The notes under the pieces were generated by a model. The model ran no database searches and had not been told where the DNA came from. It saw only the letters and a program-made list of their open reading frames with translations. From NCBI GenBank assembly GCA_041662565.1, contig JBAZSE010000003.1, forward strand, positions 44,260 through 108,259: a stretch of 64,000 nt of DNA, given 5' to 3'. Both the position numbers and the translations under genes were made by a program. This stretch comes from Patescibacteria group bacterium (lineage in GTDB: Bacteria; Patescibacteriota; Patescibacteriia; UBA1558; UBA10009). Below are positions 1 to 64,000 of the stretch, piece by piece (the stretch's first letter is position 1; each line of letters opens with the position of its first letter).

Positions 1-1
1 A

Positions 2-1201
2 AAATTCAAGGATTTAACCGAAGCAGCAATTTACGCCCAATACCCGGAAGCGGAAATTACCGAAGTTAATGATTACGTTAGTTTGATTCCCGAAGATATT
101 CATAAAGTTGAATCAGATTATGATGTTTGGGCTACCGAATTTACTTTGGCTAAACCCAGTGCCTATCCCATAAAAACCTATACGGCATTTGAGCACCAAT
201 TGGCTGAAAGTTTTATCGATCCGATGTCGGCTTTGTTGGAAGTAATGAGTAAAATCGGCCAAGGCGAGCAGCTAGGTCTTCAGCTGGTAATTACGCCGGT
301 TGACGACCATTGGAAACACAAAGGCGAAGCCATTGTTGAAGAATTGATTGGCGCCAAGGGCGCCAGCAAAAAGCATTTGGGAGATAAAATGGTAGATAGG
401 ATTTTAGGTGTTTTGGAAAAATTCAGTGAAGCCATATATAAAATGTGGGGCGATATTAAGACGGAAAAAGAATCACCCAATCCCAGTTTATACCAATTTT
501 TAACAGTCGGTCAAAAAAACGTAGTTGAAGCGATCGAAAACAAATTGGCCAAAATTTGTTTTTCCGCCAGTTTTAGGGTTTATTACCTGGCTCACAAGGA
601 TCATTTTAAAAAAAGCCGGGGTGTTAATACTGTTTTAGGCGCCATTAACCAATTTAATACCAGCAACCTTAACGCCTTTAAAAAATACGGTAAGTTAACC
701 ACTCATCGTGATTATTTTTTTGTGGAAAAACGAGTTAATCGGGTTAAAAAGAAATTATTAAAATACTACAAAACCCGTTCTCGCAAGGGCTCAACAGAAT
801 TTTATCTTTCAACCGAAGAAATCGCCACATTGTATCACTTTCCTAACATTACTGTTAAGGCCCCATTGCTCAAAAAATCCGATGTTAAAACAGCCGAACC
901 GCCAACCAGTTTGCCTATTGAATATTCCGAAACTCAAAACTTTTTTATGGCCAAAACTGCCCAGCCAAATTTAACCATTGCCGATTTGGGACATAAAAAA
1001 GACGACCCTCAAATCTTACCCGAAAAAGAAACCAAACCCGAAGAAAAATTTGTCATTACCGAAAGTTTGCCCGGTTATGATTTTGATAATGATTATTTTG
1101 AGCAGCATTTTGCCAAAAACAGAACAATAAGCAATGCAACGCCAATTAAAAAAGAATTAGACAAAACAGTGGAACCGCCGTCTAATTTACCAATTTCTTA
1201 A
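2..1201 (+). CDS. hypothetical protein, 5'-truncated at window edge (tracked ORF 83..1201 starts at an internal TTG; frame is open back to nt 2)
   Basis: No in-frame stop from nt 2. Hydrophilic and Lys/Glu-rich. C-terminal duplicated motif KT(A/V)EPP(T/S)(S/N)LPI. No family recognised by eye. Stop lies 9 nt before the next gene, suggesting co-transcription. Confidence 0.45.
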   Translation, partial: KFKDLTEAAIYAQYPEAEITEVNDYVSLIPEDIHKVESDYDVWATEFTLAKPSAYPIKTYTAFEHQLAESFIDPMSALLEVMSKIGQGEQLGLQLVITPVDDHWKHKGEAIVEELIGAKGASKKHLGDKMVDRILGVLEKFSEAIYKMWGDIKTEKESPNPSLYQFLTVGQKNVVEAIENKLAKICFSASFRVYYLAHKDHFKKSRGVNTVLGAINQFNTSNLNAFKKYGKLTTHRDYFFVEKRVNRVKKKLLKYYKTRSRKGSTEFYLSTEEIATLYHFPNITVKAPLLKKSDVKTAEPPTSLPIEYSETQNFFMAKTAQPNLTIADLGHKKDDPQILPEKETKPEEKFVITESLPGYDFDNDYFEQHFAKNRTISNATPIKKELDKTVEPPSNLPIS

Positions 1202-1210
1202 TTAAAACAA

Positions 1211-2884
1211 ATGACTACAACCTCATCACAAGTGACAATTTTTGCCAAAACCAATTATCGCCATCAAGAGGTAAAATTTGGCATTAAAACCGATGATCGG
1301 CGCAGACACATGTATTTGATCGGTAAAACCGGCATGGGCAAATCCGTTACTCTGGAAAACATGATTATCCAGGATATCCAGCACGGCCGGGGAGTGGCTG
1401 TTGTTGATCCGCACGGTGAATTGGTGGAAAAAATCATCAAATTTATACCACCCAACAGGGTTAACGATGTGGTTTATATCAATCCGGCAGATTTGAATTA
1501 TCCAGTGGCTTTTAACGTACTGGAAAGCGTTTCCGAAGAACATCGTCACTTGGTTGCTTCCGGTTTGCTTGGGGTTTTTCAAAAATTATGGGCTGAATCA
1601 TGGGGTCCTCGTTTGGAATATGTATTGAACAACGCCATTATGGCTTTATTGGAATATCCTGGCAGTACGCTTTTGGGAGTAATGAGATTATTAATCGATA
1701 AATCATTTAGACAAAAGGTAATTAATAACATTACCGATCCGATGATTAAATCATTTTGGGTCGAAGAATATTCAAAATATCCCGATAAATTTCAATCCGA
1801 AGCAATTGCTCCGATTCAAAACAAAGTCGGCAGGTTTTTGTCATCGCCGATGATTAGAAATATCGTTGGTCAGGTAAAGTCATCGGTTGATTTGCGAAAA
1901 ATAATGGATGAGGAAAAAATCCTGTTACTTAATTTATCCAAAGGCCGGATCGGTGAAGACAATTCTGCACTGTTGGGCGCTATGATTATTACCAAAATCC
2001 AGTTGGCCGCCATGAGCCGGGTAGAAATTCCGGAAAAAGACCGTAAGGATTTTTATCTATACGTTGATGAATTTCAAAATTTTGCCACAGAAAGTTTTGG
2101 CAATATTTTATCCGAGGCTCGCAAATACCGCTTAAATTTAATCATGGCTCATCAATACATGGAGCAATTAAGTGAAACTACCCGTTCGGCCGTATTTGGT
2201 AATGTAGGCACCATTGTTTGCTTTAGGGTAGGAGGCGAGGATGCGGAATTTTTGGCCAAAGAATTTACTCCGCGCTTTGAAGAGCAGGATTTGTTAAATT
2301 TGGGCAAATACAATATTTATTTAAAATTGATGATAGACGGGGTTGCTTCGGAGCCTTTTTCGGCAACAACTTTACCACCGGTGCCGGAAAGCGAAGAAGC
2401 GGATAACATGATGGAAAAAGTTGTTAAGGTTTCACGCGAACGCTACGCCACCAAACGCGAAATTATCGAAGAAAAAATCCTTCGTTGGAGCTCCATGAAT
2501 GATTCCGGAGACGAGCAAGAAAGAAAACAGGCGGTAAATGTAAAAAACCAAATTAAAACTTTTTCCAAAACCTCACAACCAACCAATCAAGCAAAGAACT
2601 CTCCCAAAAAACCTTTGTTTAAAGATACGGGCATTACTCATCCTGCGGTTTGCGATGCCTGCGGTGAAAAAACCGTTTTAAATTTTATACCTGATCCCAA
2701 AAAACCGATCTATTGCAAAACTTGCTTAAAAAACTTAAGACAGGTAAAATCAGAAAACAGTCCAAAATCAGCACTTTCTGAAGAGCTTTTAAGCCAAAAA
2801 CCCTTAACTCTCAACGAAGCCATGGGTAAGGCGCCACAAAGCTTTAAAAATAGCGCCAATAACGTTAATTTAAGCCGGGAATAA
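1211..2884 (+). CDS. type IV secretion coupling-protein-like (TraD/TrwB/VirD4 superfamily) P-loop ATPase, soluble, with C-terminal zinc ribbon
   Basis: Walker A RHMYLIGKTGMGKSV at residues ~33-47. Walker B hhhhDE = YLYVDEFQNF about 250 aa later, a spacing compatible with an inserted all-alpha domain. RKYRLNLIMAHQ motif. No N-terminal TM segment. Ser/Lys-rich tail with C-x2-C-x17-C-x2-C (CDACGEKTV...YCKTC). Confidence 0.6.
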   Translation: MTTTSSQVTIFAKTNYRHQEVKFGIKTDDRRRHMYLIGKTGMGKSVTLENMIIQDIQHGRGVAVVDPHGELVEKIIKFIPPNRVNDVVYINPADLNYPVAFNVLESVSEEHRHLVASGLLGVFQKLWAESWGPRLEYVLNNAIMALLEYPGSTLLGVMRLLIDKSFRQKVINNITDPMIKSFWVEEYSKYPDKFQSEAIAPIQNKVGRFLSSPMIRNIVGQVKSSVDLRKIMDEEKILLLNLSKGRIGEDNSALLGAMIITKIQLAAMSRVEIPEKDRKDFYLYVDEFQNFATESFGNILSEARKYRLNLIMAHQYMEQLSETTRSAVFGNVGTIVCFRVGGEDAEFLAKEFTPRFEEQDLLNLGKYNIYLKLMIDGVASEPFSATTLPPVPESEEADNMMEKVVKVSRERYATKREIIEEKILRWSSMNDSGDEQERKQAVNVKNQIKTFSKTSQPTNQAKNSPKKPLFKDTGITHPAVCDACGEKTVLNFIPDPKKPIYCKTCLKNLRQVKSENSPKSALSEELLSQKPLTLNEAMGKAPQSFKNSANNVNLSRE

Positions 2885-2890
2885 ATCTTA

Positions 2891-4405
2891 ATGTTAAAAT
2901 TCTTTTTGGTTTTAAAATCCAAATTTTTTGCTAATCCAAACAGAGTTTGGGAGATTTTACCAGGCAGTATTACCTGGTTGACTTTTATTTTAGCCATAGT
3001 ATTTTCCATTTGGTTGCCGATTTGGGCAATTTATTTTATTATTGTTTTTGATCTTTTTTGGCTGCTTAAAGTTTTTTATTTGGTCATTAATCAAGTAACC
3101 TCGTGGTTTATTTTTAAAAAACAAGTCAAAATCAATTGGCTGGAAAAATTAAAAGGAGTTACCGCTAAAAATTGGCAGGATTATTATCATGTTATTTTTT
3201 TACCAACGTATAAAGAGCCCTTTGAAGTTATTGAACGAACTTTTATTTCTTTAGCTAAAGCGGTTTATGAACCGCAAAAATTTATTGTAGTTTTGGCAGG
3301 CGAAGAACGTGATCAAGAAAATTTTTTATCCTTTGCCGATAAAATTATCGAAAAATACTCCGGTCTGTTTTTAAAAATTTTGGTTACGGTTCATCCTAAA
3401 GATTTACCAGGCGAAATTCAGGGTAAGGCATCAAATATTAATTATGCCGGACATAAAGTTCAAGAGATAATTGACCAATTAAATATTCCTTACGAAAATG
3501 TTATTGTTTCGTCTTTTGACATTGATACTTGCCCGCACCCACAATATTTCAGCTATTTGGCTTACAAATATTTAACCCATCCCAAACCAACCAGAGTCAG
3601 TTACCAACCCATAGCCATTTACCACAACAATATTTGGCAATCCGATCCTTTAACCAGGGTGGTGGCCAATTCTACCACTTTTTGGCTGATGACCGATTTA
3701 GCCAGATCGGACCGTTTGTTTACTTTTTCTTCGCACTCCATGAGTTTTAGAGCTTTGGTTGATGTTGGCTTTTGGGAAAAAGATATTGTTTCCGAGGATT
3801 CGCGAATATTTTTGCAATGCTTGCTAAAATATGATGGAGATTATCAGGTCGAACCGATGTATATACCTGTTTCCATGAATACCGTTTCCACTGGTAAATT
3901 CTGGAAAGCTATGTCCGATCAATACAAACAAATGCGCCGCTGGGCCTGGGGCGTAGAGCATATCCCATACATGATGAAAAGATTTAAGGATCACCCCAAA
4001 ATGCCTTTTAAACTTAAATTTAAGCACTTTTTTAACCAAATGGAAGGAATGTGGTCTTGGGCCACCGCTCCTATTTTAATAACGGTAATGGGCCGTTTAC
4101 CACTCTTAATGGCTCCAAAAGGTATTCAATCAACCGCCATAGCCCAAATGGCCCCCCTAATTTTGGAAAAAATCATGACATTTGCCCTCGTAGGCCTTGC
4201 TTTAAACGCTATTTTAAGCACAATTTTAATGCCCGAACGGCCCAAAGGAAACAAATGGTACACCAAACTGGTTATGCTTTTAGAATGGGTATTATTCCCA
4301 GTTACCATGATAGTTTTTGGATCAATTCCGGCAACCGAAGCGCAAACCCGCTTAATGCTTGGCGGAAAATACCGCTTGGGTTTTTGGGTAACTGAAAAAA
4401 AATAA
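2891..4405 (+). CDS. membrane-embedded processive family-2 glycosyltransferase (cellulose/chitin/hyaluronan-synthase-like)
   Basis: N-terminal and C-terminal TM helices. D,D motifs (SFDIDT). QxxRW motif (QYKQMRRWAWG) diagnostic of processive GT2 synthases. Confidence 0.7.
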   Translation: MLKFFLVLKSKFFANPNRVWEILPGSITWLTFILAIVFSIWLPIWAIYFIIVFDLFWLLKVFYLVINQVTSWFIFKKQVKINWLEKLKGVTAKNWQDYYHVIFLPTYKEPFEVIERTFISLAKAVYEPQKFIVVLAGEERDQENFLSFADKIIEKYSGLFLKILVTVHPKDLPGEIQGKASNINYAGHKVQEIIDQLNIPYENVIVSSFDIDTCPHPQYFSYLAYKYLTHPKPTRVSYQPIAIYHNNIWQSDPLTRVVANSTTFWLMTDLARSDRLFTFSSHSMSFRALVDVGFWEKDIVSEDSRIFLQCLLKYDGDYQVEPMYIPVSMNTVSTGKFWKAMSDQYKQMRRWAWGVEHIPYMMKRFKDHPKMPFKLKFKHFFNQMEGMWSWATAPILITVMGRLPLLMAPKGIQSTAIAQMAPLILEKIMTFALVGLALNAILSTILMPERPKGNKWYTKLVMLLEWVLFPVTMIVFGSIPATEAQTRLMLGGKYRLGFWVTEKK

Positions 4406-4452
4406 TTTTAATAAAAAATGGCTTGCCAACTCCTGTACGGAATAGGCAAGCC
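4406..4452 (-). terminator. rho-independent terminator for the GC-rich gene
   Basis: Hairpin GGCTTGCC-N17-GGCAAGCC (4420..4452). On the minus strand it is followed by AUUUUUUAUUAAAA. Confidence 0.5.
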
Positions 4453-4474
4453 AAGGTGGACTTATTGCTTTGCT

Positions 4475-5170
4475 CTATCTGAGCTCAAAGCTGACCTCCT
4501 GGATCAAGCAGCCACTGTTTTTGAGCAACCTCTCATCAAGAATGCTCGTCAGTTCTAAGAACAATGGCCTTTGATCATCGTAGTTAGGTAAAGCAGTAGC
4601 CAAGCGTTGGCGATTTTTTTCCGCCCAGAGAGCGAGATAAAATTGAATCACCCCAGATAGAGAGCCGTAGCTCGCTATCTCTTTTTTAAACCCCCTCCAA
4701 AGTAAGTATCTTTCGAGGTCGCCAGACGAGTTCATTTTCAACCGACAGACGATGCGAGCTGATTCATTGACTTGGTTAGAAACTTCACCGAGGTAGAACA
4801 TGAAGGCGTAATCCTGTTCTTGGTAGGATTCAATCGACCGCCAATCTTTCAACCGGCTGTCCCACTTCCAGAGCAGACCTCCCTTTGGCATGACCGCGTT
4901 GACCTGGCCGAAGGAATTGAAGATGATGCTTTCAGAATCAACTGACACTGTCAGGTATTTTCGTGGCGCCATGTAAAGTAGCCACGTGAAAATAAGAAAC
5001 AATACAGTCAGAAGCATAAGTCCTGCGTTTTCGCCCTGCTGTAGCGCCGCCGATTGCTGTGTTTGCGGTAGAGACACTATGTCCCTGATAAAAACCGCGA
5101 AAAAGCAGAGCGGAACAATTAACAAAACCAGCCGAACGTGGTTGCGAAAAAATCCAGAGATGGATTTCAT
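4475..5170 (-). CDS. hypothetical two-TM membrane protein encoded on a GC-rich (~47%) island
   Basis: ORF with two N-terminal hydrophobic helices and a ~160 aa soluble tail. Sampled GC is 42-53% against ~33-38% in the flanks. Codon choice differs (CTG/GCC/CGC-rich). Sits downstream of def-fmt on the same strand with its own terminator. Confidence 0.55.
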   Translation of the reverse strand: MKSISGFFRNHVRLVLLIVPLCFFAVFIRDIVSLPQTQQSAALQQGENAGLMLLTVLFLIFTWLLYMAPRKYLTVSVDSESIIFNSFGQVNAVMPKGGLLWKWDSRLKDWRSIESYQEQDYAFMFYLGEVSNQVNESARIVCRLKMNSSGDLERYLLWRGFKKEIASYGSLSGVIQFYLALWAEKNRQRLATALPNYDDQRPLFLELTSILDERLLKNSGCLIQEVSFELR

Positions 5171-5249
5171 TTGATGATCCTTTCGGAATTTGGATTGTTG
5201 GATTGAAGGTGCTTTACAAAAGCAACTTTACCTTATGCTAAAGATAAAA

Positions 5250-6179
5250 TCAATCTCGTAAATAACCGTTAATAAATTCTTTAGCTGTCATTTCTTTTTT
5301 TCCTTCCGGTTGCAATTTTTCTATCAATAACGCGCCGTGGCCACATTGAATATATAATTTTCCATTATCTACCTGTAGCTGACCAATTAAATTGGATATA
5401 CTTTCAACGGCTTGGGCAGATATTATTTTAGCAGTTTTAAGTTTTAAGTTTTTACTTTTTAGCTCTGTATAGCTTCCTGGCCACTGCGCATAAGCCCTAA
5501 TCTGCCGTTCAATTTGATCTGCACTGTTTTGCCAATCTATTTTGCCGTCTTCCTTATTGATAATTTTACAAAAAGTAGCTTCAGTATTATTTTGAGGTTC
5601 TAACCTAATTTTTCCAGCCAAATAATCCGGTAATGTTTCTACCAGCAATTTTGCTCCCAATCCAGCTAATCTTTCGGATAAACTTTGGTAATTATCATCA
5701 GCTTTAAGTTTTAAGTTTTGAGTTATAAGTTTTGAACCATGATCCATTTTCTCATCCAATTTAATAATGGATACTCCTGTTTCTTTGTCACCATTTAATA
5801 TCGCCGACTGAATGGGGGATGGACCGCGGTACTTTGGCAATAACGATGGATGGATATTTAAAACTCCCAATGGAAATAAATCCAAAATTTCCTGGGGAAT
5901 AATTTTTCCGTAAGCAACCACAATTCCCAGATCAGGTTTTAGTGTTTCAATCTTTAATCTTAAATCTTTTAAATTTTCACAAACTTCTAAACCAAGCATT
6001 TTTGCCTCAACCTTAATTGCTGTTGGCGTTAAAATTTGCTTTCTACCGATTAACTGATCAATTTGAGTTATAACCAAAACAACATTATAGTCATTTTGAA
6101 GTAGGGCCCTTAATGCAGGAACCGCAAACTCGGGAGTACCAAAAAAAAATATCCTTTGCTTTAAATTATTTTTCGTCAT
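5250..6179 (-). CDS. fmt: methionyl-tRNA formyltransferase
   Basis: NIHPSLLPKYRGPSPIQ formyltransferase motif. C-terminal Fmt domain. Overlaps def in the canonical def-fmt arrangement. SD AAGGAG upstream. Confidence 0.9.
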   Translation of the reverse strand: MTKNNLKQRIFFFGTPEFAVPALRALLQNDYNVVLVITQIDQLIGRKQILTPTAIKVEAKMLGLEVCENLKDLRLKIETLKPDLGIVVAYGKIIPQEILDLFPLGVLNIHPSLLPKYRGPSPIQSAILNGDKETGVSIIKLDEKMDHGSKLITQNLKLKADDNYQSLSERLAGLGAKLLVETLPDYLAGKIRLEPQNNTEATFCKIINKEDGKIDWQNSADQIERQIRAYAQWPGSYTELKSKNLKLKTAKIISAQAVESISNLIGQLQVDNGKLYIQCGHGALLIEKLQPEGKKEMTAKEFINGYLRD

Positions 6180-6666
6180 TTTTTGCTCCTTTTATCCATT
6201 CTTTAACTTTATGTTCGCCTTTGGTGTATTTAAAAATCTTATCAATAAACAAAATACCGTTAACATGATCTATCTCGTGCTGCAATACTCTGGCGAGTAA
6301 ACCTTTGGCTCGCAAAAATCTTAAACGGCCATTTTCATCGCGGTAAAACAACCAAACTTTTTCCGGGCGTTTTACCAAGCCGTAAACATTCATAAAAGAT
6401 AAACAACCCTCTTCCATGACGGTTTTATTCAAAGATTTCCAGCAAATAACCGGATTAATAAAGGCCTTAGGGCCGCCATCATGGTTAACAACCAAAACTT
6501 GCCAATCTTTACCCAATTGATTGGCCGCCAATCCCAAACCATCAGCGCTTAACATGGTTTCACCCAATTCTTTAATAAAAGATTGTACCTCGGAAGAGGC
6601 GATATTGGTAATTTTTTTTGATTTTTTCCGCAAAATTTTACTTGGATATTTAACAATTTCCAACAT
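6166..6666 (-). CDS. def: peptide deformylase
   Basis: GLAANQLG, EGCLS and HEIDH motifs. Confidence 0.9.
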   Translation of the reverse strand: MLEIVKYPSKILRKKSKKITNIASSEVQSFIKELGETMLSADGLGLAANQLGKDWQVLVVNHDGGPKAFINPVICWKSLNKTVMEEGCLSFMNVYGLVKRPEKVWLFYRDENGRLRFLRAKGLLARVLQHEIDHVNGILFIDKIFKYTKGEHKVKEWIKGAKNDEK

Positions 6667-6778
6667 AATGTTCTATTAAATTATTGATTATAAATTATAC
6701 CCCAATTTTACAGTTAAATCAAGCTGTTGCCTTTAAGCTTCATCTGCTATAATTCTACTATAATTAAACAAAAAAGTA

Positions 6779-7066
6779 ATGTCCGAATCAGACAATTTTA
6801 CCAAACTAGGGGATTTGCTTAAAAACAAGCAAACCGTTAAAGGCCCGGCCTATCCTTGGCAGGATTTGGCTTTAAAAATTATCAGTGATTTAAATGTTCC
6901 GGCTTTCAAAAAAAGCGCTGTTTTTAAGGTTTGCAGGGATTTGCCCCAGCAACATATTGTCCAAGCCCTAATTGACACCAAGGAACTCTGCCAAACCGGC
7001 CAAAAATGGAAATATTTTTTTAAGATCACTTCTGGTAAGCATGATGAAATAAAAGACCCTTCTTAA
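6779..7066 (+). CDS. hypothetical small protein (95 aa)
   Basis: Isolated plus-strand ORF between minus-strand genes. Upstream TTGCCT-N15-TATAAT-like promoter. Downstream hairpin plus T-run. Confidence 0.45.
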   Translation: MSESDNFTKLGDLLKNKQTVKGPAYPWQDLALKIISDLNVPAFKKSAVFKVCRDLPQQHIVQALIDTKELCQTGQKWKYFFKITSGKHDEIKDPS

Positions 7067-7081
7067 ACGAAGGGCTTTTTG
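7054..7081 (+). terminator. rho-independent terminator
   Basis: CCCTTC-ttaaac-GAAGGG followed by CTTTTT. The stop codon lies in the loop. Confidence 0.5.
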
Positions 7082-7098
7082 TTACAACATTATTACTT

Positions 7099-7911
7099 TT
7101 AGATCTCTAAATTTGCCACCAAATAACCAACACCAACGGAATCATCATAACTTAAAATATTGGTTTTAAAATTAATTTCTTCCAAAGCTCCTAGCAAAAC
7201 CAAAATTGATTGATAACCGCATTGGCCGGAAGATTCCAGTAATTCAGAGCTTAATTCTTTAAATGATTCAATGTTTTTTTCTTTAAGGCAATTAACAACC
7301 TTTTGATCAAAAATCTTTCCTTCGGGCGAATATCCGTCGGGTGAACTCTTTTTTAAACGGTGCGAAAGATCAGCCGAGGCAATAATGGCGATTCTTTTGG
7401 AACTGGTTTCGGCTATTTTACGGATTGCTCTGCCCAACGACAAATGATTATCTCTGGATAGCAAAGAAAAACTCATTGGTATAACCAAGAGGTTTTTTAA
7501 ATGAGAAGTTAAATACCACAATGGTATGCCCGAACCATAATCGATTTTTTCTTCACTGTTTAAAACCAAAGGCATACTGCTTTCTAACGATTCCTTTAAT
7601 TGATAACCTAAAGCCAAATCATTTTTATATTCGGCCTTGGTATCCAAATCGCCGAATTCCGAAAAATCGGTTTTTAAAACCGGCGAATGATTAATCACAA
7701 AAGCATCTTTCATCATCGGCCCATGGGGGGAAATAATAATTAAAGTATCGGGTTTGGAAGCGTACAATTCCTGTTCCAACAGCAAAAAGGCCTTTTTGGT
7801 TTTGGGACATGACTTAACGGTGCCGGAAATATTTTGAGATAATTTATCTTTACTTAAAGCGGGGATTAAAACAGGTGGATGAGGAGTAATGGCGGCAAAA
7901 ACTAAAGGCAT
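7099..7911 (-). CDS. class III extradiol dioxygenase subunit B-like protein (LigB/YgiD/MEMO1-like fold)
   Basis: ITPHPPVL, IIISPHGP, DYGSGIPLWYL and IIASADLSHRL segments parallel the His-containing motifs of YgiD/LigB-type proteins. Could alternatively be an AmmeMemoRadiSam-B-type protein. Confidence 0.55.
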   Translation of the reverse strand: MPLVFAAITPHPPVLIPALSKDKLSQNISGTVKSCPKTKKAFLLLEQELYASKPDTLIIISPHGPMMKDAFVINHSPVLKTDFSEFGDLDTKAEYKNDLALGYQLKESLESSMPLVLNSEEKIDYGSGIPLWYLTSHLKNLLVIPMSFSLLSRDNHLSLGRAIRKIAETSSKRIAIIASADLSHRLKKSSPDGYSPEGKIFDQKVVNCLKEKNIESFKELSSELLESSGQCGYQSILVLLGALEEINFKTNILSYDDSVGVGYLVANLEI

Positions 7912-7923
7912 AAAATAAATGAT

Positions 7924-9474
7924 TTATTGATTAATCGGGATAGTTGTGGTTGATGAGGTGGCTGACAAATTTTTCGGAATGATTAAATCTATTGGAGCTT
8001 TATTGGCAGGTGCAGTGATTATTGCCTCCAAGGCCTCTCCGGTAGGATGAATATCTACGGCTACTTGGGATGTTTCAATAATATCCGCCCAGCGATAGCC
8101 TCTGGAAATAAAAGCTTCTTCGGTAGCAATTGGCAGCTTTTTACCTCCTGCAACAACATACACAATTGGATTATCTTTGGCTTTAATAAGTGAACCGTCT
8201 TTAAATTTAATGGCCTCGCCTTTGGGGTACTTATCAAGCTCCGTTGATCTGCCGGAAAGAATTTTCCGGTCCGGATAATTATTCTTTAAAATTTCTTTAG
8301 CCAAAATAGGGAATTTTTCACCCGCTTCAACGTAATAAACCCCGCCGCTCGAACTATCCATAATCAAAGCGCCCGTTGGATAGCTGGAACTAATGGTAAT
8401 TTCCCGTCCTTTTTTTAAAACGGCTAAATCAGCATCGGCAACGTTTTCCACTTCTTCCGGATTAAAACCCAAGGTTCTAAACACTTCCTGGCTGGAGATT
8501 TTTCTTAAGGTGTCATCAACTAGCAAATAAATATTTTTACCCGAATCAGCCAATAATGAGTATTGGGAAAATTTAATCGGTTCGCCTAATTCATATTGAT
8601 CTATCTCCAATTGATCCACAATTACGATTTTGGATGGATTAAAACGGGTAGCCAGCGCGCTAAAATTGGCAAAGGGTCTTTTTTTGCCGTCTTGAATAAG
8701 ATAAACCGTATCGTTATTATTTGCTTTAACCAAACTGCCGGTGGGTCTGATGCTAGTTTGATTAAACCAATTATTCCAAATTTTCCAAAAATTATAGTTT
8801 GCTCCAATCTTGCCTTGTTCGGTTAAAGTTCCTCCTTGATATGGATTATAAGTATAAAGAGCGGCAGTAATTTTATTTTCAGGCCTAATGGTTTGATCAT
8901 CTTGAGTCATTTTAGCCACGCCCACGCACCACTTGGTAAATGTGCAATTAAAATTGGCAACGTATTTGCTTTTAATATTTAAATCGGCTAAATAATCATG
9001 GATAAATTTCCTAGCCATTGATTGGATTTGTTTGGCAAAACCTCGGTATTTATCCAAACAGATTCCGCCATAACAGCTATAGCCAACAGCCCAATTGTAC
9101 TGATTAGCCGTAGGCGATGGATCGGTAATCAAGCTTTGCTCCTTTTGCAGCATAATCATGATAAACTTGGGGTTTATCCGGTACTCTTGAGCCGTATTCC
9201 AAATTAACCAATAGGCCGGTTGCATGGTTAAAGGATCAATATATCTGCCCAAAGTTCCACCTTTTTCATTCAAAAATTCCCTGATCTGTTCTAAAGTTAA
9301 TGAACTGTAATCATTTATAAAAGCATCGGAAATAATATGATTAGGGTTAAAATCAGGATCAAGGGGCTGATAAATAACCGCTTGAGCTAAAGAGGTTAGA
9401 GGAAGAAAGTTAAAAGTTAAAAGAGAAAAAACACTGATAATTGAGATTATTTTTTGAAATTTATTTGCGATCAT
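7924..9474 (-). CDS. secreted protein with signal peptide and four C-terminal ~55-aa tandem repeats; possible lysozyme/SLT-like N-terminal region
   Basis: N-terminal signal peptide (LLTFNFLPLTSLAQA). Weak AQE...NP...MLQKEQS resemblance to lytic transglycosylase motifs. Repeats share a L(I/L)xAxxxxxVY(L/V)VxxGxKxPI...F...G(F/Y) pattern. Confidence 0.55.
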   Translation of the reverse strand: MIANKFQKIISIISVFSLLTFNFLPLTSLAQAVIYQPLDPDFNPNHIISDAFINDYSSLTLEQIREFLNEKGGTLGRYIDPLTMQPAYWLIWNTAQEYRINPKFIMIMLQKEQSLITDPSPTANQYNWAVGYSCYGGICLDKYRGFAKQIQSMARKFIHDYLADLNIKSKYVANFNCTFTKWCVGVAKMTQDDQTIRPENKITAALYTYNPYQGGTLTEQGKIGANYNFWKIWNNWFNQTSIRPTGSLVKANNNDTVYLIQDGKKRPFANFSALATRFNPSKIVIVDQLEIDQYELGEPIKFSQYSLLADSGKNIYLLVDDTLRKISSQEVFRTLGFNPEEVENVADADLAVLKKGREITISSSYPTGALIMDSSSGGVYYVEAGEKFPILAKEILKNNYPDRKILSGRSTELDKYPKGEAIKFKDGSLIKAKDNPIVYVVAGGKKLPIATEEAFISRGYRWADIIETSQVAVDIHPTGEALEAIITAPANKAPIDLIIPKNLSATSSTTTIPINQ

Positions 9475-9524
9475 ATAATTGTTTATATTATATCATTTTG
9501 ACGTCAGAATTTCAACCAGCTAAG

Positions 9525-9553
9525 TTGAAAAAAAATCCCATAAATGCTAATAT
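9525..9553 (+). promoter_or_regulatory. sigma70-like promoter for the 9590 operon
   Basis: TTGAAA-17nt-TAATAT, 36 nt upstream of the ATG. Confidence 0.4.
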
Positions 9554-9589
9554 TAAACAGTTAATTATTCATATTTAACTCTACTATAT

Positions 9590-9979
9590 ATGTCATATGA
9601 ATCAAGTAGTCCTGAACAAATTTTACCTCAGGAGGATGCCCTAAAAAAAGCTCACAACGTCCATTTAGCAAACCTAGAGCAGGCCATAAATAATGGCTTT
9701 AACCATGAGGCCTATCAATATTTTGGTAATCTTTACCGTCACTTAACCAAATATAAAAAAATATATGATTTTAATGACGAAGAATCCGGTATAGATTTAA
9801 AAAGCATTGGTAAAAAGGTTGCTGACTTTCTTTTAAATTGGGGCCGTAAATACAAAAAAAAGTCAGGCGCTGTTGAAAATATTAAATGGCTTAATGAAAT
9901 TTTAGCCGATATCGGTTTAACTTACCAGGATATCGGCACCACTGAAATTGAAATCGAAACATTTAAACCAGGTTCATGA
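9590..9979 (+). CDS. hypothetical protein (129 aa)
   Basis: ORF with ATGA stop/start overlap into the TagA-family gene, implying co-translation. Confidence 0.5.
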   Translation: MSYESSSPEQILPQEDALKKAHNVHLANLEQAINNGFNHEAYQYFGNLYRHLTKYKKIYDFNDEESGIDLKSIGKKVADFLLNWGRKYKKKSGAVENIKWLNEILADIGLTYQDIGTTEIEIETFKPGS

Positions 9980-10860
9980 AAATTGATATTCTGGGGATTA
10001 AAATTAACGCTATCACCCAAAATCAAGTTTTAGATCAAGTTGAATCTTTTTTTATTCCTAATGGCCAAACACTGGTCAGTAGCCATCAGCTAATTACGGC
10101 CAATCCCGAAATTATTTTAGAATCGCTAAAACACCACAATTATCAAAACTTGATCAACCAATCATCGTTGGTTTTAGCAGATGGCATTGGATTATTATGG
10201 GCTGCTAAATTTTTGTCACTAAAAAGCAATAATCTTTTTTTTGCCGTTATTCAGGCATTTGTTGCCGGTGCAAGTTTATTGCTTTATCCGGATTACGTTA
10301 AAACAATTATTCCACAAAGAATTACCGGAGTTGATTTAATGGAAAAAATCTGTGAGCTAGCAAGCTCATCTCGAGCGCAGTCGAGAGACGAACTTGCTGG
10401 TCAAAAAAATTTAAAAGTTTATCTACTTGGTGGAGAACATGGAATTGCCAAACAGTGTGCTGATAAACTTAAGGAAAAATATTTTAATTTAAAAATTGTT
10501 GGTGCAGAAACCGGGCCAACGATACACGGATCGCACTACACGATCGAGAAAAATTTAATAGATAACATCATAAACTCAAAAGCCGATATTTTATTTGTTG
10601 CTATGGGAGCTCCCAAACAGGATTTTTTTATTCAACAAATTCTACCCCAATTGCCACAAGTAAAACTGGCTATGGGTGTTGGTGGAGCATTTGATTTTAT
10701 TTCCGGCAAAGCCAAACGCGCTCCGCTTATTTACCAGGATCTGGGAATAGAGTGGTTATTCCGCCTGATAAACGAACCGTGGCGATTTTTACGCATCTTA
10801 AATGCCACTATTAGATTTATGTGGAATGTGATAAAATTCAACCAAATTAGCAACCAATAA
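9976..10860 (+). CDS. WecB/TagA/CpsF family glycosyltransferase (GT26)
   Basis: MKIDILGIKIN start. GAPKQDFF motif. ~294 aa, slightly long, apparently because of a 12-aa GC-rich insert. Confidence 0.8.
   Translation: MKIDILGIKINAITQNQVLDQVESFFIPNGQTLVSSHQLITANPEIILESLKHHNYQNLINQSSLVLADGIGLLWAAKFLSLKSNNLFFAVIQAFVAGASLLLYPDYVKTIIPQRITGVDLMEKICELASSSRAQSRDELAGQKNLKVYLLGGEHGIAKQCADKLKEKYFNLKIVGAETGPTIHGSHYTIEKNLIDNIINSKADILFVAMGAPKQDFFIQQILPQLPQVKLAMGVGGAFDFISGKAKRAPLIYQDLGIEWLFRLINEPWRFLRILNATIRFMWNVIKFNQISNQ
10354..10399. repeat. GC-rich (~57%) palindromic in-frame insert within the tagA-family gene
   Basis: AGCAAG ... CTTGCT flanking inverted repeats. Internal CTCGAgcgcagTCGAG palindrome. Encodes the SSSRAQSRDELAG insert. 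Resembles the CGAG-rich core of the 61.3 kb element. Confidence 0.4.
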
Positions 10861-10864
10861 ACAC

Positions 10865-12310
10865 ATGATTAAAACACGTTTTGCGCCATCACCAACCGGC
10901 TATTTGCATATCGGAAGTTTGCGGACAGCCCTTTATAACTACCTTTTTGCCAAGCAAAATAAAGGTATTTTTATGTTGCGTATTGAAGATACTGATCAAA
11001 AAAGGGAAGTATCGGGCGCCCTTGAATCCCTTATTCAAACCCTTCAAAAAATGGGCCTAAATTGGGATGAAGGCCCGGTTATGGATAAAGACCTTAATTT
11101 AACAGAAAAAGGCCAATTTGGGCCATATTTACAGTCAAATCGGCTTAAAATCTATCATGAACAGGCCCTAAAGCTGGTTAAAGAGGGGAAAGCGTATTAT
11201 TGCACTTGTTCACCCGAAAGATTAGCGCAATTAAGAACTGATCAGGAAGCTAAAAATGAAGCGCCTAGATACGACGGACATTGTAGGGATTTGGAAATAA
11301 AAGCTGAAAAGCCGAACGGCAATCAACCATTTGTAATTCGTTTAAAAATTCCCCAAGATAGGGAAGTGGTTTTTAATGATGTGATACGTGGCGAGGTAAA
11401 ATTTAAATCAACCGAAATAGACGATCAGGTTTTAATAAAATCGGACGGTTATCCAACTTATCATTTGGCCAATGTTGTTGACGATCATTTAATGGAAGTT
11501 ACCAATGTGGTTAGAGGAGAGGAATGGTTACCTTCAACTCCAAAACATATTTTGTTATATGAAGCTTTTAGTTGGCAAGCTCCGCAATTTGCCCATCTGC
11601 CGTTATTATTAAACGCAGATAAATCAAAATTATCCAAGCGCCAAGGTGATGTGGCAGTAGAAGATTACTTGGCCAAGGGCTACCTACCGGAAGCTTTGAT
11701 CAATTACGTAGCACTTTTGGGCTGGCATCCAAACAATAACAATGAAATTTTTTCTTTAGCCGATTTGGTAAAACATTTTGATTTGAACAAAGTCCAAAAA
11801 GGCGGAGCCATTTTTGATGTTAACAAGTTAAATTGGTTTAATTGCTATTATATAAAACAACTGCCGGAAAAAGAATTGCTTCAAAGATGCGCGGAATTTT
11901 TACCGAATTTGGATAAAAATATTTTATTAAAAATTCTTAAAGTTGAAAAAGACAGATTAAATAATCTGGGGGATATAGTTGAAAAAGCCAAAATGTTTTT
12001 GGATCTACCCGATTATGATGCCAAAATATTGATCTTCAAAAAATCGACTAAAGAAACAACTCTTAATGGCCTGAACCTGGCTTTATCTGCCTTGGAAAGC
12101 GTTAATGAAAATGATTGGCAAAAAGAAACCTTGAACAAAATTTTATCAAAAACAGTCATAGATAATGGTTTGACTAACGGTGATATTTTTTGGCCTATCA
12201 GAGTAGCCGTTTCCGGGCAAGAAAAAAGCCCGGCTCCGGAAGAGATAATGGAGGTTTTGGGGCAAAAAGACAGTTTAAACAGGATAAACATCGCCATAAA
12301 CAAGCTTTAA
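10865..12310 (+). CDS. gltX: glutamate--tRNA ligase
   Basis: FAPSPTGYLHIGSLRTALYNYLFA class I HIGH region. KLSKR motif. Confidence 0.9.
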   Translation: MIKTRFAPSPTGYLHIGSLRTALYNYLFAKQNKGIFMLRIEDTDQKREVSGALESLIQTLQKMGLNWDEGPVMDKDLNLTEKGQFGPYLQSNRLKIYHEQALKLVKEGKAYYCTCSPERLAQLRTDQEAKNEAPRYDGHCRDLEIKAEKPNGNQPFVIRLKIPQDREVVFNDVIRGEVKFKSTEIDDQVLIKSDGYPTYHLANVVDDHLMEVTNVVRGEEWLPSTPKHILLYEAFSWQAPQFAHLPLLLNADKSKLSKRQGDVAVEDYLAKGYLPEALINYVALLGWHPNNNNEIFSLADLVKHFDLNKVQKGGAIFDVNKLNWFNCYYIKQLPEKELLQRCAEFLPNLDKNILLKILKVEKDRLNNLGDIVEKAKMFLDLPDYDAKILIFKKSTKETTLNGLNLALSALESVNENDWQKETLNKILSKTVIDNGLTNGDIFWPIRVAVSGQEKSPAPEEIMEVLGQKDSLNRINIAINKL

Positions 12311-12383
12311 AGTTAATTTAATCTATTAAAGAACTCATTATTATAACAATGGGTTCTTTTTTTAGCTTATTTATGTTATAATT

Positions 12384-13649
12384 TTGATAATGAACTTAAG
12401 GAAAACAGCTAAAAACTTATTTTTTTCCTTTCTTTTGGCGGTTGGTTTAATATTTCCGCAAAATATTTTTTTATTGGCCCAGGAACAAAGCACCATTACT
12501 ACCGTTGATTCATTGGAGCAAACCGACCCCGAAATTCAGCGCCTAAAAGAAGAAATCAATAAATACCAAAATCAATTAACGGAACTTGATAAACAACGCA
12601 AAACCTACGAAAATTCCATTAGAGTCAAACAGCAATCCATTACCACACTTAAAAACCAAACCGAAATTTTAAATGACAGTATCGCCAAATTAGCTTTAGA
12701 AGTACAGCAAAGCCAACTTCAAATAGAAAAAACCCAGTTGGAAATAGAAAATAACCAGTTGGAAATAAATCAAAAGGAAAAAGAAATTAAAAACCAGCAA
12801 GCAAAAATCGGTGAGGTTATCAGATCCATTGATCAGCATCAGCGCCAAACGAGCTATTTGCAGATATTGATCGTTAAAGGCAACTTAGGCAGCTTTTTTA
12901 AGGAAGCCAGCGAGCTTAAGGTTTTGGAACAGGGTTTGCTTTCACAACTGCAAAACCTTAATGATTTAAAAAACCAAGCCAGTCAAAAAAAAATCGCCTT
13001 GGAAAGCCGTAAAGCGCAGTTGGTAAAATTAACAGGAGTGTTAAAAGATAAAAACGATTTATTGGAAGGCGACAAATCCGCTAAAACCCAACTATTAAGC
13101 AGAACCAAGGGCCAAGAAGCAGAATTTCAAAAATTATTAGCCCAAGTTAAAGCCGAACAAAACAGCATTAACGCCGATATCCAGGATTTGGAATTAAAAG
13201 CCAGGCAAAAATTACAGCAAAGCGGACAACTAACCGACGAAGACAGCTTTATTTGGCCCATACCTTCCAGGACCGTAACCACTTATTTTCATGATCCGGA
13301 TTATCCCTTTAGATATGTTTTTGAACATCCTGCCATTGATGTAGGCAAAACACCGCAAGGCACCCCGTTTAGAGCGGCAAAATCCGGTTATGTAGCCAGG
13401 GTTAAAATTAACGGCTCCTCTTACGGCTATATTTTATTGGTTCACAACGGCGGTTTATCTACCGTTTACGGCCATGCCAGCAAATCATACGTTAATGAAG
13501 GCGATTATGTTATTCAAGGCCAGGTAGTGGGCCTTACCGGCGGAATGCCTGGAACAACCGGTGCCGGCAATTTAACCACAGGACCGCATTTACATTTTGA
13601 GGTGCGACTTAATGGCATACCAGTTGACCCATTGCAATATCTTCCTTAA
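12384..13649 (+). CDS. M23 family metallopeptidase with N-terminal signal/TM and long coiled coil (EnvC-like)
   Basis: C-terminal HPAIDVG ... GLTGGMPGTTGAGNLTTGPHLHFEV motifs (LytM/M23). Preceded by ~250 aa of heptad-rich Q/E/K sequence. Confidence 0.8.
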   Translation: MIMNLRKTAKNLFFSFLLAVGLIFPQNIFLLAQEQSTITTVDSLEQTDPEIQRLKEEINKYQNQLTELDKQRKTYENSIRVKQQSITTLKNQTEILNDSIAKLALEVQQSQLQIEKTQLEIENNQLEINQKEKEIKNQQAKIGEVIRSIDQHQRQTSYLQILIVKGNLGSFFKEASELKVLEQGLLSQLQNLNDLKNQASQKKIALESRKAQLVKLTGVLKDKNDLLEGDKSAKTQLLSRTKGQEAEFQKLLAQVKAEQNSINADIQDLELKARQKLQQSGQLTDEDSFIWPIPSRTVTTYFHDPDYPFRYVFEHPAIDVGKTPQGTPFRAAKSGYVARVKINGSSYGYILLVHNGGLSTVYGHASKSYVNEGDYVIQGQVVGLTGGMPGTTGAGNLTTGPHLHFEVRLNGIPVDPLQYLP

Positions 13650-13701
13650 AAATTATTATTGGTTATAATATATTTTTGCGACACTTAAAATCGGCTATAA
13701 C

Positions 13702-13730
13702 AAAAACAGGGTAGGGAACCCTGTTTTTAT
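13702..13730 (+). terminator. rho-independent terminator after the M23 peptidase gene
   Basis: AAACAGGG-tagggaa-CCCTGTT followed by TTTTTAT. Confidence 0.6.
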
Positions 13731-13732
13731 AT

Positions 13733-13867
13733 TTAGCTTTCTGTAAAACCCACTACGGATAAAATAATTATCAGAGTAAAAATATAAAACCAAACATTGG
13801 CGCCATTTTGCATTAACACAAACATCGCCAACATACCCAGCAAAAGAAGTATTATTATTTTATCCAT
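13733..13867 (-). CDS. possible small hydrophobic peptide (44 aa), unverified
   Basis: ATG ... TAA ORF, MDKIIILLLLGMLAMFVLMQNGANVWFYIFTLIIILSVVGFTES, a single TM-like helix. No obvious SD. Below the ORF-track size cutoff. Confidence 0.2.
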   Translation of the reverse strand: MDKIIILLLLGMLAMFVLMQNGANVWFYIFTLIIILSVVGFTES

Positions 13868-13978
13868 ATTTATTTATTGGTTAAAATAGAAAGGGAAGAG
13901 GCCTAATTGCTTGATAAATTGAATAGGGTTGTGTCGCACAATATATCTTATACGACGCTATAGCATGGATTTTTGGTG

Positions 13979-14839
13979 CTATTTATAAATAACCTGATTT
14001 GGCACTCGTAGGTTAATATAACTTAAGCCATTTAAATCAATCTTGCCGGTATTTAACGAAGCTTTTAATTTATTAATTTGCTGATCCAAAGTACTTAAAT
14101 AATTTACATGAATTTCAAAACCTTTTTTTGTAACAATTTTAAGGTAATTGGCCTGGGAACTATCCACTTTAAAATAATCAAGTTCAATTTGCGGCAAAGC
14201 ATAGTTTTTAAGGTTCAAATATGTTTCCAGAATCAAATTAACCAGCTTATCATTAACTCTGGTTTCGTTGATTGTCGGAATCGCGTTAGAAAGGTCGTAA
14301 ACAACCGGAATCGTTTGATTGGTTAAATCTGCAACATTAAACTGATTACTAATCAATCCGGAAGCTTCCAAAATATAATTTTGTTCGGCGCTGACCCAAA
14401 TTAATCGCCCGAGCTTTTGCTGAATATCAACAAGCAAAGTTTTGGGAAATTTTTTGCTTAATTTATAGTCAGCCAATAAATTACCCTGATTAAGTTTGGA
14501 TTGCAGCCCTTCGGTTGATGCCGTAAAAAAATTGTCACCCTTAAATAGCCAGGATCCGCTCTCTAACAACGATTGTTTTAAGTTTTCTGCCAGTTGTTCG
14601 TTAGTTTGCCCCTCAAGCTGGCCATTAATAACAATTTTACTGATTCTAAACGTTCCGGAATAAAAAAACAAATAAACCAGATAGCAAAAAATTAATCCGG
14701 CCAATACCAAAAAAACTTTTTTTCGCAACTTAACGGCGTCTCCGCGCGTATATTCATGAGCCCGTTTACTGCGTGGCTGGATAATTTCCCTTTTAGCCCT
14801 TAAAGAGCGTTGTTGTGACCAAATAACGTTTCTTTTCAT
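13979..14839 (-). CDS. ftsQ: cell division protein FtsQ/DivIB-like (POTRA domain, single TM)
   Basis: Basic N-terminus, one TM (VFLVLAGLIFCYLVYLFF), then a POTRA-like region (RISKIVINGQ ...). Confidence 0.65.
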   Translation of the reverse strand: MKRNVIWSQQRSLRAKREIIQPRSKRAHEYTRGDAVKLRKKVFLVLAGLIFCYLVYLFFYSGTFRISKIVINGQLEGQTNEQLAENLKQSLLESGSWLFKGDNFFTASTEGLQSKLNQGNLLADYKLSKKFPKTLLVDIQQKLGRLIWVSAEQNYILEASGLISNQFNVADLTNQTIPVVYDLSNAIPTINETRVNDKLVNLILETYLNLKNYALPQIELDYFKVDSSQANYLKIVTKKGFEIHVNYLSTLDQQINKLKASLNTGKIDLNGLSYINLRVPNQVIYK

Positions 14840-14904
14840 ATATCCCTGCCCTACATTAATTGGTTGTTAATTAAGTGTCGTAAAATATTAATACAAAACA
14901 ATTT

Positions 14905-15957
14905 TTATTTTGGCTTTATAAAATAATAACCGCGTTTTATTCTTCTAGCTGTTTCAATCAGCCAATTAAAATAATATTTACAACTTAACGGTAAATCATA
15001 AGCATGCAATAAATCCACTTCCCTGCCCCCAAAACCCTTCTTAAATAAACTAACGCCTGCCAATGGGTGTTTGGGATTATCATTTGGGCTTACTCCCCAA
15101 AAATTGTAAACAGTGCAGCCGTTTTTAATTGCTTCTAAAATCGAATGCCATTGCAGCAAATACGAAGGAGAAAATTTTGGATGTAAAATATTAGTAGCCG
15201 CTAAATAATATGATGCTCCTTGGCCGTAAAAAATTATAATTGAAGCCGCCTCTACTACATCGTTATAAACGGCAAACTTTAAGCTTATTTGGTTTGGTAA
15301 AAAAAATTTAAAAAGTTTTTGAATAAAAGTTTTGGAAAATGCTTCGTAATTATTTTGTTTTGAATGTTTAAGGTGCAGTTGGTAAAATTTTTCAATATCT
15401 TGATCATTGTTATCCGATTTAATAATCTTAACCCCTTCTTTTTGGGCTCGGGTAATTAAATATCTGCTTGTTTTACGCATTTTAACAAATAACTCCTGGG
15501 CCGGCTCGTTTAAATCCAAAAGCCAGGTTGTTTCGGCATGAACATGCATTGGAGCAAAAAAGTATCCCAACTTATGTAACATATCTCCGTTGGCTACCGT
15601 ACTGGGTAAAATAGTGCTAAGACGAATAAAGTCGGCCTGTTCCGTTTTACCTAAATCATGCAAATAACTTGTCCATTGCTTAAAAAATTCTTTGGCAGTT
15701 AGGGAATCTAAAAATAATGGTCCGTGCGGACACAATAAATAACATCCCCGGCGAGCGGTGATTTTTATGATTAGTCCGACTCCCACCAATTCATTATCCA
15801 GATAACATCCGATTCTAAAAATTTTCTGACCAAATGATTGTTGCAGATTCCCCCATTCCCAACTATGCAAAAAAGTATACCAAGAAGAACTGCAAACAAA
15901 ATTTTGCCAGATTTGGGAATCAGTAATTAGCGAAAATTTTAATTCAACTTCTGCCAT
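14905..15957 (-). CDS. FemAB-family peptidoglycan interpeptide-bridge aminoacyltransferase
   Basis: 350 aa. FemX/MurM-like architecture and motifs (YYLAATN, FKKGFGG). Adjacent to murF. Confidence 0.7.
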   Translation of the reverse strand: MAEVELKFSLITDSQIWQNFVCSSSWYTFLHSWEWGNLQQSFGQKIFRIGCYLDNELVGVGLIIKITARRGCYLLCPHGPLFLDSLTAKEFFKQWTSYLHDLGKTEQADFIRLSTILPSTVANGDMLHKLGYFFAPMHVHAETTWLLDLNEPAQELFVKMRKTSRYLITRAQKEGVKIIKSDNNDQDIEKFYQLHLKHSKQNNYEAFSKTFIQKLFKFFLPNQISLKFAVYNDVVEAASIIIFYGQGASYYLAATNILHPKFSPSYLLQWHSILEAIKNGCTVYNFWGVSPNDNPKHPLAGVSLFKKGFGGREVDLLHAYDLPLSCKYYFNWLIETARRIKRGYYFIKPK

Positions 15958-17216
15958 ATATTTATCAAAGCGGTTATCTTTTGGGCATCATCAAGAGATA
16001 TTCCCCGATGATTAGGTAAATTAAGTGTTTGTCGGGCCGCTTGTTCGGCCACCGGGCAATTTCCCAAAATATAACCGGCCGAACTTAAATTTGCTTTTTG
16101 GGGAGCAATTGTTTGATCATACCAGTTGCCGGCAATCACGCCATGTTGCTTTAAAAAACCAACAAGCGATTTTTTATCCTCAACCAAAATTGTAAAACGA
16201 AGGTAAATGTTCTCGCTTAATGCTTCAAGTGGATAAATTATTTTAATTTTTTCGGTATTTAAATTATGAGCATAATAATAAGCAATTTTTTGACGGTGAA
16301 AATTAACAACCGTTAATTTTTTAAGCTCTGCTAATGCCAATACTGCCAAGCAGTTGGGCAGGGCATAATTTAAAATTGACAAATCACGGCAATTATTTTC
16401 ATTTGCCGAGGTAATTTTAGGTATAAAATTAAATTTCTTAGCTAAGGTGATTATAATTTTACCTAATGACAAAAAATCATACAGACAATAGCTTTTTAGG
16501 GCAATAACTGGATAAAAAATATTCTGCCAAACTTTAATCAACGGCAAATCAGCCAATTTTGTCGGCAAATTATTAAACAAATCTTGATTATTGGTGCAAA
16601 GCATTCCCCCATTGACCGCAGAAATAACTTTATCCCGGCCAAAACTAAAAACCGAAAATTCACCGAAAGTTCCAACCAATTGGTTTTGATACTTAGCTCC
16701 TAATGAATGAGCACAATCTTCCACTAATTTAAGGTTATACTTGGCACAAAGGTGCAAAATTTTACTCAAATCAATGGGCTGGCCAAAAGTGTGTTGAACA
16801 ATAATAACCTTAGCACGCGGACTAATTAATTTTTCCAATTTTTCCAGATCAAAATTTAAATCTGAAAGATTAATATCGCCGTAAACAATTTTAGCGCCAC
16901 AAGCCAAAACCGCATTAGCCACCGAAACGCAAGTATAGGCCTGAACAATCACCTCATCACCCTCCCCTATTTTTAGCGCGCGCAGCCCGTGATACAAAGC
17001 TCCTCGAGCATTGTAAAAAGATCGAGCGTATTTTATTTTAAAATTTTCGATAAAATACTTTTCCAAGTTCTTTGCACCTTGCCCATGCCTTATTTTAAAC
17101 AAACGCCAGGGCAATAAAAAACTTAAAGCTAGCCAAGCCTGGGCCCAAGAAATCGTGGTAAAAAATGATGCAGTAAGAGTTTTCATAAGCAACGTAGAGC
17201 AAATCCCGCTAAGCAA
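15939..17216 (-). CDS. DegT/DnrJ/EryC1/StrS-family PLP-dependent aminotransferase (start probably the ATG at 17186)
   Basis: DEVIVQAYTCVSVANAV, LVEDCAHSLGAKY and SFGRDK (Schiff-base Lys) motifs. The tracked start is TTG. N-terminal ~40 aa are hydrophobic and atypical for the family. Confidence 0.75.
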   Translation of the reverse strand: MLSGICSTLLMKTLTASFFTTISWAQAWLALSFLLPWRLFKIRHGQGAKNLEKYFIENFKIKYARSFYNARGALYHGLRALKIGEGDEVIVQAYTCVSVANAVLACGAKIVYGDINLSDLNFDLEKLEKLISPRAKVIIVQHTFGQPIDLSKILHLCAKYNLKLVEDCAHSLGAKYQNQLVGTFGEFSVFSFGRDKVISAVNGGMLCTNNQDLFNNLPTKLADLPLIKVWQNIFYPVIALKSYCLYDFLSLGKIIITLAKKFNFIPKITSANENNCRDLSILNYALPNCLAVLALAELKKLTVVNFHRQKIAYYYAHNLNTEKIKIIYPLEALSENIYLRFTILVEDKKSLVGFLKQHGVIAGNWYDQTIAPQKANLSSAGYILGNCPVAEQAARQTLNLPNHRGISLDDAQKITALINIWQKLN

Positions 17217-17271
17217 AACGAGCCAACCCGCTTCGCCAGAGCTTCAGCGAGGCGAGGGAGTTTACATGTAA
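17217..17271. repeat. GC-rich CGAG/GCGAGG-rich intergenic patch between murF and the aminotransferase
   Basis: ~60% GC in a ~35% GC genome. Contains CCCGCT direct repeats and GCGAGGCGAGGGAG. Confidence 0.3.
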
Positions 17272-18858
17272 TCATATAAATTTTAAATATTTCTGCGATC
17301 TTCTGCCTTCAAACAAAACAACCGCGTTCGAGTTTATTATAGAACTTAAATAATTAACAATCGCACTCTCGCCCTCTTTTTCCAATAAAATTACTTGGTG
17401 CTTAATGCCCAAAGCAATCAATTGGCTTTTAATTATGTTACAGTAATTTTTTCCAACCAAAATTATTTTTTCCAAATCGACTTTTGCCAAAGCAGAAGCT
17501 ACTTGTTTGTGTATTTTAACGGAATCTTTTCCAAGCTCTAAGATATCATCCAAAATAACAACTCTGGGAGAGGAAAAATTTGTTAATGATTCCAGGGCGC
17601 TTAATACCCCGCTGGGATTGGCATTGTAACTGTCGTCAAGTAAAAATAAATTTTGCTTTTTTACCAACTTTAAAGTTTGATCCAGTTGTTTGATTTCAGC
17701 AACTTGTTGGGCTAAATCTTGAAAATCCAAACCCAATGCCAAACCAACAGACATGCCGGCTAAAATATTTAAAATATTATGGGAACCGATTAATGATGTT
17801 TGGCAATTAATACTTTGATTTTTATATTCTACCGTAAAATTTTGAACTCCATTAACAAAACTTATTTTTACTGCCCTTAAATCAACAACGGGGTGATTGA
17901 TGCCGTATCTGATAACAGGATGATTTTGAGGCAAAGCAATATCTCTGATAAATTCATTATCGTAATTTAAAACCAAACAAGCATTTGGCTTGGCATAATG
18001 GATAATTTCCGATTTGGCTTTAATAATGTTATTAAGGCCGCCAAATAAGGCGCTATGCTGTAAATCAAGGCCGGTAATAACCGCCACATCCGGAGGAGCA
18101 ATCTGGCAGCTTTTTTTTATTTCTCCTATTTTATAGGCCGCCATTTCGGCCACAAAAACCTTAAAATTTTGCAAACTGTGATTTAAAATAGTTTGGGCCA
18201 AACCAATCTCGCTATTTTGATTTTTAAATGTTTTAAGCGTGGGCAAATGTTTACTTAAAAACTGATAGGAAATTTCTTTAACGCTGGTTTTGCCGTAACT
18301 ACCCGTAATGCCTACAATTTTTAAATTCGATTGATTGGCAATACGCGATTTTGCTCGTTTAATTAAAATATTCTTTACAAAATATGCAAACGGATAAATA
18401 ATCCCCACGCAACTTGAAACTACTAAAGGCAACACAATTAAAATAAATACTAAAAAAATCAAAGAAAAATTGGATATTAAAGAAAAATAATAACAAGTTA
18501 AAAATGAAAATAAAATAATCAACCGCGCTTTTAAAGTCCATTTAGGCAATACCAATGATTTATTAACAAAAACTTTAAAAAGCAAAAATAGTTCGGCAAA
18601 AATAAAAATAAGGAATAAAAACTTAAAAAGCAATTGATCAGAAGGCAAACAAAAATACAGAATAATAAACGTCAAAATCTCTAAAATGTACGCCTTATTA
18701 AAGAAAGATTTTTTTCCATCAAGAGTTGAAAAATAATCAAGCAATCGATCTGTACGATATTCCTTGATTTGCCAAATGGCAACCCAAAAAATTATACTTT
18801 TGAGCAAAATAATAAACCAAACAACTAAAATAAATATGTTCAAAAAATTATTGGCCAT
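17272..18858 (-). CDS. murF: UDP-MurNAc-tripeptide--D-Ala-D-Ala ligase MurF with N-terminal polytopic membrane domain
   Basis: GITGSYGKTS P-loop and DDSYNANPSG C-terminal Mur-ligase motif. The first ~170 aa are entirely hydrophobic (4-5 predicted TM helices) instead of the usual soluble N-domain. Confidence 0.8.
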   Translation of the reverse strand: MANNFLNIFILVVWFIILLKSIIFWVAIWQIKEYRTDRLLDYFSTLDGKKSFFNKAYILEILTFIILYFCLPSDQLLFKFLFLIFIFAELFLLFKVFVNKSLVLPKWTLKARLIILFSFLTCYYFSLISNFSLIFLVFILIVLPLVVSSCVGIIYPFAYFVKNILIKRAKSRIANQSNLKIVGITGSYGKTSVKEISYQFLSKHLPTLKTFKNQNSEIGLAQTILNHSLQNFKVFVAEMAAYKIGEIKKSCQIAPPDVAVITGLDLQHSALFGGLNNIIKAKSEIIHYAKPNACLVLNYDNEFIRDIALPQNHPVIRYGINHPVVDLRAVKISFVNGVQNFTVEYKNQSINCQTSLIGSHNILNILAGMSVGLALGLDFQDLAQQVAEIKQLDQTLKLVKKQNLFLLDDSYNANPSGVLSALESLTNFSSPRVVILDDILELGKDSVKIHKQVASALAKVDLEKIILVGKNYCNIIKSQLIALGIKHQVILLEKEGESAIVNYLSSIINSNAVVLFEGRRSQKYLKFI

Positions 18859-18860
18859 AG

Positions 18861-19628
18861 CTATAAATTATTCAAAACAATTTTTTTTAATTGCTGGGGG
18901 TGGGTTAAATGCAAACCATGCCGACCATCTTCAATAACATAAGTTTTGGCTAAAGGCATGCTTTGCTTGATTTTTAAAAAATTTTTAAAAGGCGTGTAAG
19001 TATCATGTTTGCCCCAAATTATCGTTGTGGGGCATTTAAGATTGGCTAAAACCGAACTTAAATCATCAGCTAAAACATTTTTCATGGTTTGCTTCATCAC
19101 CGGGTTGGTAAGCGAACCGTAATCAACAGAACCTATTAGGCGGTAAAAAAATTCCCTTAACTTTTGGGCCTTGCCTAACAGCAAAATTTTCATGATTTTA
19201 GCGCAAAAGTTTACAATAATTTTATATAAGCTTTGCCTGGGTCTGATAACGGCAGCTCCGACTAAAAACAGCTTATTAAGAACGCCAGGATACTCTGCGG
19301 CAAATCTAACGGCAATCTGTCCGCCAAACGAATGTCCTAAAATATCAACTTTAGTTAAACCAAAACAACTACTGACTTTTTTGATAAAATGGGCGTAATC
19401 TTTGACTGTCCAGGGAGTTTGTGGGGAATCGCTTTCACCAAAGCCGGGTAAATCAAAAATTAAAACATTAACGGGCTCACCCTTAAGTTGCCCGATGTAA
19501 TTACTCCAGCTTTGAATACTGCCTCCCCAACCATGGATGATAACCAGATTATTAATTGACCCTTGGTTTAAATAAAGGCAGTTGATTTTTAAGCCGTCAA
19601 CATTAATAAAACTTGTTTCCATTGGCAA
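18861..19628 (-). CDS. alpha/beta-fold hydrolase
   Basis: HGWGGS and GHSFGG nucleophile elbow. Confidence 0.75.
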   Translation of the reverse strand: MPMETSFINVDGLKINCLYLNQGSINNLVIIHGWGGSIQSWSNYIGQLKGEPVNVLIFDLPGFGESDSPQTPWTVKDYAHFIKKVSSCFGLTKVDILGHSFGGQIAVRFAAEYPGVLNKLFLVGAAVIRPRQSLYKIIVNFCAKIMKILLLGKAQKLREFFYRLIGSVDYGSLTNPVMKQTMKNVLADDLSSVLANLKCPTTIIWGKHDTYTPFKNFLKIKQSMPLAKTYVIEDGRHGLHLTHPQQLKKIVLNNL

Positions 19629-19633
19629 AAAAA

Positions 19634-20881
19634 TTATTTAATAACTTTTAAACCCAAATATTTTTGCAAAACTTTAGGAACTTTAACAGAACCATCGGCT
19701 TGTTGATTTTGTTCCAAAATAGCCGGCAACAAACGACTGGTAGCCAAACCGGAGCCGTTTAAAGTATGGACAAACTCCGTTTTACCCGCTAAATTTTTGT
19801 ATCTAATATTGCCTCGGCGCGCCTGATAATCCATGGCCTGTGAAACGCTGGAAACTTCCTTAAATAAATTCATGCTGGGCAACCAAACTTCGATATCAAC
19901 GGTTTTAGCCATGGCACTCGAGGCATCTTCGGCTGCCAATTTAACCGTTTGAAAATGCAAATCCAAACCAGCCATTAATTTTTCGGCGTTTGTTACCAAT
20001 TCGTCAAAAATTTTTGTGGACTCATCAGGTTTGGCAAAAGCGAACATTTCTATTTTATTGAACTGATGCCCCCTAACCATACCCCGTTCTTCGGTACGAT
20101 AACTCCCCGCTTCCCTTCTAAAACAGGTTGAGAAGGAAAAATATTTTTTTGGCAGATCCTTTTCTTGAAAAATTTCTTCGCGATGATAATTCAAAAGCAT
20201 CATTTCACTGGTGGCATCCAAACACAGTTTATCCTGGGTCCAAAACAAATCGTCTCTAAATTTAGGCAAATGGCCGGAAGTAAAGGCGGATTGTTCGGTA
20301 AGTAAAAATGGTAACAATAAAAATTCGTACTTATTTTGGCGGTGAAAATCGATAAAATAATTCAATAATGCCCATTCCAAAACCGCACCGACACCTGTGT
20401 AGGCCCAAAAACCGGAGCCGGACATTTTAACTGCCCTTTCATAATCTATTAACCCAAGCGAGGTAGCTAACTCCACATGATCTTTAATTAAAAATTTTCC
20501 AACCGAAAAATTCGGTTTTTTTCCAAATACTTTAAGCACTTGGTTATTTTCTTTACCACCGGCAACCACATCTGAGGCCGGTAAATTGGGTAAAGCGGAT
20601 AATTTTTCCTGAAGTTCCAAATTAACTTTAGCCAGTTGATCGTCCAACTCTTTAATTTCTTGGCCGACTTTTTTCATAGCAGCAATGACTTCTGGAGTAG
20701 GTTTGCTTTTGGAAACCTGATTTCTTTGAGATTTTAAATCATCGCATTTTTTAATCAATTCACGGCGCGCATCATCCAAAGAGATAATTTCATCCAGATT
20801 AAAATCATCCGACTTTAATCTTTTTAATAAGGCCTGCTCAATTTCATTTTTATTATTACGAATTTTATTAATATCCAACAT
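19634..20881 (-). CDS. serS: serine--tRNA ligase
   Basis: N-terminal coiled coil. Class II motifs FRREAGS and GSGLATSR. Confidence 0.9.
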   Translation of the reverse strand: MLDINKIRNNKNEIEQALLKRLKSDDFNLDEIISLDDARRELIKKCDDLKSQRNQVSKSKPTPEVIAAMKKVGQEIKELDDQLAKVNLELQEKLSALPNLPASDVVAGGKENNQVLKVFGKKPNFSVGKFLIKDHVELATSLGLIDYERAVKMSGSGFWAYTGVGAVLEWALLNYFIDFHRQNKYEFLLLPFLLTEQSAFTSGHLPKFRDDLFWTQDKLCLDATSEMMLLNYHREEIFQEKDLPKKYFSFSTCFRREAGSYRTEERGMVRGHQFNKIEMFAFAKPDESTKIFDELVTNAEKLMAGLDLHFQTVKLAAEDASSAMAKTVDIEVWLPSMNLFKEVSSVSQAMDYQARRGNIRYKNLAGKTEFVHTLNGSGLATSRLLPAILEQNQQADGSVKVPKVLQKYLGLKVIK

Positions 20882-20903
20882 ATATTTATTTTTGCTAAAC
20901 CGA

Positions 20904-21494
20904 TTAATTCAGCAGATATTGTTTTAAAGATTCCAAATTTTTTAAACGATGGCTGATTGCTTCTCTTTCTGATTCCGTTAAATCCTGGACATGCTTATTA
21001 AAATCCGAACTGACAAAGCAACAGCGATAAGGGAAACCAACCGGATAATCGTCTCTGATATCATTGGTAATATATCCTTCTTTGGTATTTTTAAATAAAT
21101 GGATTTGTTCCGGATTATTTACTAAACAGCTTACCGCCACAAATCTGGCGCTTCTTTGATCAATGGGTATTGTTGGGATGATTTTTTTTAAATGATTAAC
21201 CAATTCTTCGTCACTGGCCTCGTATCCCAGCCACCTTTTGCTTTTAACACCCGGTTCACCATTAAAATAATCTATTTCAAATCCGCCATCATCTCCCAGC
21301 GTGGGCATTTGTGAAAGATTATAATAAAATAGGGTCTTATCGCGCGCATTTTCTTCAAAAGTGTTGCCAATTTCCTGATATTTTTCTTTTATGCCCAAAT
21401 CATCAAGAGTACAGAATTCGACCCCGATTTTGCCCAATTTTTGACGGTACGATTGAATTTTAGCAGGATTATGGGTGGCCAATAAAATTTTCAT
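20904..21494 (-). CDS. RdgB/HAM1-family non-canonical purine NTP pyrophosphatase
   Basis: MKILLATHNPAKI N-terminus typical of Ham1/ITPase. Confidence 0.75.
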   Translation of the reverse strand: MKILLATHNPAKIQSYRQKLGKIGVEFCTLDDLGIKEKYQEIGNTFEENARDKTLFYYNLSQMPTLGDDGGFEIDYFNGEPGVKSKRWLGYEASDEELVNHLKKIIPTIPIDQRSARFVAVSCLVNNPEQIHLFKNTKEGYITNDIRDDYPVGFPYRCCFVSSDFNKHVQDLTESEREAISHRLKNLESLKQYLLN

Positions 21495-23006
21495 TTATTT
21501 GACTTTTCTGCTTTCTTCTTCGGGTTTTAAAATTGGGAATAAAATAACTTCTTTAATGTTATGAGTGTTGGTTAAAATATTAACCAATCTATCTATACCC
21601 ATACCCAAACCGGCAGTGGGAGGCATGCCGTATTTTAAAGCTGTTACAAAATCATTATCATTACCCATGGCTTCATCATCTCCTTTGGCAGCCAATTCGG
21701 ATTGAAAAGCAAACCTGGCTTCTTGGTCTAGAGGATCGTTAAGTTCGGTAAAGGCATTCATCAATTCAATCCTTCCGCCAATAATAAGTTGGAACCTTTC
21801 CACGTAATTAGGACGATCGGTCATTTTTTTTGCTAAGGGGGAAAGTTCAATCGGATGGTTAATCACAAAAGTCGGGTTAATCAATTTTGGTCGAACGAAT
21901 TTTTTATAAAGTTCATCGGCTAATTTGCCTTTACCCCAAGAGGACTCAACAGCCAGGCCTTTCTTTTTGGCTTCTTTAGCTAAAGCGGAAGAATCATATT
22001 TATCCAAATCGATTCCGGATTCGTTAAGCAGAGCTTCTCTAAAATCAACGCGCTGATAAGGACCGGCAAAATTTATTTTATGGCCGTCGTATTCGATCGT
22101 TAAATCCCCGCAAACCTCTCTAACCAAAGCAGGTAAAAATTTTTCCATTTCTCCCATTAAATCGTTATAATTTTTGTAGGCCCAATAAAATTCAATTTGG
22201 GTAAATTCGGGGTTATGCGCAAAATCAACGCCTTCATTTCTAAAACAACGGGCAATTTCAAAAACTTTTTCAAATCCACCCACCACTAATTTTTTTAAAT
22301 ACAGTTCCGGTGCTACTCTTAAAAACATTTCCGTATCAAGAGCGTTATGGTGAGTTTTAAACGGCTTGGCAATGGCGCCCGATGCCAGCAATTGCAAAAT
22401 TGGCGTATCCACTTCGATAAAACCAAGATTGATAAAATAATTTCTGATAAATTGAACAATTTGGCTGCGTTTATTAAAAATTTGCCTGACCTCGGGATTG
22501 GCCAATAAATCCAAGTAGCGTTGCCTAAATCTGGTTTCCACGTCATTTAAACCGTGCCATTTTTCCGGCAAAGGTAAAAGGGCCTTTGAGAGCAGGGTAA
22601 AACTTTGAACTAATAGCGATTTTTCTCCCCTTTTGGTAGTAAATAATGTACCGGTTATTGAAATAAAATCGCCGATATCAAAACTGTCATTGAAAAATCC
22701 GTATTGCTCATCACCCAAAACATCCTGCTTAAAATAGGCCTGCATTTTTGCGGATTCATCTTCAAGATGAATAAAACAGGAACCACCATGCAAACGAATA
22801 GATCTGATCCTGCCGGCTAAAGATAATACGGCGGATGATTTTTCAAGTTCTTCAAAATCAGAGATTGCCTCATTAATCAAATGAGAACGTTGAACATTTT
22901 TTGGATAAGCATCGATGCCTAAAGCATTGATTTTAGTTAATCTTTGCAAGCGGATTTGATACTCATCCGAAGGATTTATGGGTGTATTCATATAAATTAA
23001 TATCAA
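21495..23006 (-). CDS. lysS: lysine--tRNA ligase (class II)
   Basis: OB-fold N-domain. FRNEGVDFAHNPEFT motif 2. GGLGMGIDRL motif 3. Confidence 0.9.
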   Translation of the reverse strand: MILIYMNTPINPSDEYQIRLQRLTKINALGIDAYPKNVQRSHLINEAISDFEELEKSSAVLSLAGRIRSIRLHGGSCFIHLEDESAKMQAYFKQDVLGDEQYGFFNDSFDIGDFISITGTLFTTKRGEKSLLVQSFTLLSKALLPLPEKWHGLNDVETRFRQRYLDLLANPEVRQIFNKRSQIVQFIRNYFINLGFIEVDTPILQLLASGAIAKPFKTHHNALDTEMFLRVAPELYLKKLVVGGFEKVFEIARCFRNEGVDFAHNPEFTQIEFYWAYKNYNDLMGEMEKFLPALVREVCGDLTIEYDGHKINFAGPYQRVDFREALLNESGIDLDKYDSSALAKEAKKKGLAVESSWGKGKLADELYKKFVRPKLINPTFVINHPIELSPLAKKMTDRPNYVERFQLIIGGRIELMNAFTELNDPLDQEARFAFQSELAAKGDDEAMGNDNDFVTALKYGMPPTAGLGMGIDRLVNILTNTHNIKEVILFPILKPEEESRKVK

Positions 23007-23047
23007 TATATTATAGCTAAAAACGTCATTTTTGGCAAATTTTATAT

Positions 23048-23881
23048 TTAATCATGTTTTGGCAAGGATTTATTTCTAAATTTATTAAAATAACTTAACC
23101 AACTGGCCAAATGGATGCGGGCCGTTTTGGAAAAAAAGGCCAGCCATAAACCTTTTTCAGCCGAAGTTCGCTGGTGAAAATGGATCACGCAGGCGCCGGC
23201 CACATACCAAACCTGCCACTTGTTTTCCCAAAATCTTCGGCACCAATCCAAATCTTCCATGTACAAAAAATATTTTTCATCCAACAAACCAACATTTTCC
23301 AAAGCGGATTTTTTAACTATTAAACAGGCGCCAAACAACCAATCGACTTTTTTATTCTCCTCATGGTTCCAATCCAGCATCAAATAACGGTTTAACCATA
23401 ATTTACCCCTAGATGTCGCGCCTAAAGAAGTTCGCCTGTAAAAGGGCAAACGCCAATCAGGAAAACGCGAACAAGTATACTGCAAACTGTTATCCGGATT
23501 TAAAATTTTAGGGCCAGCCAATCCAGCATTTGGATTGGCTTCCATAAAATTATATAAACCCATGATAGCGTTGCTTAAAATTCTGATATCGGGATTTAAA
23601 ATTAAAATATACTTGCCGCTTGCAGCTTTAATCCCTAAATTATTACCGGCTGCGTATCCCCTATTTTGACCGGCTTGAATAAACTTAACTCTTAAAAATT
23701 GCTCGCTGATTAAACGATCCAAGCCATCATGGGAATTATTGTCAACAACAATTATTTCATATTTAAGGGGAATATCCAAAGACAATAAATTTTTTAAGCA
23801 ATATTTAACCAAGCCCTTTTGTTGATAATTTAAAATAACGATTGATAAATCCATATTAATTAAACCATTTAACCAAATCAA
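23048..23881 (-). CDS. family 2 glycosyltransferase (likely start at MDLSIVILNYQ, nt 23854)
   Basis: SIVILNYQ ... VVDNNS GT2 N-terminal signature. Confidence 0.75.
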   Translation of the reverse strand: MIWLNGLINMDLSIVILNYQQKGLVKYCLKNLLSLDIPLKYEIIVVDNNSHDGLDRLISEQFLRVKFIQAGQNRGYAAGNNLGIKAASGKYILILNPDIRILSNAIMGLYNFMEANPNAGLAGPKILNPDNSLQYTCSRFPDWRLPFYRRTSLGATSRGKLWLNRYLMLDWNHEENKKVDWLFGACLIVKKSALENVGLLDEKYFLYMEDLDWCRRFWENKWQVWYVAGACVIHFHQRTSAEKGLWLAFFSKTARIHLASWLSYFNKFRNKSLPKHD

Positions 23882-24884
23882 ATGACGATATTTTTCTGAT
23901 ATTTTTTATAATATATTTACGTTTAGCTGACATTTTCTTTTTTTGCTTAAAAAATAACGATAAACCCTTAAGCGTTGCTGGCTCGAATATAACCAGATAA
24001 ATCAGTTTTTTGCATTCATAAAAAAATATCGGCCAAAAATACTTAAATAAATTGGCAACAAACTCATTTTTATAAATGGCCGATAAATGATTTTTATAGG
24101 AATAAATTTTAACCTGCCTATCCTTACCCTTGCGGTACAAACGGGTCGCTTTATCGCTTAAATCATTATTGCCTTTTGTTGTTCTATCATGATAAGCTAC
24201 GGCGCTTGGCAAATAAACGGCAGAATAGCCCGCTAATTGAAAACGATAAGCCAAATCAACATCTTCTTTGTACGAAAAAAAATCTTCATCAAAATATTCT
24301 GCCGCTTTACCGTGGATGGCTTCGATCTTAACTTGCTCCAAGGCACTGCGACGATAAATAGGCGCGGCTCCGGAAACGCCAAAAACCTCTTCTGTTTTTT
24401 CAAATTGCCCATCATCTTCTTGGCCTTGACCTATTTCTACCACCCGATGATTTTTAAAAATCTTTAAACCTGCCGTATCGATAATTTTTGTCTTTATATT
24501 TCCGTTAAAATCCCAATAATAAAGTTTACCCGAAATTGCCGCTGTTTGCGGGTGATTATCCAGATAAGCAACGGCTTGTGATAAATAATTCGGCTCCAAA
24601 ATAATATCCTGGTTTAAAGGCATGAAATATTCGCTTTTGGTCCAGGCAATGCCCTGATTATGAGCCTTAGCGTAACCCAAATTTTGCGGATGGCGCACTA
24701 AGGGCAGATTTGGATAGGATTCTTGAAAAAACTTAACCGTATCATCACTAGAACCGTTATCAATCACTAAAATAATAAAATCTTTAAAATCTTGATTCAT
24801 CAAAGAATTCAAGCAAAAAGGCAAATATTTACCGGCGTTGCTGGTTACCAAGCAAATGGCTAAACGTGCGCTTTTAATTTCCAT
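23856..24884 (-). CDS. family 2 glycosyltransferase
   Basis: ICLVTSN ... VIDNGSSDDT GT2 signature. Confidence 0.75.
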   Translation of the reverse strand: MEIKSARLAICLVTSNAGKYLPFCLNSLMNQDFKDFIILVIDNGSSDDTVKFFQESYPNLPLVRHPQNLGYAKAHNQGIAWTKSEYFMPLNQDIILEPNYLSQAVAYLDNHPQTAAISGKLYYWDFNGNIKTKIIDTAGLKIFKNHRVVEIGQGQEDDGQFEKTEEVFGVSGAAPIYRRSALEQVKIEAIHGKAAEYFDEDFFSYKEDVDLAYRFQLAGYSAVYLPSAVAYHDRTTKGNNDLSDKATRLYRKGKDRQVKIYSYKNHLSAIYKNEFVANLFKYFWPIFFYECKKLIYLVIFEPATLKGLSLFFKQKKKMSAKRKYIIKNIRKISSFDLVKWFN

Positions 24885-26307
24885 GGTTATTCTTTAAAAA
24901 TAATGAAATAGATGCCGTAAACAGCAAAATGCCTATGCCCAAAGGGTGGTTTAAATATGGGCTAAACATAGATACTATCAACAAGGCAATAAGGCCCCAA
25001 AATAAACCCATACCCAAAGGGCCGGATTTTAAGCAATCCATGCCTATCTTAGCAATGAATGCCAAGTAAGCCAAGAGCCCTAATAAACCCAGTTTAAGGC
25101 AAATATCCAAATATCCCCATTCAAAAGCATAGGTTAAATAATTTCCGTTGGGATTGTTTTTAAGTACTCTGGGATCTTGAGAAACATAGGTTACGGTTTT
25201 ACCAAAACCGGCGCCCAAAAAAATATTATCAATAATGTTATTTTTTAAAGGAGTTAGTTGTTGCAAACGACTAATCCCGGCAGCATCAAGATTAATACTG
25301 CCAACCCTATTGCCTACAGCCACTTGCCAATAATTTCCGGTAATGATTTGCAAAAAAAATATTTCTCCAAACAAAATTACAACTGCCAAAGCCAAACCCT
25401 TAAAAATTATTTTGTAATCAAAGATTTTTTTTACAATTGCGTAAATTGTCAAAATTACCAAAGCACCCGATAGCCCTACCCAAAAACTTCTGGATAAGCT
25501 GGCCAAAATCGCCGTGCTGCTTAAAATTAAAGTTAACCACAAAACAATTTTATCAATGCGCCGGTTAAATTGAAAAACCAATAAAGCCAAAGATATAAAA
25601 AATCCTGTTAGCAAAAAAATCTGCGATTGCATAAAAATGCGGTAAAAATTTCCGGCAATAAAGGTTACTTCGGCCAAACCGCTTATTCTTAACCATTGGT
25701 AAATATCAACGGTCAGGTGTGGCGCGCTATAAGCAAACCAAATCAGTAAAAAAAGTGTTTTTACAGATAAATAAATCACGCAGGCAAAAAAAATGCCCAG
25801 AAACTCATTTATTTTCTGTCTGGAATTTATAACAATAAAAAATACTGGCGCCAACAGCCAAAACAGCCAAGCGTTAAAATCCTGGTACCAAGTAAGCCCT
25901 TGATTTCTGAGCCAACCCTGTAAAATTGCCAATAAAACAAACACGCCAAAAACTAAAAAATATTTCCAATAATTTGTTGTAAAAAATTCTAACTGTTTTT
26001 TTCGCAAAAATTCCCAAAGCCAAATCAATAAAACTATAGCAAATAAAACTAACCGTAAAGAAATTTTAAAATCCTGAATGGTTAAATAAAATAAATACCC
26101 TTTAGAGCCAATTAACAACTCGCTCAAAATCAAATACAAACCAAAGCGCAAATCATAAATTGATAAAATAATCGTTGCCAGTGCCAAAAATATAAAAATT
26201 ACCGGATTAACGTAGGGAAAAATTGATCCCAAAAACGACAAAATTTCAATTGCCAAAAATATTGGCAAAGCAAATTTAAAATATTTAAAATTAAAATTAG
26301 CGATCAT
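24874..26307 (-). CDS. O-antigen ligase/polymerase (Wzy_C)-like polytopic membrane protein
   Basis: ~11 predicted TM helices with a large loop. Sits inside a glycosyltransferase cluster. Confidence 0.6.
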   Translation of the reverse strand: MIANFNFKYFKFALPIFLAIEILSFLGSIFPYVNPVIFIFLALATIILSIYDLRFGLYLILSELLIGSKGYLFYLTIQDFKISLRLVLFAIVLLIWLWEFLRKKQLEFFTTNYWKYFLVFGVFVLLAILQGWLRNQGLTWYQDFNAWLFWLLAPVFFIVINSRQKINEFLGIFFACVIYLSVKTLFLLIWFAYSAPHLTVDIYQWLRISGLAEVTFIAGNFYRIFMQSQIFLLTGFFISLALLVFQFNRRIDKIVLWLTLILSSTAILASLSRSFWVGLSGALVILTIYAIVKKIFDYKIIFKGLALAVVILFGEIFFLQIITGNYWQVAVGNRVGSINLDAAGISRLQQLTPLKNNIIDNIFLGAGFGKTVTYVSQDPRVLKNNPNGNYLTYAFEWGYLDICLKLGLLGLLAYLAFIAKIGMDCLKSGPLGMGLFWGLIALLIVSMFSPYLNHPLGIGILLFTASISLFLKNNHGN

Positions 26308-27184
26308 TTTTTACGGGCATAATTGATAAAAATAAACTGATTGGCGTTAGCAGAAAAATAAGCCAATATGCCAACACGCTTTGGTGTTTTTTAATATAAT
26401 TTAAGCGGCTAAGGCTAAAAATCCACTGCTTTTTTAAATTGAATTTTTCTTGGTTAAAACTGCGTCCGCCATAATGGATTATTTCGGTTTGAGCAAAATA
26501 TACTACTTTAAAACCGGCACCTATAGCGCGCTGGCAAAAATCAACTTCTTCAAACCATAGATAATATTTTTCGTCCCAAAAACCTATTTTATTCAAACAT
26601 TGCCTGCTAACCAAAAAAAGGGCACCCATAACCTGCTCCACGTTTTGCGTTTTATCGTAATTAAAATCAAGAGCTAAGTAGCGTTTTAACAAAAACAAAT
26701 GATGCAACTTAAACATCATTATTAAATGATCAAAAAGTGCGGGAAAGCGCCTAACCGATGGCTGCAAAGTCAAATCGGCATTTAAAAGTCGAGCACCTAA
26801 AATTCCGATTTTCTTATCATGAGCAATAAAATTAATGGCCCGAGTTAATGAAGAATCAAAAAATTCAGTATCAGGGTTTAAAAACAACACAAAATCGCCG
26901 CTGGAATTTTTTAGGCCCAAATTGTTGGCTCGGGCAAAACCCAAATTATTCCGGCTGGCTAAGATTTTGGTTTGGGGAAAATTACTTCGGACCATTTCTA
27001 CCGTGCCATCTGTGGAATTGTTATCAACGACAATTACTTCAAAATTCAAATCCACCAATTTGGCATAAATTGATCGCAAACAATTTTCCAATAAATCTTT
27101 AACTTGCCAGGAAACAATAATAATGGATAATTTCATAATTTTTGAAAAATTATCTCCAACATCCTTTCGGATCGCTTGAGCCAA
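26297..27184 (-). CDS. family 2 glycosyltransferase (likely start at MKLSIIIVS, nt 27136, giving ATGA overlap with the upstream gene)
   Basis: LSIIIVSWQ ... VVDNNSTDGT GT2 signature. Confidence 0.75.
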   Translation of the reverse strand: MAQAIRKDVGDNFSKIMKLSIIIVSWQVKDLLENCLRSIYAKLVDLNFEVIVVDNNSTDGTVEMVRSNFPQTKILASRNNLGFARANNLGLKNSSGDFVLFLNPDTEFFDSSLTRAINFIAHDKKIGILGARLLNADLTLQPSVRRFPALFDHLIMMFKLHHLFLLKRYLALDFNYDKTQNVEQVMGALFLVSRQCLNKIGFWDEKYYLWFEEVDFCQRAIGAGFKVVYFAQTEIIHYGGRSFNQEKFNLKKQWIFSLSRLNYIKKHQSVLAYWLIFLLTPISLFLSIMPVKNDR

Positions 27185-28305
27185 CTGTGCTCCTTTACCA
27201 AGGCAATCCTTTGTCGTCGCAGTGCATCACTATCGGATCTCAATGCTTCCACTATGGCATCTTGAAATTTTTGATAATCCGTAGTTACGGCAACGAAATC
27301 CAAAAATTCCGGCAAACCTAAACTTTGAGTAGAAACCACCGGTTTGCCGCAGGCCAGATAATCGTAAATCTTCATGGGATTAGTTGATTTGATAAACTTA
27401 TCAATTTTATGAGGAATAATGCCCACTTCAAACTGATGGATGTACATTGGTGATGCTTCATAGCTTTTACGCCCCAAAAAATATACATTTTTAAATTTTG
27501 CCAACTGATCTTTAATTTCTTTTTGCCAAACCGGCCCTACTAAAACCAAGGATTTTTCAGGATTGCTAATTGCAAGATATTCAACCAAATCAACATCAAA
27601 ACGCTCTTGGATCGTGCCAATATAACCAATAATGGGATGAGGAATATGGCCGATATCGCGATTAATTAAAGGAAAATCTTTTTGAAAATGCTTTAAATCA
27701 ACGCCATTGGGAACCCAATGGATTTTTTCTTTATGCGCGAATAAATTTTCCAATTCGTTGGAAACAGTAAAAATTATATCGGCTTTTTGATCAATAATTT
27801 TATAATTGTCTAGTAAGCGGTTTTTAAAGCGAATCAATGAAGGATGCTCAGACCAATTATCCACGGCGTCAAAAACTTTTAATGTTGGCTCCAGCTGATC
27901 AAAGTAATTGACAGCTAATGGATAAAACGACCAAATAATAAAATCTTCCTGGTTAAAAAAAGATTTTGCCAAATTAGCGATCTGTTGATAAAGTTTTTTT
28001 ACGGAAAACAAACTTAAAATGGTGGAATAAATAACCAGCTTATCGCTAATTTTGGTTGTTTGGCCTAAAAATAAACGATTTACTTGTCCGCTTAAATTAT
28101 TGGTTAATAAATCTTCTTTTAAAACCCTTAAACCTCTTTTAAAGGTGTGTGGCAAAAAATCTACAGCAATAATTTTATTAATTTTTTCATTAACCAATAG
28201 CTGTTGTAAAATTTGCCAATTGCGGTTAACTACGCCCCGACGAGCCCAATCGGAATACGAGGACATGTTAAACATTATTACATTTATTTTTTTATCACTT
28301 GGCAT
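27133..28305 (-). CDS. GT-B fold glycosyltransferase (GT4-like)
   Basis: C-terminal NPMKIYDYLACGKPVVST nucleotide-sugar binding motif. Confidence 0.6.
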   Translation of the reverse strand: MPSDKKINVIMFNMSSYSDWARRGVVNRNWQILQQLLVNEKINKIIAVDFLPHTFKRGLRVLKEDLLTNNLSGQVNRLFLGQTTKISDKLVIYSTILSLFSVKKLYQQIANLAKSFFNQEDFIIWSFYPLAVNYFDQLEPTLKVFDAVDNWSEHPSLIRFKNRLLDNYKIIDQKADIIFTVSNELENLFAHKEKIHWVPNGVDLKHFQKDFPLINRDIGHIPHPIIGYIGTIQERFDVDLVEYLAISNPEKSLVLVGPVWQKEIKDQLAKFKNVYFLGRKSYEASPMYIHQFEVGIIPHKIDKFIKSTNPMKIYDYLACGKPVVSTQSLGLPEFLDFVAVTTDYQKFQDAIVEALRSDSDALRRQRIALVKEHSWLKRSERMLEIIFQKL

Positions 28306-29389
28306 AGGATTGAATTATTTTATTTAATGCACCAGCTTGTTTACTCCAAATAAATTCTTGTTCCACTCTGGCTTTTGCAGCATTACCCAATCTTTGATGG
28401 AATTCCTGATCAGCTAATAATCGACTGATTTTTTCTATCAAATCTTTTGAGTTGCTTGGTTCAACCAATAATCCGGTTTGTTCATTTAAAACCGCCTCCA
28501 TAACTCCCCCACAACTGGCCGCCACTACCGGTAATCCAAAGGATGCGGCCTCTAAATAAACAATGCCAAAACCTTCCACATCGCCGGCTAAATTTTGTGC
28601 CGGCATAACAAATACATCAGCCGTCTGATAATACCATGACAATTCTTCATCACTAACATTTGCTAAAAATATAACTTTATTTTCCAGACCCAGCTTTAAG
28701 CTTTGAGTTTTAAGCTTTAAGCTTTCCGGCCCTTCTCCGACTATTAAATAAACCAAATTTGGAAATTTTTGTAATAATTCCGGTAGTGCCTTAATAACCG
28801 CGTCCTGACCCTTTCTTTTAACCAAACGTCCGACCGTTAGTAAAACTTTTTTTCCTTGCAAGCTTAAATTTTGTTTTATCTCTTCAAGTTTTGAGCTATC
28901 AGCTTTAAGATTTAAGCTAACATGCGGACACGGATAAACCACTACCACTTTATTATCATCATAACCTAAATTTAAAAGTTCATTTTTGGTGAAATTACTG
29001 TTTGCCGTAATAAATTCGGCATTATCCAAAACCTGCTTTAGGGCCTTTTCTTTTCTAAGCGATCTTTGCGGCAGCATAATATCCAAGCCGTGCGTAGAAA
29101 CAAAATACGGAATATGAAAAAACTTTTTAATTAAATAAGTTGCTTCGCCAACCGGCAACACTTGCCCCACCCAAATTAAATCAGGTTTTTCTTTTTTTAT
29201 CTGGCGCCTGATTTCAAAAAACAATTTCAACCATTTTGGCCAAAAAAATCTATAAAATAACTTTGGCCCTACTTCAAATACCTTAATTTGTTGGCCAGTT
29301 AAATTTTTGACCAAATTAAAATAGTAATTCCCTACTCCTCCTTTAAAAGGCGGCCATTCCATGGTTACCAATAAAATTTTCATAATCAA
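28295..29389 (-). CDS. family 4 glycosyltransferase
   Basis: EGFGIVYLEAASFGLPVVAAS motif. Contains in-frame CTTTAAG heptamer arrays. Confidence 0.8.
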   Translation of the reverse strand: MIMKILLVTMEWPPFKGGVGNYYFNLVKNLTGQQIKVFEVGPKLFYRFFWPKWLKLFFEIRRQIKKEKPDLIWVGQVLPVGEATYLIKKFFHIPYFVSTHGLDIMLPQRSLRKEKALKQVLDNAEFITANSNFTKNELLNLGYDDNKVVVVYPCPHVSLNLKADSSKLEEIKQNLSLQGKKVLLTVGRLVKRKGQDAVIKALPELLQKFPNLVYLIVGEGPESLKLKTQSLKLGLENKVIFLANVSDEELSWYYQTADVFVMPAQNLAGDVEGFGIVYLEAASFGLPVVAASCGGVMEAVLNEQTGLLVEPSNSKDLIEKISRLLADQEFHQRLGNAAKARVEQEFIWSKQAGALNKIIQSYAK

Positions 29390-30843
29390 ACCCTTTTAAA
29401 AACACTTTGTAAAAATATAACAACCTCTTCTTTGCTAATGCCTTTAAATAACCATAGAATCAATAAATAAATAAGCGCGCCGATTGGCACCAGAACGATA
29501 AAGCTGATAGCGGGCAAAAGATAAATAATATATAAATACATAGCCAATCCGGCCAGCAAAGAAACTCCTAATTTTTTAAGCAAAAAACTATAGTTGATAA
29601 CCACAATTTGTTTGGCCACAATCATTTGTAAAACAAACATTAAAACAGTGCTAACACTTGATGCTATGGCCGCGCCGATAAAACTAAAACGCGGAATCAA
29701 AATCAAGTTTAAAATAATATTAACTACCATGGTAATGCCGATATTTATAGTGTTGCGCGTTTGCCTATCACAGGCATTTAACAATGCACCCAAAGGAAAA
29801 TTTAAAAACAAAAACGGCAATGAAGAAATTAAAATCTGCAGAGCCAGTACCGAGGGCAAATATTCGGCCGTATATATTTTAAAAATCAGGGGTTGAGCAA
29901 TAGCAATAACGCCAAAAGTTACCGGCATGGCGATTAAACCAAGATAAACCATACCTCTGGCAAAATATTTAGCCAGCAGTTGCTTATTGGAAACAAAGTA
30001 GCTGGAAAAAGCCGGATACAACGAAGCAATAAAAGCCATAGGAATAAACTGCAAAGAAAAAGTCAGCTTATAGGGCAAGCTGTAATAGCCAACTGCTTCG
30101 GGCCCGGCTAATTGATGCAAAAAAACCGTATCAATATAGGCATAGACCTTGGTAAATATCGCTGCCAAGGCAAAAGGAATTGTAAAGATTACCAATGATT
30201 TAATAATGCTTTTATCAAAGGCCTTAAAAAATTTCAAACCCAATTTAACTTTTAGTAAAATTCCCGAATAAATAAAATTAAACAAGCTGGCAATAAGAAT
30301 AGCTAAGATTAAAATTCTTAAATCCTGGGTTAAATTGACGATTATCACGCCGGAAATAAAAACAATCAACTGAAAAATTATTGTACCGATGGCCTCGAAC
30401 TGTAAATTTTGCCTGCCTCGCAAAAAAGCGTAAAAAGTTAAGGTAAACGAATCAACCAACATAATCAAACCTGATAAATAAACCAATTGCCTAACCAATT
30501 CTTTATCCGATAAAAAATTTATGGCAATTATTGTTGCCGTGTAGGTGAGCAAAGCCAACGGAATTTTTAACGCCATTACCGCGCCCAAATATTGCTGACA
30601 TTTATCTTTAAATTTGGCCGCTTCTCTGATTAACACGTTAGCAAGACCTAGATCAATAAAAACGGCAAAGATAGTTGTAAAGGATAAAGCAAATGTATAA
30701 CTACCTAAATTACCAGCACCAAGCTTAACGGCAATGTAAGAAAAATAAATAAAGCTGATTAACTTTTGCAACACCAATGCTAAAGTAAATAAGCTGGTAT
30801 TTCGAGCTATTTTGTTCTCAGAATATTCCATAAACTTCAGCAT
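29386..30843 (-). CDS. Wzx-type oligosaccharide flippase / polysaccharide biosynthesis protein (MOP superfamily)
   Basis: ~12-14 TM helices. Typical size and position at the head of a GT cluster. Confidence 0.65.
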   Translation of the reverse strand: MLKFMEYSENKIARNTSLFTLALVLQKLISFIYFSYIAVKLGAGNLGSYTFALSFTTIFAVFIDLGLANVLIREAAKFKDKCQQYLGAVMALKIPLALLTYTATIIAINFLSDKELVRQLVYLSGLIMLVDSFTLTFYAFLRGRQNLQFEAIGTIIFQLIVFISGVIIVNLTQDLRILILAILIASLFNFIYSGILLKVKLGLKFFKAFDKSIIKSLVIFTIPFALAAIFTKVYAYIDTVFLHQLAGPEAVGYYSLPYKLTFSLQFIPMAFIASLYPAFSSYFVSNKQLLAKYFARGMVYLGLIAMPVTFGVIAIAQPLIFKIYTAEYLPSVLALQILISSLPFLFLNFPLGALLNACDRQTRNTINIGITMVVNIILNLILIPRFSFIGAAIASSVSTVLMFVLQMIVAKQIVVINYSFLLKKLGVSLLAGLAMYLYIIYLLPAISFIVLVPIGALIYLLILWLFKGISKEEVVIFLQSVFKRV

Positions 30844-30865
30844 ATTATAACAAAAATATTGCTTT

Positions 30866-31909
30866 TTGGCAAAAATTTATTTGACCGATATACTTGATTT
30901 ATTTGAAAAAAACTGTTATAATTATTTTTACTTTAATATGGAAAATTTTTGGACAAAACTAAAAAAACCGATTGTCGCTCTTGCACCCATGTGCGGCGTG
31001 ACTGATTTGCCGTTCAGATTAATTTGCCATAATTACGGGGCTGATGTTGTTTATTCCGAAATGACCATGGTGCAGGCCTTGGCCCACAAAGGCAAAAAAA
31101 CCATGGATATGGTAAAAATTTTAGATGCCGAACGACCGGTAATTATCCAGCTTGGCGGCAATGATCCTGAATTATTTTATAAAGCCGCCCAAGTAGTGGC
31201 TGATGAAATTGGACCCAATGGTATTGATATCAACTTCGGTTGTCCGGCAAAAAAAGTAGCCGGCCACGGTAGTGGCGTTTCTTTATTAAGAGATCTTGAA
31301 AAATCCTATCAAATAATCCAAGCCACAATCGAGGGAGCGCATGGTTTGCCAGTTTCTTTTAAAACCAGAACTCAAATCAAATCAACCGATAAATGCTCTG
31401 TGCATTGCAGCTTGGAATTGATTGAAAAAGTTAAAGATTTACCGGTGGCCGCGATTATGATTCATGGTAGGTCATTTGAAGCACCTTGGGTAGAAGAAGT
31501 TGATTATGATTATATTAAACAAGTTAGAAAACAGTTTAAAGGAATTTTACTGGCTAATGGCGGACTTTACGACCCGCAAAAAGTTAAAGAAGTTTTGGAA
31601 TTAACCGGTGCGGATGGGGTGGGTATTGCTCATGGTGTTTACGGTAGGCCATGGATTTTTAATCAAATTAAAGAATACTTAAAAACAGGTCAATTTACCG
31701 ATTTAAGCTGGCCTCAAAAGCGTAAAATTGCTCTAGAACACGCGCAGGTGGCATTTGAGACAAAAGGTACCCATGGGTTGCTGGAATTGCGCAAACAGCT
31801 CTTATGGTACGTTAAAGGGCTTACCAATGCTACAAACTACAGGCAAAGTTTGGTAACATTAAATACTTTGGAAGAAATTGAACAAGCGCTGATGAATATA
31901 GAGAGTTAG
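30866..31909 (+). CDS. tRNA-dihydrouridine synthase
   Basis: LAPMCGVTDLPFR and GCPAKKV Dus motifs. Confidence 0.85.
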   Translation: MAKIYLTDILDLFEKNCYNYFYFNMENFWTKLKKPIVALAPMCGVTDLPFRLICHNYGADVVYSEMTMVQALAHKGKKTMDMVKILDAERPVIIQLGGNDPELFYKAAQVVADEIGPNGIDINFGCPAKKVAGHGSGVSLLRDLEKSYQIIQATIEGAHGLPVSFKTRTQIKSTDKCSVHCSLELIEKVKDLPVAAIMIHGRSFEAPWVEEVDYDYIKQVRKQFKGILLANGGLYDPQKVKEVLELTGADGVGIAHGVYGRPWIFNQIKEYLKTGQFTDLSWPQKRKIALEHAQVAFETKGTHGLLELRKQLLWYVKGLTNATNYRQSLVTLNTLEEIEQALMNIES

Positions 31910-31932
31910 GCGCGCCGCATAAAAATGACAAC

Positions 31933-31965
31933 AAAAAATCCGTCAATTGATTTCGACGGATTTTT
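31933..31965. terminator. bidirectional terminator between dus and rpsI
   Basis: AAAATCCGTC-N10-GACGGATTTT with an A-run before and a T-run after. Confidence 0.55.
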
Positions 31966-31974
31966 AAATTTATA

Positions 31975-32523
31975 TTAACGTTTGGCAAATTGCGGCGCGC
32001 GTCTGGCTCTCTTTAAGCCCGGTTTCTTGCGTTCTTTCTTACGAGAATCTCTGGTTAGCAAGCCATCACCTTTTAAGGTTTTTCTTAAAGTTTCATCAAA
32101 TTTTAAAATCACTCTGGCTAAGCCGTGTCTAACCGCTTCGGCCTGAGATTTTATGCCGCCACCAGCAAGTTTAACGGTAATAAAGTACTTGCCGAGCATA
32201 TCCACCTTTTTTAAGGTTTGTTCAACGATCAATTGATATTCGGAGTAAGGAAAGCGTGTTTTATAATCAACTCCATCAACGATAAAATCGGTTCTTTCAT
32301 CTTTGGGATAAAATCTAACTCTGGCCACGGCGGTTTTACGCTTGCCCACGCTGTAAAGATAAGGCAGCTTTTTGCCTTTTTTGGCCTCTGATTCATCGTG
32401 ATGAATCGGTTTGCCCTGTTTGGCCTCGGCTTTGATTTCAATTAAAGCCGCTTCTTTAACTTCCGCTTTAACCGGAGCTTTTTTTCTGGCCGGCTTGGCT
32501 GTTTTTTCCGTAATACTGGTCAT
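31975..32523 (-). CDS. rpsI: 30S ribosomal protein S9 with ~50-aa Lys/Ala/Glu-rich N-terminal extension
   Basis: GKRKTAVARV ... ending RKKPGLKRARRAPQFAKR. Confidence 0.9.
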   Translation of the reverse strand: MTSITEKTAKPARKKAPVKAEVKEAALIEIKAEAKQGKPIHHDESEAKKGKKLPYLYSVGKRKTAVARVRFYPKDERTDFIVDGVDYKTRFPYSEYQLIVEQTLKKVDMLGKYFITVKLAGGGIKSQAEAVRHGLARVILKFDETLRKTLKGDGLLTRDSRKKERKKPGLKRARRAPQFAKR

Positions 32524-32538
32524 AAAAAATTTATCAGT

Positions 32539-32928
32539 TTATTTGTTTAAATGCAGCCGTTTAAGCATCTTGGGCCTAAGCTTGTTTTTTGGCAGCATGT
32601 TGGAAATAATTCTTTTAAAAACCTTGCAGGGGTCGTTTTCAAAACTTTTAGCTAAAGGCGTTGTTTTAAGGCCCCCTGGATAACCAGAAAAAGTGCGGGT
32701 AACATTATCAATCATTTTTTTACCGGTAAACTTTAACTTAGAAACATTGGTAATTTCCACCGTTGCGCCATGATCATAGTTAGGGCGATAGCTAGCCACG
32801 TTTTTACCCATCAATAAAATGGCAACCTTGGTGGCTAAGCGTCCGGCAACCTGATCTGTGGCATCCAGTAAATATTTGGCTCTTACTATATTTAACATAA
32901 ATTTATAAATCTGATATTGCTTAAACAA
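32539..32928 (-). CDS. rplM: 50S ribosomal protein L13 (start possibly at internal MLNIV)
   Basis: DATDQVAGRLATKVAILLMGK motif. Confidence 0.9.
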   Translation of the reverse strand: MFKQYQIYKFMLNIVRAKYLLDATDQVAGRLATKVAILLMGKNVASYRPNYDHGATVEITNVSKLKFTGKKMIDNVTRTFSGYPGGLKTTPLAKSFENDPCKVFKRIISNMLPKNKLRPKMLKRLHLNK

Positions 32929-32930
32929 AA

Positions 32931-33281
32931 CTAAACCAGTTCAATTTGGACCATATCGGCGTTATCGCCCAACCTGTGGCCTAATTTAATAATTCTCAAA
33001 TAACCTCCGCTGCGTTCTTTATATTTTGGTCCTAAAACTTCAAAAACTTTGCTCACTGCTTTTTTTATAGGCAATTTAGCCAAGAGCAAACGGCGGTTGG
33101 ACAAATTATCAACTTTGCCTCTGGTAATAACTTTTTCCACCAACGGCTTAATGGCGTGCGCCTTGGCCTGGGTAGTGGTAATTTTTTCGTATAAAATAAC
33201 CTGGCAAATCAAGCCGTTGAGCAGGGCCTGGCGAGGAGCTTTAGCCCGGCTTAATGTAATTTTTTTCTTGCGGTGTCGCAT
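32931..33281 (-). CDS. rplQ: 50S ribosomal protein L17
   Basis: MRHRKKKITLSRAKAPRQALLNGL N-terminus. Confidence 0.9.
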   Translation of the reverse strand: MRHRKKKITLSRAKAPRQALLNGLICQVILYEKITTTQAKAHAIKPLVEKVITRGKVDNLSNRRLLLAKLPIKKAVSKVFEVLGPKYKERSGGYLRIIKLGHRLGDNADMVQIELV

Positions 33282-33307
33282 AATGCTTATTGCTTATTCA
33301 ATATTCT

Positions 33308-34102
33308 TTATTCGCTTTTTTTGGTTCTGCCTTTTTTCTTAGCTTTTTTTTCTACTTCAACTTCTTCGCCATCAGCATCAACTGCTATCTTGCTCGGTTT
33401 AACAACTTCTTCAGCTTCAGCGGAATTTTCATAAACAAACATAAAATGCTTTAAGAGCAAATCGCTGGCTTCGGCAATTGCCGCTTTTGGAGTAACAGTT
33501 CCATCGGTTTCAATTTTTAAGACCAATCTTTCAAAATCAGTTCTTTCGCCTAAACGGATGTTTTCTACGTCAAAACCGACTTTGGTAAGTGGAGAATAAA
33601 TGGCATCAACCATAATGGTGCCTAAATCTACTTTTTCTTTGATCCTATCTTCCACAGTTACATAGCCGTAACCTTTTTCGGCCACTAATTCCATTTCAAA
33701 ATTAGCTCCCTTATCCGTTAACGTGGCGATAACTTCATCAGGATTGGCAATTTCTACCAAGGAATTTTTTTCAATATCCCCGGCAGTTACTATTTTTTCA
33801 CCCTTAACATGTAAATTTAAAATAACCGGTTCGTCGCTAAAAACATGCACGCGGATTTTTTTAACGTTAATGGAAATTTCCACGGCATCTTCTTTAACAA
33901 AGGGCAAAGAAGTAAATTCATGCGGCGCGCCTTTAAGTTTATAAGAAGTAATGGCCGAACCCTTAATAGATGAAAGCAAAACCCTTCTTAAAGCGTTGCC
34001 AATGGTAACACCGTAACCCGGATAGCACGGTTCAACTACCACAGTTGCCCGATTGCCTTTGGCTTCTTTAAACTCTAATTTTGTGGGAAGTAATATGCTC
34101 AT
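33308..34102 (-). CDS. rpoA: DNA-directed RNA polymerase alpha subunit, N-terminal domain only (no alpha-CTD)
   Basis: Alpha-NTD dimerisation/assembly region is conserved. The protein ends after ~230 aa with an acidic/basic tail, and 264 aa is too short to hold the ~80-aa CTD. Confidence 0.8.
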   Translation of the reverse strand: MSILLPTKLEFKEAKGNRATVVVEPCYPGYGVTIGNALRRVLLSSIKGSAITSYKLKGAPHEFTSLPFVKEDAVEISINVKKIRVHVFSDEPVILNLHVKGEKIVTAGDIEKNSLVEIANPDEVIATLTDKGANFEMELVAEKGYGYVTVEDRIKEKVDLGTIMVDAIYSPLTKVGFDVENIRLGERTDFERLVLKIETDGTVTPKAAIAEASDLLLKHFMFVYENSAEAEEVVKPSKIAVDADGEEVEVEKKAKKKGRTKKSE

Positions 34103-34132
34103 ATTATTTTGCCCTCTTAATAATATTAAAAA

Positions 34133-34765
34133 CTAACGAGAATAAAATTCAATAATCAATGTGGCGTCAAATGGTGCGATTAAATCCGCCTTGGCCGGCA
34201 AACTAATAACTTTACCGGAAAAATCAGTAGGATTTAAAGCTACCCAACCTGGAGTTTCTACTTTAGCCAGCTTGGCAATTCTCTCCTGCCAATATTTTTT
34301 GCCTGCTCCGGTGGCGCCTAAGGTAATAATATCCCCTACCTTTAAATCATTACTGGGAATATGAGCTTTTTTGCCATTCAATAAAAAGTGCCCGTGGCTG
34401 ACCAATTGCCTGGCTTGATCACGGCTATCGGCAAAACCCAAACGGTAAACTATGTTGTCAAATCTGGTTTCCAATAATCTTAACAAATTTTCGGAAGTAT
34501 CTCCGGCCAATCGATTGGCTTTGACAAAATAATTATGGAATTCTTTTTCCAACAAACGGTAGATTTTTTTAGCTTTCTGCTTTTCACGTAACCTAATACC
34601 ATAGCCCGATAAACGCTTAGATTTCATGTTAGGGCCGTGCATGCCCGGAGGAAAAGGACGCTTAATAACCGGATTCTTGGGCAATAAATTTTTATCACCC
34701 TTTAAAAATAAGCTCATGCCTTCGCGCCTTTCCTGCTTTGATTTTGGACCTAGGTTTCTACCCAT
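34133..34765 (-). CDS. rpsD: 30S ribosomal protein S4
   Basis: GRNLGPKSKQERREG start. S4 RNA-binding domain. Confidence 0.9.
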   Translation of the reverse strand: MGRNLGPKSKQERREGMSLFLKGDKNLLPKNPVIKRPFPPGMHGPNMKSKRLSGYGIRLREKQKAKKIYRLLEKEFHNYFVKANRLAGDTSENLLRLLETRFDNIVYRLGFADSRDQARQLVSHGHFLLNGKKAHIPSNDLKVGDIITLGATGAGKKYWQERIAKLAKVETPGWVALNPTDFSGKVISLPAKADLIAPFDATLIIEFYSR

Positions 34766-34807
34766 ACGAGATAATTTAAAATATGAATTTTTAATTTAAA
34801 ATAAACC

Positions 34808-35218
34808 TTAAACTCTTCTTGGTTTTGGAGCCCTACAACCGTTATGAGGAATCGGGGTCATATCCTTAATGGAAACAACTTCCAAACCATTGGCGTGCAA
34901 TGCCCTGATAGCGCCTTCGCGGCCACTGCCAACGCCTTTAACAAAAACATCAACTTGCTGCAAGCCGATTTCTTTAAGCTTTTCCAACAAATTTTTAACT
35001 ATCACGCCGGCGGCATAAGGAGTGGATTTTTTAGGTCCCTTAAAACCGCAAGCTCCGGCCGAAGAAGCGCCAACAACATTACCCACCGTATCGGTAATGG
35101 TAATTATGGTGTTATTGTAAGTTGCCTGAATATGGGCTTGGCCACGTTTAAGAACGCGCTTGATTTTCTTCTTTTTTTTGTTTGCCGCTGCTGGAGCCGC
35201 TGATTTTACTTCCGCCAT
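34808..35218 (-). CDS. rpsK: 30S ribosomal protein S11
   Basis: [16 protein letters not shown] ... [11 protein letters not shown]. Confidence 0.9.
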
Positions 35219-35258
35219 CTTGATAATTGATTAATAAAATAATTAATTGCTAAATTGA

Positions 35259-35651
35259 TTAGGTTTTTTGGTTAGCGTCTTTTCTACCTGAACCCATGGT
35301 TCTTCTAACGTTACCTCTGACTGTCCGGGAATTTGTTTTAGTGCGTTGTCCGCGAACCGGTAAATTTCTTTGATGTCTGGTACCTCTAAAGCATTTTATT
35401 TCTTTAAGCCGTTTAATATTGGACATAACCTCACGCTTAAGCTCGCCTTCAACTTTAAAGCTTTTTTCAATATGTTCGCGCAAAGAGTTAGCTTCAGCTT
35501 CGGTTAAATTCTTGATTCTGGTATCTGGATTGATTTTTAAAGCGGCTAAAATCTTTTGGGAACGCGGTAAACCAATGCCATAAATGGCACGTAAACCGAC
35601 TTCCACTCTTTTTTCGTTAGGTAAAGTAACGCTTGCAATTCTGATAGCCAT
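35259..35651 (-). CDS. rpsM: 30S ribosomal protein S13
   Basis: [27 protein letters not shown]. Confidence 0.9.
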
Positions 35652-35674
35652 ACTAAATTAATTTAAATTTATAT

Positions 35675-35788
35675 TTAACCTTGCCTTTGTTTATGCTTAG
35701 GCACTTTACATAAGCAAACAACCCGGCCCTTGCGCCTGGTTATTTTACAATCCTTGCAGATTTTTTTAACTGAAGTGCGTACTTTCAT
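35675..35788 (-). CDS. rpmJ: 50S ribosomal protein L36 (37 aa; absent from ORF track)
   Basis: Manual translation gives [37 protein letters not shown], the canonical L36 zinc-ribbon sequence, in the expected position between infA and rpsM. Confidence 0.85.
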
Positions 35789-35791
35789 ATG

Positions 35792-36028
35792 TTACATTCT
35801 AAATGTTATTCTGCCCTTGGTTAAATCGTAAGGAGTCATTTCCACTTTAACTTTATCCCCAGGCACCAAACGAATGTTAAACATCCGCATTTTACCGGAA
35901 AGATGAGTTAAAATTTCATGCCCATTATCCAATTTTACCCTAAAACTGGCCGCCGGCAGCAATTCTTCAATGGTGCCGATTGCCTCTATAAACCCCTTTT
36001 TATTGGATTTTGATTGTTCGTCTGACAT
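35792..36028 (-). CDS. infA: translation initiation factor IF-1
   Basis: S1-like OB fold. [30 protein letters not shown]. Confidence 0.9.
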
Positions 36029-36206
36029 TTATGGTAACAAAAAAGGAATTCTCTATATCTGCCCGCCACTGTTTTAACCGTTTCTCGCGCTTGATAGAGA
36101 GATTTCCGCTAAAATAAGCTAATTTTTACTATTTGTAAATATCTAACAGCTTAATGGGTATATTCTACACTATCAAAAAAATATGTCAAGAAGGCGGACC
36201 GGCCGG

Positions 36207-38162
36207 TTAGTTTTGGTCAAAATCAAAGGTAGCCGGATCGGCATTAGGCACCATTTTACCTTCTTTATAAACATAATTTTTATCTTTACCATAAGCAGAA
36301 TAATCAATTCCTTCAAAAGAGTCGTAATCAGCCCCAGCAACAACCTTATCATCAAAATAAATTACGTCTTTGCCCCTATAATAGCATCCCCTTTTTGCTA
36401 ATTCTTTAAAATTAGCAAAATCTTCATTTTCATATCTTAAAAGCTTTTGCGTGCCTCCGTTGGGAATGCACAAATAGTTCTGCATAATAAAAATTGCGTT
36501 TTTATCTTTATACTTATCATATGCTTCTTTAACAAATGTAACAGTATCCGCAAAAGGTATAATGGTTTTATAAAAAAATACATTATTTTTGTCCTTTGCG
36601 AACCCATCACCAACGACTTCAAAGCTGTCATAATCGGCATTAATAATTACTGGCGTTGGCCCTGGTAGGTAATAAATATTCCTTTTTCCTTTGGCATAGA
36701 CATGGTTGGATCCGAGGATTTTAATATCTTCAAAATTTTCATTATCAAATCTTAATAAACTGATACGCTGCTCGCCGATAAGTAGAAAAATAGAATCTTT
36801 GTCCTGATAATACGTTATTTCGTAATCACCGTAGCCCTTCAGCACGCCTTGTTTTTTCTCAAAACTAGTTGCGTCAGCTCCAGCTAAAATTTTTCCATAA
36901 GAGTAAATATTGTTATTATCTTTAGCAAGTGAATAATTAAAGATTTTAAAGCTATTTACGTCCGAACCTTCAATTTTTTGCACCTTAAAATAATTAAAAT
37001 TTTTGTCCTTGGCATATTCCGTCGCTTCACCATTATTATCTTTTATTACTTCAAAAGTTTCAAAATCAACTCCAGGTTGTGCAATCACAACGTCGTTCTC
37101 ACCCATTCCTCCGCCCATTGTTTTATATAGATTACTGTTATCATTCATATAACATTCTTCGTTGGTTTGTCTAAAACTCTGAACATCGGCGTTATTTATT
37201 GCCTGCCAACCCTCAGTGCTGCTATAAAAATAAACAAAATCCTGATCTTTGACAAAGCGGCATTTTTCATAAACAGTTAAAGTGCTTACGTTAAACAATT
37301 TTTTATCATGCAAATAGATAAAGTTTTTATCCAAAGCGTAGTCAAGATTATTATCTGTAGTTCTGGCTAATTTATCTAACTCCTCCGACTCGCCTTTGAT
37401 TAAAAGTTTAAAAGTGAGCAAATCTACGCCATTAATTATTTTAACCTGTGATCCTTTGTTCTTAAAGCCAATGTGGTAAGCATTGTTTTTATCCTTTACA
37501 TAACCAGTGGTATAACTTTTTGAGTTGTCATTTAAAAGTTCAAAGGTCTCGCCGTCAATTCCGCTAAGTATTTGATCATATTCATAAACATGATTTTTGT
37601 CTTTAGCAAAAATATTATTAACCATAACAAAGCTGGCTGGATCAGCTCCTTCGATTTTTTTTACTATATAGCCACGCATTTCTTTAGGCTTGTCTCCATC
37701 ATATTCAAAATAGTAATAAAAAACATTATTCTTATCTTTAAAATACTCCTTTTCAACTGCCAATCCAGCTTTTAAGCTTATTGTTTTTTCAACTTCGTCA
37801 ACAAATGAAAAGGTGGTGTAATCAATATTTTCTAGTTTTTTGCCGCCCAAATAGATATTATTTTTATCCTTAGCAAAACCAGCGACGGGCAAGGCCTTAA
37901 AAGTTTTAGGATCAGAACCGATAATGGGTTCACCGTATAAAGTAACATAATCGGCGTGCTTTAAATAACCCCTATCAGATCCGTAATAATCGTTTGGTTT
38001 ACCATCATTAATCGGCTGAAAAAAAATAAGCCAAACAAACCAAATAAAAAGAGGTACAGCTACCACTAAGGCGAAAGCCAAACAAAGGACGGTAAAAGCG
38101 TCCAATTTTATGCTGCTAATATATCCTCTGATTTTACACAGAAAGCTGTTTAAAAACTCCAT
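36207..38162 (-). CDS. membrane-anchored DKNYY-repeat family protein
   Basis: N-terminal TM, then at least 14 degenerate repeats centred on (F/Y)AKDKNN(V/I)(F/Y)Y, as in Pfam DKNYY-family proteins. Confidence 0.65.
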   Translation of the reverse strand: MEFLNSFLCKIRGYISSIKLDAFTVLCLAFALVVAVPLFIWFVWLIFFQPINDGKPNDYYGSDRGYLKHADYVTLYGEPIIGSDPKTFKALPVAGFAKDKNNIYLGGKKLENIDYTTFSFVDEVEKTISLKAGLAVEKEYFKDKNNVFYYYFEYDGDKPKEMRGYIVKKIEGADPASFVMVNNIFAKDKNHVYEYDQILSGIDGETFELLNDNSKSYTTGYVKDKNNAYHIGFKNKGSQVKIINGVDLLTFKLLIKGESEELDKLARTTDNNLDYALDKNFIYLHDKKLFNVSTLTVYEKCRFVKDQDFVYFYSSTEGWQAINNADVQSFRQTNEECYMNDNSNLYKTMGGGMGENDVVIAQPGVDFETFEVIKDNNGEATEYAKDKNFNYFKVQKIEGSDVNSFKIFNYSLAKDNNNIYSYGKILAGADATSFEKKQGVLKGYGDYEITYYQDKDSIFLLIGEQRISLLRFDNENFEDIKILGSNHVYAKGKRNIYYLPGPTPVIINADYDSFEVVGDGFAKDKNNVFFYKTIIPFADTVTFVKEAYDKYKDKNAIFIMQNYLCIPNGGTQKLLRYENEDFANFKELAKRGCYYRGKDVIYFDDKVVAGADYDSFEGIDYSAYGKDKNYVYKEGKMVPNADPATFDFDQN

Positions 38163-38214
38163 ATTTGTAGATTAACAACAAATATTACTCTTTTTTACAA
38201 AGATGTCAATAGTT

Positions 38215-40032
38215 TTAGCTAAGAATAGCCTTAATCCTTCTAACTCCAGCCGAAACGGCTTCTTCTTTGGCTATTTTAAAGTGGCCCATAGTACCCGTAT
38301 GTTCAACGTGCGGACCGCCACAGATCTCCTTGGAATAATCTCCAATAAAATAAACTTTGACCTTATCGCCATATTTTTCGCCAAACAAACCAACGGCGCC
38401 TTTTTGTTTGGCCTCATCAACACTCATTTCTTCAAAATGAACAGATAAATCCGCCTGAATTTGCCGATTAACGATTTCTTCAACCTGTTTAATTTGCTCG
38501 GGTGTCATTTTTTCGGGATGAGTAAAATCAAAGCGCAAGCGTTCGGCTGTGATATTTGAACCTTTTTGATTAGCATGAACTCCTAACACATCCTTTAAGG
38601 CCTGATGCAATAAATGAGTAGCCGTATGGTATTTAACTACTTGCTCGGAATTATCGGCCAAACCGCCCTTAAACATACCAACCGAGGCCGTGCGGGAAAT
38701 ACCCTGGTGTTCTTTTAATTTTTCGTTAAAATTTTTAATTAACTTTTCTTCATCAAAATTAAGACCCCTTAATCTCGCTTCCTCAATAATCATCTCTAAA
38801 GGAAATCCGTGATTTTGAAATAGATCAAAAGCCAATTCCTTATTTTGCAATCTATCAGAAATCTCTTCTTGTAATTCCCAAAATGTTCCGTCAGATTTTG
38901 GCCTGCGCGCAATAGCTTCATCTAATTTTCTTAAACCGTTTTCCAAAGATTTCTCAAAAGCATCTTCTTCTCTAATTAAAGCCAATTTTACTTTGTTTAT
39001 ATTTTTTCCAATCTCTGTATAAAATTCTTCGTATGCTTCAAAAATGAATTCAACTAAATTAGAGGTAAGTGGAATTTCTAAAGATATCCCTATTTTACGA
39101 GCGTGCCGAACGGCCCTTCTAATGAGTTTTCTGACAACATACCCCTGCTTAAGATTAGATGGGAAAATACCAATGTCATCAGACATAATAAACACAGCGG
39201 CCTTTATATGGTCAGCAATAATCCTTCCTGATTGTTCATTATAATCTTTAGCAATAGATTTTAAATAATCTAAAATCGGAACAAACAATTCAATTTCGTA
39301 AACCGAATTTTTGCCTTGCAAGGCAGCCGCGGTTCTTTCCAAACCCATACCGGTATCAACGTTTTTTTGCACCAAAGGTTCATAAACACCGGCAGTGGTA
39401 CGGTTATACTGCATAAAAACATTGTTCCAAATTTCCACCCAGTTTTTATCTGAAGAATCAAATGTGGCCGGCGGCTGAGAAGCGGAAGTCCAATAAAAAA
39501 TCTCCGTATCCGGACCTTGGGGACCGGGGTTTTTACCGCCTGCCGGCCACCAGTTATCTTCTTTACCTAAACGGACAATTCTTTCTTCAGACACTCCAAC
39601 CGAACGCCAAAGATCATATGACTCCTGATCAAACGGACAATCTTCATCGCCGGCAAAAACAGTAATAGCCAATTTTTGAGGATCAAGGCCAAGCCACTTA
39701 ATATCGGTTAAAAACTCCCAACTCCATTTGATTGCCTCTTCTTTCCAATAACTACCTAAACTCCAGTTGCCCAACATTTCAAAAAAAGTTAAATGGGTGG
39801 CATCGCCAACTTCATCAATATCCCCTGTTCTAATGCATTTTTGAACTGAAGCCAAAAGCTTGCCCGATGGGTGCTTTTCGCCCAACAAAAAAGGCACCAA
39901 AGGATGCATACCGGCGGTGGTAAATAAAACAGAAGGGTCGTTTTCCGGAATTAAAGAAGCCGAAGGAATAATGGTATGCCCTTTTTGTTTAAAAAATTCC
40001 AAATATTTTTGACGAATTTCGGAGGCCTTCAT
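38215..40032 (-). CDS. alaS: alanine--tRNA ligase, short form lacking the C-Ala domain
   Basis: FTTAGMHP, QKCIRT.DIDEVG and HLTFFEMLGNWS catalytic motifs. HxxxH/CxxxH editing-domain region present. Ends at 605 aa, whereas full-length AlaRS is about 870 aa. Confidence 0.85.
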   Translation of the reverse strand: MKASEIRQKYLEFFKQKGHTIIPSASLIPENDPSVLFTTAGMHPLVPFLLGEKHPSGKLLASVQKCIRTGDIDEVGDATHLTFFEMLGNWSLGSYWKEEAIKWSWEFLTDIKWLGLDPQKLAITVFAGDEDCPFDQESYDLWRSVGVSEERIVRLGKEDNWWPAGGKNPGPQGPDTEIFYWTSASQPPATFDSSDKNWVEIWNNVFMQYNRTTAGVYEPLVQKNVDTGMGLERTAAALQGKNSVYEIELFVPILDYLKSIAKDYNEQSGRIIADHIKAAVFIMSDDIGIFPSNLKQGYVVRKLIRRAVRHARKIGISLEIPLTSNLVEFIFEAYEEFYTEIGKNINKVKLALIREEDAFEKSLENGLRKLDEAIARRPKSDGTFWELQEEISDRLQNKELAFDLFQNHGFPLEMIIEEARLRGLNFDEEKLIKNFNEKLKEHQGISRTASVGMFKGGLADNSEQVVKYHTATHLLHQALKDVLGVHANQKGSNITAERLRFDFTHPEKMTPEQIKQVEEIVNRQIQADLSVHFEEMSVDEAKQKGAVGLFGEKYGDKVKVYFIGDYSKEICGGPHVEHTGTMGHFKIAKEEAVSAGVRRIKAILS

Positions 40033-40718
40033 AATTTAATTTTATAGCTAACGTTCCTCACTATATAACCATAAAAGCGGGCATAAATCAACCAGCAGGC
40101 AAAAGCACCGCCGATAATATCTGCAATCAAATCCTCGCCCGTATCCCACAAAAAACTTTTATTATCTCCGAACATTTTGGAATGCTTAAAAATCAGATCG
40201 ATAAAACTTTCATAAAATTCCCAGGCCACGGACAAAAAAATAATAATCAAAGCGTTGATGAATAAAGTGATAAAAAGATTGGTTTTTTTAAAAATAATTT
40301 TTTGCAATAAGATGGGGATCACCGCGGTTAATGTAAAAATCATCACCGGATTTATAAAATGAACAAAAGTATCGTAATAAGCAGTGTGCGGATTAGTGTA
40401 AAAACCTAATGATCCCAAAAGATTTAAAAATCCTGCTAAAGCCAAAACAAACTGAACTCTGATTAAAAACTCGGGGCTAAAAGTTTTTTGAAATCTTAAC
40501 CAATTATCAAACAGATAATCGGGCAAGATTATAAAAATAATTGTTATGGCGTAACCGGCCAATTTTAAATAATCCCCAATGCCAAAAAAAACCACACAGG
40601 AAATTGCGATTATCCAAATAATCAAGCCAATAAGCTTTTTTTCCAATTTTGCCAGCATAACCTTATTATATAATCTTCCCGCCTCCCAGACAAACATCAT
40701 CGCTGTAAAATACCGCAA
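40029..40718 (-). CDS. hypothetical polytopic membrane protein (real start probably the internal Met near nt 40658)
   Basis: 5-6 hydrophobic helices. The tracked start would overlap mnmA by 53 nt. Confidence 0.45.
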   Translation of the reverse strand: MRYFTAMMFVWEAGRLYNKVMLAKLEKKLIGLIIWIIAISCVVFFGIGDYLKLAGYAITIIFIILPDYLFDNWLRFQKTFSPEFLIRVQFVLALAGFLNLLGSLGFYTNPHTAYYDTFVHFINPVMIFTLTAVIPILLQKIIFKKTNLFITLFINALIIIFLSVAWEFYESFIDLIFKHSKMFGDNKSFLWDTGEDLIADIIGGAFACWLIYARFYGYIVRNVSYKIKL

Positions 40719-41805
40719 ACTGCCCCGGTGTTATGGCTCTCTGGGGTTCTTTAAACACAACTTTAAGCAGATGATTGGAAATTTGAAGTTTGGTATTTTT
40801 TTGTGAATTGTTAGCGGTAGATGGTTGCTTTTCGATAACGCACTCCTGATCACCTTGCCTGTATCTGATTTTAACCGAACATTTTAAAGGTAGTTTTGGC
40901 TCTTGATTGGAAATCCAATGAATTTCGGAAACCAACATCTCTTGTTTAAATAAGGCCTCATCCTGATCTCCACGAGCAACAATTAATCTGTTAGCCGTCA
41001 AATCCTTATCAACTACGTAATAAGGCATGCCTCCGCCAACACCAATCCCCTTTCTTTGACCAATCGTGTAAAACCAAACGCCCTCATGCACGCCGATTTT
41101 TTTATTTTCAGTAGTAACAATATCTCCTATTTGCGGTTTTATCCTTTGTTGTAAAAATTCTTTCATGGCAACTTCGCCCACAAAACAAATTCCTTGACTA
41201 TCTGGTTTTTTAGCCGTTGCCAAGCCGTATTTATCAGCCAGTTGTCTGACAGCCGGCTTAGCATACTCGCCTATTGGAAATAAACAATGAGACAGTTGTT
41301 CCTGTGTAATTTGATATAAAAAATATGATTGATCTTTATTGGGATCTAAACCTTTTAACAACTGATAACTTACACTTTGTTTTTTGTCGCTTGTTGATTG
41401 TTTATTCCTGACATAATGTCCTGTGGCTACAAAATCCGCGCCGCGTTCAAGAGCGTAATTTAAAAACGGCTTAAACTTTACTTGGCTGTTGCACAAAACA
41501 TCCGGATTGGGCGTTCGTCCCTCTTGATATTCGTTAAATAAATAATCCACCACATCGCGCCTATATTCTTTTTCAAAACTAACCACAGAAAGTTTTATGC
41601 CTAATTGCGAAGCCACCAAACGCGCGTCTTTTTCATCAGAATTTAACGGGCACATTAACAAACCTTCGGCTGTTGAACGCGGAGTCCAATTTTTCATAAA
41701 AACCGCTTCTACCTGATAACCCTGTTCTAATAACAAAGCACAAGTAACCGAAGAATCTACTCCGCCCGATAGCGCCACAATTACTTTTTCTTTTTTTAAT
41801 AACAT
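40666..41805 (-). CDS. mnmA: tRNA-specific 2-thiouridylase MnmA
   Basis: VIVALSGGVDSSV PP-loop and a conserved Cys pair. Confidence 0.9.
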   Translation of the reverse strand: MLLKKEKVIVALSGGVDSSVTCALLLEQGYQVEAVFMKNWTPRSTAEGLLMCPLNSDEKDARLVASQLGIKLSVVSFEKEYRRDVVDYLFNEYQEGRTPNPDVLCNSQVKFKPFLNYALERGADFVATGHYVRNKQSTSDKKQSVSYQLLKGLDPNKDQSYFLYQITQEQLSHCLFPIGEYAKPAVRQLADKYGLATAKKPDSQGICFVGEVAMKEFLQQRIKPQIGDIVTTENKKIGVHEGVWFYTIGQRKGIGVGGGMPYYVVDKDLTANRLIVARGDQDEALFKQEMLVSEIHWISNQEPKLPLKCSVKIRYRQGDQECVIEKQPSTANNSQKNTKLQISNHLLKVVFKEPQRAITPGQFAVFYSDDVCLGGGKII

Positions 41806-41809
41806 GATT

Positions 41810-42787
41810 CTATTTTCCTATATTAAATTTAAGATAATGTCCGATTTTGGCCTTGGCCTTAGATGCCTCAAAATTCTTTTTAAACTCCGGATCAACTTCG
41901 GTTAATCGTTTATCTTTAACCCAGGGATTGATGACCCTAAATTTATTTGGGTATACTAAATCATAATCATCACGACTCCCTTTTAAATTAATTTTCCTAA
42001 TTCGCTTGATAAAATTCAGCCTGGAATTTATCCAAGGGTCTTGTATTAAGTTTAATTTGGCTAGTAACTCTTTATCGCCCAACCAAAAATCTTCAATACT
42101 GATAATCTTTTTATCAATAGCATGTTTCAAAATTTCTCCCATTAAATAAAAAGATAATTCGCCCCAATCAGAATGCCAAACTTCGGCCTGCATTTTTAAC
42201 GATAATTTTCCTAATAATTTTGCCGGCGCTAAATTGTTAAAAACAAAACCCCGCTTATCAACACTTAAATCATTTAAAACTTGTTTAATCAATTTTTTAC
42301 TAGCTAAACCGGCCGCAAAACTATCTCTTAATGTATAATCCAACCGGTCAGCACATAAATTAGGCAGATCATTGTCCAAAAGCGACCAATTGGCAAAATT
42401 ACCAATTTTTTTTGATGATAAACCTTCGAATTCAAGAATCTTCTCAATTACCCTGTCATTGATAAAATCTTGATGGATTGAATCCTGATGATCGGCTTTG
42501 ATATTGTTATCATAAAAATAATCAATCACATGAGAAAAAGCCTGGTGGGAAATATCATGCAATAAACCAGCAACCTGTTCTGCTAAACCGGCATTAAACC
42601 TTTTTAACAGCAACATAACGCCGATTGAATGCTCAAATCGATTAGTGTTAAATTTTGGCCAAAAATAAAAATAGATGCCATTTTGGTGAACTTTTTTCAA
42701 CCTTTGCATTTGAGGCAGTTTAAGTAATTTTAAAATAATCGGTTCATTAATTTCGAATCTGCCGTAAACTTTATCGTTGTATTGCAT
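41810..42787 (-). CDS. HD-domain phosphohydrolase
   Basis: H ... HD ... D metal-binding motif (FEHSIGV ... LLHDISH). Confidence 0.7.
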   Translation of the reverse strand: MQYNDKVYGRFEINEPIILKLLKLPQMQRLKKVHQNGIYFYFWPKFNTNRFEHSIGVMLLLKRFNAGLAEQVAGLLHDISHQAFSHVIDYFYDNNIKADHQDSIHQDFINDRVIEKILEFEGLSSKKIGNFANWSLLDNDLPNLCADRLDYTLRDSFAAGLASKKLIKQVLNDLSVDKRGFVFNNLAPAKLLGKLSLKMQAEVWHSDWGELSFYLMGEILKHAIDKKIISIEDFWLGDKELLAKLNLIQDPWINSRLNFIKRIRKINLKGSRDDYDLVYPNKFRVINPWVKDKRLTEVDPEFKKNFEASKAKAKIGHYLKFNIGK

Positions 42788-42829
42788 GATTTTTTATGAG
42801 TCTTTATTTTTAACTGTTTACATTATATA

Positions 42830-43273
42830 ATGGTAATAATTATAAAAGCAAATATGGAAACAATAAATAGACCAAAAGTAGGTATTGGTGTAATTCTGAT
42901 AAAAGAAGATAAAATCCTAATGGGCTTAAGAAAAAACTCTCACGGAACAGGCACCTGGGGTTTTCCCGGCGGTCATTTGGAATTAAATGAATCTATTGAA
43001 GAATGCTCCATTAGAGAAGTGTTGGAAGAAAGCGGTTTAACCATAAAAAATATTAGGCACTTGGCCTTTACCAATGATATTTTTACCGATGAAAACAAGC
43101 ACTACGTTACCTTATTTATTTTAGCCGATTACAATTCGGGTGAATTAAAAAACTTGGAACCGCAAAAATTGGAAAAATGGGAATGGTTTAAACCCAGCCA
43201 ACTCCCCTCACCGTTATTTTTCCCGATTTTAAATTTATTAAAACAAGATATTAAATTATTTAAACAAGAATGA
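42830..43273 (+). CDS. NUDIX hydrolase
   Basis: Nudix box GFPGGHLELNESIEECSIREVLEESGL. Confidence 0.8.
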   Translation: MVIIIKANMETINRPKVGIGVILIKEDKILMGLRKNSHGTGTWGFPGGHLELNESIEECSIREVLEESGLTIKNIRHLAFTNDIFTDENKHYVTLFILADYNSGELKNLEPQKLEKWEWFKPSQLPSPLFFPILNLLKQDIKLFKQE

Positions 43274-43845
43274 AAAAAATAATTCTAGCTTCAAACTCGC
43301 CTCGGCGAAAGCAAATCCTAAAAATTACCGGTTTACCTTTTACAGTTGTAGCCAGCAACTATAAAGAAAATATGGATCTTAAAATGAACCCGCTTAAACT
43401 GGCTAAATTTTTATCTCAAGGCAAGGTTAAAGATGTGGCTAAAAAATATTCCAATCATTTGATTATCGGAGCAGATACATTTGTGGTTCTTAAAAATAAA
43501 CTTTTAGGCAAACCTAAAAATAGTGCCGCAGCCCGAATTATGCTCAAAAAAATCAGCGGCCAAATTGTTGATGTTATTACAGGTTTTAGCGTTTTAGACA
43601 GCCAAAGCAAAAAAATAATCTCTCACTCACAAACAAGTAAAATATATATTAAAAAATTAAGTTTGTCTGAAATTAACAACTACATTAAAACCGGCGATCC
43701 TTTGGATAAAGCCGGCGCTTTTGCCGTACAAGGGATTGGCGCATTAATCATCAAAAAAATCGAAGGCGATTATTTTAACATTGTGGGCTTGCCTTTATTT
43801 GCCTTGTCAAAAACACTAAAAAAATTTGGAATTTCTATTCTTTAA
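43270..43845 (+). CDS. maf: Maf-family nucleoside triphosphate pyrophosphatase
   Basis: ILASNSPRRKQIL N-terminus. Overlaps the NUDIX gene by 4 nt. Confidence 0.8.
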   Translation: MKKIILASNSPRRKQILKITGLPFTVVASNYKENMDLKMNPLKLAKFLSQGKVKDVAKKYSNHLIIGADTFVVLKNKLLGKPKNSAAARIMLKKISGQIVDVITGFSVLDSQSKKIISHSQTSKIYIKKLSLSEINNYIKTGDPLDKAGAFAVQGIGALIIKKIEGDYFNIVGLPLFALSKTLKKFGISIL

Positions 43846-43861
43846 TTCGAATTAAAAAAAC

Positions 43862-43893
43862 ACCCTGGATTTATCAGGGTGTTTTAATTATTT
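43862..43893. terminator. bidirectional terminator
   Basis: A-run-ACACCCTG-gatttat-CAGGGTGT-T-run between convergent genes. Confidence 0.55.
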
Positions 43894-45385
43894 ACAATTT
43901 TGGCATATTTTGAGGTGCCACAGGTGGAATAGCGTTAGGTTGCTGCTCTATACCTCTTCTGGCAGGCATTTGCCCCTCTGTACCCTGCCTTAATCCTGGC
44001 TTAAGGGGCTGGGTATTGGGTCTTTCATCATTTTTATTTGCTTCATTTTTTGGTTCTGCCGAATCCTCTTTGTCTTTTTCAACTTTTTCGGCTTTTTTAA
44101 CTTCTGCCATTTTTCTATCCATTTTTTTTAGTAATTCCGGATCAGCTTGCCTAATAACCCTTTGCATAACTGGCGCGGGATTTATTTCTTTCTTTAATTC
44201 TTGGATATTTTTCTGATTATCCATTTTTTCCAAACGATTATTAAGGTTTTCCACCTTTCTTTCTTGAACTTGCTGTAAGGCCTCTTTAGCCCGAGCATTT
44301 TTAACTTCTTGGCGTAAACGATCAATTACTTCAATAGATTTGGTATCACCGGAATCTTCCAGGGGCTGCAACAAATCTTGTTGCTGTTCGGGAGTTTTGG
44401 TTTCTTCTAAAAGCTGTTTTAAATTATTCAAGCGATTTTGCTCAAATTTTTTAAGCGGTACCATTAATGCCTTTAAATTCGGATCAACTTTGCTTTGTTC
44501 ATCCAAACCCTCTTTAAGAAAATTTATCACCCTTAACTGATCGGCATCTTGGCCGGACAGGCCATCCAATTGGGAATTAAATTCTTTAGCGGATCCGCTG
44601 CCCTCTTCTTTCATTTGCTCGAAAAACTTTTCCCTAACAGCTTGATTGGCCTCCCTTACGCCCTGGCGCATTTCTTCATCTTCCATTTTATCGCCTAATT
44701 TTTGGATAACTTTTAAATTTAAGAGCTGATCGGAAATTGTTCCGTTTTCGCTAGCAGAAGATTCAGCCGCTTTTTCCAAGCGCTCCTTAATTTTTTCCTG
44801 ATTCTTTTCAACTCGTTGTAAAAATTGGCCGAATTTTTCCAAAGTTTTTTCTTTGATGGCTTCAAATTTTTGCTTTTGCTCTTCGGTTAAGCCAGCTGTT
44901 TTTTCTTCAATCTTATCCATAACCTGCTGTTGCTTGAGCTGGTTATCGGTAATTTTATCCAACAGTTTTTCGGCGCTTGCGCTATTTTTTTCTTTTATGG
45001 CCTCAACCCTGGCTTGCACTTTATCCATCATTTCTTGGTATTTTTGCAAACTTTTTTCTACCATGGCCTGGGCCTTGGCATTATCGGGATTTTCTTGAGC
45101 AATTTTTTTGGCTTCCAACAATTTTTCATTGGCAATGTTTAACTGTAATTCGGCTTTTTTTTCTGCATTAAAAGTTAAGGTTGTTTTGATTGTTCGGCCT
45201 AAATTTTTAAACCAGTAGCCAAAGGCATTGGTTGGTAAAACCGTTGGTTCAGCTACTCCTAAATCGCTCGAAGTAACTTCGGCCGTGGCTGTTGATTCAA
45301 CAACTGCCTGGTCTTGCGCTAAAACAGGCCCAGCCAAAGATAGGCAAAACAAGGATATTATGAAAAGAAATAATAATTTCCGCAT
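43892..45385 (-). CDS. secreted low-complexity coiled-coil protein (Glu/Lys/Gln-rich)
   Basis: Signal peptide ending LAGPVLAQD followed by ~470 aa of heptad-rich charged sequence. Confidence 0.55.
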   Translation of the reverse strand: MRKLLFLFIISLFCLSLAGPVLAQDQAVVESTATAEVTSSDLGVAEPTVLPTNAFGYWFKNLGRTIKTTLTFNAEKKAELQLNIANEKLLEAKKIAQENPDNAKAQAMVEKSLQKYQEMMDKVQARVEAIKEKNSASAEKLLDKITDNQLKQQQVMDKIEEKTAGLTEEQKQKFEAIKEKTLEKFGQFLQRVEKNQEKIKERLEKAAESSASENGTISDQLLNLKVIQKLGDKMEDEEMRQGVREANQAVREKFFEQMKEEGSGSAKEFNSQLDGLSGQDADQLRVINFLKEGLDEQSKVDPNLKALMVPLKKFEQNRLNNLKQLLEETKTPEQQQDLLQPLEDSGDTKSIEVIDRLRQEVKNARAKEALQQVQERKVENLNNRLEKMDNQKNIQELKKEINPAPVMQRVIRQADPELLKKMDRKMAEVKKAEKVEKDKEDSAEPKNEANKNDERPNTQPLKPGLRQGTEGQMPARRGIEQQPNAIPPVAPQNMPKL

Positions 45386-45455
45386 ATTTATTTTTGTTTA
45401 ATGATAAATCTTTTTAATTATATCACAAAATTACTAAAAATCATACTTTAAAAAG

Positions 45456-45959
45456 CTACTTAATCTCCCCCTTTTTATAAGATATAACAACTGAAACAAT
45501 AGCCAAAAGCCAAATAACTATTTCCAAATACCAGTACCAATGATGAAAATAATTATCCACCAAAAATCCGCCGGTAAAACCAACATTATAAACTCCAATT
45601 AAACCATCGTAAAATGGCCATAGCCACCTTACGCCCACAAAAGCCGTATCCAAGAACAAATGCAAAAATACATTGGCAAAAATGATAATTGTTGAATATT
45701 TAAGCCAGGATTTTTTGTAAATTTTGTAGAACAGCCAGCCGATTAACACTAAAACCAGCCAAAACAATGGAATGTAGGTAAAAAAATATCGATGGCTACC
45801 AATGGAATTCTTGAATAAAATCGGATAAATAATGTCAAAATCCGGTAAAACAGAGCCCAATAAACCCAACCCCAGCCACAATTTGCTGATTGGCAAACGA
45901 TTTTTTTTAATCAGCCAGCGGGTTAAAAAGTATCCAGCCGGCAAATGTCCGATAAGCAT
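45456..45959 (-). CDS. small polytopic membrane protein, possibly DUF457-type membrane-bound metal-dependent hydrolase
   Basis: 4-5 TM helices. His-rich motifs (GSHRYF, HLFLD, HHWYW). Confidence 0.4.
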   Translation of the reverse strand: MLIGHLPAGYFLTRWLIKKNRLPISKLWLGLGLLGSVLPDFDIIYPILFKNSIGSHRYFFTYIPLFWLVLVLIGWLFYKIYKKSWLKYSTIIIFANVFLHLFLDTAFVGVRWLWPFYDGLIGVYNVGFTGGFLVDNYFHHWYWYLEIVIWLLAIVSVVISYKKGEIK

Positions 45960-46004
45960 ATTTGAATGGTAGATTATTTATCAGTTGAATTCTATTATAC
46001 CAAA

Positions 46005-46033
46005 CTTGACAGAAAAACAAAAATCAGTTATTC
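46005..46033 (+). promoter_or_regulatory. candidate promoter for rpmA
   Basis: TTGACA-17nt-TATTCT. Confidence 0.35.
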
Positions 46034-46068
46034 TATTAATCAAATAAGCTATTAATCTATTATTTCAT

Positions 46069-46347
46069 ATGGCTCATAAAAAAGCAGGCGGTTCAACAGA
46101 ACTAGGCCGCGATTCACAGGCAAAAAGATTAGGAGTTAAAAAACATGCCGGCGAAATAGTTAAAACCGGAATGATTTTGGTTCGCCAAAGAGGCACAAAA
46201 ATTAGGCCAGGCGTAGGCGTTAAAAAAGGCAAAGATGATACTTTGTTTGCCATTAACCCAGGCGTGGTTAAATACTCAACCAAAAAAATCAAACGGTTTG
46301 ACGGCAATTTAAAACCCGCTAAATTCGCCAGCGTTGTGTCTAAATAA
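46069..46347 (+). CDS. rpmA: 50S ribosomal protein L27
   Basis: [24 protein letters not shown]. Confidence 0.9.
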
Positions 46348-46362
46348 AATTAAATTGTTTTA

Positions 46363-46397
46363 AAAAATCCAACCCTTTCTGGGGTTGGATTTTTTTG
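46363..46397. terminator. bidirectional terminator between rpmA and ftsX
   Basis: AAAAAATCCAACCC-tttct-GGGGTTGGATTTTTTT. Confidence 0.6.
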
Positions 46398-46415
46398 ATC
46401 TTTTAAACTATTGAA

Positions 46416-47339
46416 TTAAACCTTAATGTAGCGCCTTACTGCCAAATAACTGCTGGCCATGGTAATAATTACGGCAATTAATAACTGCCCGCCGAAAAAC
46501 ATTAAAAAGTTTTTATTAACCAAAGAAATCAAGTTAACGGTGTAATCGCGGAAAAAACTGTCTACATAGGGCTGAATTAAGGATAACAACGGATAAATTA
46601 ACAAGCACAACAAAGCAATACTAATTACGCTATACACAGCGCCTTCTATTAAAAACGGCGACCTGACAAAATTATTGGAAGCCCCAACTAATTTCATAAT
46701 ACCTATTTCCTCGCGATGAGTGTAAATGCCCACCTGAATGGTATTAAAAACCACTAAAATGGCAATAATGATAAATATTAAGCTGACTACCAAACCACCT
46801 TGCTGAATTTTTCCGGAATATTCTGAAATACCCTGGACCAATGTTTTGGCATCGGCAAATTCTTTATCATCAATTTCCAAATAACTGGCATATTCCTTTT
46901 TGGATAATTCGTTTAAAATTATAGGAAAATCTTCGATCTTATAAACATTAATGCGAATACTGCCTCGAAAGGGATTTTCGGCCAAAGCATCAAGCGATTG
47001 AATGATTAAAGTGTTATCCTTGTGCCTTTCTCTAAAATTAACCAAAGTTTGATCGGGCGTGATAAATTCTGCTTCTTTAATGGCCGATAATTTTTTAAGC
47101 TCGTCAATTAAAGTTTGTGCTTGCCCTGCCGTGGCATCCTGAGTTAAATCCACATATACATCGGTTTTGTTTTCCACCACCGCCAGAACATGCGTGGATA
47201 CCAAATTAAACAACGATAATATGCTGATGGAAAATAGCGCCAGAACAATAATGGTAATAGTAACAATGGAAAGCCAAATATTTCTGAAAAAACTTTGAAA
47301 AGCGAATTTTAAAATTTGATTTAGTTCGGAAAAAAACAT
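46416..47339 (-). CDS. ftsX: cell division permease-like protein FtsX
   Basis: N-terminal TM, large extracytoplasmic loop, three C-terminal TM helices. Directly downstream of ftsE. Confidence 0.8.
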   Translation of the reverse strand: MFFSELNQILKFAFQSFFRNIWLSIVTITIIVLALFSISILSLFNLVSTHVLAVVENKTDVYVDLTQDATAGQAQTLIDELKKLSAIKEAEFITPDQTLVNFRERHKDNTLIIQSLDALAENPFRGSIRINVYKIEDFPIILNELSKKEYASYLEIDDKEFADAKTLVQGISEYSGKIQQGGLVVSLIFIIIAILVVFNTIQVGIYTHREEIGIMKLVGASNNFVRSPFLIEGAVYSVISIALLCLLIYPLLSLIQPYVDSFFRDYTVNLISLVNKNFLMFFGGQLLIAVIITMASSYLAVRRYIKV

Positions 47340-47373
47340 AGTTTTAAAAAAATTTATAATTTAAAGTAAGAAA

Positions 47374-48066
47374 CTATAAAACGTATCTACCCTTGCTTTG
47401 ATCGGAAATAATCTGCCCCTGATCAATGGTAATTACTCTTTTTTTAAGGCCGTTAACAACCTCTCTATCATGTGTAACTAAAACAATGGTTGTACCCAAC
47501 TCATTGATTTTTTTCAGCAAATCAATAATTTCCAAAGTATTAATAGAATCCAAATTTCCGGTTGGCTCATCGGCCACCAATAATTTTGGCTTATGCACTA
47601 GCGAACGGGCAATAACCACTCTTTGCTGTTCCCCGCCCGAAAGCTGGTATGGATAGCGCTCTTCTTTGCCCTCCAAACCCACGATTTTAATAACTTGAGG
47701 CACAATGTGGATAATTTTTGACCAAGGTGAACCGCACGTTTGCAAGGCAAAAGCGATATTTTCAAAAACCGTTTTTTTGGGCAATAGCTTAAAATCCTGA
47801 AAAACCACACCGATCTGCCTTCTTAAATATGGGATCTCCCGTTCGCGAATATCCGTTATATCCCAGCCGCCAATGGTTACCCTCCCGCTGGTGGGCTTTT
47901 CTTCGGCAATTATCAAGCGCATAATGGTTGTTTTGCCGGTGCCCGATTGGCCAACAATAGAAACAAATTCGCCCGGAGCGATTTGCAAATTAACATCCTT
48001 AAGCGCCATGGTATTGGGCTTATAAAATTTGGAAACGTTGATAAGTTCAATCATGTAAAACTTCAA
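47374..48066 (-). CDS. ftsE: cell division ATP-binding protein FtsE
   Basis: GQSGTGKTT Walker A. LSGGEQQRVVIARSL ABC signature. Confidence 0.9.
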   Translation of the reverse strand: MKFYMIELINVSKFYKPNTMALKDVNLQIAPGEFVSIVGQSGTGKTTIMRLIIAEEKPTSGRVTIGGWDITDIREREIPYLRRQIGVVFQDFKLLPKKTVFENIAFALQTCGSPWSKIIHIVPQVIKIVGLEGKEERYPYQLSGGEQQRVVIARSLVHKPKLLVADEPTGNLDSINTLEIIDLLKKINELGTTIVLVTHDREVVNGLKKRVITIDQGQIISDQSKGRYVL

Positions 48067-49327
48067 TCTTAACCGGCATAACGCCGCTTGATAATAAACC
48101 TATTTCTTTAAAAGCGACCTTGTCCAAATCAATAATCCTATTGGTCTGAATCTGGGGACCATAATCATTAACCTCTACCACCACCGATTTGCCCCGGTAT
48201 TTACCGTTGGCCTGATTAGTCACTTTTAATTTGGTGCCCTTGGGGAAATCACGCGATGCCGCGAATAATCCTTTTTTCCAGGAATACCAGCTGGCTTGAC
48301 CTACCCATTGGCTACTTTCTTGGAACAAGGCAACTTGTGCCAAATCCTTCTCTATTATAGCAGTTACTGTTTTATTTTTGTAGTCATCAAATGATTCTAA
48401 TTTTTCCCAAGTTTCATTATTAAGCCAATAAGCGCTTTTTGCCTGCTTGGAAGAGGTTTCGTAAGGCAAAATTATTTCATAAGAATAACTGCCGGGATTT
48501 TTTTGGCAATTAATTTGATTGATTTTAGCTAAAGTCGCCCCCAAAACCCAGCCAGTACCTTTACTTAAACCGGACGGTTGCAAAATATCGGCCGAATACC
48601 TTTCTTGAAATGTCTTAACCGCGCCAAAAGTTACATTGCCGTAATAACCACTAATTGGCAAATCATTAAAACCCTCGGTTTCTTTTAAAAACAATTGGAG
48701 TTTTTTTACCTCTGATGTAGGGTTGGATTTATCCGACTTAAAAAAATTTTGCAAATAAGGACGGCAAATTTTACTAAACATTAATTGGCTGGATTCCTCG
48801 CCAACGGCAAAAGAAAATGTTTCTGAAATCTTAATCGGTTCCTGATTTTGAGTTGGTGTTTGAGTTAAATTAGAGCCGACAACCACCAATTTATTTTCCT
48901 TGCCCTTTAAACTAAAAGTTAAATTATTATTAAAGGCTCGATTACTGGCCATGGCCCATTTTTGAGTCAAGGAATTAAAATAATAAATTGTTTTACCTTT
49001 TTCCGGGCCACCCGGATAATTTATTGTTATGGTAAATTCCGATTCTTCAGTTATTGCCGAGGAATAAATATAATAAGAAAACACCTCGCTTAAGGCGTTT
49101 AAATCAGCAGGCAACTGTTCTTGGGGATGGCGGTAAAAATAAACATCCAAGGGCTGTTGATATTTTTGGCTAGGAATTTTAATTTGAAATAAATTATCGC
49201 TTGAAATAAATTGACCACCTCGCCAGGTTTGGTTTGCTTCAAAATGTAAATTTTCCGCCAGAGCCAGCTTGGGCGAAAAGCTTAAAAAAATTACAATCAT
49301 CAGTAAAAAAAAACGGCCGAATTGCAT
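48047..49327 (-). CDS. secreted RlpA-like (double-psi beta-barrel) protein with PG_binding_1 domain
   Basis: Signal peptide. LQLFLKETEGFNDLPISGYYGNVTFGAVKTFQ (peptidoglycan-binding domain). C-terminal GQASWYSW ... VEVNDYGP ... IDLDKVAF (RlpA/3D DPBB motif). Confidence 0.65.
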   Translation of the reverse strand: MQFGRFFLLMIVIFLSFSPKLALAENLHFEANQTWRGGQFISSDNLFQIKIPSQKYQQPLDVYFYRHPQEQLPADLNALSEVFSYYIYSSAITEESEFTITINYPGGPEKGKTIYYFNSLTQKWAMASNRAFNNNLTFSLKGKENKLVVVGSNLTQTPTQNQEPIKISETFSFAVGEESSQLMFSKICRPYLQNFFKSDKSNPTSEVKKLQLFLKETEGFNDLPISGYYGNVTFGAVKTFQERYSADILQPSGLSKGTGWVLGATLAKINQINCQKNPGSYSYEIILPYETSSKQAKSAYWLNNETWEKLESFDDYKNKTVTAIIEKDLAQVALFQESSQWVGQASWYSWKKGLFAASRDFPKGTKLKVTNQANGKYRGKSVVVEVNDYGPQIQTNRIIDLDKVAFKEIGLLSSGVMPVKIEVLHD

Positions 49328-49359
49328 ATTTCAAAAAAAGTATTATAATATTAATCTAT

Positions 49360-49433
49360 GCAGGTATAGTTTAACGGTAGAATATATCCTTCCCAAGGAT
49401 AGGGTACGGGTTCAATTCCCGTTACCTGCTCCA
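49360..49433 (+). tRNA. tRNA-Gly (anticodon CCC), CCA encoded
   Basis: Cloverleaf GCAGGTA/TACCTGC acceptor, anticodon loop CTTCCCAAG, T-arm GGTTCAATTCC. Confidence 0.85.
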
Positions 49434-49475
49434 TTCGACTCGTCCCGACATTCGTCGGGACTCGCTTTAATTCCT

Positions 49476-49551
49476 GCCGATGTAGCTCAATTGGTAGAGC
49501 AACGGTATCGTAAACCGTAGGTTGTCGGTTCAATTCCGACCATCGGCTCCA
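49476..49551 (+). tRNA. tRNA-Thr (anticodon CGT), CCA encoded
   Basis: Acceptor GCCGATG/CATCGGC, D-arm TAGCTCAATTGGTAGAGCA, anticodon stem ACGGT/ACCGT with loop ATCGTAA. Confidence 0.85.
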
Positions 49552-49590
49552 TTAGATTTACTCCGACATTTGTCGGATCTAAAGATATAA

Positions 49591-51120
49591 CTAAATTCTA
49601 ATTAAAGTCAGTACCTTGGCTTTTTTTATTTGTTCGTTTAAATAATCTTCAAAGGAAGCTTTTTTCAAAAAAAGCTGACTGATATGGTAATAGGGCTGGC
49701 CGTTTTTGCTATCCACTACCCTTTCCAATAATTTAATTACGTGGTAACCGGCGCTGCTTTCAAAAACCTGACTTAATTCACCCGGATTTAAACTGATAAA
49801 TTGCAATTCAAACTCGGGTAAAATTTCTCCCAAATGAAACCAGCCCAAATCACCGACTGTCAATTTGGTTTCATCTTCATTTATTTCACCGGCAACTTGG
49901 GAAAAATCATTTTCTTGATTAACCAGCTTGGTGCGATAATCTTCCAATTTGGCTTTAATTTCCTGATTGCCCTGGGTTTGATTGAAATTTTGTTCCACCT
50001 TTTGGGCTAAAATTAAAGGTCTGATTATTTTTTCGCTATACTGGTTTAAATCCCAGCCGTACAAATTTTTAATCGCCTGGGCGAGTTGTTCCAAAGTGCC
50101 GGAATTGGCAACCATAAAATCAATTTCATTTTGCACTTCATCATCTTGCACTTTAAACTGCTGTTTTTTAGCCATTTCGGCAATAACTTCTTTTTGCAGC
50201 AAACTTTGCAAAACCTGCTTTTGAGCGGAAATTTTACTATTGGAACTTGTTAAAACTTTAAAGCGTTTTTGATATGCCAAAAAAGCATCCGTATCTTCGT
50301 AAAAAACTTTTAAGCTGATAAAATGGCCGTTAACATAAACAGCCGGCAAAGGAATTATAGCTGCTGTTTTTCTAATTAAAGTATTATCCCAGTTGGCAAA
50401 ATAAATTCCTGCTAACGAAACAACGGCAAAAATCATCACACCGGTTAAGATGCTGGATAAAGGCAGCCAAAGCTTGGCCCAATGCTTTTTTAGAGGCAAA
50501 GAAGGTAATTCTTTAACTAACGGCTTTAATTTTTGGACTAAAGGAACCGGATCAATCAGCGGCTTAACCAAGTTTTTTATTACCGCAACCGGTGCCGGCT
50601 TATTTTTTATTAAATTTGAAAAATCGGTTGAGGCGTTGCTGCCGGCTAATTGTTCTAAAACAGCCGAACGGATTGCAGCAAGAGGCAAATTATTTTTAGC
50701 TTCTGCTCTAATTGGACCAGGCAAGGGCTTGATTTCTTTTTTAACGGTGGTTGAATTACTTGGTTCTGCTTCCGGTTTGGCTGGAGCAACACTAACAACA
50801 TTATCCACAGGCAGCTCCGCAATAGCTTGAGTGATCTTTTCCTTATAACCTTCTTCAATAATTTTTTTGGTTTTTAGAGAAATCTTTTCTTTGTTAACGG
50901 GCGTTAAAACAGGCGTTGTTTTTTTTGTTTTTTTATTCGCCACAACCTTGGTTTTAACTGCGGGTTTTTTAACCCTGGCAACTTTCTTTATCACCTTAAT
51001 GGGCTTTACCACCTTAATCGGTTTTTTTTCTTTAATTGCCTTAGCCGGCTTGGCTGGAGCTAAGGGTTGTTGAGGTTCTTGGGCAATAGAAAAATCTTTT
51101 TTAAAGCTATTAATAACCAT
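49591..51120 (-). CDS. membrane-anchored PpiC/parvulin-type peptidyl-prolyl isomerase (PrsA/SurA-like) with Lys/Pro-rich N-terminal tail
   Basis: C-terminal GDLGWFHLGEILPEFE ... GYHVIKL parvulin motif. One TM around residue 215. N-terminal KPxK repeats. Confidence 0.7.
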   Translation of the reverse strand: MVINSFKKDFSIAQEPQQPLAPAKPAKAIKEKKPIKVVKPIKVIKKVARVKKPAVKTKVVANKKTKKTTPVLTPVNKEKISLKTKKIIEEGYKEKITQAIAELPVDNVVSVAPAKPEAEPSNSTTVKKEIKPLPGPIRAEAKNNLPLAAIRSAVLEQLAGSNASTDFSNLIKNKPAPVAVIKNLVKPLIDPVPLVQKLKPLVKELPSLPLKKHWAKLWLPLSSILTGVMIFAVVSLAGIYFANWDNTLIRKTAAIIPLPAVYVNGHFISLKVFYEDTDAFLAYQKRFKVLTSSNSKISAQKQVLQSLLQKEVIAEMAKKQQFKVQDDEVQNEIDFMVANSGTLEQLAQAIKNLYGWDLNQYSEKIIRPLILAQKVEQNFNQTQGNQEIKAKLEDYRTKLVNQENDFSQVAGEINEDETKLTVGDLGWFHLGEILPEFELQFISLNPGELSQVFESSAGYHVIKLLERVVDSKNGQPYYHISQLFLKKASFEDYLNEQIKKAKVLTLIRI

Positions 51121-51129
51121 CTTTTTATT

Positions 51130-51537
51130 TTAGTTTGTTTTAAAAAAATAAATCCACCATTTTACCGGATTGGGCACGTAGTCGGGCAAATTTTGAGCGG
51201 CTAGTACCGAAAGCTTGTCCGACATTTTTGAATCATTAATATTTTCCGGCACAATGATTATTTTTTCCCCCGGCTTTTTTAAATTTAATTTTGTTCTGGC
51301 AACTTCTTCCACAAAATCGGGAGTTTTATAATAATCTATCAAACTGCCCAACTGTTGATTTTTGCCTTCCAAATCATTTATTTGCCCTTGATAAACGGCT
51401 ATTTCACCTTCCAATTCGCGACGATTAATAATTTGGCTAACTAAATTAATCGAAAAAAATAGCAAGACCAATAAACTGGCCAAAAAAAGAACTTTTGAAC
51501 CCAAAATTCTTCCAATTATTGACCTTTGTCCACTCAT
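51130..51537 (-). CDS. septum formation initiator FtsB/DivIC-like
   Basis: Single TM plus a coiled coil (ELEGEIAVYQGQINDLEGKNQQL), the typical FtsB/DivIC architecture. Confidence 0.65.
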   Translation of the reverse strand: MSGQRSIIGRILGSKVLFLASLLVLLFFSINLVSQIINRRELEGEIAVYQGQINDLEGKNQQLGSLIDYYKTPDFVEEVARTKLNLKKPGEKIIIVPENINDSKMSDKLSVLAAQNLPDYVPNPVKWWIYFFKTN

Positions 51538-51593
51538 ACGATTACAAAATTATAACACAAAAACAGTATTTCTGCCAATTTAATTCTTAATAA

Positions 51594-52085
51594 CTAATTG
51601 CTGGCTTCTTTTTTTAATTCCAATAACAATTGCTGAACTTTATCTGGCCTGGGGATTTTACTAACAACCAGGGCATTTTCCAAACCATGGGCCTGAATTC
51701 TTAATGAGCCATATTTACCGATTGTTTGCCAAAAACCCTTCTTTCTATAAGCCACATCTTGAATACTTGGATAATCGGTTTCTGCTACCAAACGGTCAAA
51801 AAAACCCTTTTGTTTGATTAAAATCAACCGCTGGTTGGTAATTAAAAAAACATTATATGACCAAATCAAGTAAACTCTGATAATGGCCAAAATGCCAATA
51901 ATTGTCAAAAAAAGAAAAATTCCCAAACCCAATTTTTGCCATCTAAAAAGCAAAAACATTAAAAAAAACGGCAAAACAATTAACAATAAAGCCAGTAGAC
52001 CTGGCTTAAAAAAAACCAGAACATGCTGATGGATAACTCTCAACAGCACTTCATTATTTTTTAAAAATCTGCTAAAATTAAGCAT
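51594..52085 (-). CDS. membrane protein with bacterial PH-like domain (bPH_2/YdbS-like)
   Basis: Two TM helices followed by an ITNQRLILIKQ-containing beta-rich domain. Confidence 0.45.
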   Translation of the reverse strand: MLNFSRFLKNNEVLLRVIHQHVLVFFKPGLLALLLIVLPFFLMFLLFRWQKLGLGIFLFLTIIGILAIIRVYLIWSYNVFLITNQRLILIKQKGFFDRLVAETDYPSIQDVAYRKKGFWQTIGKYGSLRIQAHGLENALVVSKIPRPDKVQQLLLELKKEASN

Positions 52086-52241
52086 GTTGCTATTAATATT
52101 TAACCCATTTGCCTTATGAACCGCAAAACCATCAAAATAATTTGGATCGTCTTAAGCTTTATTATGATCCTATCCATGCTCAGTTGGAGCTTAAGTTCTC
52201 TGTTCTACTAATATTTAGTTTACAATAAAAAGGTCTTTTTC

Positions 52242-52265
52242 AAAAGCTGAGAATTTCAGCTTTTT
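52242..52265. terminator. hairpin terminator overlapping the stop of the PEP-utilizer gene
   Basis: AAAGCTGA-gaatt-TCAGCTTT followed by TTAATTTT. Confidence 0.4.
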
Positions 52266-53272
52266 AATTTTCTGATAATCCCCTTGTTGGCGTCAACCTC
52301 AACCAAATCCCCGTCATGCAAAACCTGCGTGGCGATTTTGGTGCCGATAATGCATGGTATTCCTAATTCCCTGGCCACAATAGCGGCATGACAGGTGATA
52401 CCTCCTTCATCGGTAATAATAGCACCAGCCTTTTTCATAGCGGAAATAAAGTCGGGCGTGGTCATAGGTGAAACTAAAATTTCATCGGACAATAAAGAGC
52501 CGACTTGATTTTTTCTCTTAATAATTCTAACCCGGCCTGTGACATGTCCAGGCCTAGCAACTTGACCTTTCAAATAATTTGAATTACCGACTTTATGAAG
52601 AAAAAAATGATACTTTTGGTTGTGCCTGACAAAATTTTCTATTGAAGTTATCTTTGGCTTGCTACTAATGATCATTAGGCAATTTTTGAATCTCCCTTTT
52701 AATACCTTTTCATTTGGCGGCGCTTCAATCTCGTTTATTAAAATTGATATAGCCATGCCTTTAACGCGCGGATATAAGTATTCAAGAGTATTTTTAATCA
52801 AACAATCCATGCGATCATAAAATTCGTCTTTGCTTCTGGCACGGATAGCCGTATTCCTAATTGGTTTAGGTGTTTTATCATCAAGACCCGAATAATAAAA
52901 CGCGACAAATGTACGTGTGCCGCGCTTTAACAATTCAATTAACTTTTTTAATTGGCCCACTGAAGTTAAACGATTTTTTTTAACAATCGGCTTAAGTTCA
53001 CTTAATACTTTAGCGTGTTCATTAATAATGACATTTAAAAATTCTTTATCCTGAATATTTTTCTTAAGCAGTTGTGATGAGAACCATTTCATGGCTCGCT
53101 TATTCTCCCATATTTCAACGATCCCGTCATTAACGTAATTGACGATGGGAGGAAAATTAGGATTAACATTGCCAAAATAATCATACAAGTGGGCCTCACC
53201 CCAAACTTCCTGGATAATTAAACAGTTATCGCGGGTGTACTTTTTTTCTAAAAAAATTTTTTCCATAATCAT
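52256..53272 (-). CDS. PEP-utilizing-enzyme mobile (phosphohistidine) domain protein
   Basis: C-terminal GGITCHAAIVARELGIPCIIG signature of the swivelling His domain of PPDK/PEP synthase/rifampin phosphotransferase. The N-terminal 230 aa are unassigned. Confidence 0.7.
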   Translation of the reverse strand: MIMEKIFLEKKYTRDNCLIIQEVWGEAHLYDYFGNVNPNFPPIVNYVNDGIVEIWENKRAMKWFSSQLLKKNIQDKEFLNVIINEHAKVLSELKPIVKKNRLTSVGQLKKLIELLKRGTRTFVAFYYSGLDDKTPKPIRNTAIRARSKDEFYDRMDCLIKNTLEYLYPRVKGMAISILINEIEAPPNEKVLKGRFKNCLMIISSKPKITSIENFVRHNQKYHFFLHKVGNSNYLKGQVARPGHVTGRVRIIKRKNQVGSLLSDEILVSPMTTPDFISAMKKAGAIITDEGGITCHAAIVARELGIPCIIGTKIATQVLHDGDLVEVDANKGIIRKLKS

Positions 53273-55044
53273 CTTTTTAACACAGCCATAAACGCTTCTT
53301 GGGGAATATCAACTTTGCCAGTGCCCATAGCCATCATTTTCTTTTTGCCTTTCTTTTGTTTTTCCAATAACTTGCGTTTACGGGTAACATCACCGCCATA
53401 AAGTTTGGCAGTTACGTCTTTTTTCATAGCGCTAATGCGTTCTCCGGCAATAATTTTTCCGCCCACCGCGGCTTGAATTTTAACTACAAACATCTGCTTG
53501 GGCAAAATATCTTTTAAGGCAGTAACAATCCTTTTACCGGCTTTAAAAGCATCATCTTCATAAACAATGGTGGAAAGCGCGTCTACCAAATCATCAGCTA
53601 CTAAAATATCCATTCTCACAACTCGAGCCGGACGGTAATCCAATAATTCGTAGTTCATGGAAGCATAGCCCGATGATAAACTTTTTAAATTATCGTAAAA
53701 ATCAGTCAGAATTGCAGAAAGTGGAATATGGTAATGCAAAATTGTCCGGTTCTCATCCAGATATTCGGTTGTTTGGTATTCTCCCCTGCTTTCCTGAATC
53801 AGCTTCATTAAACCGCCTAAATAATCTTTAGGTGTAATAATATCCAGCTTAACATAAGGTTCTTCCACCTCGGCCACTTGCCCCGAATCGGGCAACTCTT
53901 GAGGAGAGTGAATGATTGTATTTTTGCCGTTTGAAAGCTTAACTTTGTAAGCTACCGAAGGCGTGGTAATCACTAGATCCAAGCCGTATTCCCGGCGCAA
54001 GCGTTCTTGGAAGATTTCCAAATGCAACATGCCCAAAAAACCGCACCTAAAACCGTAACCCAAAGCCGGGGAATTTTCCGGCTCATAAAACAGGGCGGAA
54101 TCGTTTAATTTTAATTTATCAATGCCTTCGCGCAAACGCTGGTAATCATCCCCTTCTTTGCAAAAAACGCCTGCAAACACCATTGGTTTTACTTCTTTAT
54201 AGCCGTGAAGCAATTGCGCCGGATCAGAAGCCAAGGTAATCGTATCGCCCACTCTGGCTTTATCCAATTGTTTTAAACCGGTAACGATATATCCGATTTC
54301 CCCTGATTCCAATTTATCGGCTTTTTGAAATTCCGGCTTAAAATAACCTACTTCCAAAATTTCACTGGTTTCATTTGCGGCTAGAAAACGAATTTTTTGG
54401 CCGGCTGTTAACGAACCGTTCTTAAGCCGAACATATGCCACAACGCCTTTATAGTCATTAAATTCCGAATCAAAAATCAAGGCCTGGACTTGAGCCGAAC
54501 TATTGCCTTGCGGTGGCGGAGTTTTTGCTATTACCTCCTCCAAAACTTGCGCGACATTTTGGCCGGTTTTGGCGGAAACTTCAATAATATCATCAGGTGC
54601 GCAACCTAATAAATTTACTATTTCTTTACGCACTTTTTCCGGATGAGCGGCCGGCAAATCAATCTTATTCATCACCGGGATAATGGTTAAATTTTGCTCC
54701 AAAGCCAGATATAAATTAGCTACGGTTTGGGCTTCTATGCCCTGCGAAGCATCAACCAGCAAAATAGCCGATTCCACGGCCGCCAAAGATCGTGAGACCT
54801 CGTAGGTAAAATCAGCATGGCCCGGAGTATCAATTAAATTTAAAATATATCCCTGATAATCCATGCGCACGGGCTGAAGTTTTATGGTAATGCCCCGTTC
54901 GCGTTCCAGATCCATCCGATCCAATAGCTGATTTTTCATTTTCCGGCTTTCCACGGTTTTAGTGATTTCCAAAAAACGATCAGCCAAAGTTGATTTACCA
55001 TGATCAATATGCGCGATGATACAAAAGTTACGGATATTATTCAT
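53269..55044 (-). CDS. lepA: elongation factor 4
   Basis: NFCIIAHIDHGKSTLADR GTPase and LepA C-terminal domain. Confidence 0.9.
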   Translation of the reverse strand: MNNIRNFCIIAHIDHGKSTLADRFLEITKTVESRKMKNQLLDRMDLERERGITIKLQPVRMDYQGYILNLIDTPGHADFTYEVSRSLAAVESAILLVDASQGIEAQTVANLYLALEQNLTIIPVMNKIDLPAAHPEKVRKEIVNLLGCAPDDIIEVSAKTGQNVAQVLEEVIAKTPPPQGNSSAQVQALIFDSEFNDYKGVVAYVRLKNGSLTAGQKIRFLAANETSEILEVGYFKPEFQKADKLESGEIGYIVTGLKQLDKARVGDTITLASDPAQLLHGYKEVKPMVFAGVFCKEGDDYQRLREGIDKLKLNDSALFYEPENSPALGYGFRCGFLGMLHLEIFQERLRREYGLDLVITTPSVAYKVKLSNGKNTIIHSPQELPDSGQVAEVEEPYVKLDIITPKDYLGGLMKLIQESRGEYQTTEYLDENRTILHYHIPLSAILTDFYDNLKSLSSGYASMNYELLDYRPARVVRMDILVADDLVDALSTIVYEDDAFKAGKRIVTALKDILPKQMFVVKIQAAVGGKIIAGERISAMKKDVTAKLYGGDVTRKRKLLEKQKKGKKKMMAMGTGKVDIPQEAFMAVLKR

Positions 55045-55045
55045 A

Positions 55046-56620
55046 TTATCTAAACAACGGCCTTAAATATTTAGCCAGCCAAATTCTGATTATTTGAATT
55101 TCTTCACAGCGGGTTAGCAAACTGATTAACAGATAAAAACTTAATCCGGCCAAACCGGCTACCAGGCCTTGGGTAAAAATTCCCAAAAAGCTCCTCATAT
55201 CCACTGCACTGGCCATAATTCTTAAAACCACATAAACAACTAAGCCGGAAATAACGGAATTAAAGGAAATTTTAAGCGTTGACCAGATGATTTTTTTATC
55301 GTCCAAATACCCAACTCTTAAACGCAAAACCATTAGTAAAATTATCATATTAACAATGGAGGAAATGGAAAAAGCCATGGCCAGGCCTGCCACTCCGAAA
55401 AGCTTGCCCAAAAAAACAGTGCCGATAATATTTAAAACAATAGCCAAACTGCTGATATAAACCGGGGTTTTAGTATCTTCCAGGGCGTAAAAACTCCTGG
55501 CAAGCATAGGAATCAAACTTTGGGCCAAAAGTGAAATTGTAAACCAACCTAAGGTTTGGGCGGTATCATAAGTGTTCTGCCAATCAAAATTTCCTGAACC
55601 CAAAATTACCCTAACCAATTGTGCCCGAAGCAACAAAATAAAAACGGAAATCGGAATCAGCAAAAAAACCACCCGCCTAAAGTGCAAAGAAAAAACCTGA
55701 ACAAATCTGCCTGATTCATTTTGTGCCAAGGTCTCCGAAAAAACCGGAAAAACAGCAATAGCCAAGGAAACGCCAAAAATGGAAATAGGAAACGATTGCA
55801 AATTATTGGCCAAATTAAAAATAGCCAAGCTGCCGGTAGCGAGTGTTGAAGCTACAACGGTAATGACGATTAAATTAAACTGATTGGCAGCCAAGCCAAT
55901 TGTCCGAGGAATCATCAGTTTAAAAACTTTTACTGCTTCCGGATTTGGGCGCCAACTCCATTGATAGCGCCAGCCGGATTTTATAACTTCAGGCAGTTGA
56001 ATTAATAAATGCAAAATAGAACCAAAAACAACGCCCCAAGCCAATCCACTTAAGCCAAAAATCGGGTAAAAAGTAGTTACGCCCAAAATAATACCCAAAT
56101 TATAAAAAACCGGAGCCAAAGAAAAGGTAAAAAACTTTTTTAAGGAATTTAAAATTCCACCCACCACATTGCTGATACCGAAAAAAATAATGCTCAACAA
56201 CATGATTCTGGTTAATAAAACGGTTTGCTCAAGCTGATCGCCGGAAAAACCAGGGACAATTAAGGGAACCAAATTTGAGGCAAAAATTATCATGCCTCCT
56301 GCCAAAACAATTAAAGCCACTAATAAATAATTTAAAATTATATTGGATAAAATTAAAGCTTTTTCTTTATCCTTAAACCAGGCCTTGGTAAAAACCGGAA
56401 TAAAGGCCGAAGCCAAAGCGCCTAAAACCAAAGTATTAAATATAATATCCGGCAGCTTAAAAGCCGCGTAGTAACTATCCAAAATACTGCCCGCGCCAAA
56501 ATACGAAGCCAAAAGCCGATCGCGCACTAAACCCAAAAGCCGGCTGATTACCGAAAAAAACGCGATTAATACCGCGCCCCCGCTAACTGTTGTGATTAAT
56601 TTTTGCCAAAAATTCCTCAT
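55046..56620 (-). CDS. murJ: lipid II flippase MurJ
   Basis: 14-TM MviN/MurJ family with characteristic N-terminal motifs. Confidence 0.85.
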   Translation of the reverse strand: MRNFWQKLITTVSGGAVLIAFFSVISRLLGLVRDRLLASYFGAGSILDSYYAAFKLPDIIFNTLVLGALASAFIPVFTKAWFKDKEKALILSNIILNYLLVALIVLAGGMIIFASNLVPLIVPGFSGDQLEQTVLLTRIMLLSIIFFGISNVVGGILNSLKKFFTFSLAPVFYNLGIILGVTTFYPIFGLSGLAWGVVFGSILHLLIQLPEVIKSGWRYQWSWRPNPEAVKVFKLMIPRTIGLAANQFNLIVITVVASTLATGSLAIFNLANNLQSFPISIFGVSLAIAVFPVFSETLAQNESGRFVQVFSLHFRRVVFLLIPISVFILLLRAQLVRVILGSGNFDWQNTYDTAQTLGWFTISLLAQSLIPMLARSFYALEDTKTPVYISSLAIVLNIIGTVFLGKLFGVAGLAMAFSISSIVNMIILLMVLRLRVGYLDDKKIIWSTLKISFNSVISGLVVYVVLRIMASAVDMRSFLGIFTQGLVAGLAGLSFYLLISLLTRCEEIQIIRIWLAKYLRPLFR

Positions 56621-56699
56621 AAAACAAACCAGCTTCTTATAACATCAGAAACTGGTTAAACTATACTATAAACAAGGGCTTTTTTCAATCCCACCCTTC

Positions 56700-59408
56700 T
56701 TATTTCTTTAACAAAACACTGTACAAATAATCTTGATCTAACTTGACCGAAAAATCTGCTCCCTGGGGGTTGGCCTTAACCTGTTGACCGTTACTTGCGC
56801 CGGACCAAACAATGCCCCAGTTATTTGGCAAAACCAGGTGGCTACTTAGATTGGTTTGGGTAGCGCCAGACTGTTTTTGAACCAATAAACTGTAGCCGGC
56901 CTTGGCAGAAGCGCGATTGAATCCGACAAATGACAAAATTTGATTAAGCTTGCTTGATTTAAAATCAAGCTTAAACGGCAAAAGGTAAGAAAAAGTTAAG
57001 GTTTGGCTTTCTCCTGGATTTAATTGCAGCCAAGCGGCCATAACTGATTTATTCAACTCATCATAAGTAACTACCCCTCCATCAGAGCCAAAATTTTGTT
57101 GATTAGAAACAAGAGCAGATAAATCAGGATCTTCCATATAACCTTCGTAAGGTTCTTTAAACAAAGATTGATCTAAAATACTGTAACCACTGGCCTCTTG
57201 GAGTTTTGCGCCTTGGGGGACGTAAACCCTAATATAAGCATTGTTTTGAACCCGCTCAAAAACATCATTTTTATTGCCATAATGGTTTAAAGTAACGGAT
57301 ACGGTATCAATTATCGAACCGTCGGCCAAAACATGAGCGTAATGATCAATTTGCTCGCTTAACACGCTATTGGATTTTCCTCCGCCGATATTGGTGTTAA
57401 TAACGGCCAAATAATCTTGATTTGCTTGTTTAATTTCACCAGCCCAATTAAAGGCCTTAGCGCGCTGTTCCATAGCCGAATCGGTAAAATAAAGCTGAAC
57501 ATCTTTGCTGTTTAACCCCTGGCCAAAAACAGCCAGCAATCCGGGCAAAGAAGAAGCTGAACCCGAAGTTAATCGTTCCAAGACAACTTTAAACAGATCA
57601 CCAATAATCTTTTTGGGTTGATTGGAAATTTTATCGTATTCAAATTCCGTTTCATGTTGCAGGGCTAAAATAACATTTTCGGGAGTTAATACCTGATCGT
57701 ATTGGGGCAAAATTACATTGCCGGAAATTTTTAAAATCTCAGGCATTAAATTTGAATTGATTAAAATAACGCCGTCAACTGTTGGGCCACCTGATTTGTA
57801 ATAAAACCATAACAGCTTATTCATGGAAGTTGGCACATCAGGCGACCAATTGGCATCCCAGGGCATCCAAGGAGTCCCTAGTAAGTGCATTGGCTTAGGT
57901 GAGAGCACTTTTTCGCCCGAGGCCTGAAAATCCTGCTTTAAATCATACAAACCGCCTGGAGGCACCTCTAAATTTGAAATCTTGCCCGAAACAATATCAG
58001 CTAAAGCATAACTGCCCATAAAACCTCCGGTGGCCTTGCGTTCATTTGTATTTTGAAACACTAGTAAATAGCGCTTGGCTGTTTGATAACCCAAAACATC
58101 GTAAGTAAAGTTTAACAATTCATTGGCCTGATCCAAGCTGGCAAACAAAACCGGCAACTGGCTTTTAATTTCGGTAAATGCCGGTCGATAATTTTTAGGC
58201 AAAGCATGTGCATCCACTTGGTCTAAATTATTCAAGGCCTCTTTTAAATGCTCTAAGCCCATAGCCAAACCTTGTTTTAAAATTGCAAAATTTTGATCCA
58301 ACGGAGAATTAACATCGGTCGTTCCTCCGGCTAAAGCCACGGTTTGAGAAATTTCCGAACCTGCCTGGGTTAATAGCTGGCCAGCAGCGATTAAATGCTT
58401 GCCACCATTAATTTTGCCGCTTGCTACCGGAATATTTTCCAAAAAATTCAAAATTGATTGGTTGTAACTGTTTAAAACTTCGGCGGCTTGGGAAAAATAA
58501 TCGTTGGCCAAATTAAAATTAAAACCGGCTTTTTGCCAATCTTGCGCGCCAACTGCCAATAAGCCGTCTTTGACTTGCTGGATAGCCTCTTCTGTTGCGC
58601 CTAAAACTTTAACCTGGCTTTTATTAACTTGGCTGTAAATAAAATAACTGCGCATTGGTACAATAAACAGCAAAGCAATTAAGGCAAAATATAAAGTATT
58701 TTTTAAATTAAACCAATAAAAAGAAGTGGTGGTAATTGGTTGAGAACTTAATTTTTTATAAGATGGCTTGAATCGAAAAGTGGGAAAAATTCCTCGTGAA
58801 AACTTAACAAAATCCGCAACAATTTCTACAAAAGTCCGTTTCTTTAACAAGGTTGGGGCATCGAGCAGAGGTAATTCTTCAAAATTATTTTGGCCAAAAA
58901 CCAAACTCGGTTTAAACTTAGCCGGTTTGGTAAATTGGGCACTAGCGGATTTTTTAAGATTTAAAGTATGGGCGGAATTTTTGGGTAAGGCCTTAGGGCT
59001 AACGCCGGATAAACCGCCTTTTTTATCCAAAAAAACGCTAAAACTTTTTTTATTTAAGAATGATTTTAAAGAATTTTGGAGTTCCTGTCTGTGAGTCGGT
59101 ATTGATTCAACCGTTGGTTGATTTGATAAAAAATCTTTTTGAAAAGTTTGCTGGGTTTTGTTTGATTCCAAATTCTGTATTTCTTTATATATTTGCACTT
59201 GCTCATCAACTAAAAAATGATCCAAATTGAAATCAATTTTGGTTTCAACAGGTTGGTTTAAGAGCTGTTTAGCTTTCTTTTCGGCTTTGGTTCGCTGGCT
59301 TTTAACCAAACTTTTTTTAGTTTTTTGGCGAACCGTTTTTTTTACCGGTAGTTCTAAAAAATCACCCTCAAGGTTATTTTCTAGATTTGATTTTTGTTTT
59401 TCTTCCAT
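56700..59408 (-). CDS. large hypothetical membrane-anchored extracytoplasmic protein (902 aa)
   Basis: Basic N-terminal ~230 aa, one TM (LYFALIALLFIVPM), then a ~650 aa mixed alpha/beta region. Family not recognised; DUF4012-like is only a guess. Confidence 0.55.
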   Translation of the reverse strand: MEEKQKSNLENNLEGDFLELPVKKTVRQKTKKSLVKSQRTKAEKKAKQLLNQPVETKIDFNLDHFLVDEQVQIYKEIQNLESNKTQQTFQKDFLSNQPTVESIPTHRQELQNSLKSFLNKKSFSVFLDKKGGLSGVSPKALPKNSAHTLNLKKSASAQFTKPAKFKPSLVFGQNNFEELPLLDAPTLLKKRTFVEIVADFVKFSRGIFPTFRFKPSYKKLSSQPITTTSFYWFNLKNTLYFALIALLFIVPMRSYFIYSQVNKSQVKVLGATEEAIQQVKDGLLAVGAQDWQKAGFNFNLANDYFSQAAEVLNSYNQSILNFLENIPVASGKINGGKHLIAAGQLLTQAGSEISQTVALAGGTTDVNSPLDQNFAILKQGLAMGLEHLKEALNNLDQVDAHALPKNYRPAFTEIKSQLPVLFASLDQANELLNFTYDVLGYQTAKRYLLVFQNTNERKATGGFMGSYALADIVSGKISNLEVPPGGLYDLKQDFQASGEKVLSPKPMHLLGTPWMPWDANWSPDVPTSMNKLLWFYYKSGGPTVDGVILINSNLMPEILKISGNVILPQYDQVLTPENVILALQHETEFEYDKISNQPKKIIGDLFKVVLERLTSGSASSLPGLLAVFGQGLNSKDVQLYFTDSAMEQRAKAFNWAGEIKQANQDYLAVINTNIGGGKSNSVLSEQIDHYAHVLADGSIIDTVSVTLNHYGNKNDVFERVQNNAYIRVYVPQGAKLQEASGYSILDQSLFKEPYEGYMEDPDLSALVSNQQNFGSDGGVVTYDELNKSVMAAWLQLNPGESQTLTFSYLLPFKLDFKSSKLNQILSFVGFNRASAKAGYSLLVQKQSGATQTNLSSHLVLPNNWGIVWSGASNGQQVKANPQGADFSVKLDQDYLYSVLLKK

Positions 59409-59511
59409 GTTAACAAATTAAACAGTAAAATTACAAATAAATGATTCTTTTATTTGATCAAAAAGGAAAAAATTCTCCTCTCCCTTGTTGCCAATTATAA
59501 CATAATCTGGC

Positions 59512-60609
59512 CTAAAGCGACAAGTACAATGCCCTGGTTTCTTTAATCATCTTATCCCAACTAAACCTTTGGACATTTTTTAGGCCATTAGCAATGATTT
59601 GTTGGCGCAAATGCCTATCATTTAATGCGTTATTAATAACATTAAACATCTCGGATTCATTGCTTGGATCAAAATAAACAGCCCCTTGGCCTAGCACTTC
59701 AGGCAAGCATGATGAATTAGCCGAAACTACCGCTAAACCATGGGCTTGGGCCTCTACCGGCGGCAAACCAAACCCTTCATATAAAGAAGGAAAAACATAT
59801 AAAATTGCTGATTGATACAAAGCGGCAAGTTCGCTATCGGCCACAAAACCCGTAAAAATTACACTGGCATCTGCTGCAAAAGCTTGTTTAAGCTGTTGAT
59901 AAAAATAATCAATCCGGCCGGCTAAAACCAGTTGATAATTTTTACTGCTATTTATTTTTGGCCAAACTTTTAACAATTGTTCCAAATTTTTATGGGGGTA
60001 GGCCGCGCCAACATAAAACAAAAACGGCTTGGTTATTTTAAAACGACTGATATCAACGGCCTGTTGTTGGTTTGACAAAAAATAGCTTTCATAAATCACC
60101 TTAACTTTTTCGGGCTTAAGAGAAAAAGTTTTGACTAAATCGTTTTTAACAAATTCCGAAGGCGCAATAATTTTTTTTGCCTTTTTAGCCGCCTGAGCAA
60201 TAATTTTTTTATAAAACCATAATTTAATGGCATACAGCCATTTTGGCAAAGTGCTGGCGCGAGAATCGGGAAAATGATTGATAATTAAATCATGGATCGT
60301 AACTACAAATGGGCCACGATAAAAATATGGCACATTAAAATGAGGCCAATGCATTAAATCCAAATTCTCCCGAGCTATAACCCTTTGTCCAAATAATTGT
60401 TCTCGCCAACCGTACCAAGGCATATTAAAAAGAACCTTTTTGACTCTTGGCGAATCTGTTTTAAAATCATCAAAATTATCAGCGGATAAAAAAATAACAA
60501 AAGAATTTTTTTTATCATCGGTTACCAGGCCGTCAACCAATTTTTTAACATAACGGCCTATCCCCCGCTGTTTTGTGCCGTAAAAACGCGCGTCAATGCC
60601 AATACGCAT
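59512..60609 (-). CDS. family 4 glycosyltransferase
   Basis: EGFGLPPVEAQAHGLAVVSANSS motif. Confidence 0.8.
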   Translation of the reverse strand: MRIGIDARFYGTKQRGIGRYVKKLVDGLVTDDKKNSFVIFLSADNFDDFKTDSPRVKKVLFNMPWYGWREQLFGQRVIARENLDLMHWPHFNVPYFYRGPFVVTIHDLIINHFPDSRASTLPKWLYAIKLWFYKKIIAQAAKKAKKIIAPSEFVKNDLVKTFSLKPEKVKVIYESYFLSNQQQAVDISRFKITKPFLFYVGAAYPHKNLEQLLKVWPKINSSKNYQLVLAGRIDYFYQQLKQAFAADASVIFTGFVADSELAALYQSAILYVFPSLYEGFGLPPVEAQAHGLAVVSANSSCLPEVLGQGAVYFDPSNESEMFNVINNALNDRHLRQQIIANGLKNVQRFSWDKMIKETRALYLSL

Positions 60610-60628
60610 AGTTACTGATTATTAATTA

Positions 60629-61231
60629 CTAATTAAATCTTCCATTAAAAATTATTTCATCCAAATTCTTTCTGGTTCTTTCGGCTAATTCCGACTGCTT
60701 TTGTTCCGACGTTAATTTTTCCAAATCAGTCAAAGTTGCCGGGTAGCCAACGGCAATCATTGAACCGGCCTGATATTCCTGCGGATCCACACCTAATGCT
60801 GTAACTGCTTTATCTTTATCAAAACCCGCCATTTGATGAGCTACTAAACCAAGATGCACCGCTTCCAAAACTAAACTCATCGAAGCCGCTCCAGTATCGT
60901 GCAGAGCATGATAATTAGGTAAGTTGTTTTTTGTTTGATTTTTTTTGGCAAACGAAACTGCCAATAAATAGGCCTTGCCCGCCCAACCCTGGTTAAATTC
61001 TCCCATTAACGAAAATAGAATTTTAAATTTTTCGGGCTCATTTGCTGTTGCATAAACATAACGCCAGGGCTGTTCATTATTAGATGAAGGTGCCCAGCGG
61101 GCTGCTTCAAATAAACTCATTATTTTTTCATTTTCAATAGGTTGACCTGAAAAAACTCTAGGGCTCCAGCGGTTTTTAGCTAAATCGTTAATGGGATAAA
61201 CAACCTTTGCCGGTTTATTTGGATATGTCAT
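60629..61231 (-). CDS. nitroreductase-family protein
   Basis: RWSPRVF ... AARWAPSSNNEQPWRY FMN-binding motifs. Confidence 0.8.
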   Translation of the reverse strand: MTYPNKPAKVVYPINDLAKNRWSPRVFSGQPIENEKIMSLFEAARWAPSSNNEQPWRYVYATANEPEKFKILFSLMGEFNQGWAGKAYLLAVSFAKKNQTKNNLPNYHALHDTGAASMSLVLEAVHLGLVAHQMAGFDKDKAVTALGVDPQEYQAGSMIAVGYPATLTDLEKLTSEQKQSELAERTRKNLDEIIFNGRFN

Positions 61232-61252
61232 ATGGGTTTATTATTTATGTGA

Positions 61253-61383
61253 ACGAGGGTAAGTAAAATTTTTTTCGGTCCGAGCCGGGTCCCCCCGAAC
61301 GAGCCTGGGCGAGCGATTCGAGCGAGACCCTGGCGAGTTGAGGAAGGGAGGCGCAGGACAAAAAAATTTTACTTACCCGAGGG
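61253..61383. repeat. MITE-like element: 18-19 bp AT-rich terminal inverted repeats enclosing an 85-nt ~68% GC, CGAG-rich core
   Basis: GGGTAAGTAAAATTTTTTT (61256..61274) and AAAAAAATTTTACTTACCC (61360..61378) are perfect reverse complements. CGAG is present on both outer flanks. The core has no ATG in either sense. The right arm overlaps the last codons and stop of the GT4 gene. Confidence 0.45.
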
Positions 61384-62508
61384 AACATTCAAATTAAATT
61401 CTCTAAAAACTTCCAACATTTGTTTGGCTGATTGTTCCCAAGAATACTTTTTAACCTGCTCAAAACCATTGGCGATAAGTTTGCTTCTTAAATTATTATC
61501 GCTTAATGCCAAATGCATGGTTTGGGCGATTTCTTTAATATTATATGGATCAACCAAAATGGCTGCTTGAGCCAAAACCTCGGGCATTGAAGAATTAGCC
61601 GAAGCAATTACCGGCACTCCGGCTCGCATGGCTTCGAGCGGTGGAAAGCCAAAGCCCTCGTAAAATGACGGCCAAACAAATAAATCGGCTCGTTGATACA
61701 ACTCAGATTGTTGGGCGGGCGTAACATAGCCCAAAAATTTAACCCTGTTGCCCAATTTTAATTGACGGACCAGTTGAATTAGCTTGCTATACTGCCAGCC
61801 CGCCCCGCCGGCTAAAACCAAATGATACTGGGGATTATTTAACAAATGAAAAGCTTTAATAATCCCAATAATATTTTTGCGCGGTTCCAATGTGCCCAAA
61901 AATAAAATATATTTATCCGGTAAATCAAATGGTAATGTTTTAGGCAAATAATTTTTTACCTCAATCGGCCCTGGATAAATCACTTTGATTTTATCTGGAA
62001 GTAAATCGTAAGTAGTTATCAAATCATCTTTGGTACTTTGCGATACAGCTACGATTTTAGCGGCATTTTTTAATTTTTGGTTGATTCCTATGGCCTTATG
62101 CCATAAGCGCATTTTAGGCGAATAAAGTTCTGAAGTTTTGATAAACGATAAATCATGGACAGTAACTATTGTTGGGCAACCGGGCGAAACGGACCAAAAA
62201 TTTAAATTGGGAAACCAGAAAATATCAGCTCCCCCAACCAAACGATCAAGATAGGGCTTGCCTAAAAATTTGAGCGAAAAATTAAATAATTTATTGGGAA
62301 TTTTTTTGGAATAATAAGTTGTATTTTTACCTTTAACCAGCTGCTGAGCGATTTTATTTTCCTTGATTGAATTGGAAAATAAAACGTATTGGTTTTCTTG
62401 ATCCAATTCAAATAATTTTTCCAACAACTTGTAAGCGTAAAATCCAACTCCGGTTAAATTTCCTCCGCCTAATAATCCCCTTGCATCAATGGCAATTTTC
62501 ATAATCAA
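61369..62508 (-). CDS. family 4 glycosyltransferase (start likely the ATG at 62502)
   Basis: EGFGFPPLEAMRAGVPVIASANSS motif. Confidence 0.8.
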   Translation of the reverse strand: MIMKIAIDARGLLGGGNLTGVGFYAYKLLEKLFELDQENQYVLFSNSIKENKIAQQLVKGKNTTYYSKKIPNKLFNFSLKFLGKPYLDRLVGGADIFWFPNLNFWSVSPGCPTIVTVHDLSFIKTSELYSPKMRLWHKAIGINQKLKNAAKIVAVSQSTKDDLITTYDLLPDKIKVIYPGPIEVKNYLPKTLPFDLPDKYILFLGTLEPRKNIIGIIKAFHLLNNPQYHLVLAGGAGWQYSKLIQLVRQLKLGNRVKFLGYVTPAQQSELYQRADLFVWPSFYEGFGFPPLEAMRAGVPVIASANSSMPEVLAQAAILVDPYNIKEIAQTMHLALSDNNLRSKLIANGFEQVKKYSWEQSAKQMLEVFREFNLNVPSGK

Positions 62509-62552
62509 AGGTAAAAAATTCCGGTTTTAAAACAAAAAAATGTTGAAGTATG

Positions 62553-62578
62553 CAAAACCCCTATGGTAAGGGGTTTTG
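62553..62578. terminator. hairpin terminator (A-tract/U-tract type) downstream of the Cys-rich small ORF
   Basis: CAAAACCCCT-atggta-AGGGGTTTTG. Perfect 10-bp stem. Confidence 0.45.
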
Positions 62579-62593
62579 AGCCGATATTTAAGT

Positions 62594-62716
62594 TTAACTG
62601 TTGCAACCGCATTCACAGCTGGCTGAGCATTGGCAGCAGTTGGAACAATGGTCTCCGCAGGAGCATTTGTTAACATCATTTAAAGGCATATCGCATTTTG
62701 AGCAATTCATAGGCAT
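62594..62716 (-). CDS. cysteine-rich 40-aa peptide, metallothionein-like (absent from ORF track)
   Basis: Manual translation gives MPMNCSKCDMPLNDVNKCSCGDHCSNCCQCSASCECGCNS, with 11 Cys and 1 His in 40 aa arranged as CxC/CC/CxxC clusters. Consensus promoter upstream and hairpin downstream. No SD. Confidence 0.4.
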   Translation of the reverse strand: MPMNCSKCDMPLNDVNKCSCGDHCSNCCQCSASCECGCNS

Positions 62717-62743
62717 AAAATTAATTATTATTTAAGCAAGTTG

Positions 62744-62772
62744 ATTATACCAATGGCCATAAAATCTTTCAA
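62744..62772 (-). promoter_or_regulatory. consensus sigma70 promoter (TTGAAA-17-TATAAT) reading into the Cys-rich ORF
   Basis: On the minus strand, TTGAAA (62772..62767), a 17-nt spacer, then TATAAT (62749..62744). The ATG is 27 nt downstream. Confidence 0.5.
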
Positions 62773-62787
62773 GACATGGCCAGCCGA

Positions 62788-63903
62788 TTAAAGAGGTAGT
62801 TTTTTGCCCGAAAATTCCTGCCAGCTTGAAGCGGCAAAATCCTTGATTTCCCTTTCAAATCTAGAGGCGGAAAATTTTTCGGCATAATCTTTAATTTTAT
62901 AAGGGTCAAAATCTTTAAGACAAGTTTGAAAATTTATAACCGCATCGGCTAAGGCCTCCCAGGATTGTTCATCAAAAAACTTACCGCTAAAATTATCAAT
63001 AACTGTTTCCAAAGCCCCGCCTGATTTATAAGCAATAACCGGCCGGCCGCTAGCCATGGCCTCAACCGCGGCAATGCCAAAATCCTCTTCTTGCGGATGG
63101 ATAAAAGCCAAAGCCCGGCTAAGTAGCGAATTGCGTGTTTTATTATCCACTTCGCCTAAAAATTCTATATTGCTTTTGGCGATTTTTTTTAAACTGGCTT
63201 CTTCTTCTCCGCTGCCGATTATTTTTAAAGGCAAATGCAACTGGTTAAAGGCCTTAATAACAATATCCACACGCTTATAGGGCCTAAGACGGGAAACCAA
63301 AACGTAATAATCTCCTAAATCGGGATTGATTTTAAATGAGGTGGTATCAACCGGTGGATATATAACTTTGGCTTCGCGCTGATAATATTTTTTTATTCTT
63401 TTGGCCACAAACTCGGAATTGGCGATAAATTTATCCACCCGCTGGGCAGCCGTGTAATCCCAAGTTCGCAAACTGTTTAAAATAAAAGGCAGAATTTTTT
63501 TGATGATTTTGGGTTGTTTTAATTCTTCCACGTAACGATGAGCATCCGACCACAAATACCTAACCGGCGAATGGCAATAACTGATATGCAATGTGTTGGG
63601 CGCCGTTAAAATGCCCTTGGAAAAAGCCGAAGAAGAAGAAATTACAATATCGTATTCGGAAAAATCAAAACGCTCCCAGGCAATGGGCATTAAACTTAAA
63701 TACCACTTAAAGTGGCTTTTGGCAAAAGGCAACTTATCCAAAAAAGAAGTTCTAACGTCAAAATCCCTAAAAAGTTCCGTTTTTTCCGGATTATTTATTA
63801 AGGTATAAACCGGGCTTTGGGGGAAAATTTTATGCAATTCCAAAAGCACATTTTCGGCTCCGCCGATTTGAAATAAATGATCATGAGTTAAAGCTATCTT
63901 CAT
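62788..63903 (-). CDS. family 4 glycosyltransferase
   Basis: EDFGIAAVEAMASGRPVIAYKSGG motif. GGAGG SD 8 nt upstream of the ATG. Confidence 0.8.
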   Translation of the reverse strand: MKIALTHDHLFQIGGAENVLLELHKIFPQSPVYTLINNPEKTELFRDFDVRTSFLDKLPFAKSHFKWYLSLMPIAWERFDFSEYDIVISSSSAFSKGILTAPNTLHISYCHSPVRYLWSDAHRYVEELKQPKIIKKILPFILNSLRTWDYTAAQRVDKFIANSEFVAKRIKKYYQREAKVIYPPVDTTSFKINPDLGDYYVLVSRLRPYKRVDIVIKAFNQLHLPLKIIGSGEEEASLKKIAKSNIEFLGEVDNKTRNSLLSRALAFIHPQEEDFGIAAVEAMASGRPVIAYKSGGALETVIDNFSGKFFDEQSWEALADAVINFQTCLKDFDPYKIKDYAEKFSASRFEREIKDFAASSWQEFSGKKLPL

Positions 63904-64000
63904 ACTGATTGCCTCCGGCTAAAAACCGCTTTAGGGGTTCTTAGCATAATTTGCAAATCAAGCCCTAAGCTCCAATTTTCCACGTAATAAGTATCCAAGC

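What the first reader, a model, noticed from the sequence alone, without database searches (positions are those of the whole stretch)
61253..61383. MITE-like element: perfect 19-bp inverted repeats around an 85-nt GC-rich (~68%) CGAG-rich core, overlapping a gene stop
GGGTAAGTAAAATTTTTTT at 61256..61274 is the exact reverse complement of AAAAAAATTTTACTTACCC at 61360..61378. The enclosed 85 nt (cggtccgagccgggtccccccgaacgagcctgggcgagcgattcgagcgagaccctggcgagttgaggaagggaggcgcaggac) are about 68% GC in a ~35% GC genome and contain no ATG in either sense. A CGAG (or GAG) direct repeat flanks both arms, the kind of short duplication a transposition event leaves. The right arm supplies the last codons and TAA stop of the GT4 gene 61369..62508. 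The whole element fills the spacer between that gene and the nitroreductase gene, which is co-directional. Candidates: a miniature inverted-repeat transposable element (MITE), an RPE/REP-like selfish palindrome, or a structured RNA (large hairpin, attenuator, riboswitch-like leader for the nitroreductase gene).
Basis: seen in the sequence. Interest (0 to 1): 0.6.

Follow-up and report, generated by a model that had tools for sequence, protein, structure and literature searches.

The report
Mobile palindromic repeat in a Patescibacterium
The GC-rich hairpin between two cell-envelope genes is real and belongs to a previously undescribed family of small palindromic DNA repeats; related uncultured bacteria carry several copies at different gene junctions and in both orientations, so it is a miniature selfish repeat and not a riboswitch or any known RNA.

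Summary
The perfect 19-bp inverted repeat is at 61257-61275 / 61360-61378. It encloses an 84-nt core of 71% GC in a 37% GC window. Two independently assembled runs carry the identical sequence. There is no Rfam match and no second copy in the 64 kb.

The host is a Patescibacterium near Ca. Komeilibacteria. Two relatives carry homologous elements in the same GT4|nitroreductase spacer, one of them in the opposite orientation. They also carry further copies at other junctions (MreB|GT4, MurJ|LepA). Those junctions, or the GT4|nitroreductase junction itself, are empty in other genomes, including this window.

All copies share the termini 5'-TAGCGAGCGAGGGCAAG...CTTGGCCGAGCGAGCTA-3'. CGAG lies opposite CGAG in the stem, giving tandem G.A oppositions: 57 G.A against 3 C.T over six copies. 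One strand therefore always folds 5-8 kcal/mol better than the other.

Best reading: a non-autonomous REPIN/MITE-like mobile palindrome of a new family. I infer, but have not shown, that it acts as a single-stranded hairpin. It meets the defining features of neither REPs (no GTAG/CGTC tag) nor classical MITEs (no target duplication). The mobilising enzyme and the copy number in this genome are unknown.

The parts
61246..61392 (+). Whole palindromic element, given on its CGAG-rich strand. This is the window + strand, antisense to the flanking genes.
   Evidence: Covariance model R1 scores 153.6 bits on + against 38.3 on -. 8 CGAG and 0 CTCG on this strand. The hairpin has 57 Watson-Crick pairs and 10 G.A oppositions.
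61249..61259 (+). Left family terminus GTGAACGAGGG, a degenerate form of the family consensus (T)AGCGAGCGAGGG.
   Evidence: Matches the left-terminus consensus GCGAGCGAGGGCAAG with 3 substitutions. Aligned with the termini of the L024 and L014 copies.
61257..61275 (+). Left arm of the perfect 19-bp inverted repeat, GGGTAAGTAAAATTTTTTT.
   Evidence: In relatives the arms differ (CAAGATAAATTTTTT, CAAATAAAAATTTTT) but remain complementary through compensatory changes.
61276..61359 (+). 84-nt core, 71% GC and CGAG-rich. It is itself an imperfect hairpin.
   Evidence: The basal part is conserved in L024:3720-3842 while the apical part there is replaced.
61360..61378 (+). Right arm, AAAAAAATTTTACTTACCC. 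On the minus strand it encodes the last two codons (GGT AAG = G K) and the TAA stop of GT4.
61376..61386 (+). Right family terminus CCCGAGGGAAC (consensus GCCGAGCGAGC). It lies inside the GT4 reading frame, supplying the codons for V-P-S.
   Evidence: Alignment with other copies; GT4 translation.
61369..62508 (-). GT4 glycosyltransferase gene. Its last approximately 5 codons and its stop come from the element.
   Evidence: The C-terminal tail ...NLNVPSGK is not shared with orthologues.
60629..61231 (-). Nitroreductase-family gene immediately downstream of the element.
55042..55048 (-). Empty site. The MurJ stop (TAA), one base, then the LepA ATG. The same junction carries a family copy in L024 and in L014.
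61240..61267 (-). Weak sigma-70-like site. The -35 hexamer TTTACT lies in the element's arm, and the -10 hexamer AATAAT lies just upstream of the nitroreductase ATG. It is a possible side effect of the insertion and is not evidence of function.
   Evidence: 9 of 12 matches, and the number of such sites in the region is not above the shuffles.

Best explanation
The element is one copy of a previously undescribed family of non-autonomous palindromic repeats, REPIN/MITE-like, found in Komeilibacteria-related Patescibacteria.

A family member is about 85-147 bp long. Its termini are conserved: 5'-TAGCGAGCGAGGGCAAG...CTTGGCCGAGCGAGCTA-3'. Inside them are A/T-tract arms, and at the centre a GC-rich apical part that can be exchanged between copies. 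The whole element folds into one long hairpin. In that hairpin, Watson-Crick pairs alternate with tandem G.A oppositions, CGAG facing CGAG. The hairpin is therefore markedly more stable on one strand.

Shown: the family is dispersed, occurs in both orientations, and is present or absent at orthologous gene junctions.

Inferred: the CGAG strand extrudes as single-stranded DNA. A trans-acting enzyme recognises its termini; the type is unknown, and a hairpin-binding HUH/Y1 transposase as used by REPINs and IS200/IS605 is the best guess. The element is then copied into A/T-rich junctions just past stop codons.

In this window it landed at the GT4|nitroreductase junction. It replaced the last few GT4 codons and supplies the stop codon. 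It also pushed apart two genes that overlap in a relative. The read-through mRNA here would carry the weaker, CUCG-strand hairpin. Any effect on nitroreductase expression would be a by-product.
For: 1. Homologues at the same junction. L024/L008 and L014 have 81% and 75% identical elements between GT4 and nitroreductase. Third-codon positions of the flanking genes are only 43-56% identical.

2. Opposite orientation. The gene-sense strand has 0 CGAG and 8-11 CTCG in the window and L024, but 7 CGAG and 0 CTCG in L014. Identity is 75-81% in the matching orientation against about 60% in the other.

3. Extra copies at other loci. L024 has copies at 3720-3842 (MreB|GT4, 64 bits), 16242-16386 (MurJ|LepA, 43 bits) and 5608-5692 (21 bits). 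L014 has a copy at 16151-16223, after MurJ, cut by the contig end.

4. Relationships among copies. The two L014 copies are 90% identical to each other. The L014 and L024 copies at the same MurJ|LepA junction are only 49% identical and oppositely oriented. That indicates independent insertion or conversion, not descent.

5. Empty sites. In L015 the GT4 gene overlaps the nitroreductase gene, and L019 has a 22-nt spacer. The window's MurJ|LepA junction is TAA-T-ATG.

6. Contigs of relatives end inside such repeats: L014, L022 and L023.

7. Conserved termini in all copies.

8. Structure is kept by compensatory changes. 10 of 47 pairs changed on both sides among three sequences; 0 of 500 shuffles reached this, and slid controls gave 0-2.

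9. Strand asymmetry. Over six copies there are 280 Watson-Crick pairs, 57 G.A (20 tandem steps), 3 C.T and 2 G.T. The sign test for G.A against C.T gives p about 6e-14, treating oppositions as independent, which copies related by descent are not. The CGAG strand is 5-8 kcal/mol more stable than its complement in 4 of 4 copies.
Against: Only one copy exists in this 64-kb window, even with the model's filters off. The rest of the 809-kb genome could not be searched.

Exact-pattern scans of GTDB representative genomes, JGI metagenomes and IMG/VR, and BLAST against phages and plasmids, found no further members. A six-frame peptide search of 5.8 billion proteins also found none.

No target-site duplication could be defined. 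No transposase was found among the 40 window ORFs scanned with Pfam, nor in the precomputed Pfam lists for the genes called on the related loci.

Three species keep an element at the same junction, with no variation among 3 and 5 samples of two of those species. That pattern would also fit a retained, selected function.

In-situ inversion of a near-palindrome cannot be excluded as the cause of the orientation flips.

Single-strand mobilisation is inference only.
Confidence: 0.65

Rival explanations
1. A cis-acting RNA hairpin inside the operon transcript, retained because it is useful. It could stabilise mRNA, act as an RNase III processing site, uncouple translation, or otherwise modulate nitroreductase expression.
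For: The element lies between co-directional genes. It forms a very stable RNA hairpin on either strand: -57.3 and -64.2 kcal/mol, z about -5. An element is kept at the same junction in three species and is invariant within species. Pairing is maintained by compensatory changes. REP-type repeats are thought to act this way (abstract of PMC3733652).
Against: The transcript would carry opposite strands in L014 and in the window/L024. The stability asymmetry follows the element, not the direction of transcription. Only 2 G.U pairs occur among about 340 oppositions, which is unusual for an RNA helix under selection. Orthologous nitroreductase genes in L015 and L019 lack the element. There is no U-tract after the stem, unlike the genome's real terminator at 7034-7100.
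Confidence: 0.15
2. A small structured RNA gene family, transcribed from its own signals on the CGAG strand and present in several copies per genome.
For: It is a GC-rich island in an AT-rich genome. Structure is conserved with covariation. The strand preference is consistent across copies regardless of the flanking genes. Tandem G.A pairs are common protein-binding features of RNAs (own knowledge).
Against: No Rfam family matches at E<=10. No promoter or terminator is seen: the promoter/terminator scan lists neither on the CGAG (+) strand, and the arms place T-runs before the stem and A-runs after it on both strands. The apical core is replaced outright in other copies while the termini stay the same. 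Copies abut stop and start codons with no room for signals. G.U pairs are almost absent.
Confidence: 0.1
3. An invertible DNA switch (inverton). The inverted repeats would be recombination sites, and the orientation of the core would toggle expression of the downstream gene.
For: Perfect 19-bp inverted repeats flank a short segment. Opposite orientations occur at the same junction in related genomes.
Against: The sequences outside the arms, the GAGCGAG termini, flip too, so the arms are not the crossover points. All 3 samples of this species and all 5 of the L024 species show one orientation. The core contains no promoter-like sequence. No recombinase gene is nearby.
Confidence: 0.04
4. An assembly or sequencing artefact, or a chimeric fragment from a GC-rich organism.
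For: The GC jump is abrupt. The 22-mer from the core matched only unrelated GC-rich coding DNA in JGI metagenomes.
Against: The sequence is identical in independent assemblies of different runs. Homologues exist in other species at the same junction.
Confidence: 0.01

Closest known systems
[quoted passage not shown]
   Same: It is a short non-coding extragenic repeat that folds into one long hairpin in ssDNA or mRNA. It lies mostly just downstream of genes, occurs in either orientation, and is dispersed within genomes. It persists at orthologous sites while remaining non-autonomous (PMC3116915 and PMC3733652 abstracts; compared).
   Different: There is no unpaired GTAG or CGTC tag. The element is not built from two 20-40-bp REP units. 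It has long A/T-tract arms and a GC-rich apical module. The stem is zipped by tandem G.A oppositions. Seen copy numbers are low, and no RAYT gene was found. The host phylum is Patescibacteria; the PMC3733652 abstract reports tagged REPs in 8 phyla but names only Proteobacteria, Cyanobacteria and Planctomycetes.
Bacterial MITEs and palindromic insertion elements such as Correia/NEMIS (Neisseria), RUP (Streptococcus pneumoniae), ERIC/IRU (enterobacteria) and Rickettsia palindromic elements (own knowledge)
   Same: The size is about 100-150 bp and it has terminal inverted repeats. It is inserted at gene junctions or gene ends, here rewriting the 3' end of a gene. It occurs in both orientations and shows presence/absence polymorphism between relatives.
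   Different: No target-site duplication could be identified, and the apparent one is part of the element. No parent insertion sequence with the same ends is known. The termini contain a same-strand (direct) GAGCGAG heptamer inside the inverted repeat, which gives the strand asymmetry.
IS200/IS605-family derivatives (PATEs) and other elements processed as single-stranded hairpins (own knowledge; PMC6006769 abstract seen)
   Same: One strand forms the better hairpin, there is no target duplication, and the conserved ends are not simple inverted repeats. This makes a single-strand mechanism attractive.
   Different: Those elements have separate subterminal hairpins at each end, not one element-long hairpin. 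They insert next to a specific tetra- or pentanucleotide. No TnpA or TnpB gene was seen here.

Membership tests
REP / REPIN (GTAG- or CGTC-tagged, RAYT-associated) | An unpaired GTAG or CGTC motif at one end of the palindrome (PMC3733652 abstract). | tested here: not met
   No GTAG or CGTC on either strand of 61236-61402. Family termini read (T)AGCGAGCGAGGG. Only the L016 mini-variant happens to have GTAG.
REP / REPIN (GTAG- or CGTC-tagged, RAYT-associated) | Two 20-40-bp REP units in inverted orientation, separated by a spacer and forming one hairpin (PMC3116915 abstract). | tested here: inconclusive
   There is one long hairpin. However, the halves are not recognisable stand-alone REP units, and no singlets were seen in 181 kb of loci.
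REP / REPIN (GTAG- or CGTC-tagged, RAYT-associated) | An associated single-copy RAYT (Y1/HUH) gene flanked by the repeats. | not testable with these tools
   None was found among 40 window ORFs or among the genes called on the loci. The rest of the genomes could not be read.
REP / REPIN (GTAG- or CGTC-tagged, RAYT-associated) | High copy number within a genome. | tested here: inconclusive
   1 copy in 64 kb of this genome. 3-4 copies in 18.4 kb of L024, and at least 2 in 16 kb of L014.
MITE (transposase-mobilised miniature inverted-repeat element) | Terminal inverted repeats. | tested here: met
   Perfect 19-bp arms. The outer TAGC/GCTA and GGCAAG/CTTGCC boxes are conserved across copies.
MITE (transposase-mobilised miniature inverted-repeat element) | A target-site duplication that differs from site to site. 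| tested here: not met
   The flanking CGAG / GAGCGAG motif is the same at all sites, inverts with the element, and pairs as tandem G.A. No other direct repeat is convincing in the A/T-rich flanks.
MITE (transposase-mobilised miniature inverted-repeat element) | Multiple dispersed copies, with filled and empty orthologous sites. | tested here: met
   Met in relatives. Empty sites are L015, L019 and window position 55045. Multiple copies were not seen within this window.
MITE (transposase-mobilised miniature inverted-repeat element) | A parent autonomous insertion sequence with the same ends. | not testable with these tools
Nothing was found in IMG/VR, phages or plasmids.
Known structured RNA or riboswitch (Rfam 15) | A match to a curated covariance model. 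| tested here: not met
   No hit at gathering score; only noise at E<=10 (lncRNA model, 14 bits against a gathering score of 60).
Intrinsic (Rho-independent) terminator | A GC-rich stem immediately followed by a U-tract on the transcribed strand. | tested here: not met
   On both strands the order is T-run, stem, A-run. The terminator scan does not call it. A genuine terminator of this genome at 7034-7100 looks different.
Integron attC site | R''/R' core sites RYYYAAC ... GTTRRRY bounding an imperfect palindrome downstream of a cassette ORF (own knowledge). | tested here: not met
   Neither motif occurs on either strand of 61236-61402.
Invertible promoter (inverton) | Both orientations within one population, a promoter between the inverted repeats, and a nearby recombinase gene. 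| tested here: not met
   One orientation in 3 and 5 assemblies of two species. No promoter-like site in the core. No recombinase gene nearby. Read-level heterogeneity was not testable.

The most novel reading that the evidence does not exclude
The family may be a distinct class of strand-specific, single-stranded-DNA hairpin elements. Its stems would be deliberately 'zipped' by tandem sheared G.A pairs in CGAG/CGAG steps. Its conserved GAGCGAG-containing termini would be read by a so far unidentified Patescibacterial enzyme. That would be a mobilisation or processing system with no described counterpart, in a phylum where almost nothing is known about mobile DNA. It might have been co-opted at conserved junctions of the cell-envelope gene cluster.
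Probability: 0.2. Interest if true: 0.65.

Novelty: new variant of a known kind. Interest (0 to 1): 0.42.

Why it matters
Patescibacteria (CPR) have tiny, tightly packed genomes. Two literature searches here for palindromic intergenic repeats or miniature inverted-repeat elements in CPR/Patescibacteria turned up nothing relevant.

A dispersed palindromic family shows that even these genomes host miniature selfish DNA. The element rewrites gene ends, separates genes that overlap in a relative, and breaks metagenomic assemblies.

The systematic CGAG-opposite-CGAG design predicts which strand is the active one. That gives an experimentally testable handle on the mechanism, whether ssDNA hairpin recognition or a G.A-specific binding protein.

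In practical terms, the termini and model R1 can be used to annotate such elements, so that they are not mistaken for riboswitches, sRNAs or assembly errors.

Tried and rejected
- **Rfam:** searched at gathering score and at E<=10; nothing.
- **Second copy in the window:** tried a mismatch search, blastn-short, nhmmer, terminus regexes, and the covariance model with filters off. None found.
- **Collection scans:** the core 22-mer gave 0 hits in GTDB representative genomes and 0 in IMG/VR. In JGI metagenomes it gave 3 hits, all chance matches in GC-rich coding DNA. The arm pattern found only an unrelated Oscillospiraceae hairpin repeat. The conserved-core and terminus patterns in IMG/VR gave 0 hits or chance hits. 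BLAST against phages and plasmids found nothing.
- **Six-frame peptide search:** the element's six reading frames, concatenated, were searched against 5.8 billion proteins to catch ORFs called through other copies. Nothing was found.
- **Excision model:** an 18-bp TIR plus a 4-bp CTCG duplication would restore a GT4 end of ...NVPSFT*. I dropped this once the same motif was seen at every copy.
- **My own intermediate idea:** I considered a positionally conserved functional RNA whose P1 stem covaries. I dropped it after finding the opposite orientation in L014 and extra copies elsewhere.
- **Other readings rejected:** SRP RNA-like, terminator, attC and inverton readings were rejected on sequence features.
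- **Transposase search:** Pfam scans of 40 window ORFs found none.
- **Unavailable junctions:** L022 and L023 were fetched for more junctions, but their contigs stop right after GT4.

Full report
**1. The observation**

Reading 60600-62700, the repeat finder and a script confirm the feature. Its exact reverse complement lies at 61360-61378. They enclose 84 nt (not 85) of 71% GC (not 68%) in a window of 36.8% GC, with no ATG on either strand.

Both flanking genes are on the minus strand: GT4 at 61369-62508 and a nitroreductase-family gene at 60629-61231. The GT4 stop codon and its last codons lie in the right arm.

The repeat is the longest inverted repeat within 200 nt in the whole window. Perfect inverted 16-mers or 19-mers at that spacing never arose in 30 Markov simulations.

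The whole region folds into a single long imperfect hairpin on either strand. As RNA the + strand gives -64.2 kcal/mol (z -4.9) and the - strand gives -57.3 (z -5.2).

The identical sequence is present in the source contig (ENA ERZ27249449, 809 kb) and in Logan assemblies of two other runs. It is therefore not an assembly error.

**2. What it is not**

Rfam 15 finds only two tRNAs in the window and nothing at the element, even at E<=10.

The order on both strands is T-run, stem, A-run. That is the reverse of an intrinsic terminator, and the terminator scan does not call it. A real bidirectional terminator of this genome, at 7034-7100, looks quite different.

There are no attC core sites and no GTAG/CGTC tags.

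**3. Relatives**

The GT4 and nitroreductase proteins place the organism in Patescibacteria, next to Ca. Komeilibacteria. The nearest other species are only 53-56% (GT4) and 73-77% (nitroreductase) identical. I fetched orthologous loci by exact-protein look-up.

- **L008/L024 and L014.** These are the two closest species, and both carry a homologous element in the same GT4|nitroreductase spacer. Identity to the window element is 81% and 75%. Third-codon positions of the flanking genes are only 43-56% identical.
- **Arms.** They differ between species (TAAGTAAAATTTTTTT, CAAGATAAATTTTTT, CAAATAAAAATTTTT) but stay complementary. In the three-sequence alignment, 10 of 47 pairs changed on both sides. 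No shuffle out of 500 reached this, and slid controls gave 0-2.
- **Empty junctions.** In L015 the two genes overlap. In L019 the nitroreductase follows another gene after 22 nt. L010 lacks the nitroreductase altogether.

**4. The turning point**

In L014 the element is inverted relative to the genes. The gene-sense strand has 7 CGAG and 0 CTCG there, against 0 and 8-11 in the window and L024. Identities are 75-81% in the matching orientation and about 60% in the other. The short CGAG-rich flanks outside the 19-bp arms invert too, so the arms are not inversion crossover sites.

A covariance model built from the three elements (R1) then found further copies in the relatives:

- L024:3720-3842 between MreB and a GT4 gene (64 bits). 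It has the same termini and arms but a different apical core.
- L024:16242-16386 between MurJ and LepA (43 bits).
- L024:5608-5692, a short version (21 bits) nested in a perfect 21-bp inverted repeat.
- L014:16151-16223, directly after the MurJ stop and cut by the contig end (46 bits).

The two L014 copies are 90% identical to each other. The L014 and L024 copies at the same MurJ|LepA junction are only 49% identical and oppositely oriented. In the window that junction is empty: TAA, one base, ATG at 55042-55048.

Contigs of three relatives (L014, L022, L023) stop inside GC-rich palindromic repeats at these junctions, as expected for multi-copy sequence.

Dispersed copies, both orientations, filled and empty orthologous sites, and greater similarity within a genome than between orthologous sites together describe a mobile or otherwise duplicative repeat family.

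**5. Anatomy of the family**

On the CGAG-rich strand every copy reads 5'-(T)AGCGAGCGAGGG-CAAG-A/T arm - GC-rich core - A/T arm - CTTG-GCCGAGCGAGC(TA)-3'. The window copy has somewhat degenerate termini, GTGAACGAGGG and CCCGAGGGAAC.

It is the same at every site and inverts with the element, so it is not a target-site duplication. I could not define any other duplication in the A/T-rich flanks.

Folding each copy against its own reverse complement shows why a direct repeat sits inside an inverted one. CGAG faces CGAG, giving C-G, G.A, A.G, G-C. Over six copies I counted 280 Watson-Crick pairs, 57 G.A oppositions (20 tandem steps), 3 C.T and 2 G.T. The sign test for G.A against C.T gives p about 6e-14. 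That test treats oppositions as independent, which copies related by descent are not; the per-copy counts (10:0, 12:0, 11:2, 11:0, 7:1, 6:0) show the same asymmetry.

From memory, not verified here: tandem sheared G.A pairs in pyrimidine-GA-purine steps are unusually stable in DNA and RNA, and the classic example duplex d(ATGAGCGAAT)2 contains this very GAGCGA motif.

Consistently, the CGAG strand folds 5-8 kcal/mol better than its complement as DNA in all four full-length copies tested, and also as RNA for the window copy. This asymmetry follows the element, not the direction of the flanking genes. By my tally of the seven family matches, three have the CGAG strand in the gene-sense direction and four antisense (strands of the model matches, read against the gene tables).

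**6. Most likely mechanism**

*Shown.* It is a family of non-autonomous palindromic repeats with conserved termini and an exchangeable apical module. The family is dispersed, occurs in both orientations, and shows presence/absence polymorphism. In this window the element provides about five codons and the stop of GT4. It also creates a 137-nt spacer where a relative has overlapping genes.

*Inferred.* The functional form is a hairpin of the CGAG strand. Three points make single-stranded DNA the more likely form than RNA: the near absence of G.U pairs, the strictly Watson-Crick compensation, and the independence from transcription direction. The conserved termini would be the recognition sites of a trans-acting enzyme. 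A hairpin-binding HUH/Y1 transposase, as for REPINs and IS200/IS605, is the best guess.

No such gene was found among the 40 window ORFs scanned or on the fetched loci.

Effects on the host operon would be by-products. These include a strong hairpin in the read-through mRNA, and a weak promoter-like site whose -35 lies in the arm.

*Rivals.* These are a retained cis-acting RNA hairpin, a multi-copy sRNA gene and an invertible switch. They are weighed in the rival-explanations section. The first keeps some weight because three species hold an element at this same junction and it is invariant within species.

**7. Comparison with known elements**

The element works like a REPIN or MITE, but it fails the defining tests of both. 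It has no GTAG/CGTC tag and no recognisable REP units (definitions in the abstracts of PMC3733652 and PMC3116915). It has no site-specific target duplication and no known parent insertion sequence.

Literature searches found nothing on palindromic or miniature repeats in CPR/Patescibacteria, and nothing on the terminal motifs.

I therefore rate it a new variant of a known kind.

**8. Limits**

The family census therefore rests on about 200 kb of fetched loci.

The copy number in the window's own genome outside these 64 kb is unknown.

Negative results from IMG/VR, phages, plasmids and the six-frame peptide search show only that near-identical copies are not widespread in those sets.

Noticed in passing
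window 62594-62716 (-), with 62772-62744 and 62572-62558: A 40-aa cysteine-rich ORF (MPMNCSKCDMPLNDVNKCSCGDHCSNCCQCSASCECGCNS) sits between two GT genes. It has a strong promoter-like site (11 of 12 matches plus TG) and a terminator-like hairpin. Similar small Cys-rich ORFs occur at the same place in relatives (L010 around 2740-2870, L023 671-724; gene calls of 50 aa in L012/L013).
   Followed up: partly
L023:1972-2033, L022:4500-4547 and L022:1-45: Other GC-rich, CGAG-containing palindromic repeats occupy the GT4 3' end in close relatives of L014. An example is GTCATTGCGAGGAGGCCCCGCTAGCGGGGCC...CGAAGCAATCTCGACGAGATTGCTTCG. One of them rewrote the GT4 C-terminus (P0009 ends ...VIARRPR). The Logan contigs stop inside them.
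   Followed up: partly
L007:2240-2480 and 5625-5865 (Oscillospiraceae MAG WQXS01000001.1): There are two copies, 88% identical, of a roughly 230-nt long-hairpin repeat. Its stem contains GGGTAAGTAAAATT, the same 14 nt as the window's arm. The second copy carries a compensatory change (GGGTTAG.../...CTAACCC). The core is unrelated to the window element, and the shared arm is probably coincidence.
   Followed up: partly
L024:14529-14629 and L016:18240-18420: Intergenic arrays of a different short motif, ATCCGTG(T/A)AA(T)C, occur in direct and inverted copies in the DUF4012|MurJ and MurJ|LepA spacers of relatives.
   Followed up: no
L014:14438-14530 and L010:2838-2964: Further GC-rich hairpins with GGCAAGGCC/GGCCTTGCC-type ends and C5/G5 tracts give weak hits to model R1 (24 and 19 bits). 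They may be distant relatives of the family or terminators.
   Followed up: no
L016:9840-9900 (also L017, L018): The GT4|nitroreductase spacer of a more distant relative holds a miniature element-like hairpin, GAGCGAGAG-AAGCGAAGAAG-ATTA-CTTTTTCGCTT-CCGAGCCGAGGAGC. It is followed by two unrelated GC hairpins, the last of them terminator-like (CCCTGCGCC-TT-GGCGCAGGG).
   Followed up: partly
window 7034-7100: A canonical bidirectional intrinsic terminator (AAAAGACCCTTC-TTAAAC-GAAGGGCTTTTTG) lies between convergent ORFs. It is a useful contrast with the element.
   Followed up: yes
window 35652-36206: This stretch has no ORF of 90 aa or more. It holds the short genes rpmJ-like (37 aa) and infA-like (78 aa), has no Rfam hit, and is ordinary.
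   Followed up: yes
window 1211-2884 (+): A 557-aa protein with TrwB/HerA-type ATPase domains plus a treble-clef zinc finger sits next to unannotated ORFs (83-1201, 4475-5170). It could be part of a DNA-translocation or mobile-element module, and is the only hint of such machinery in the window.
   Followed up: no
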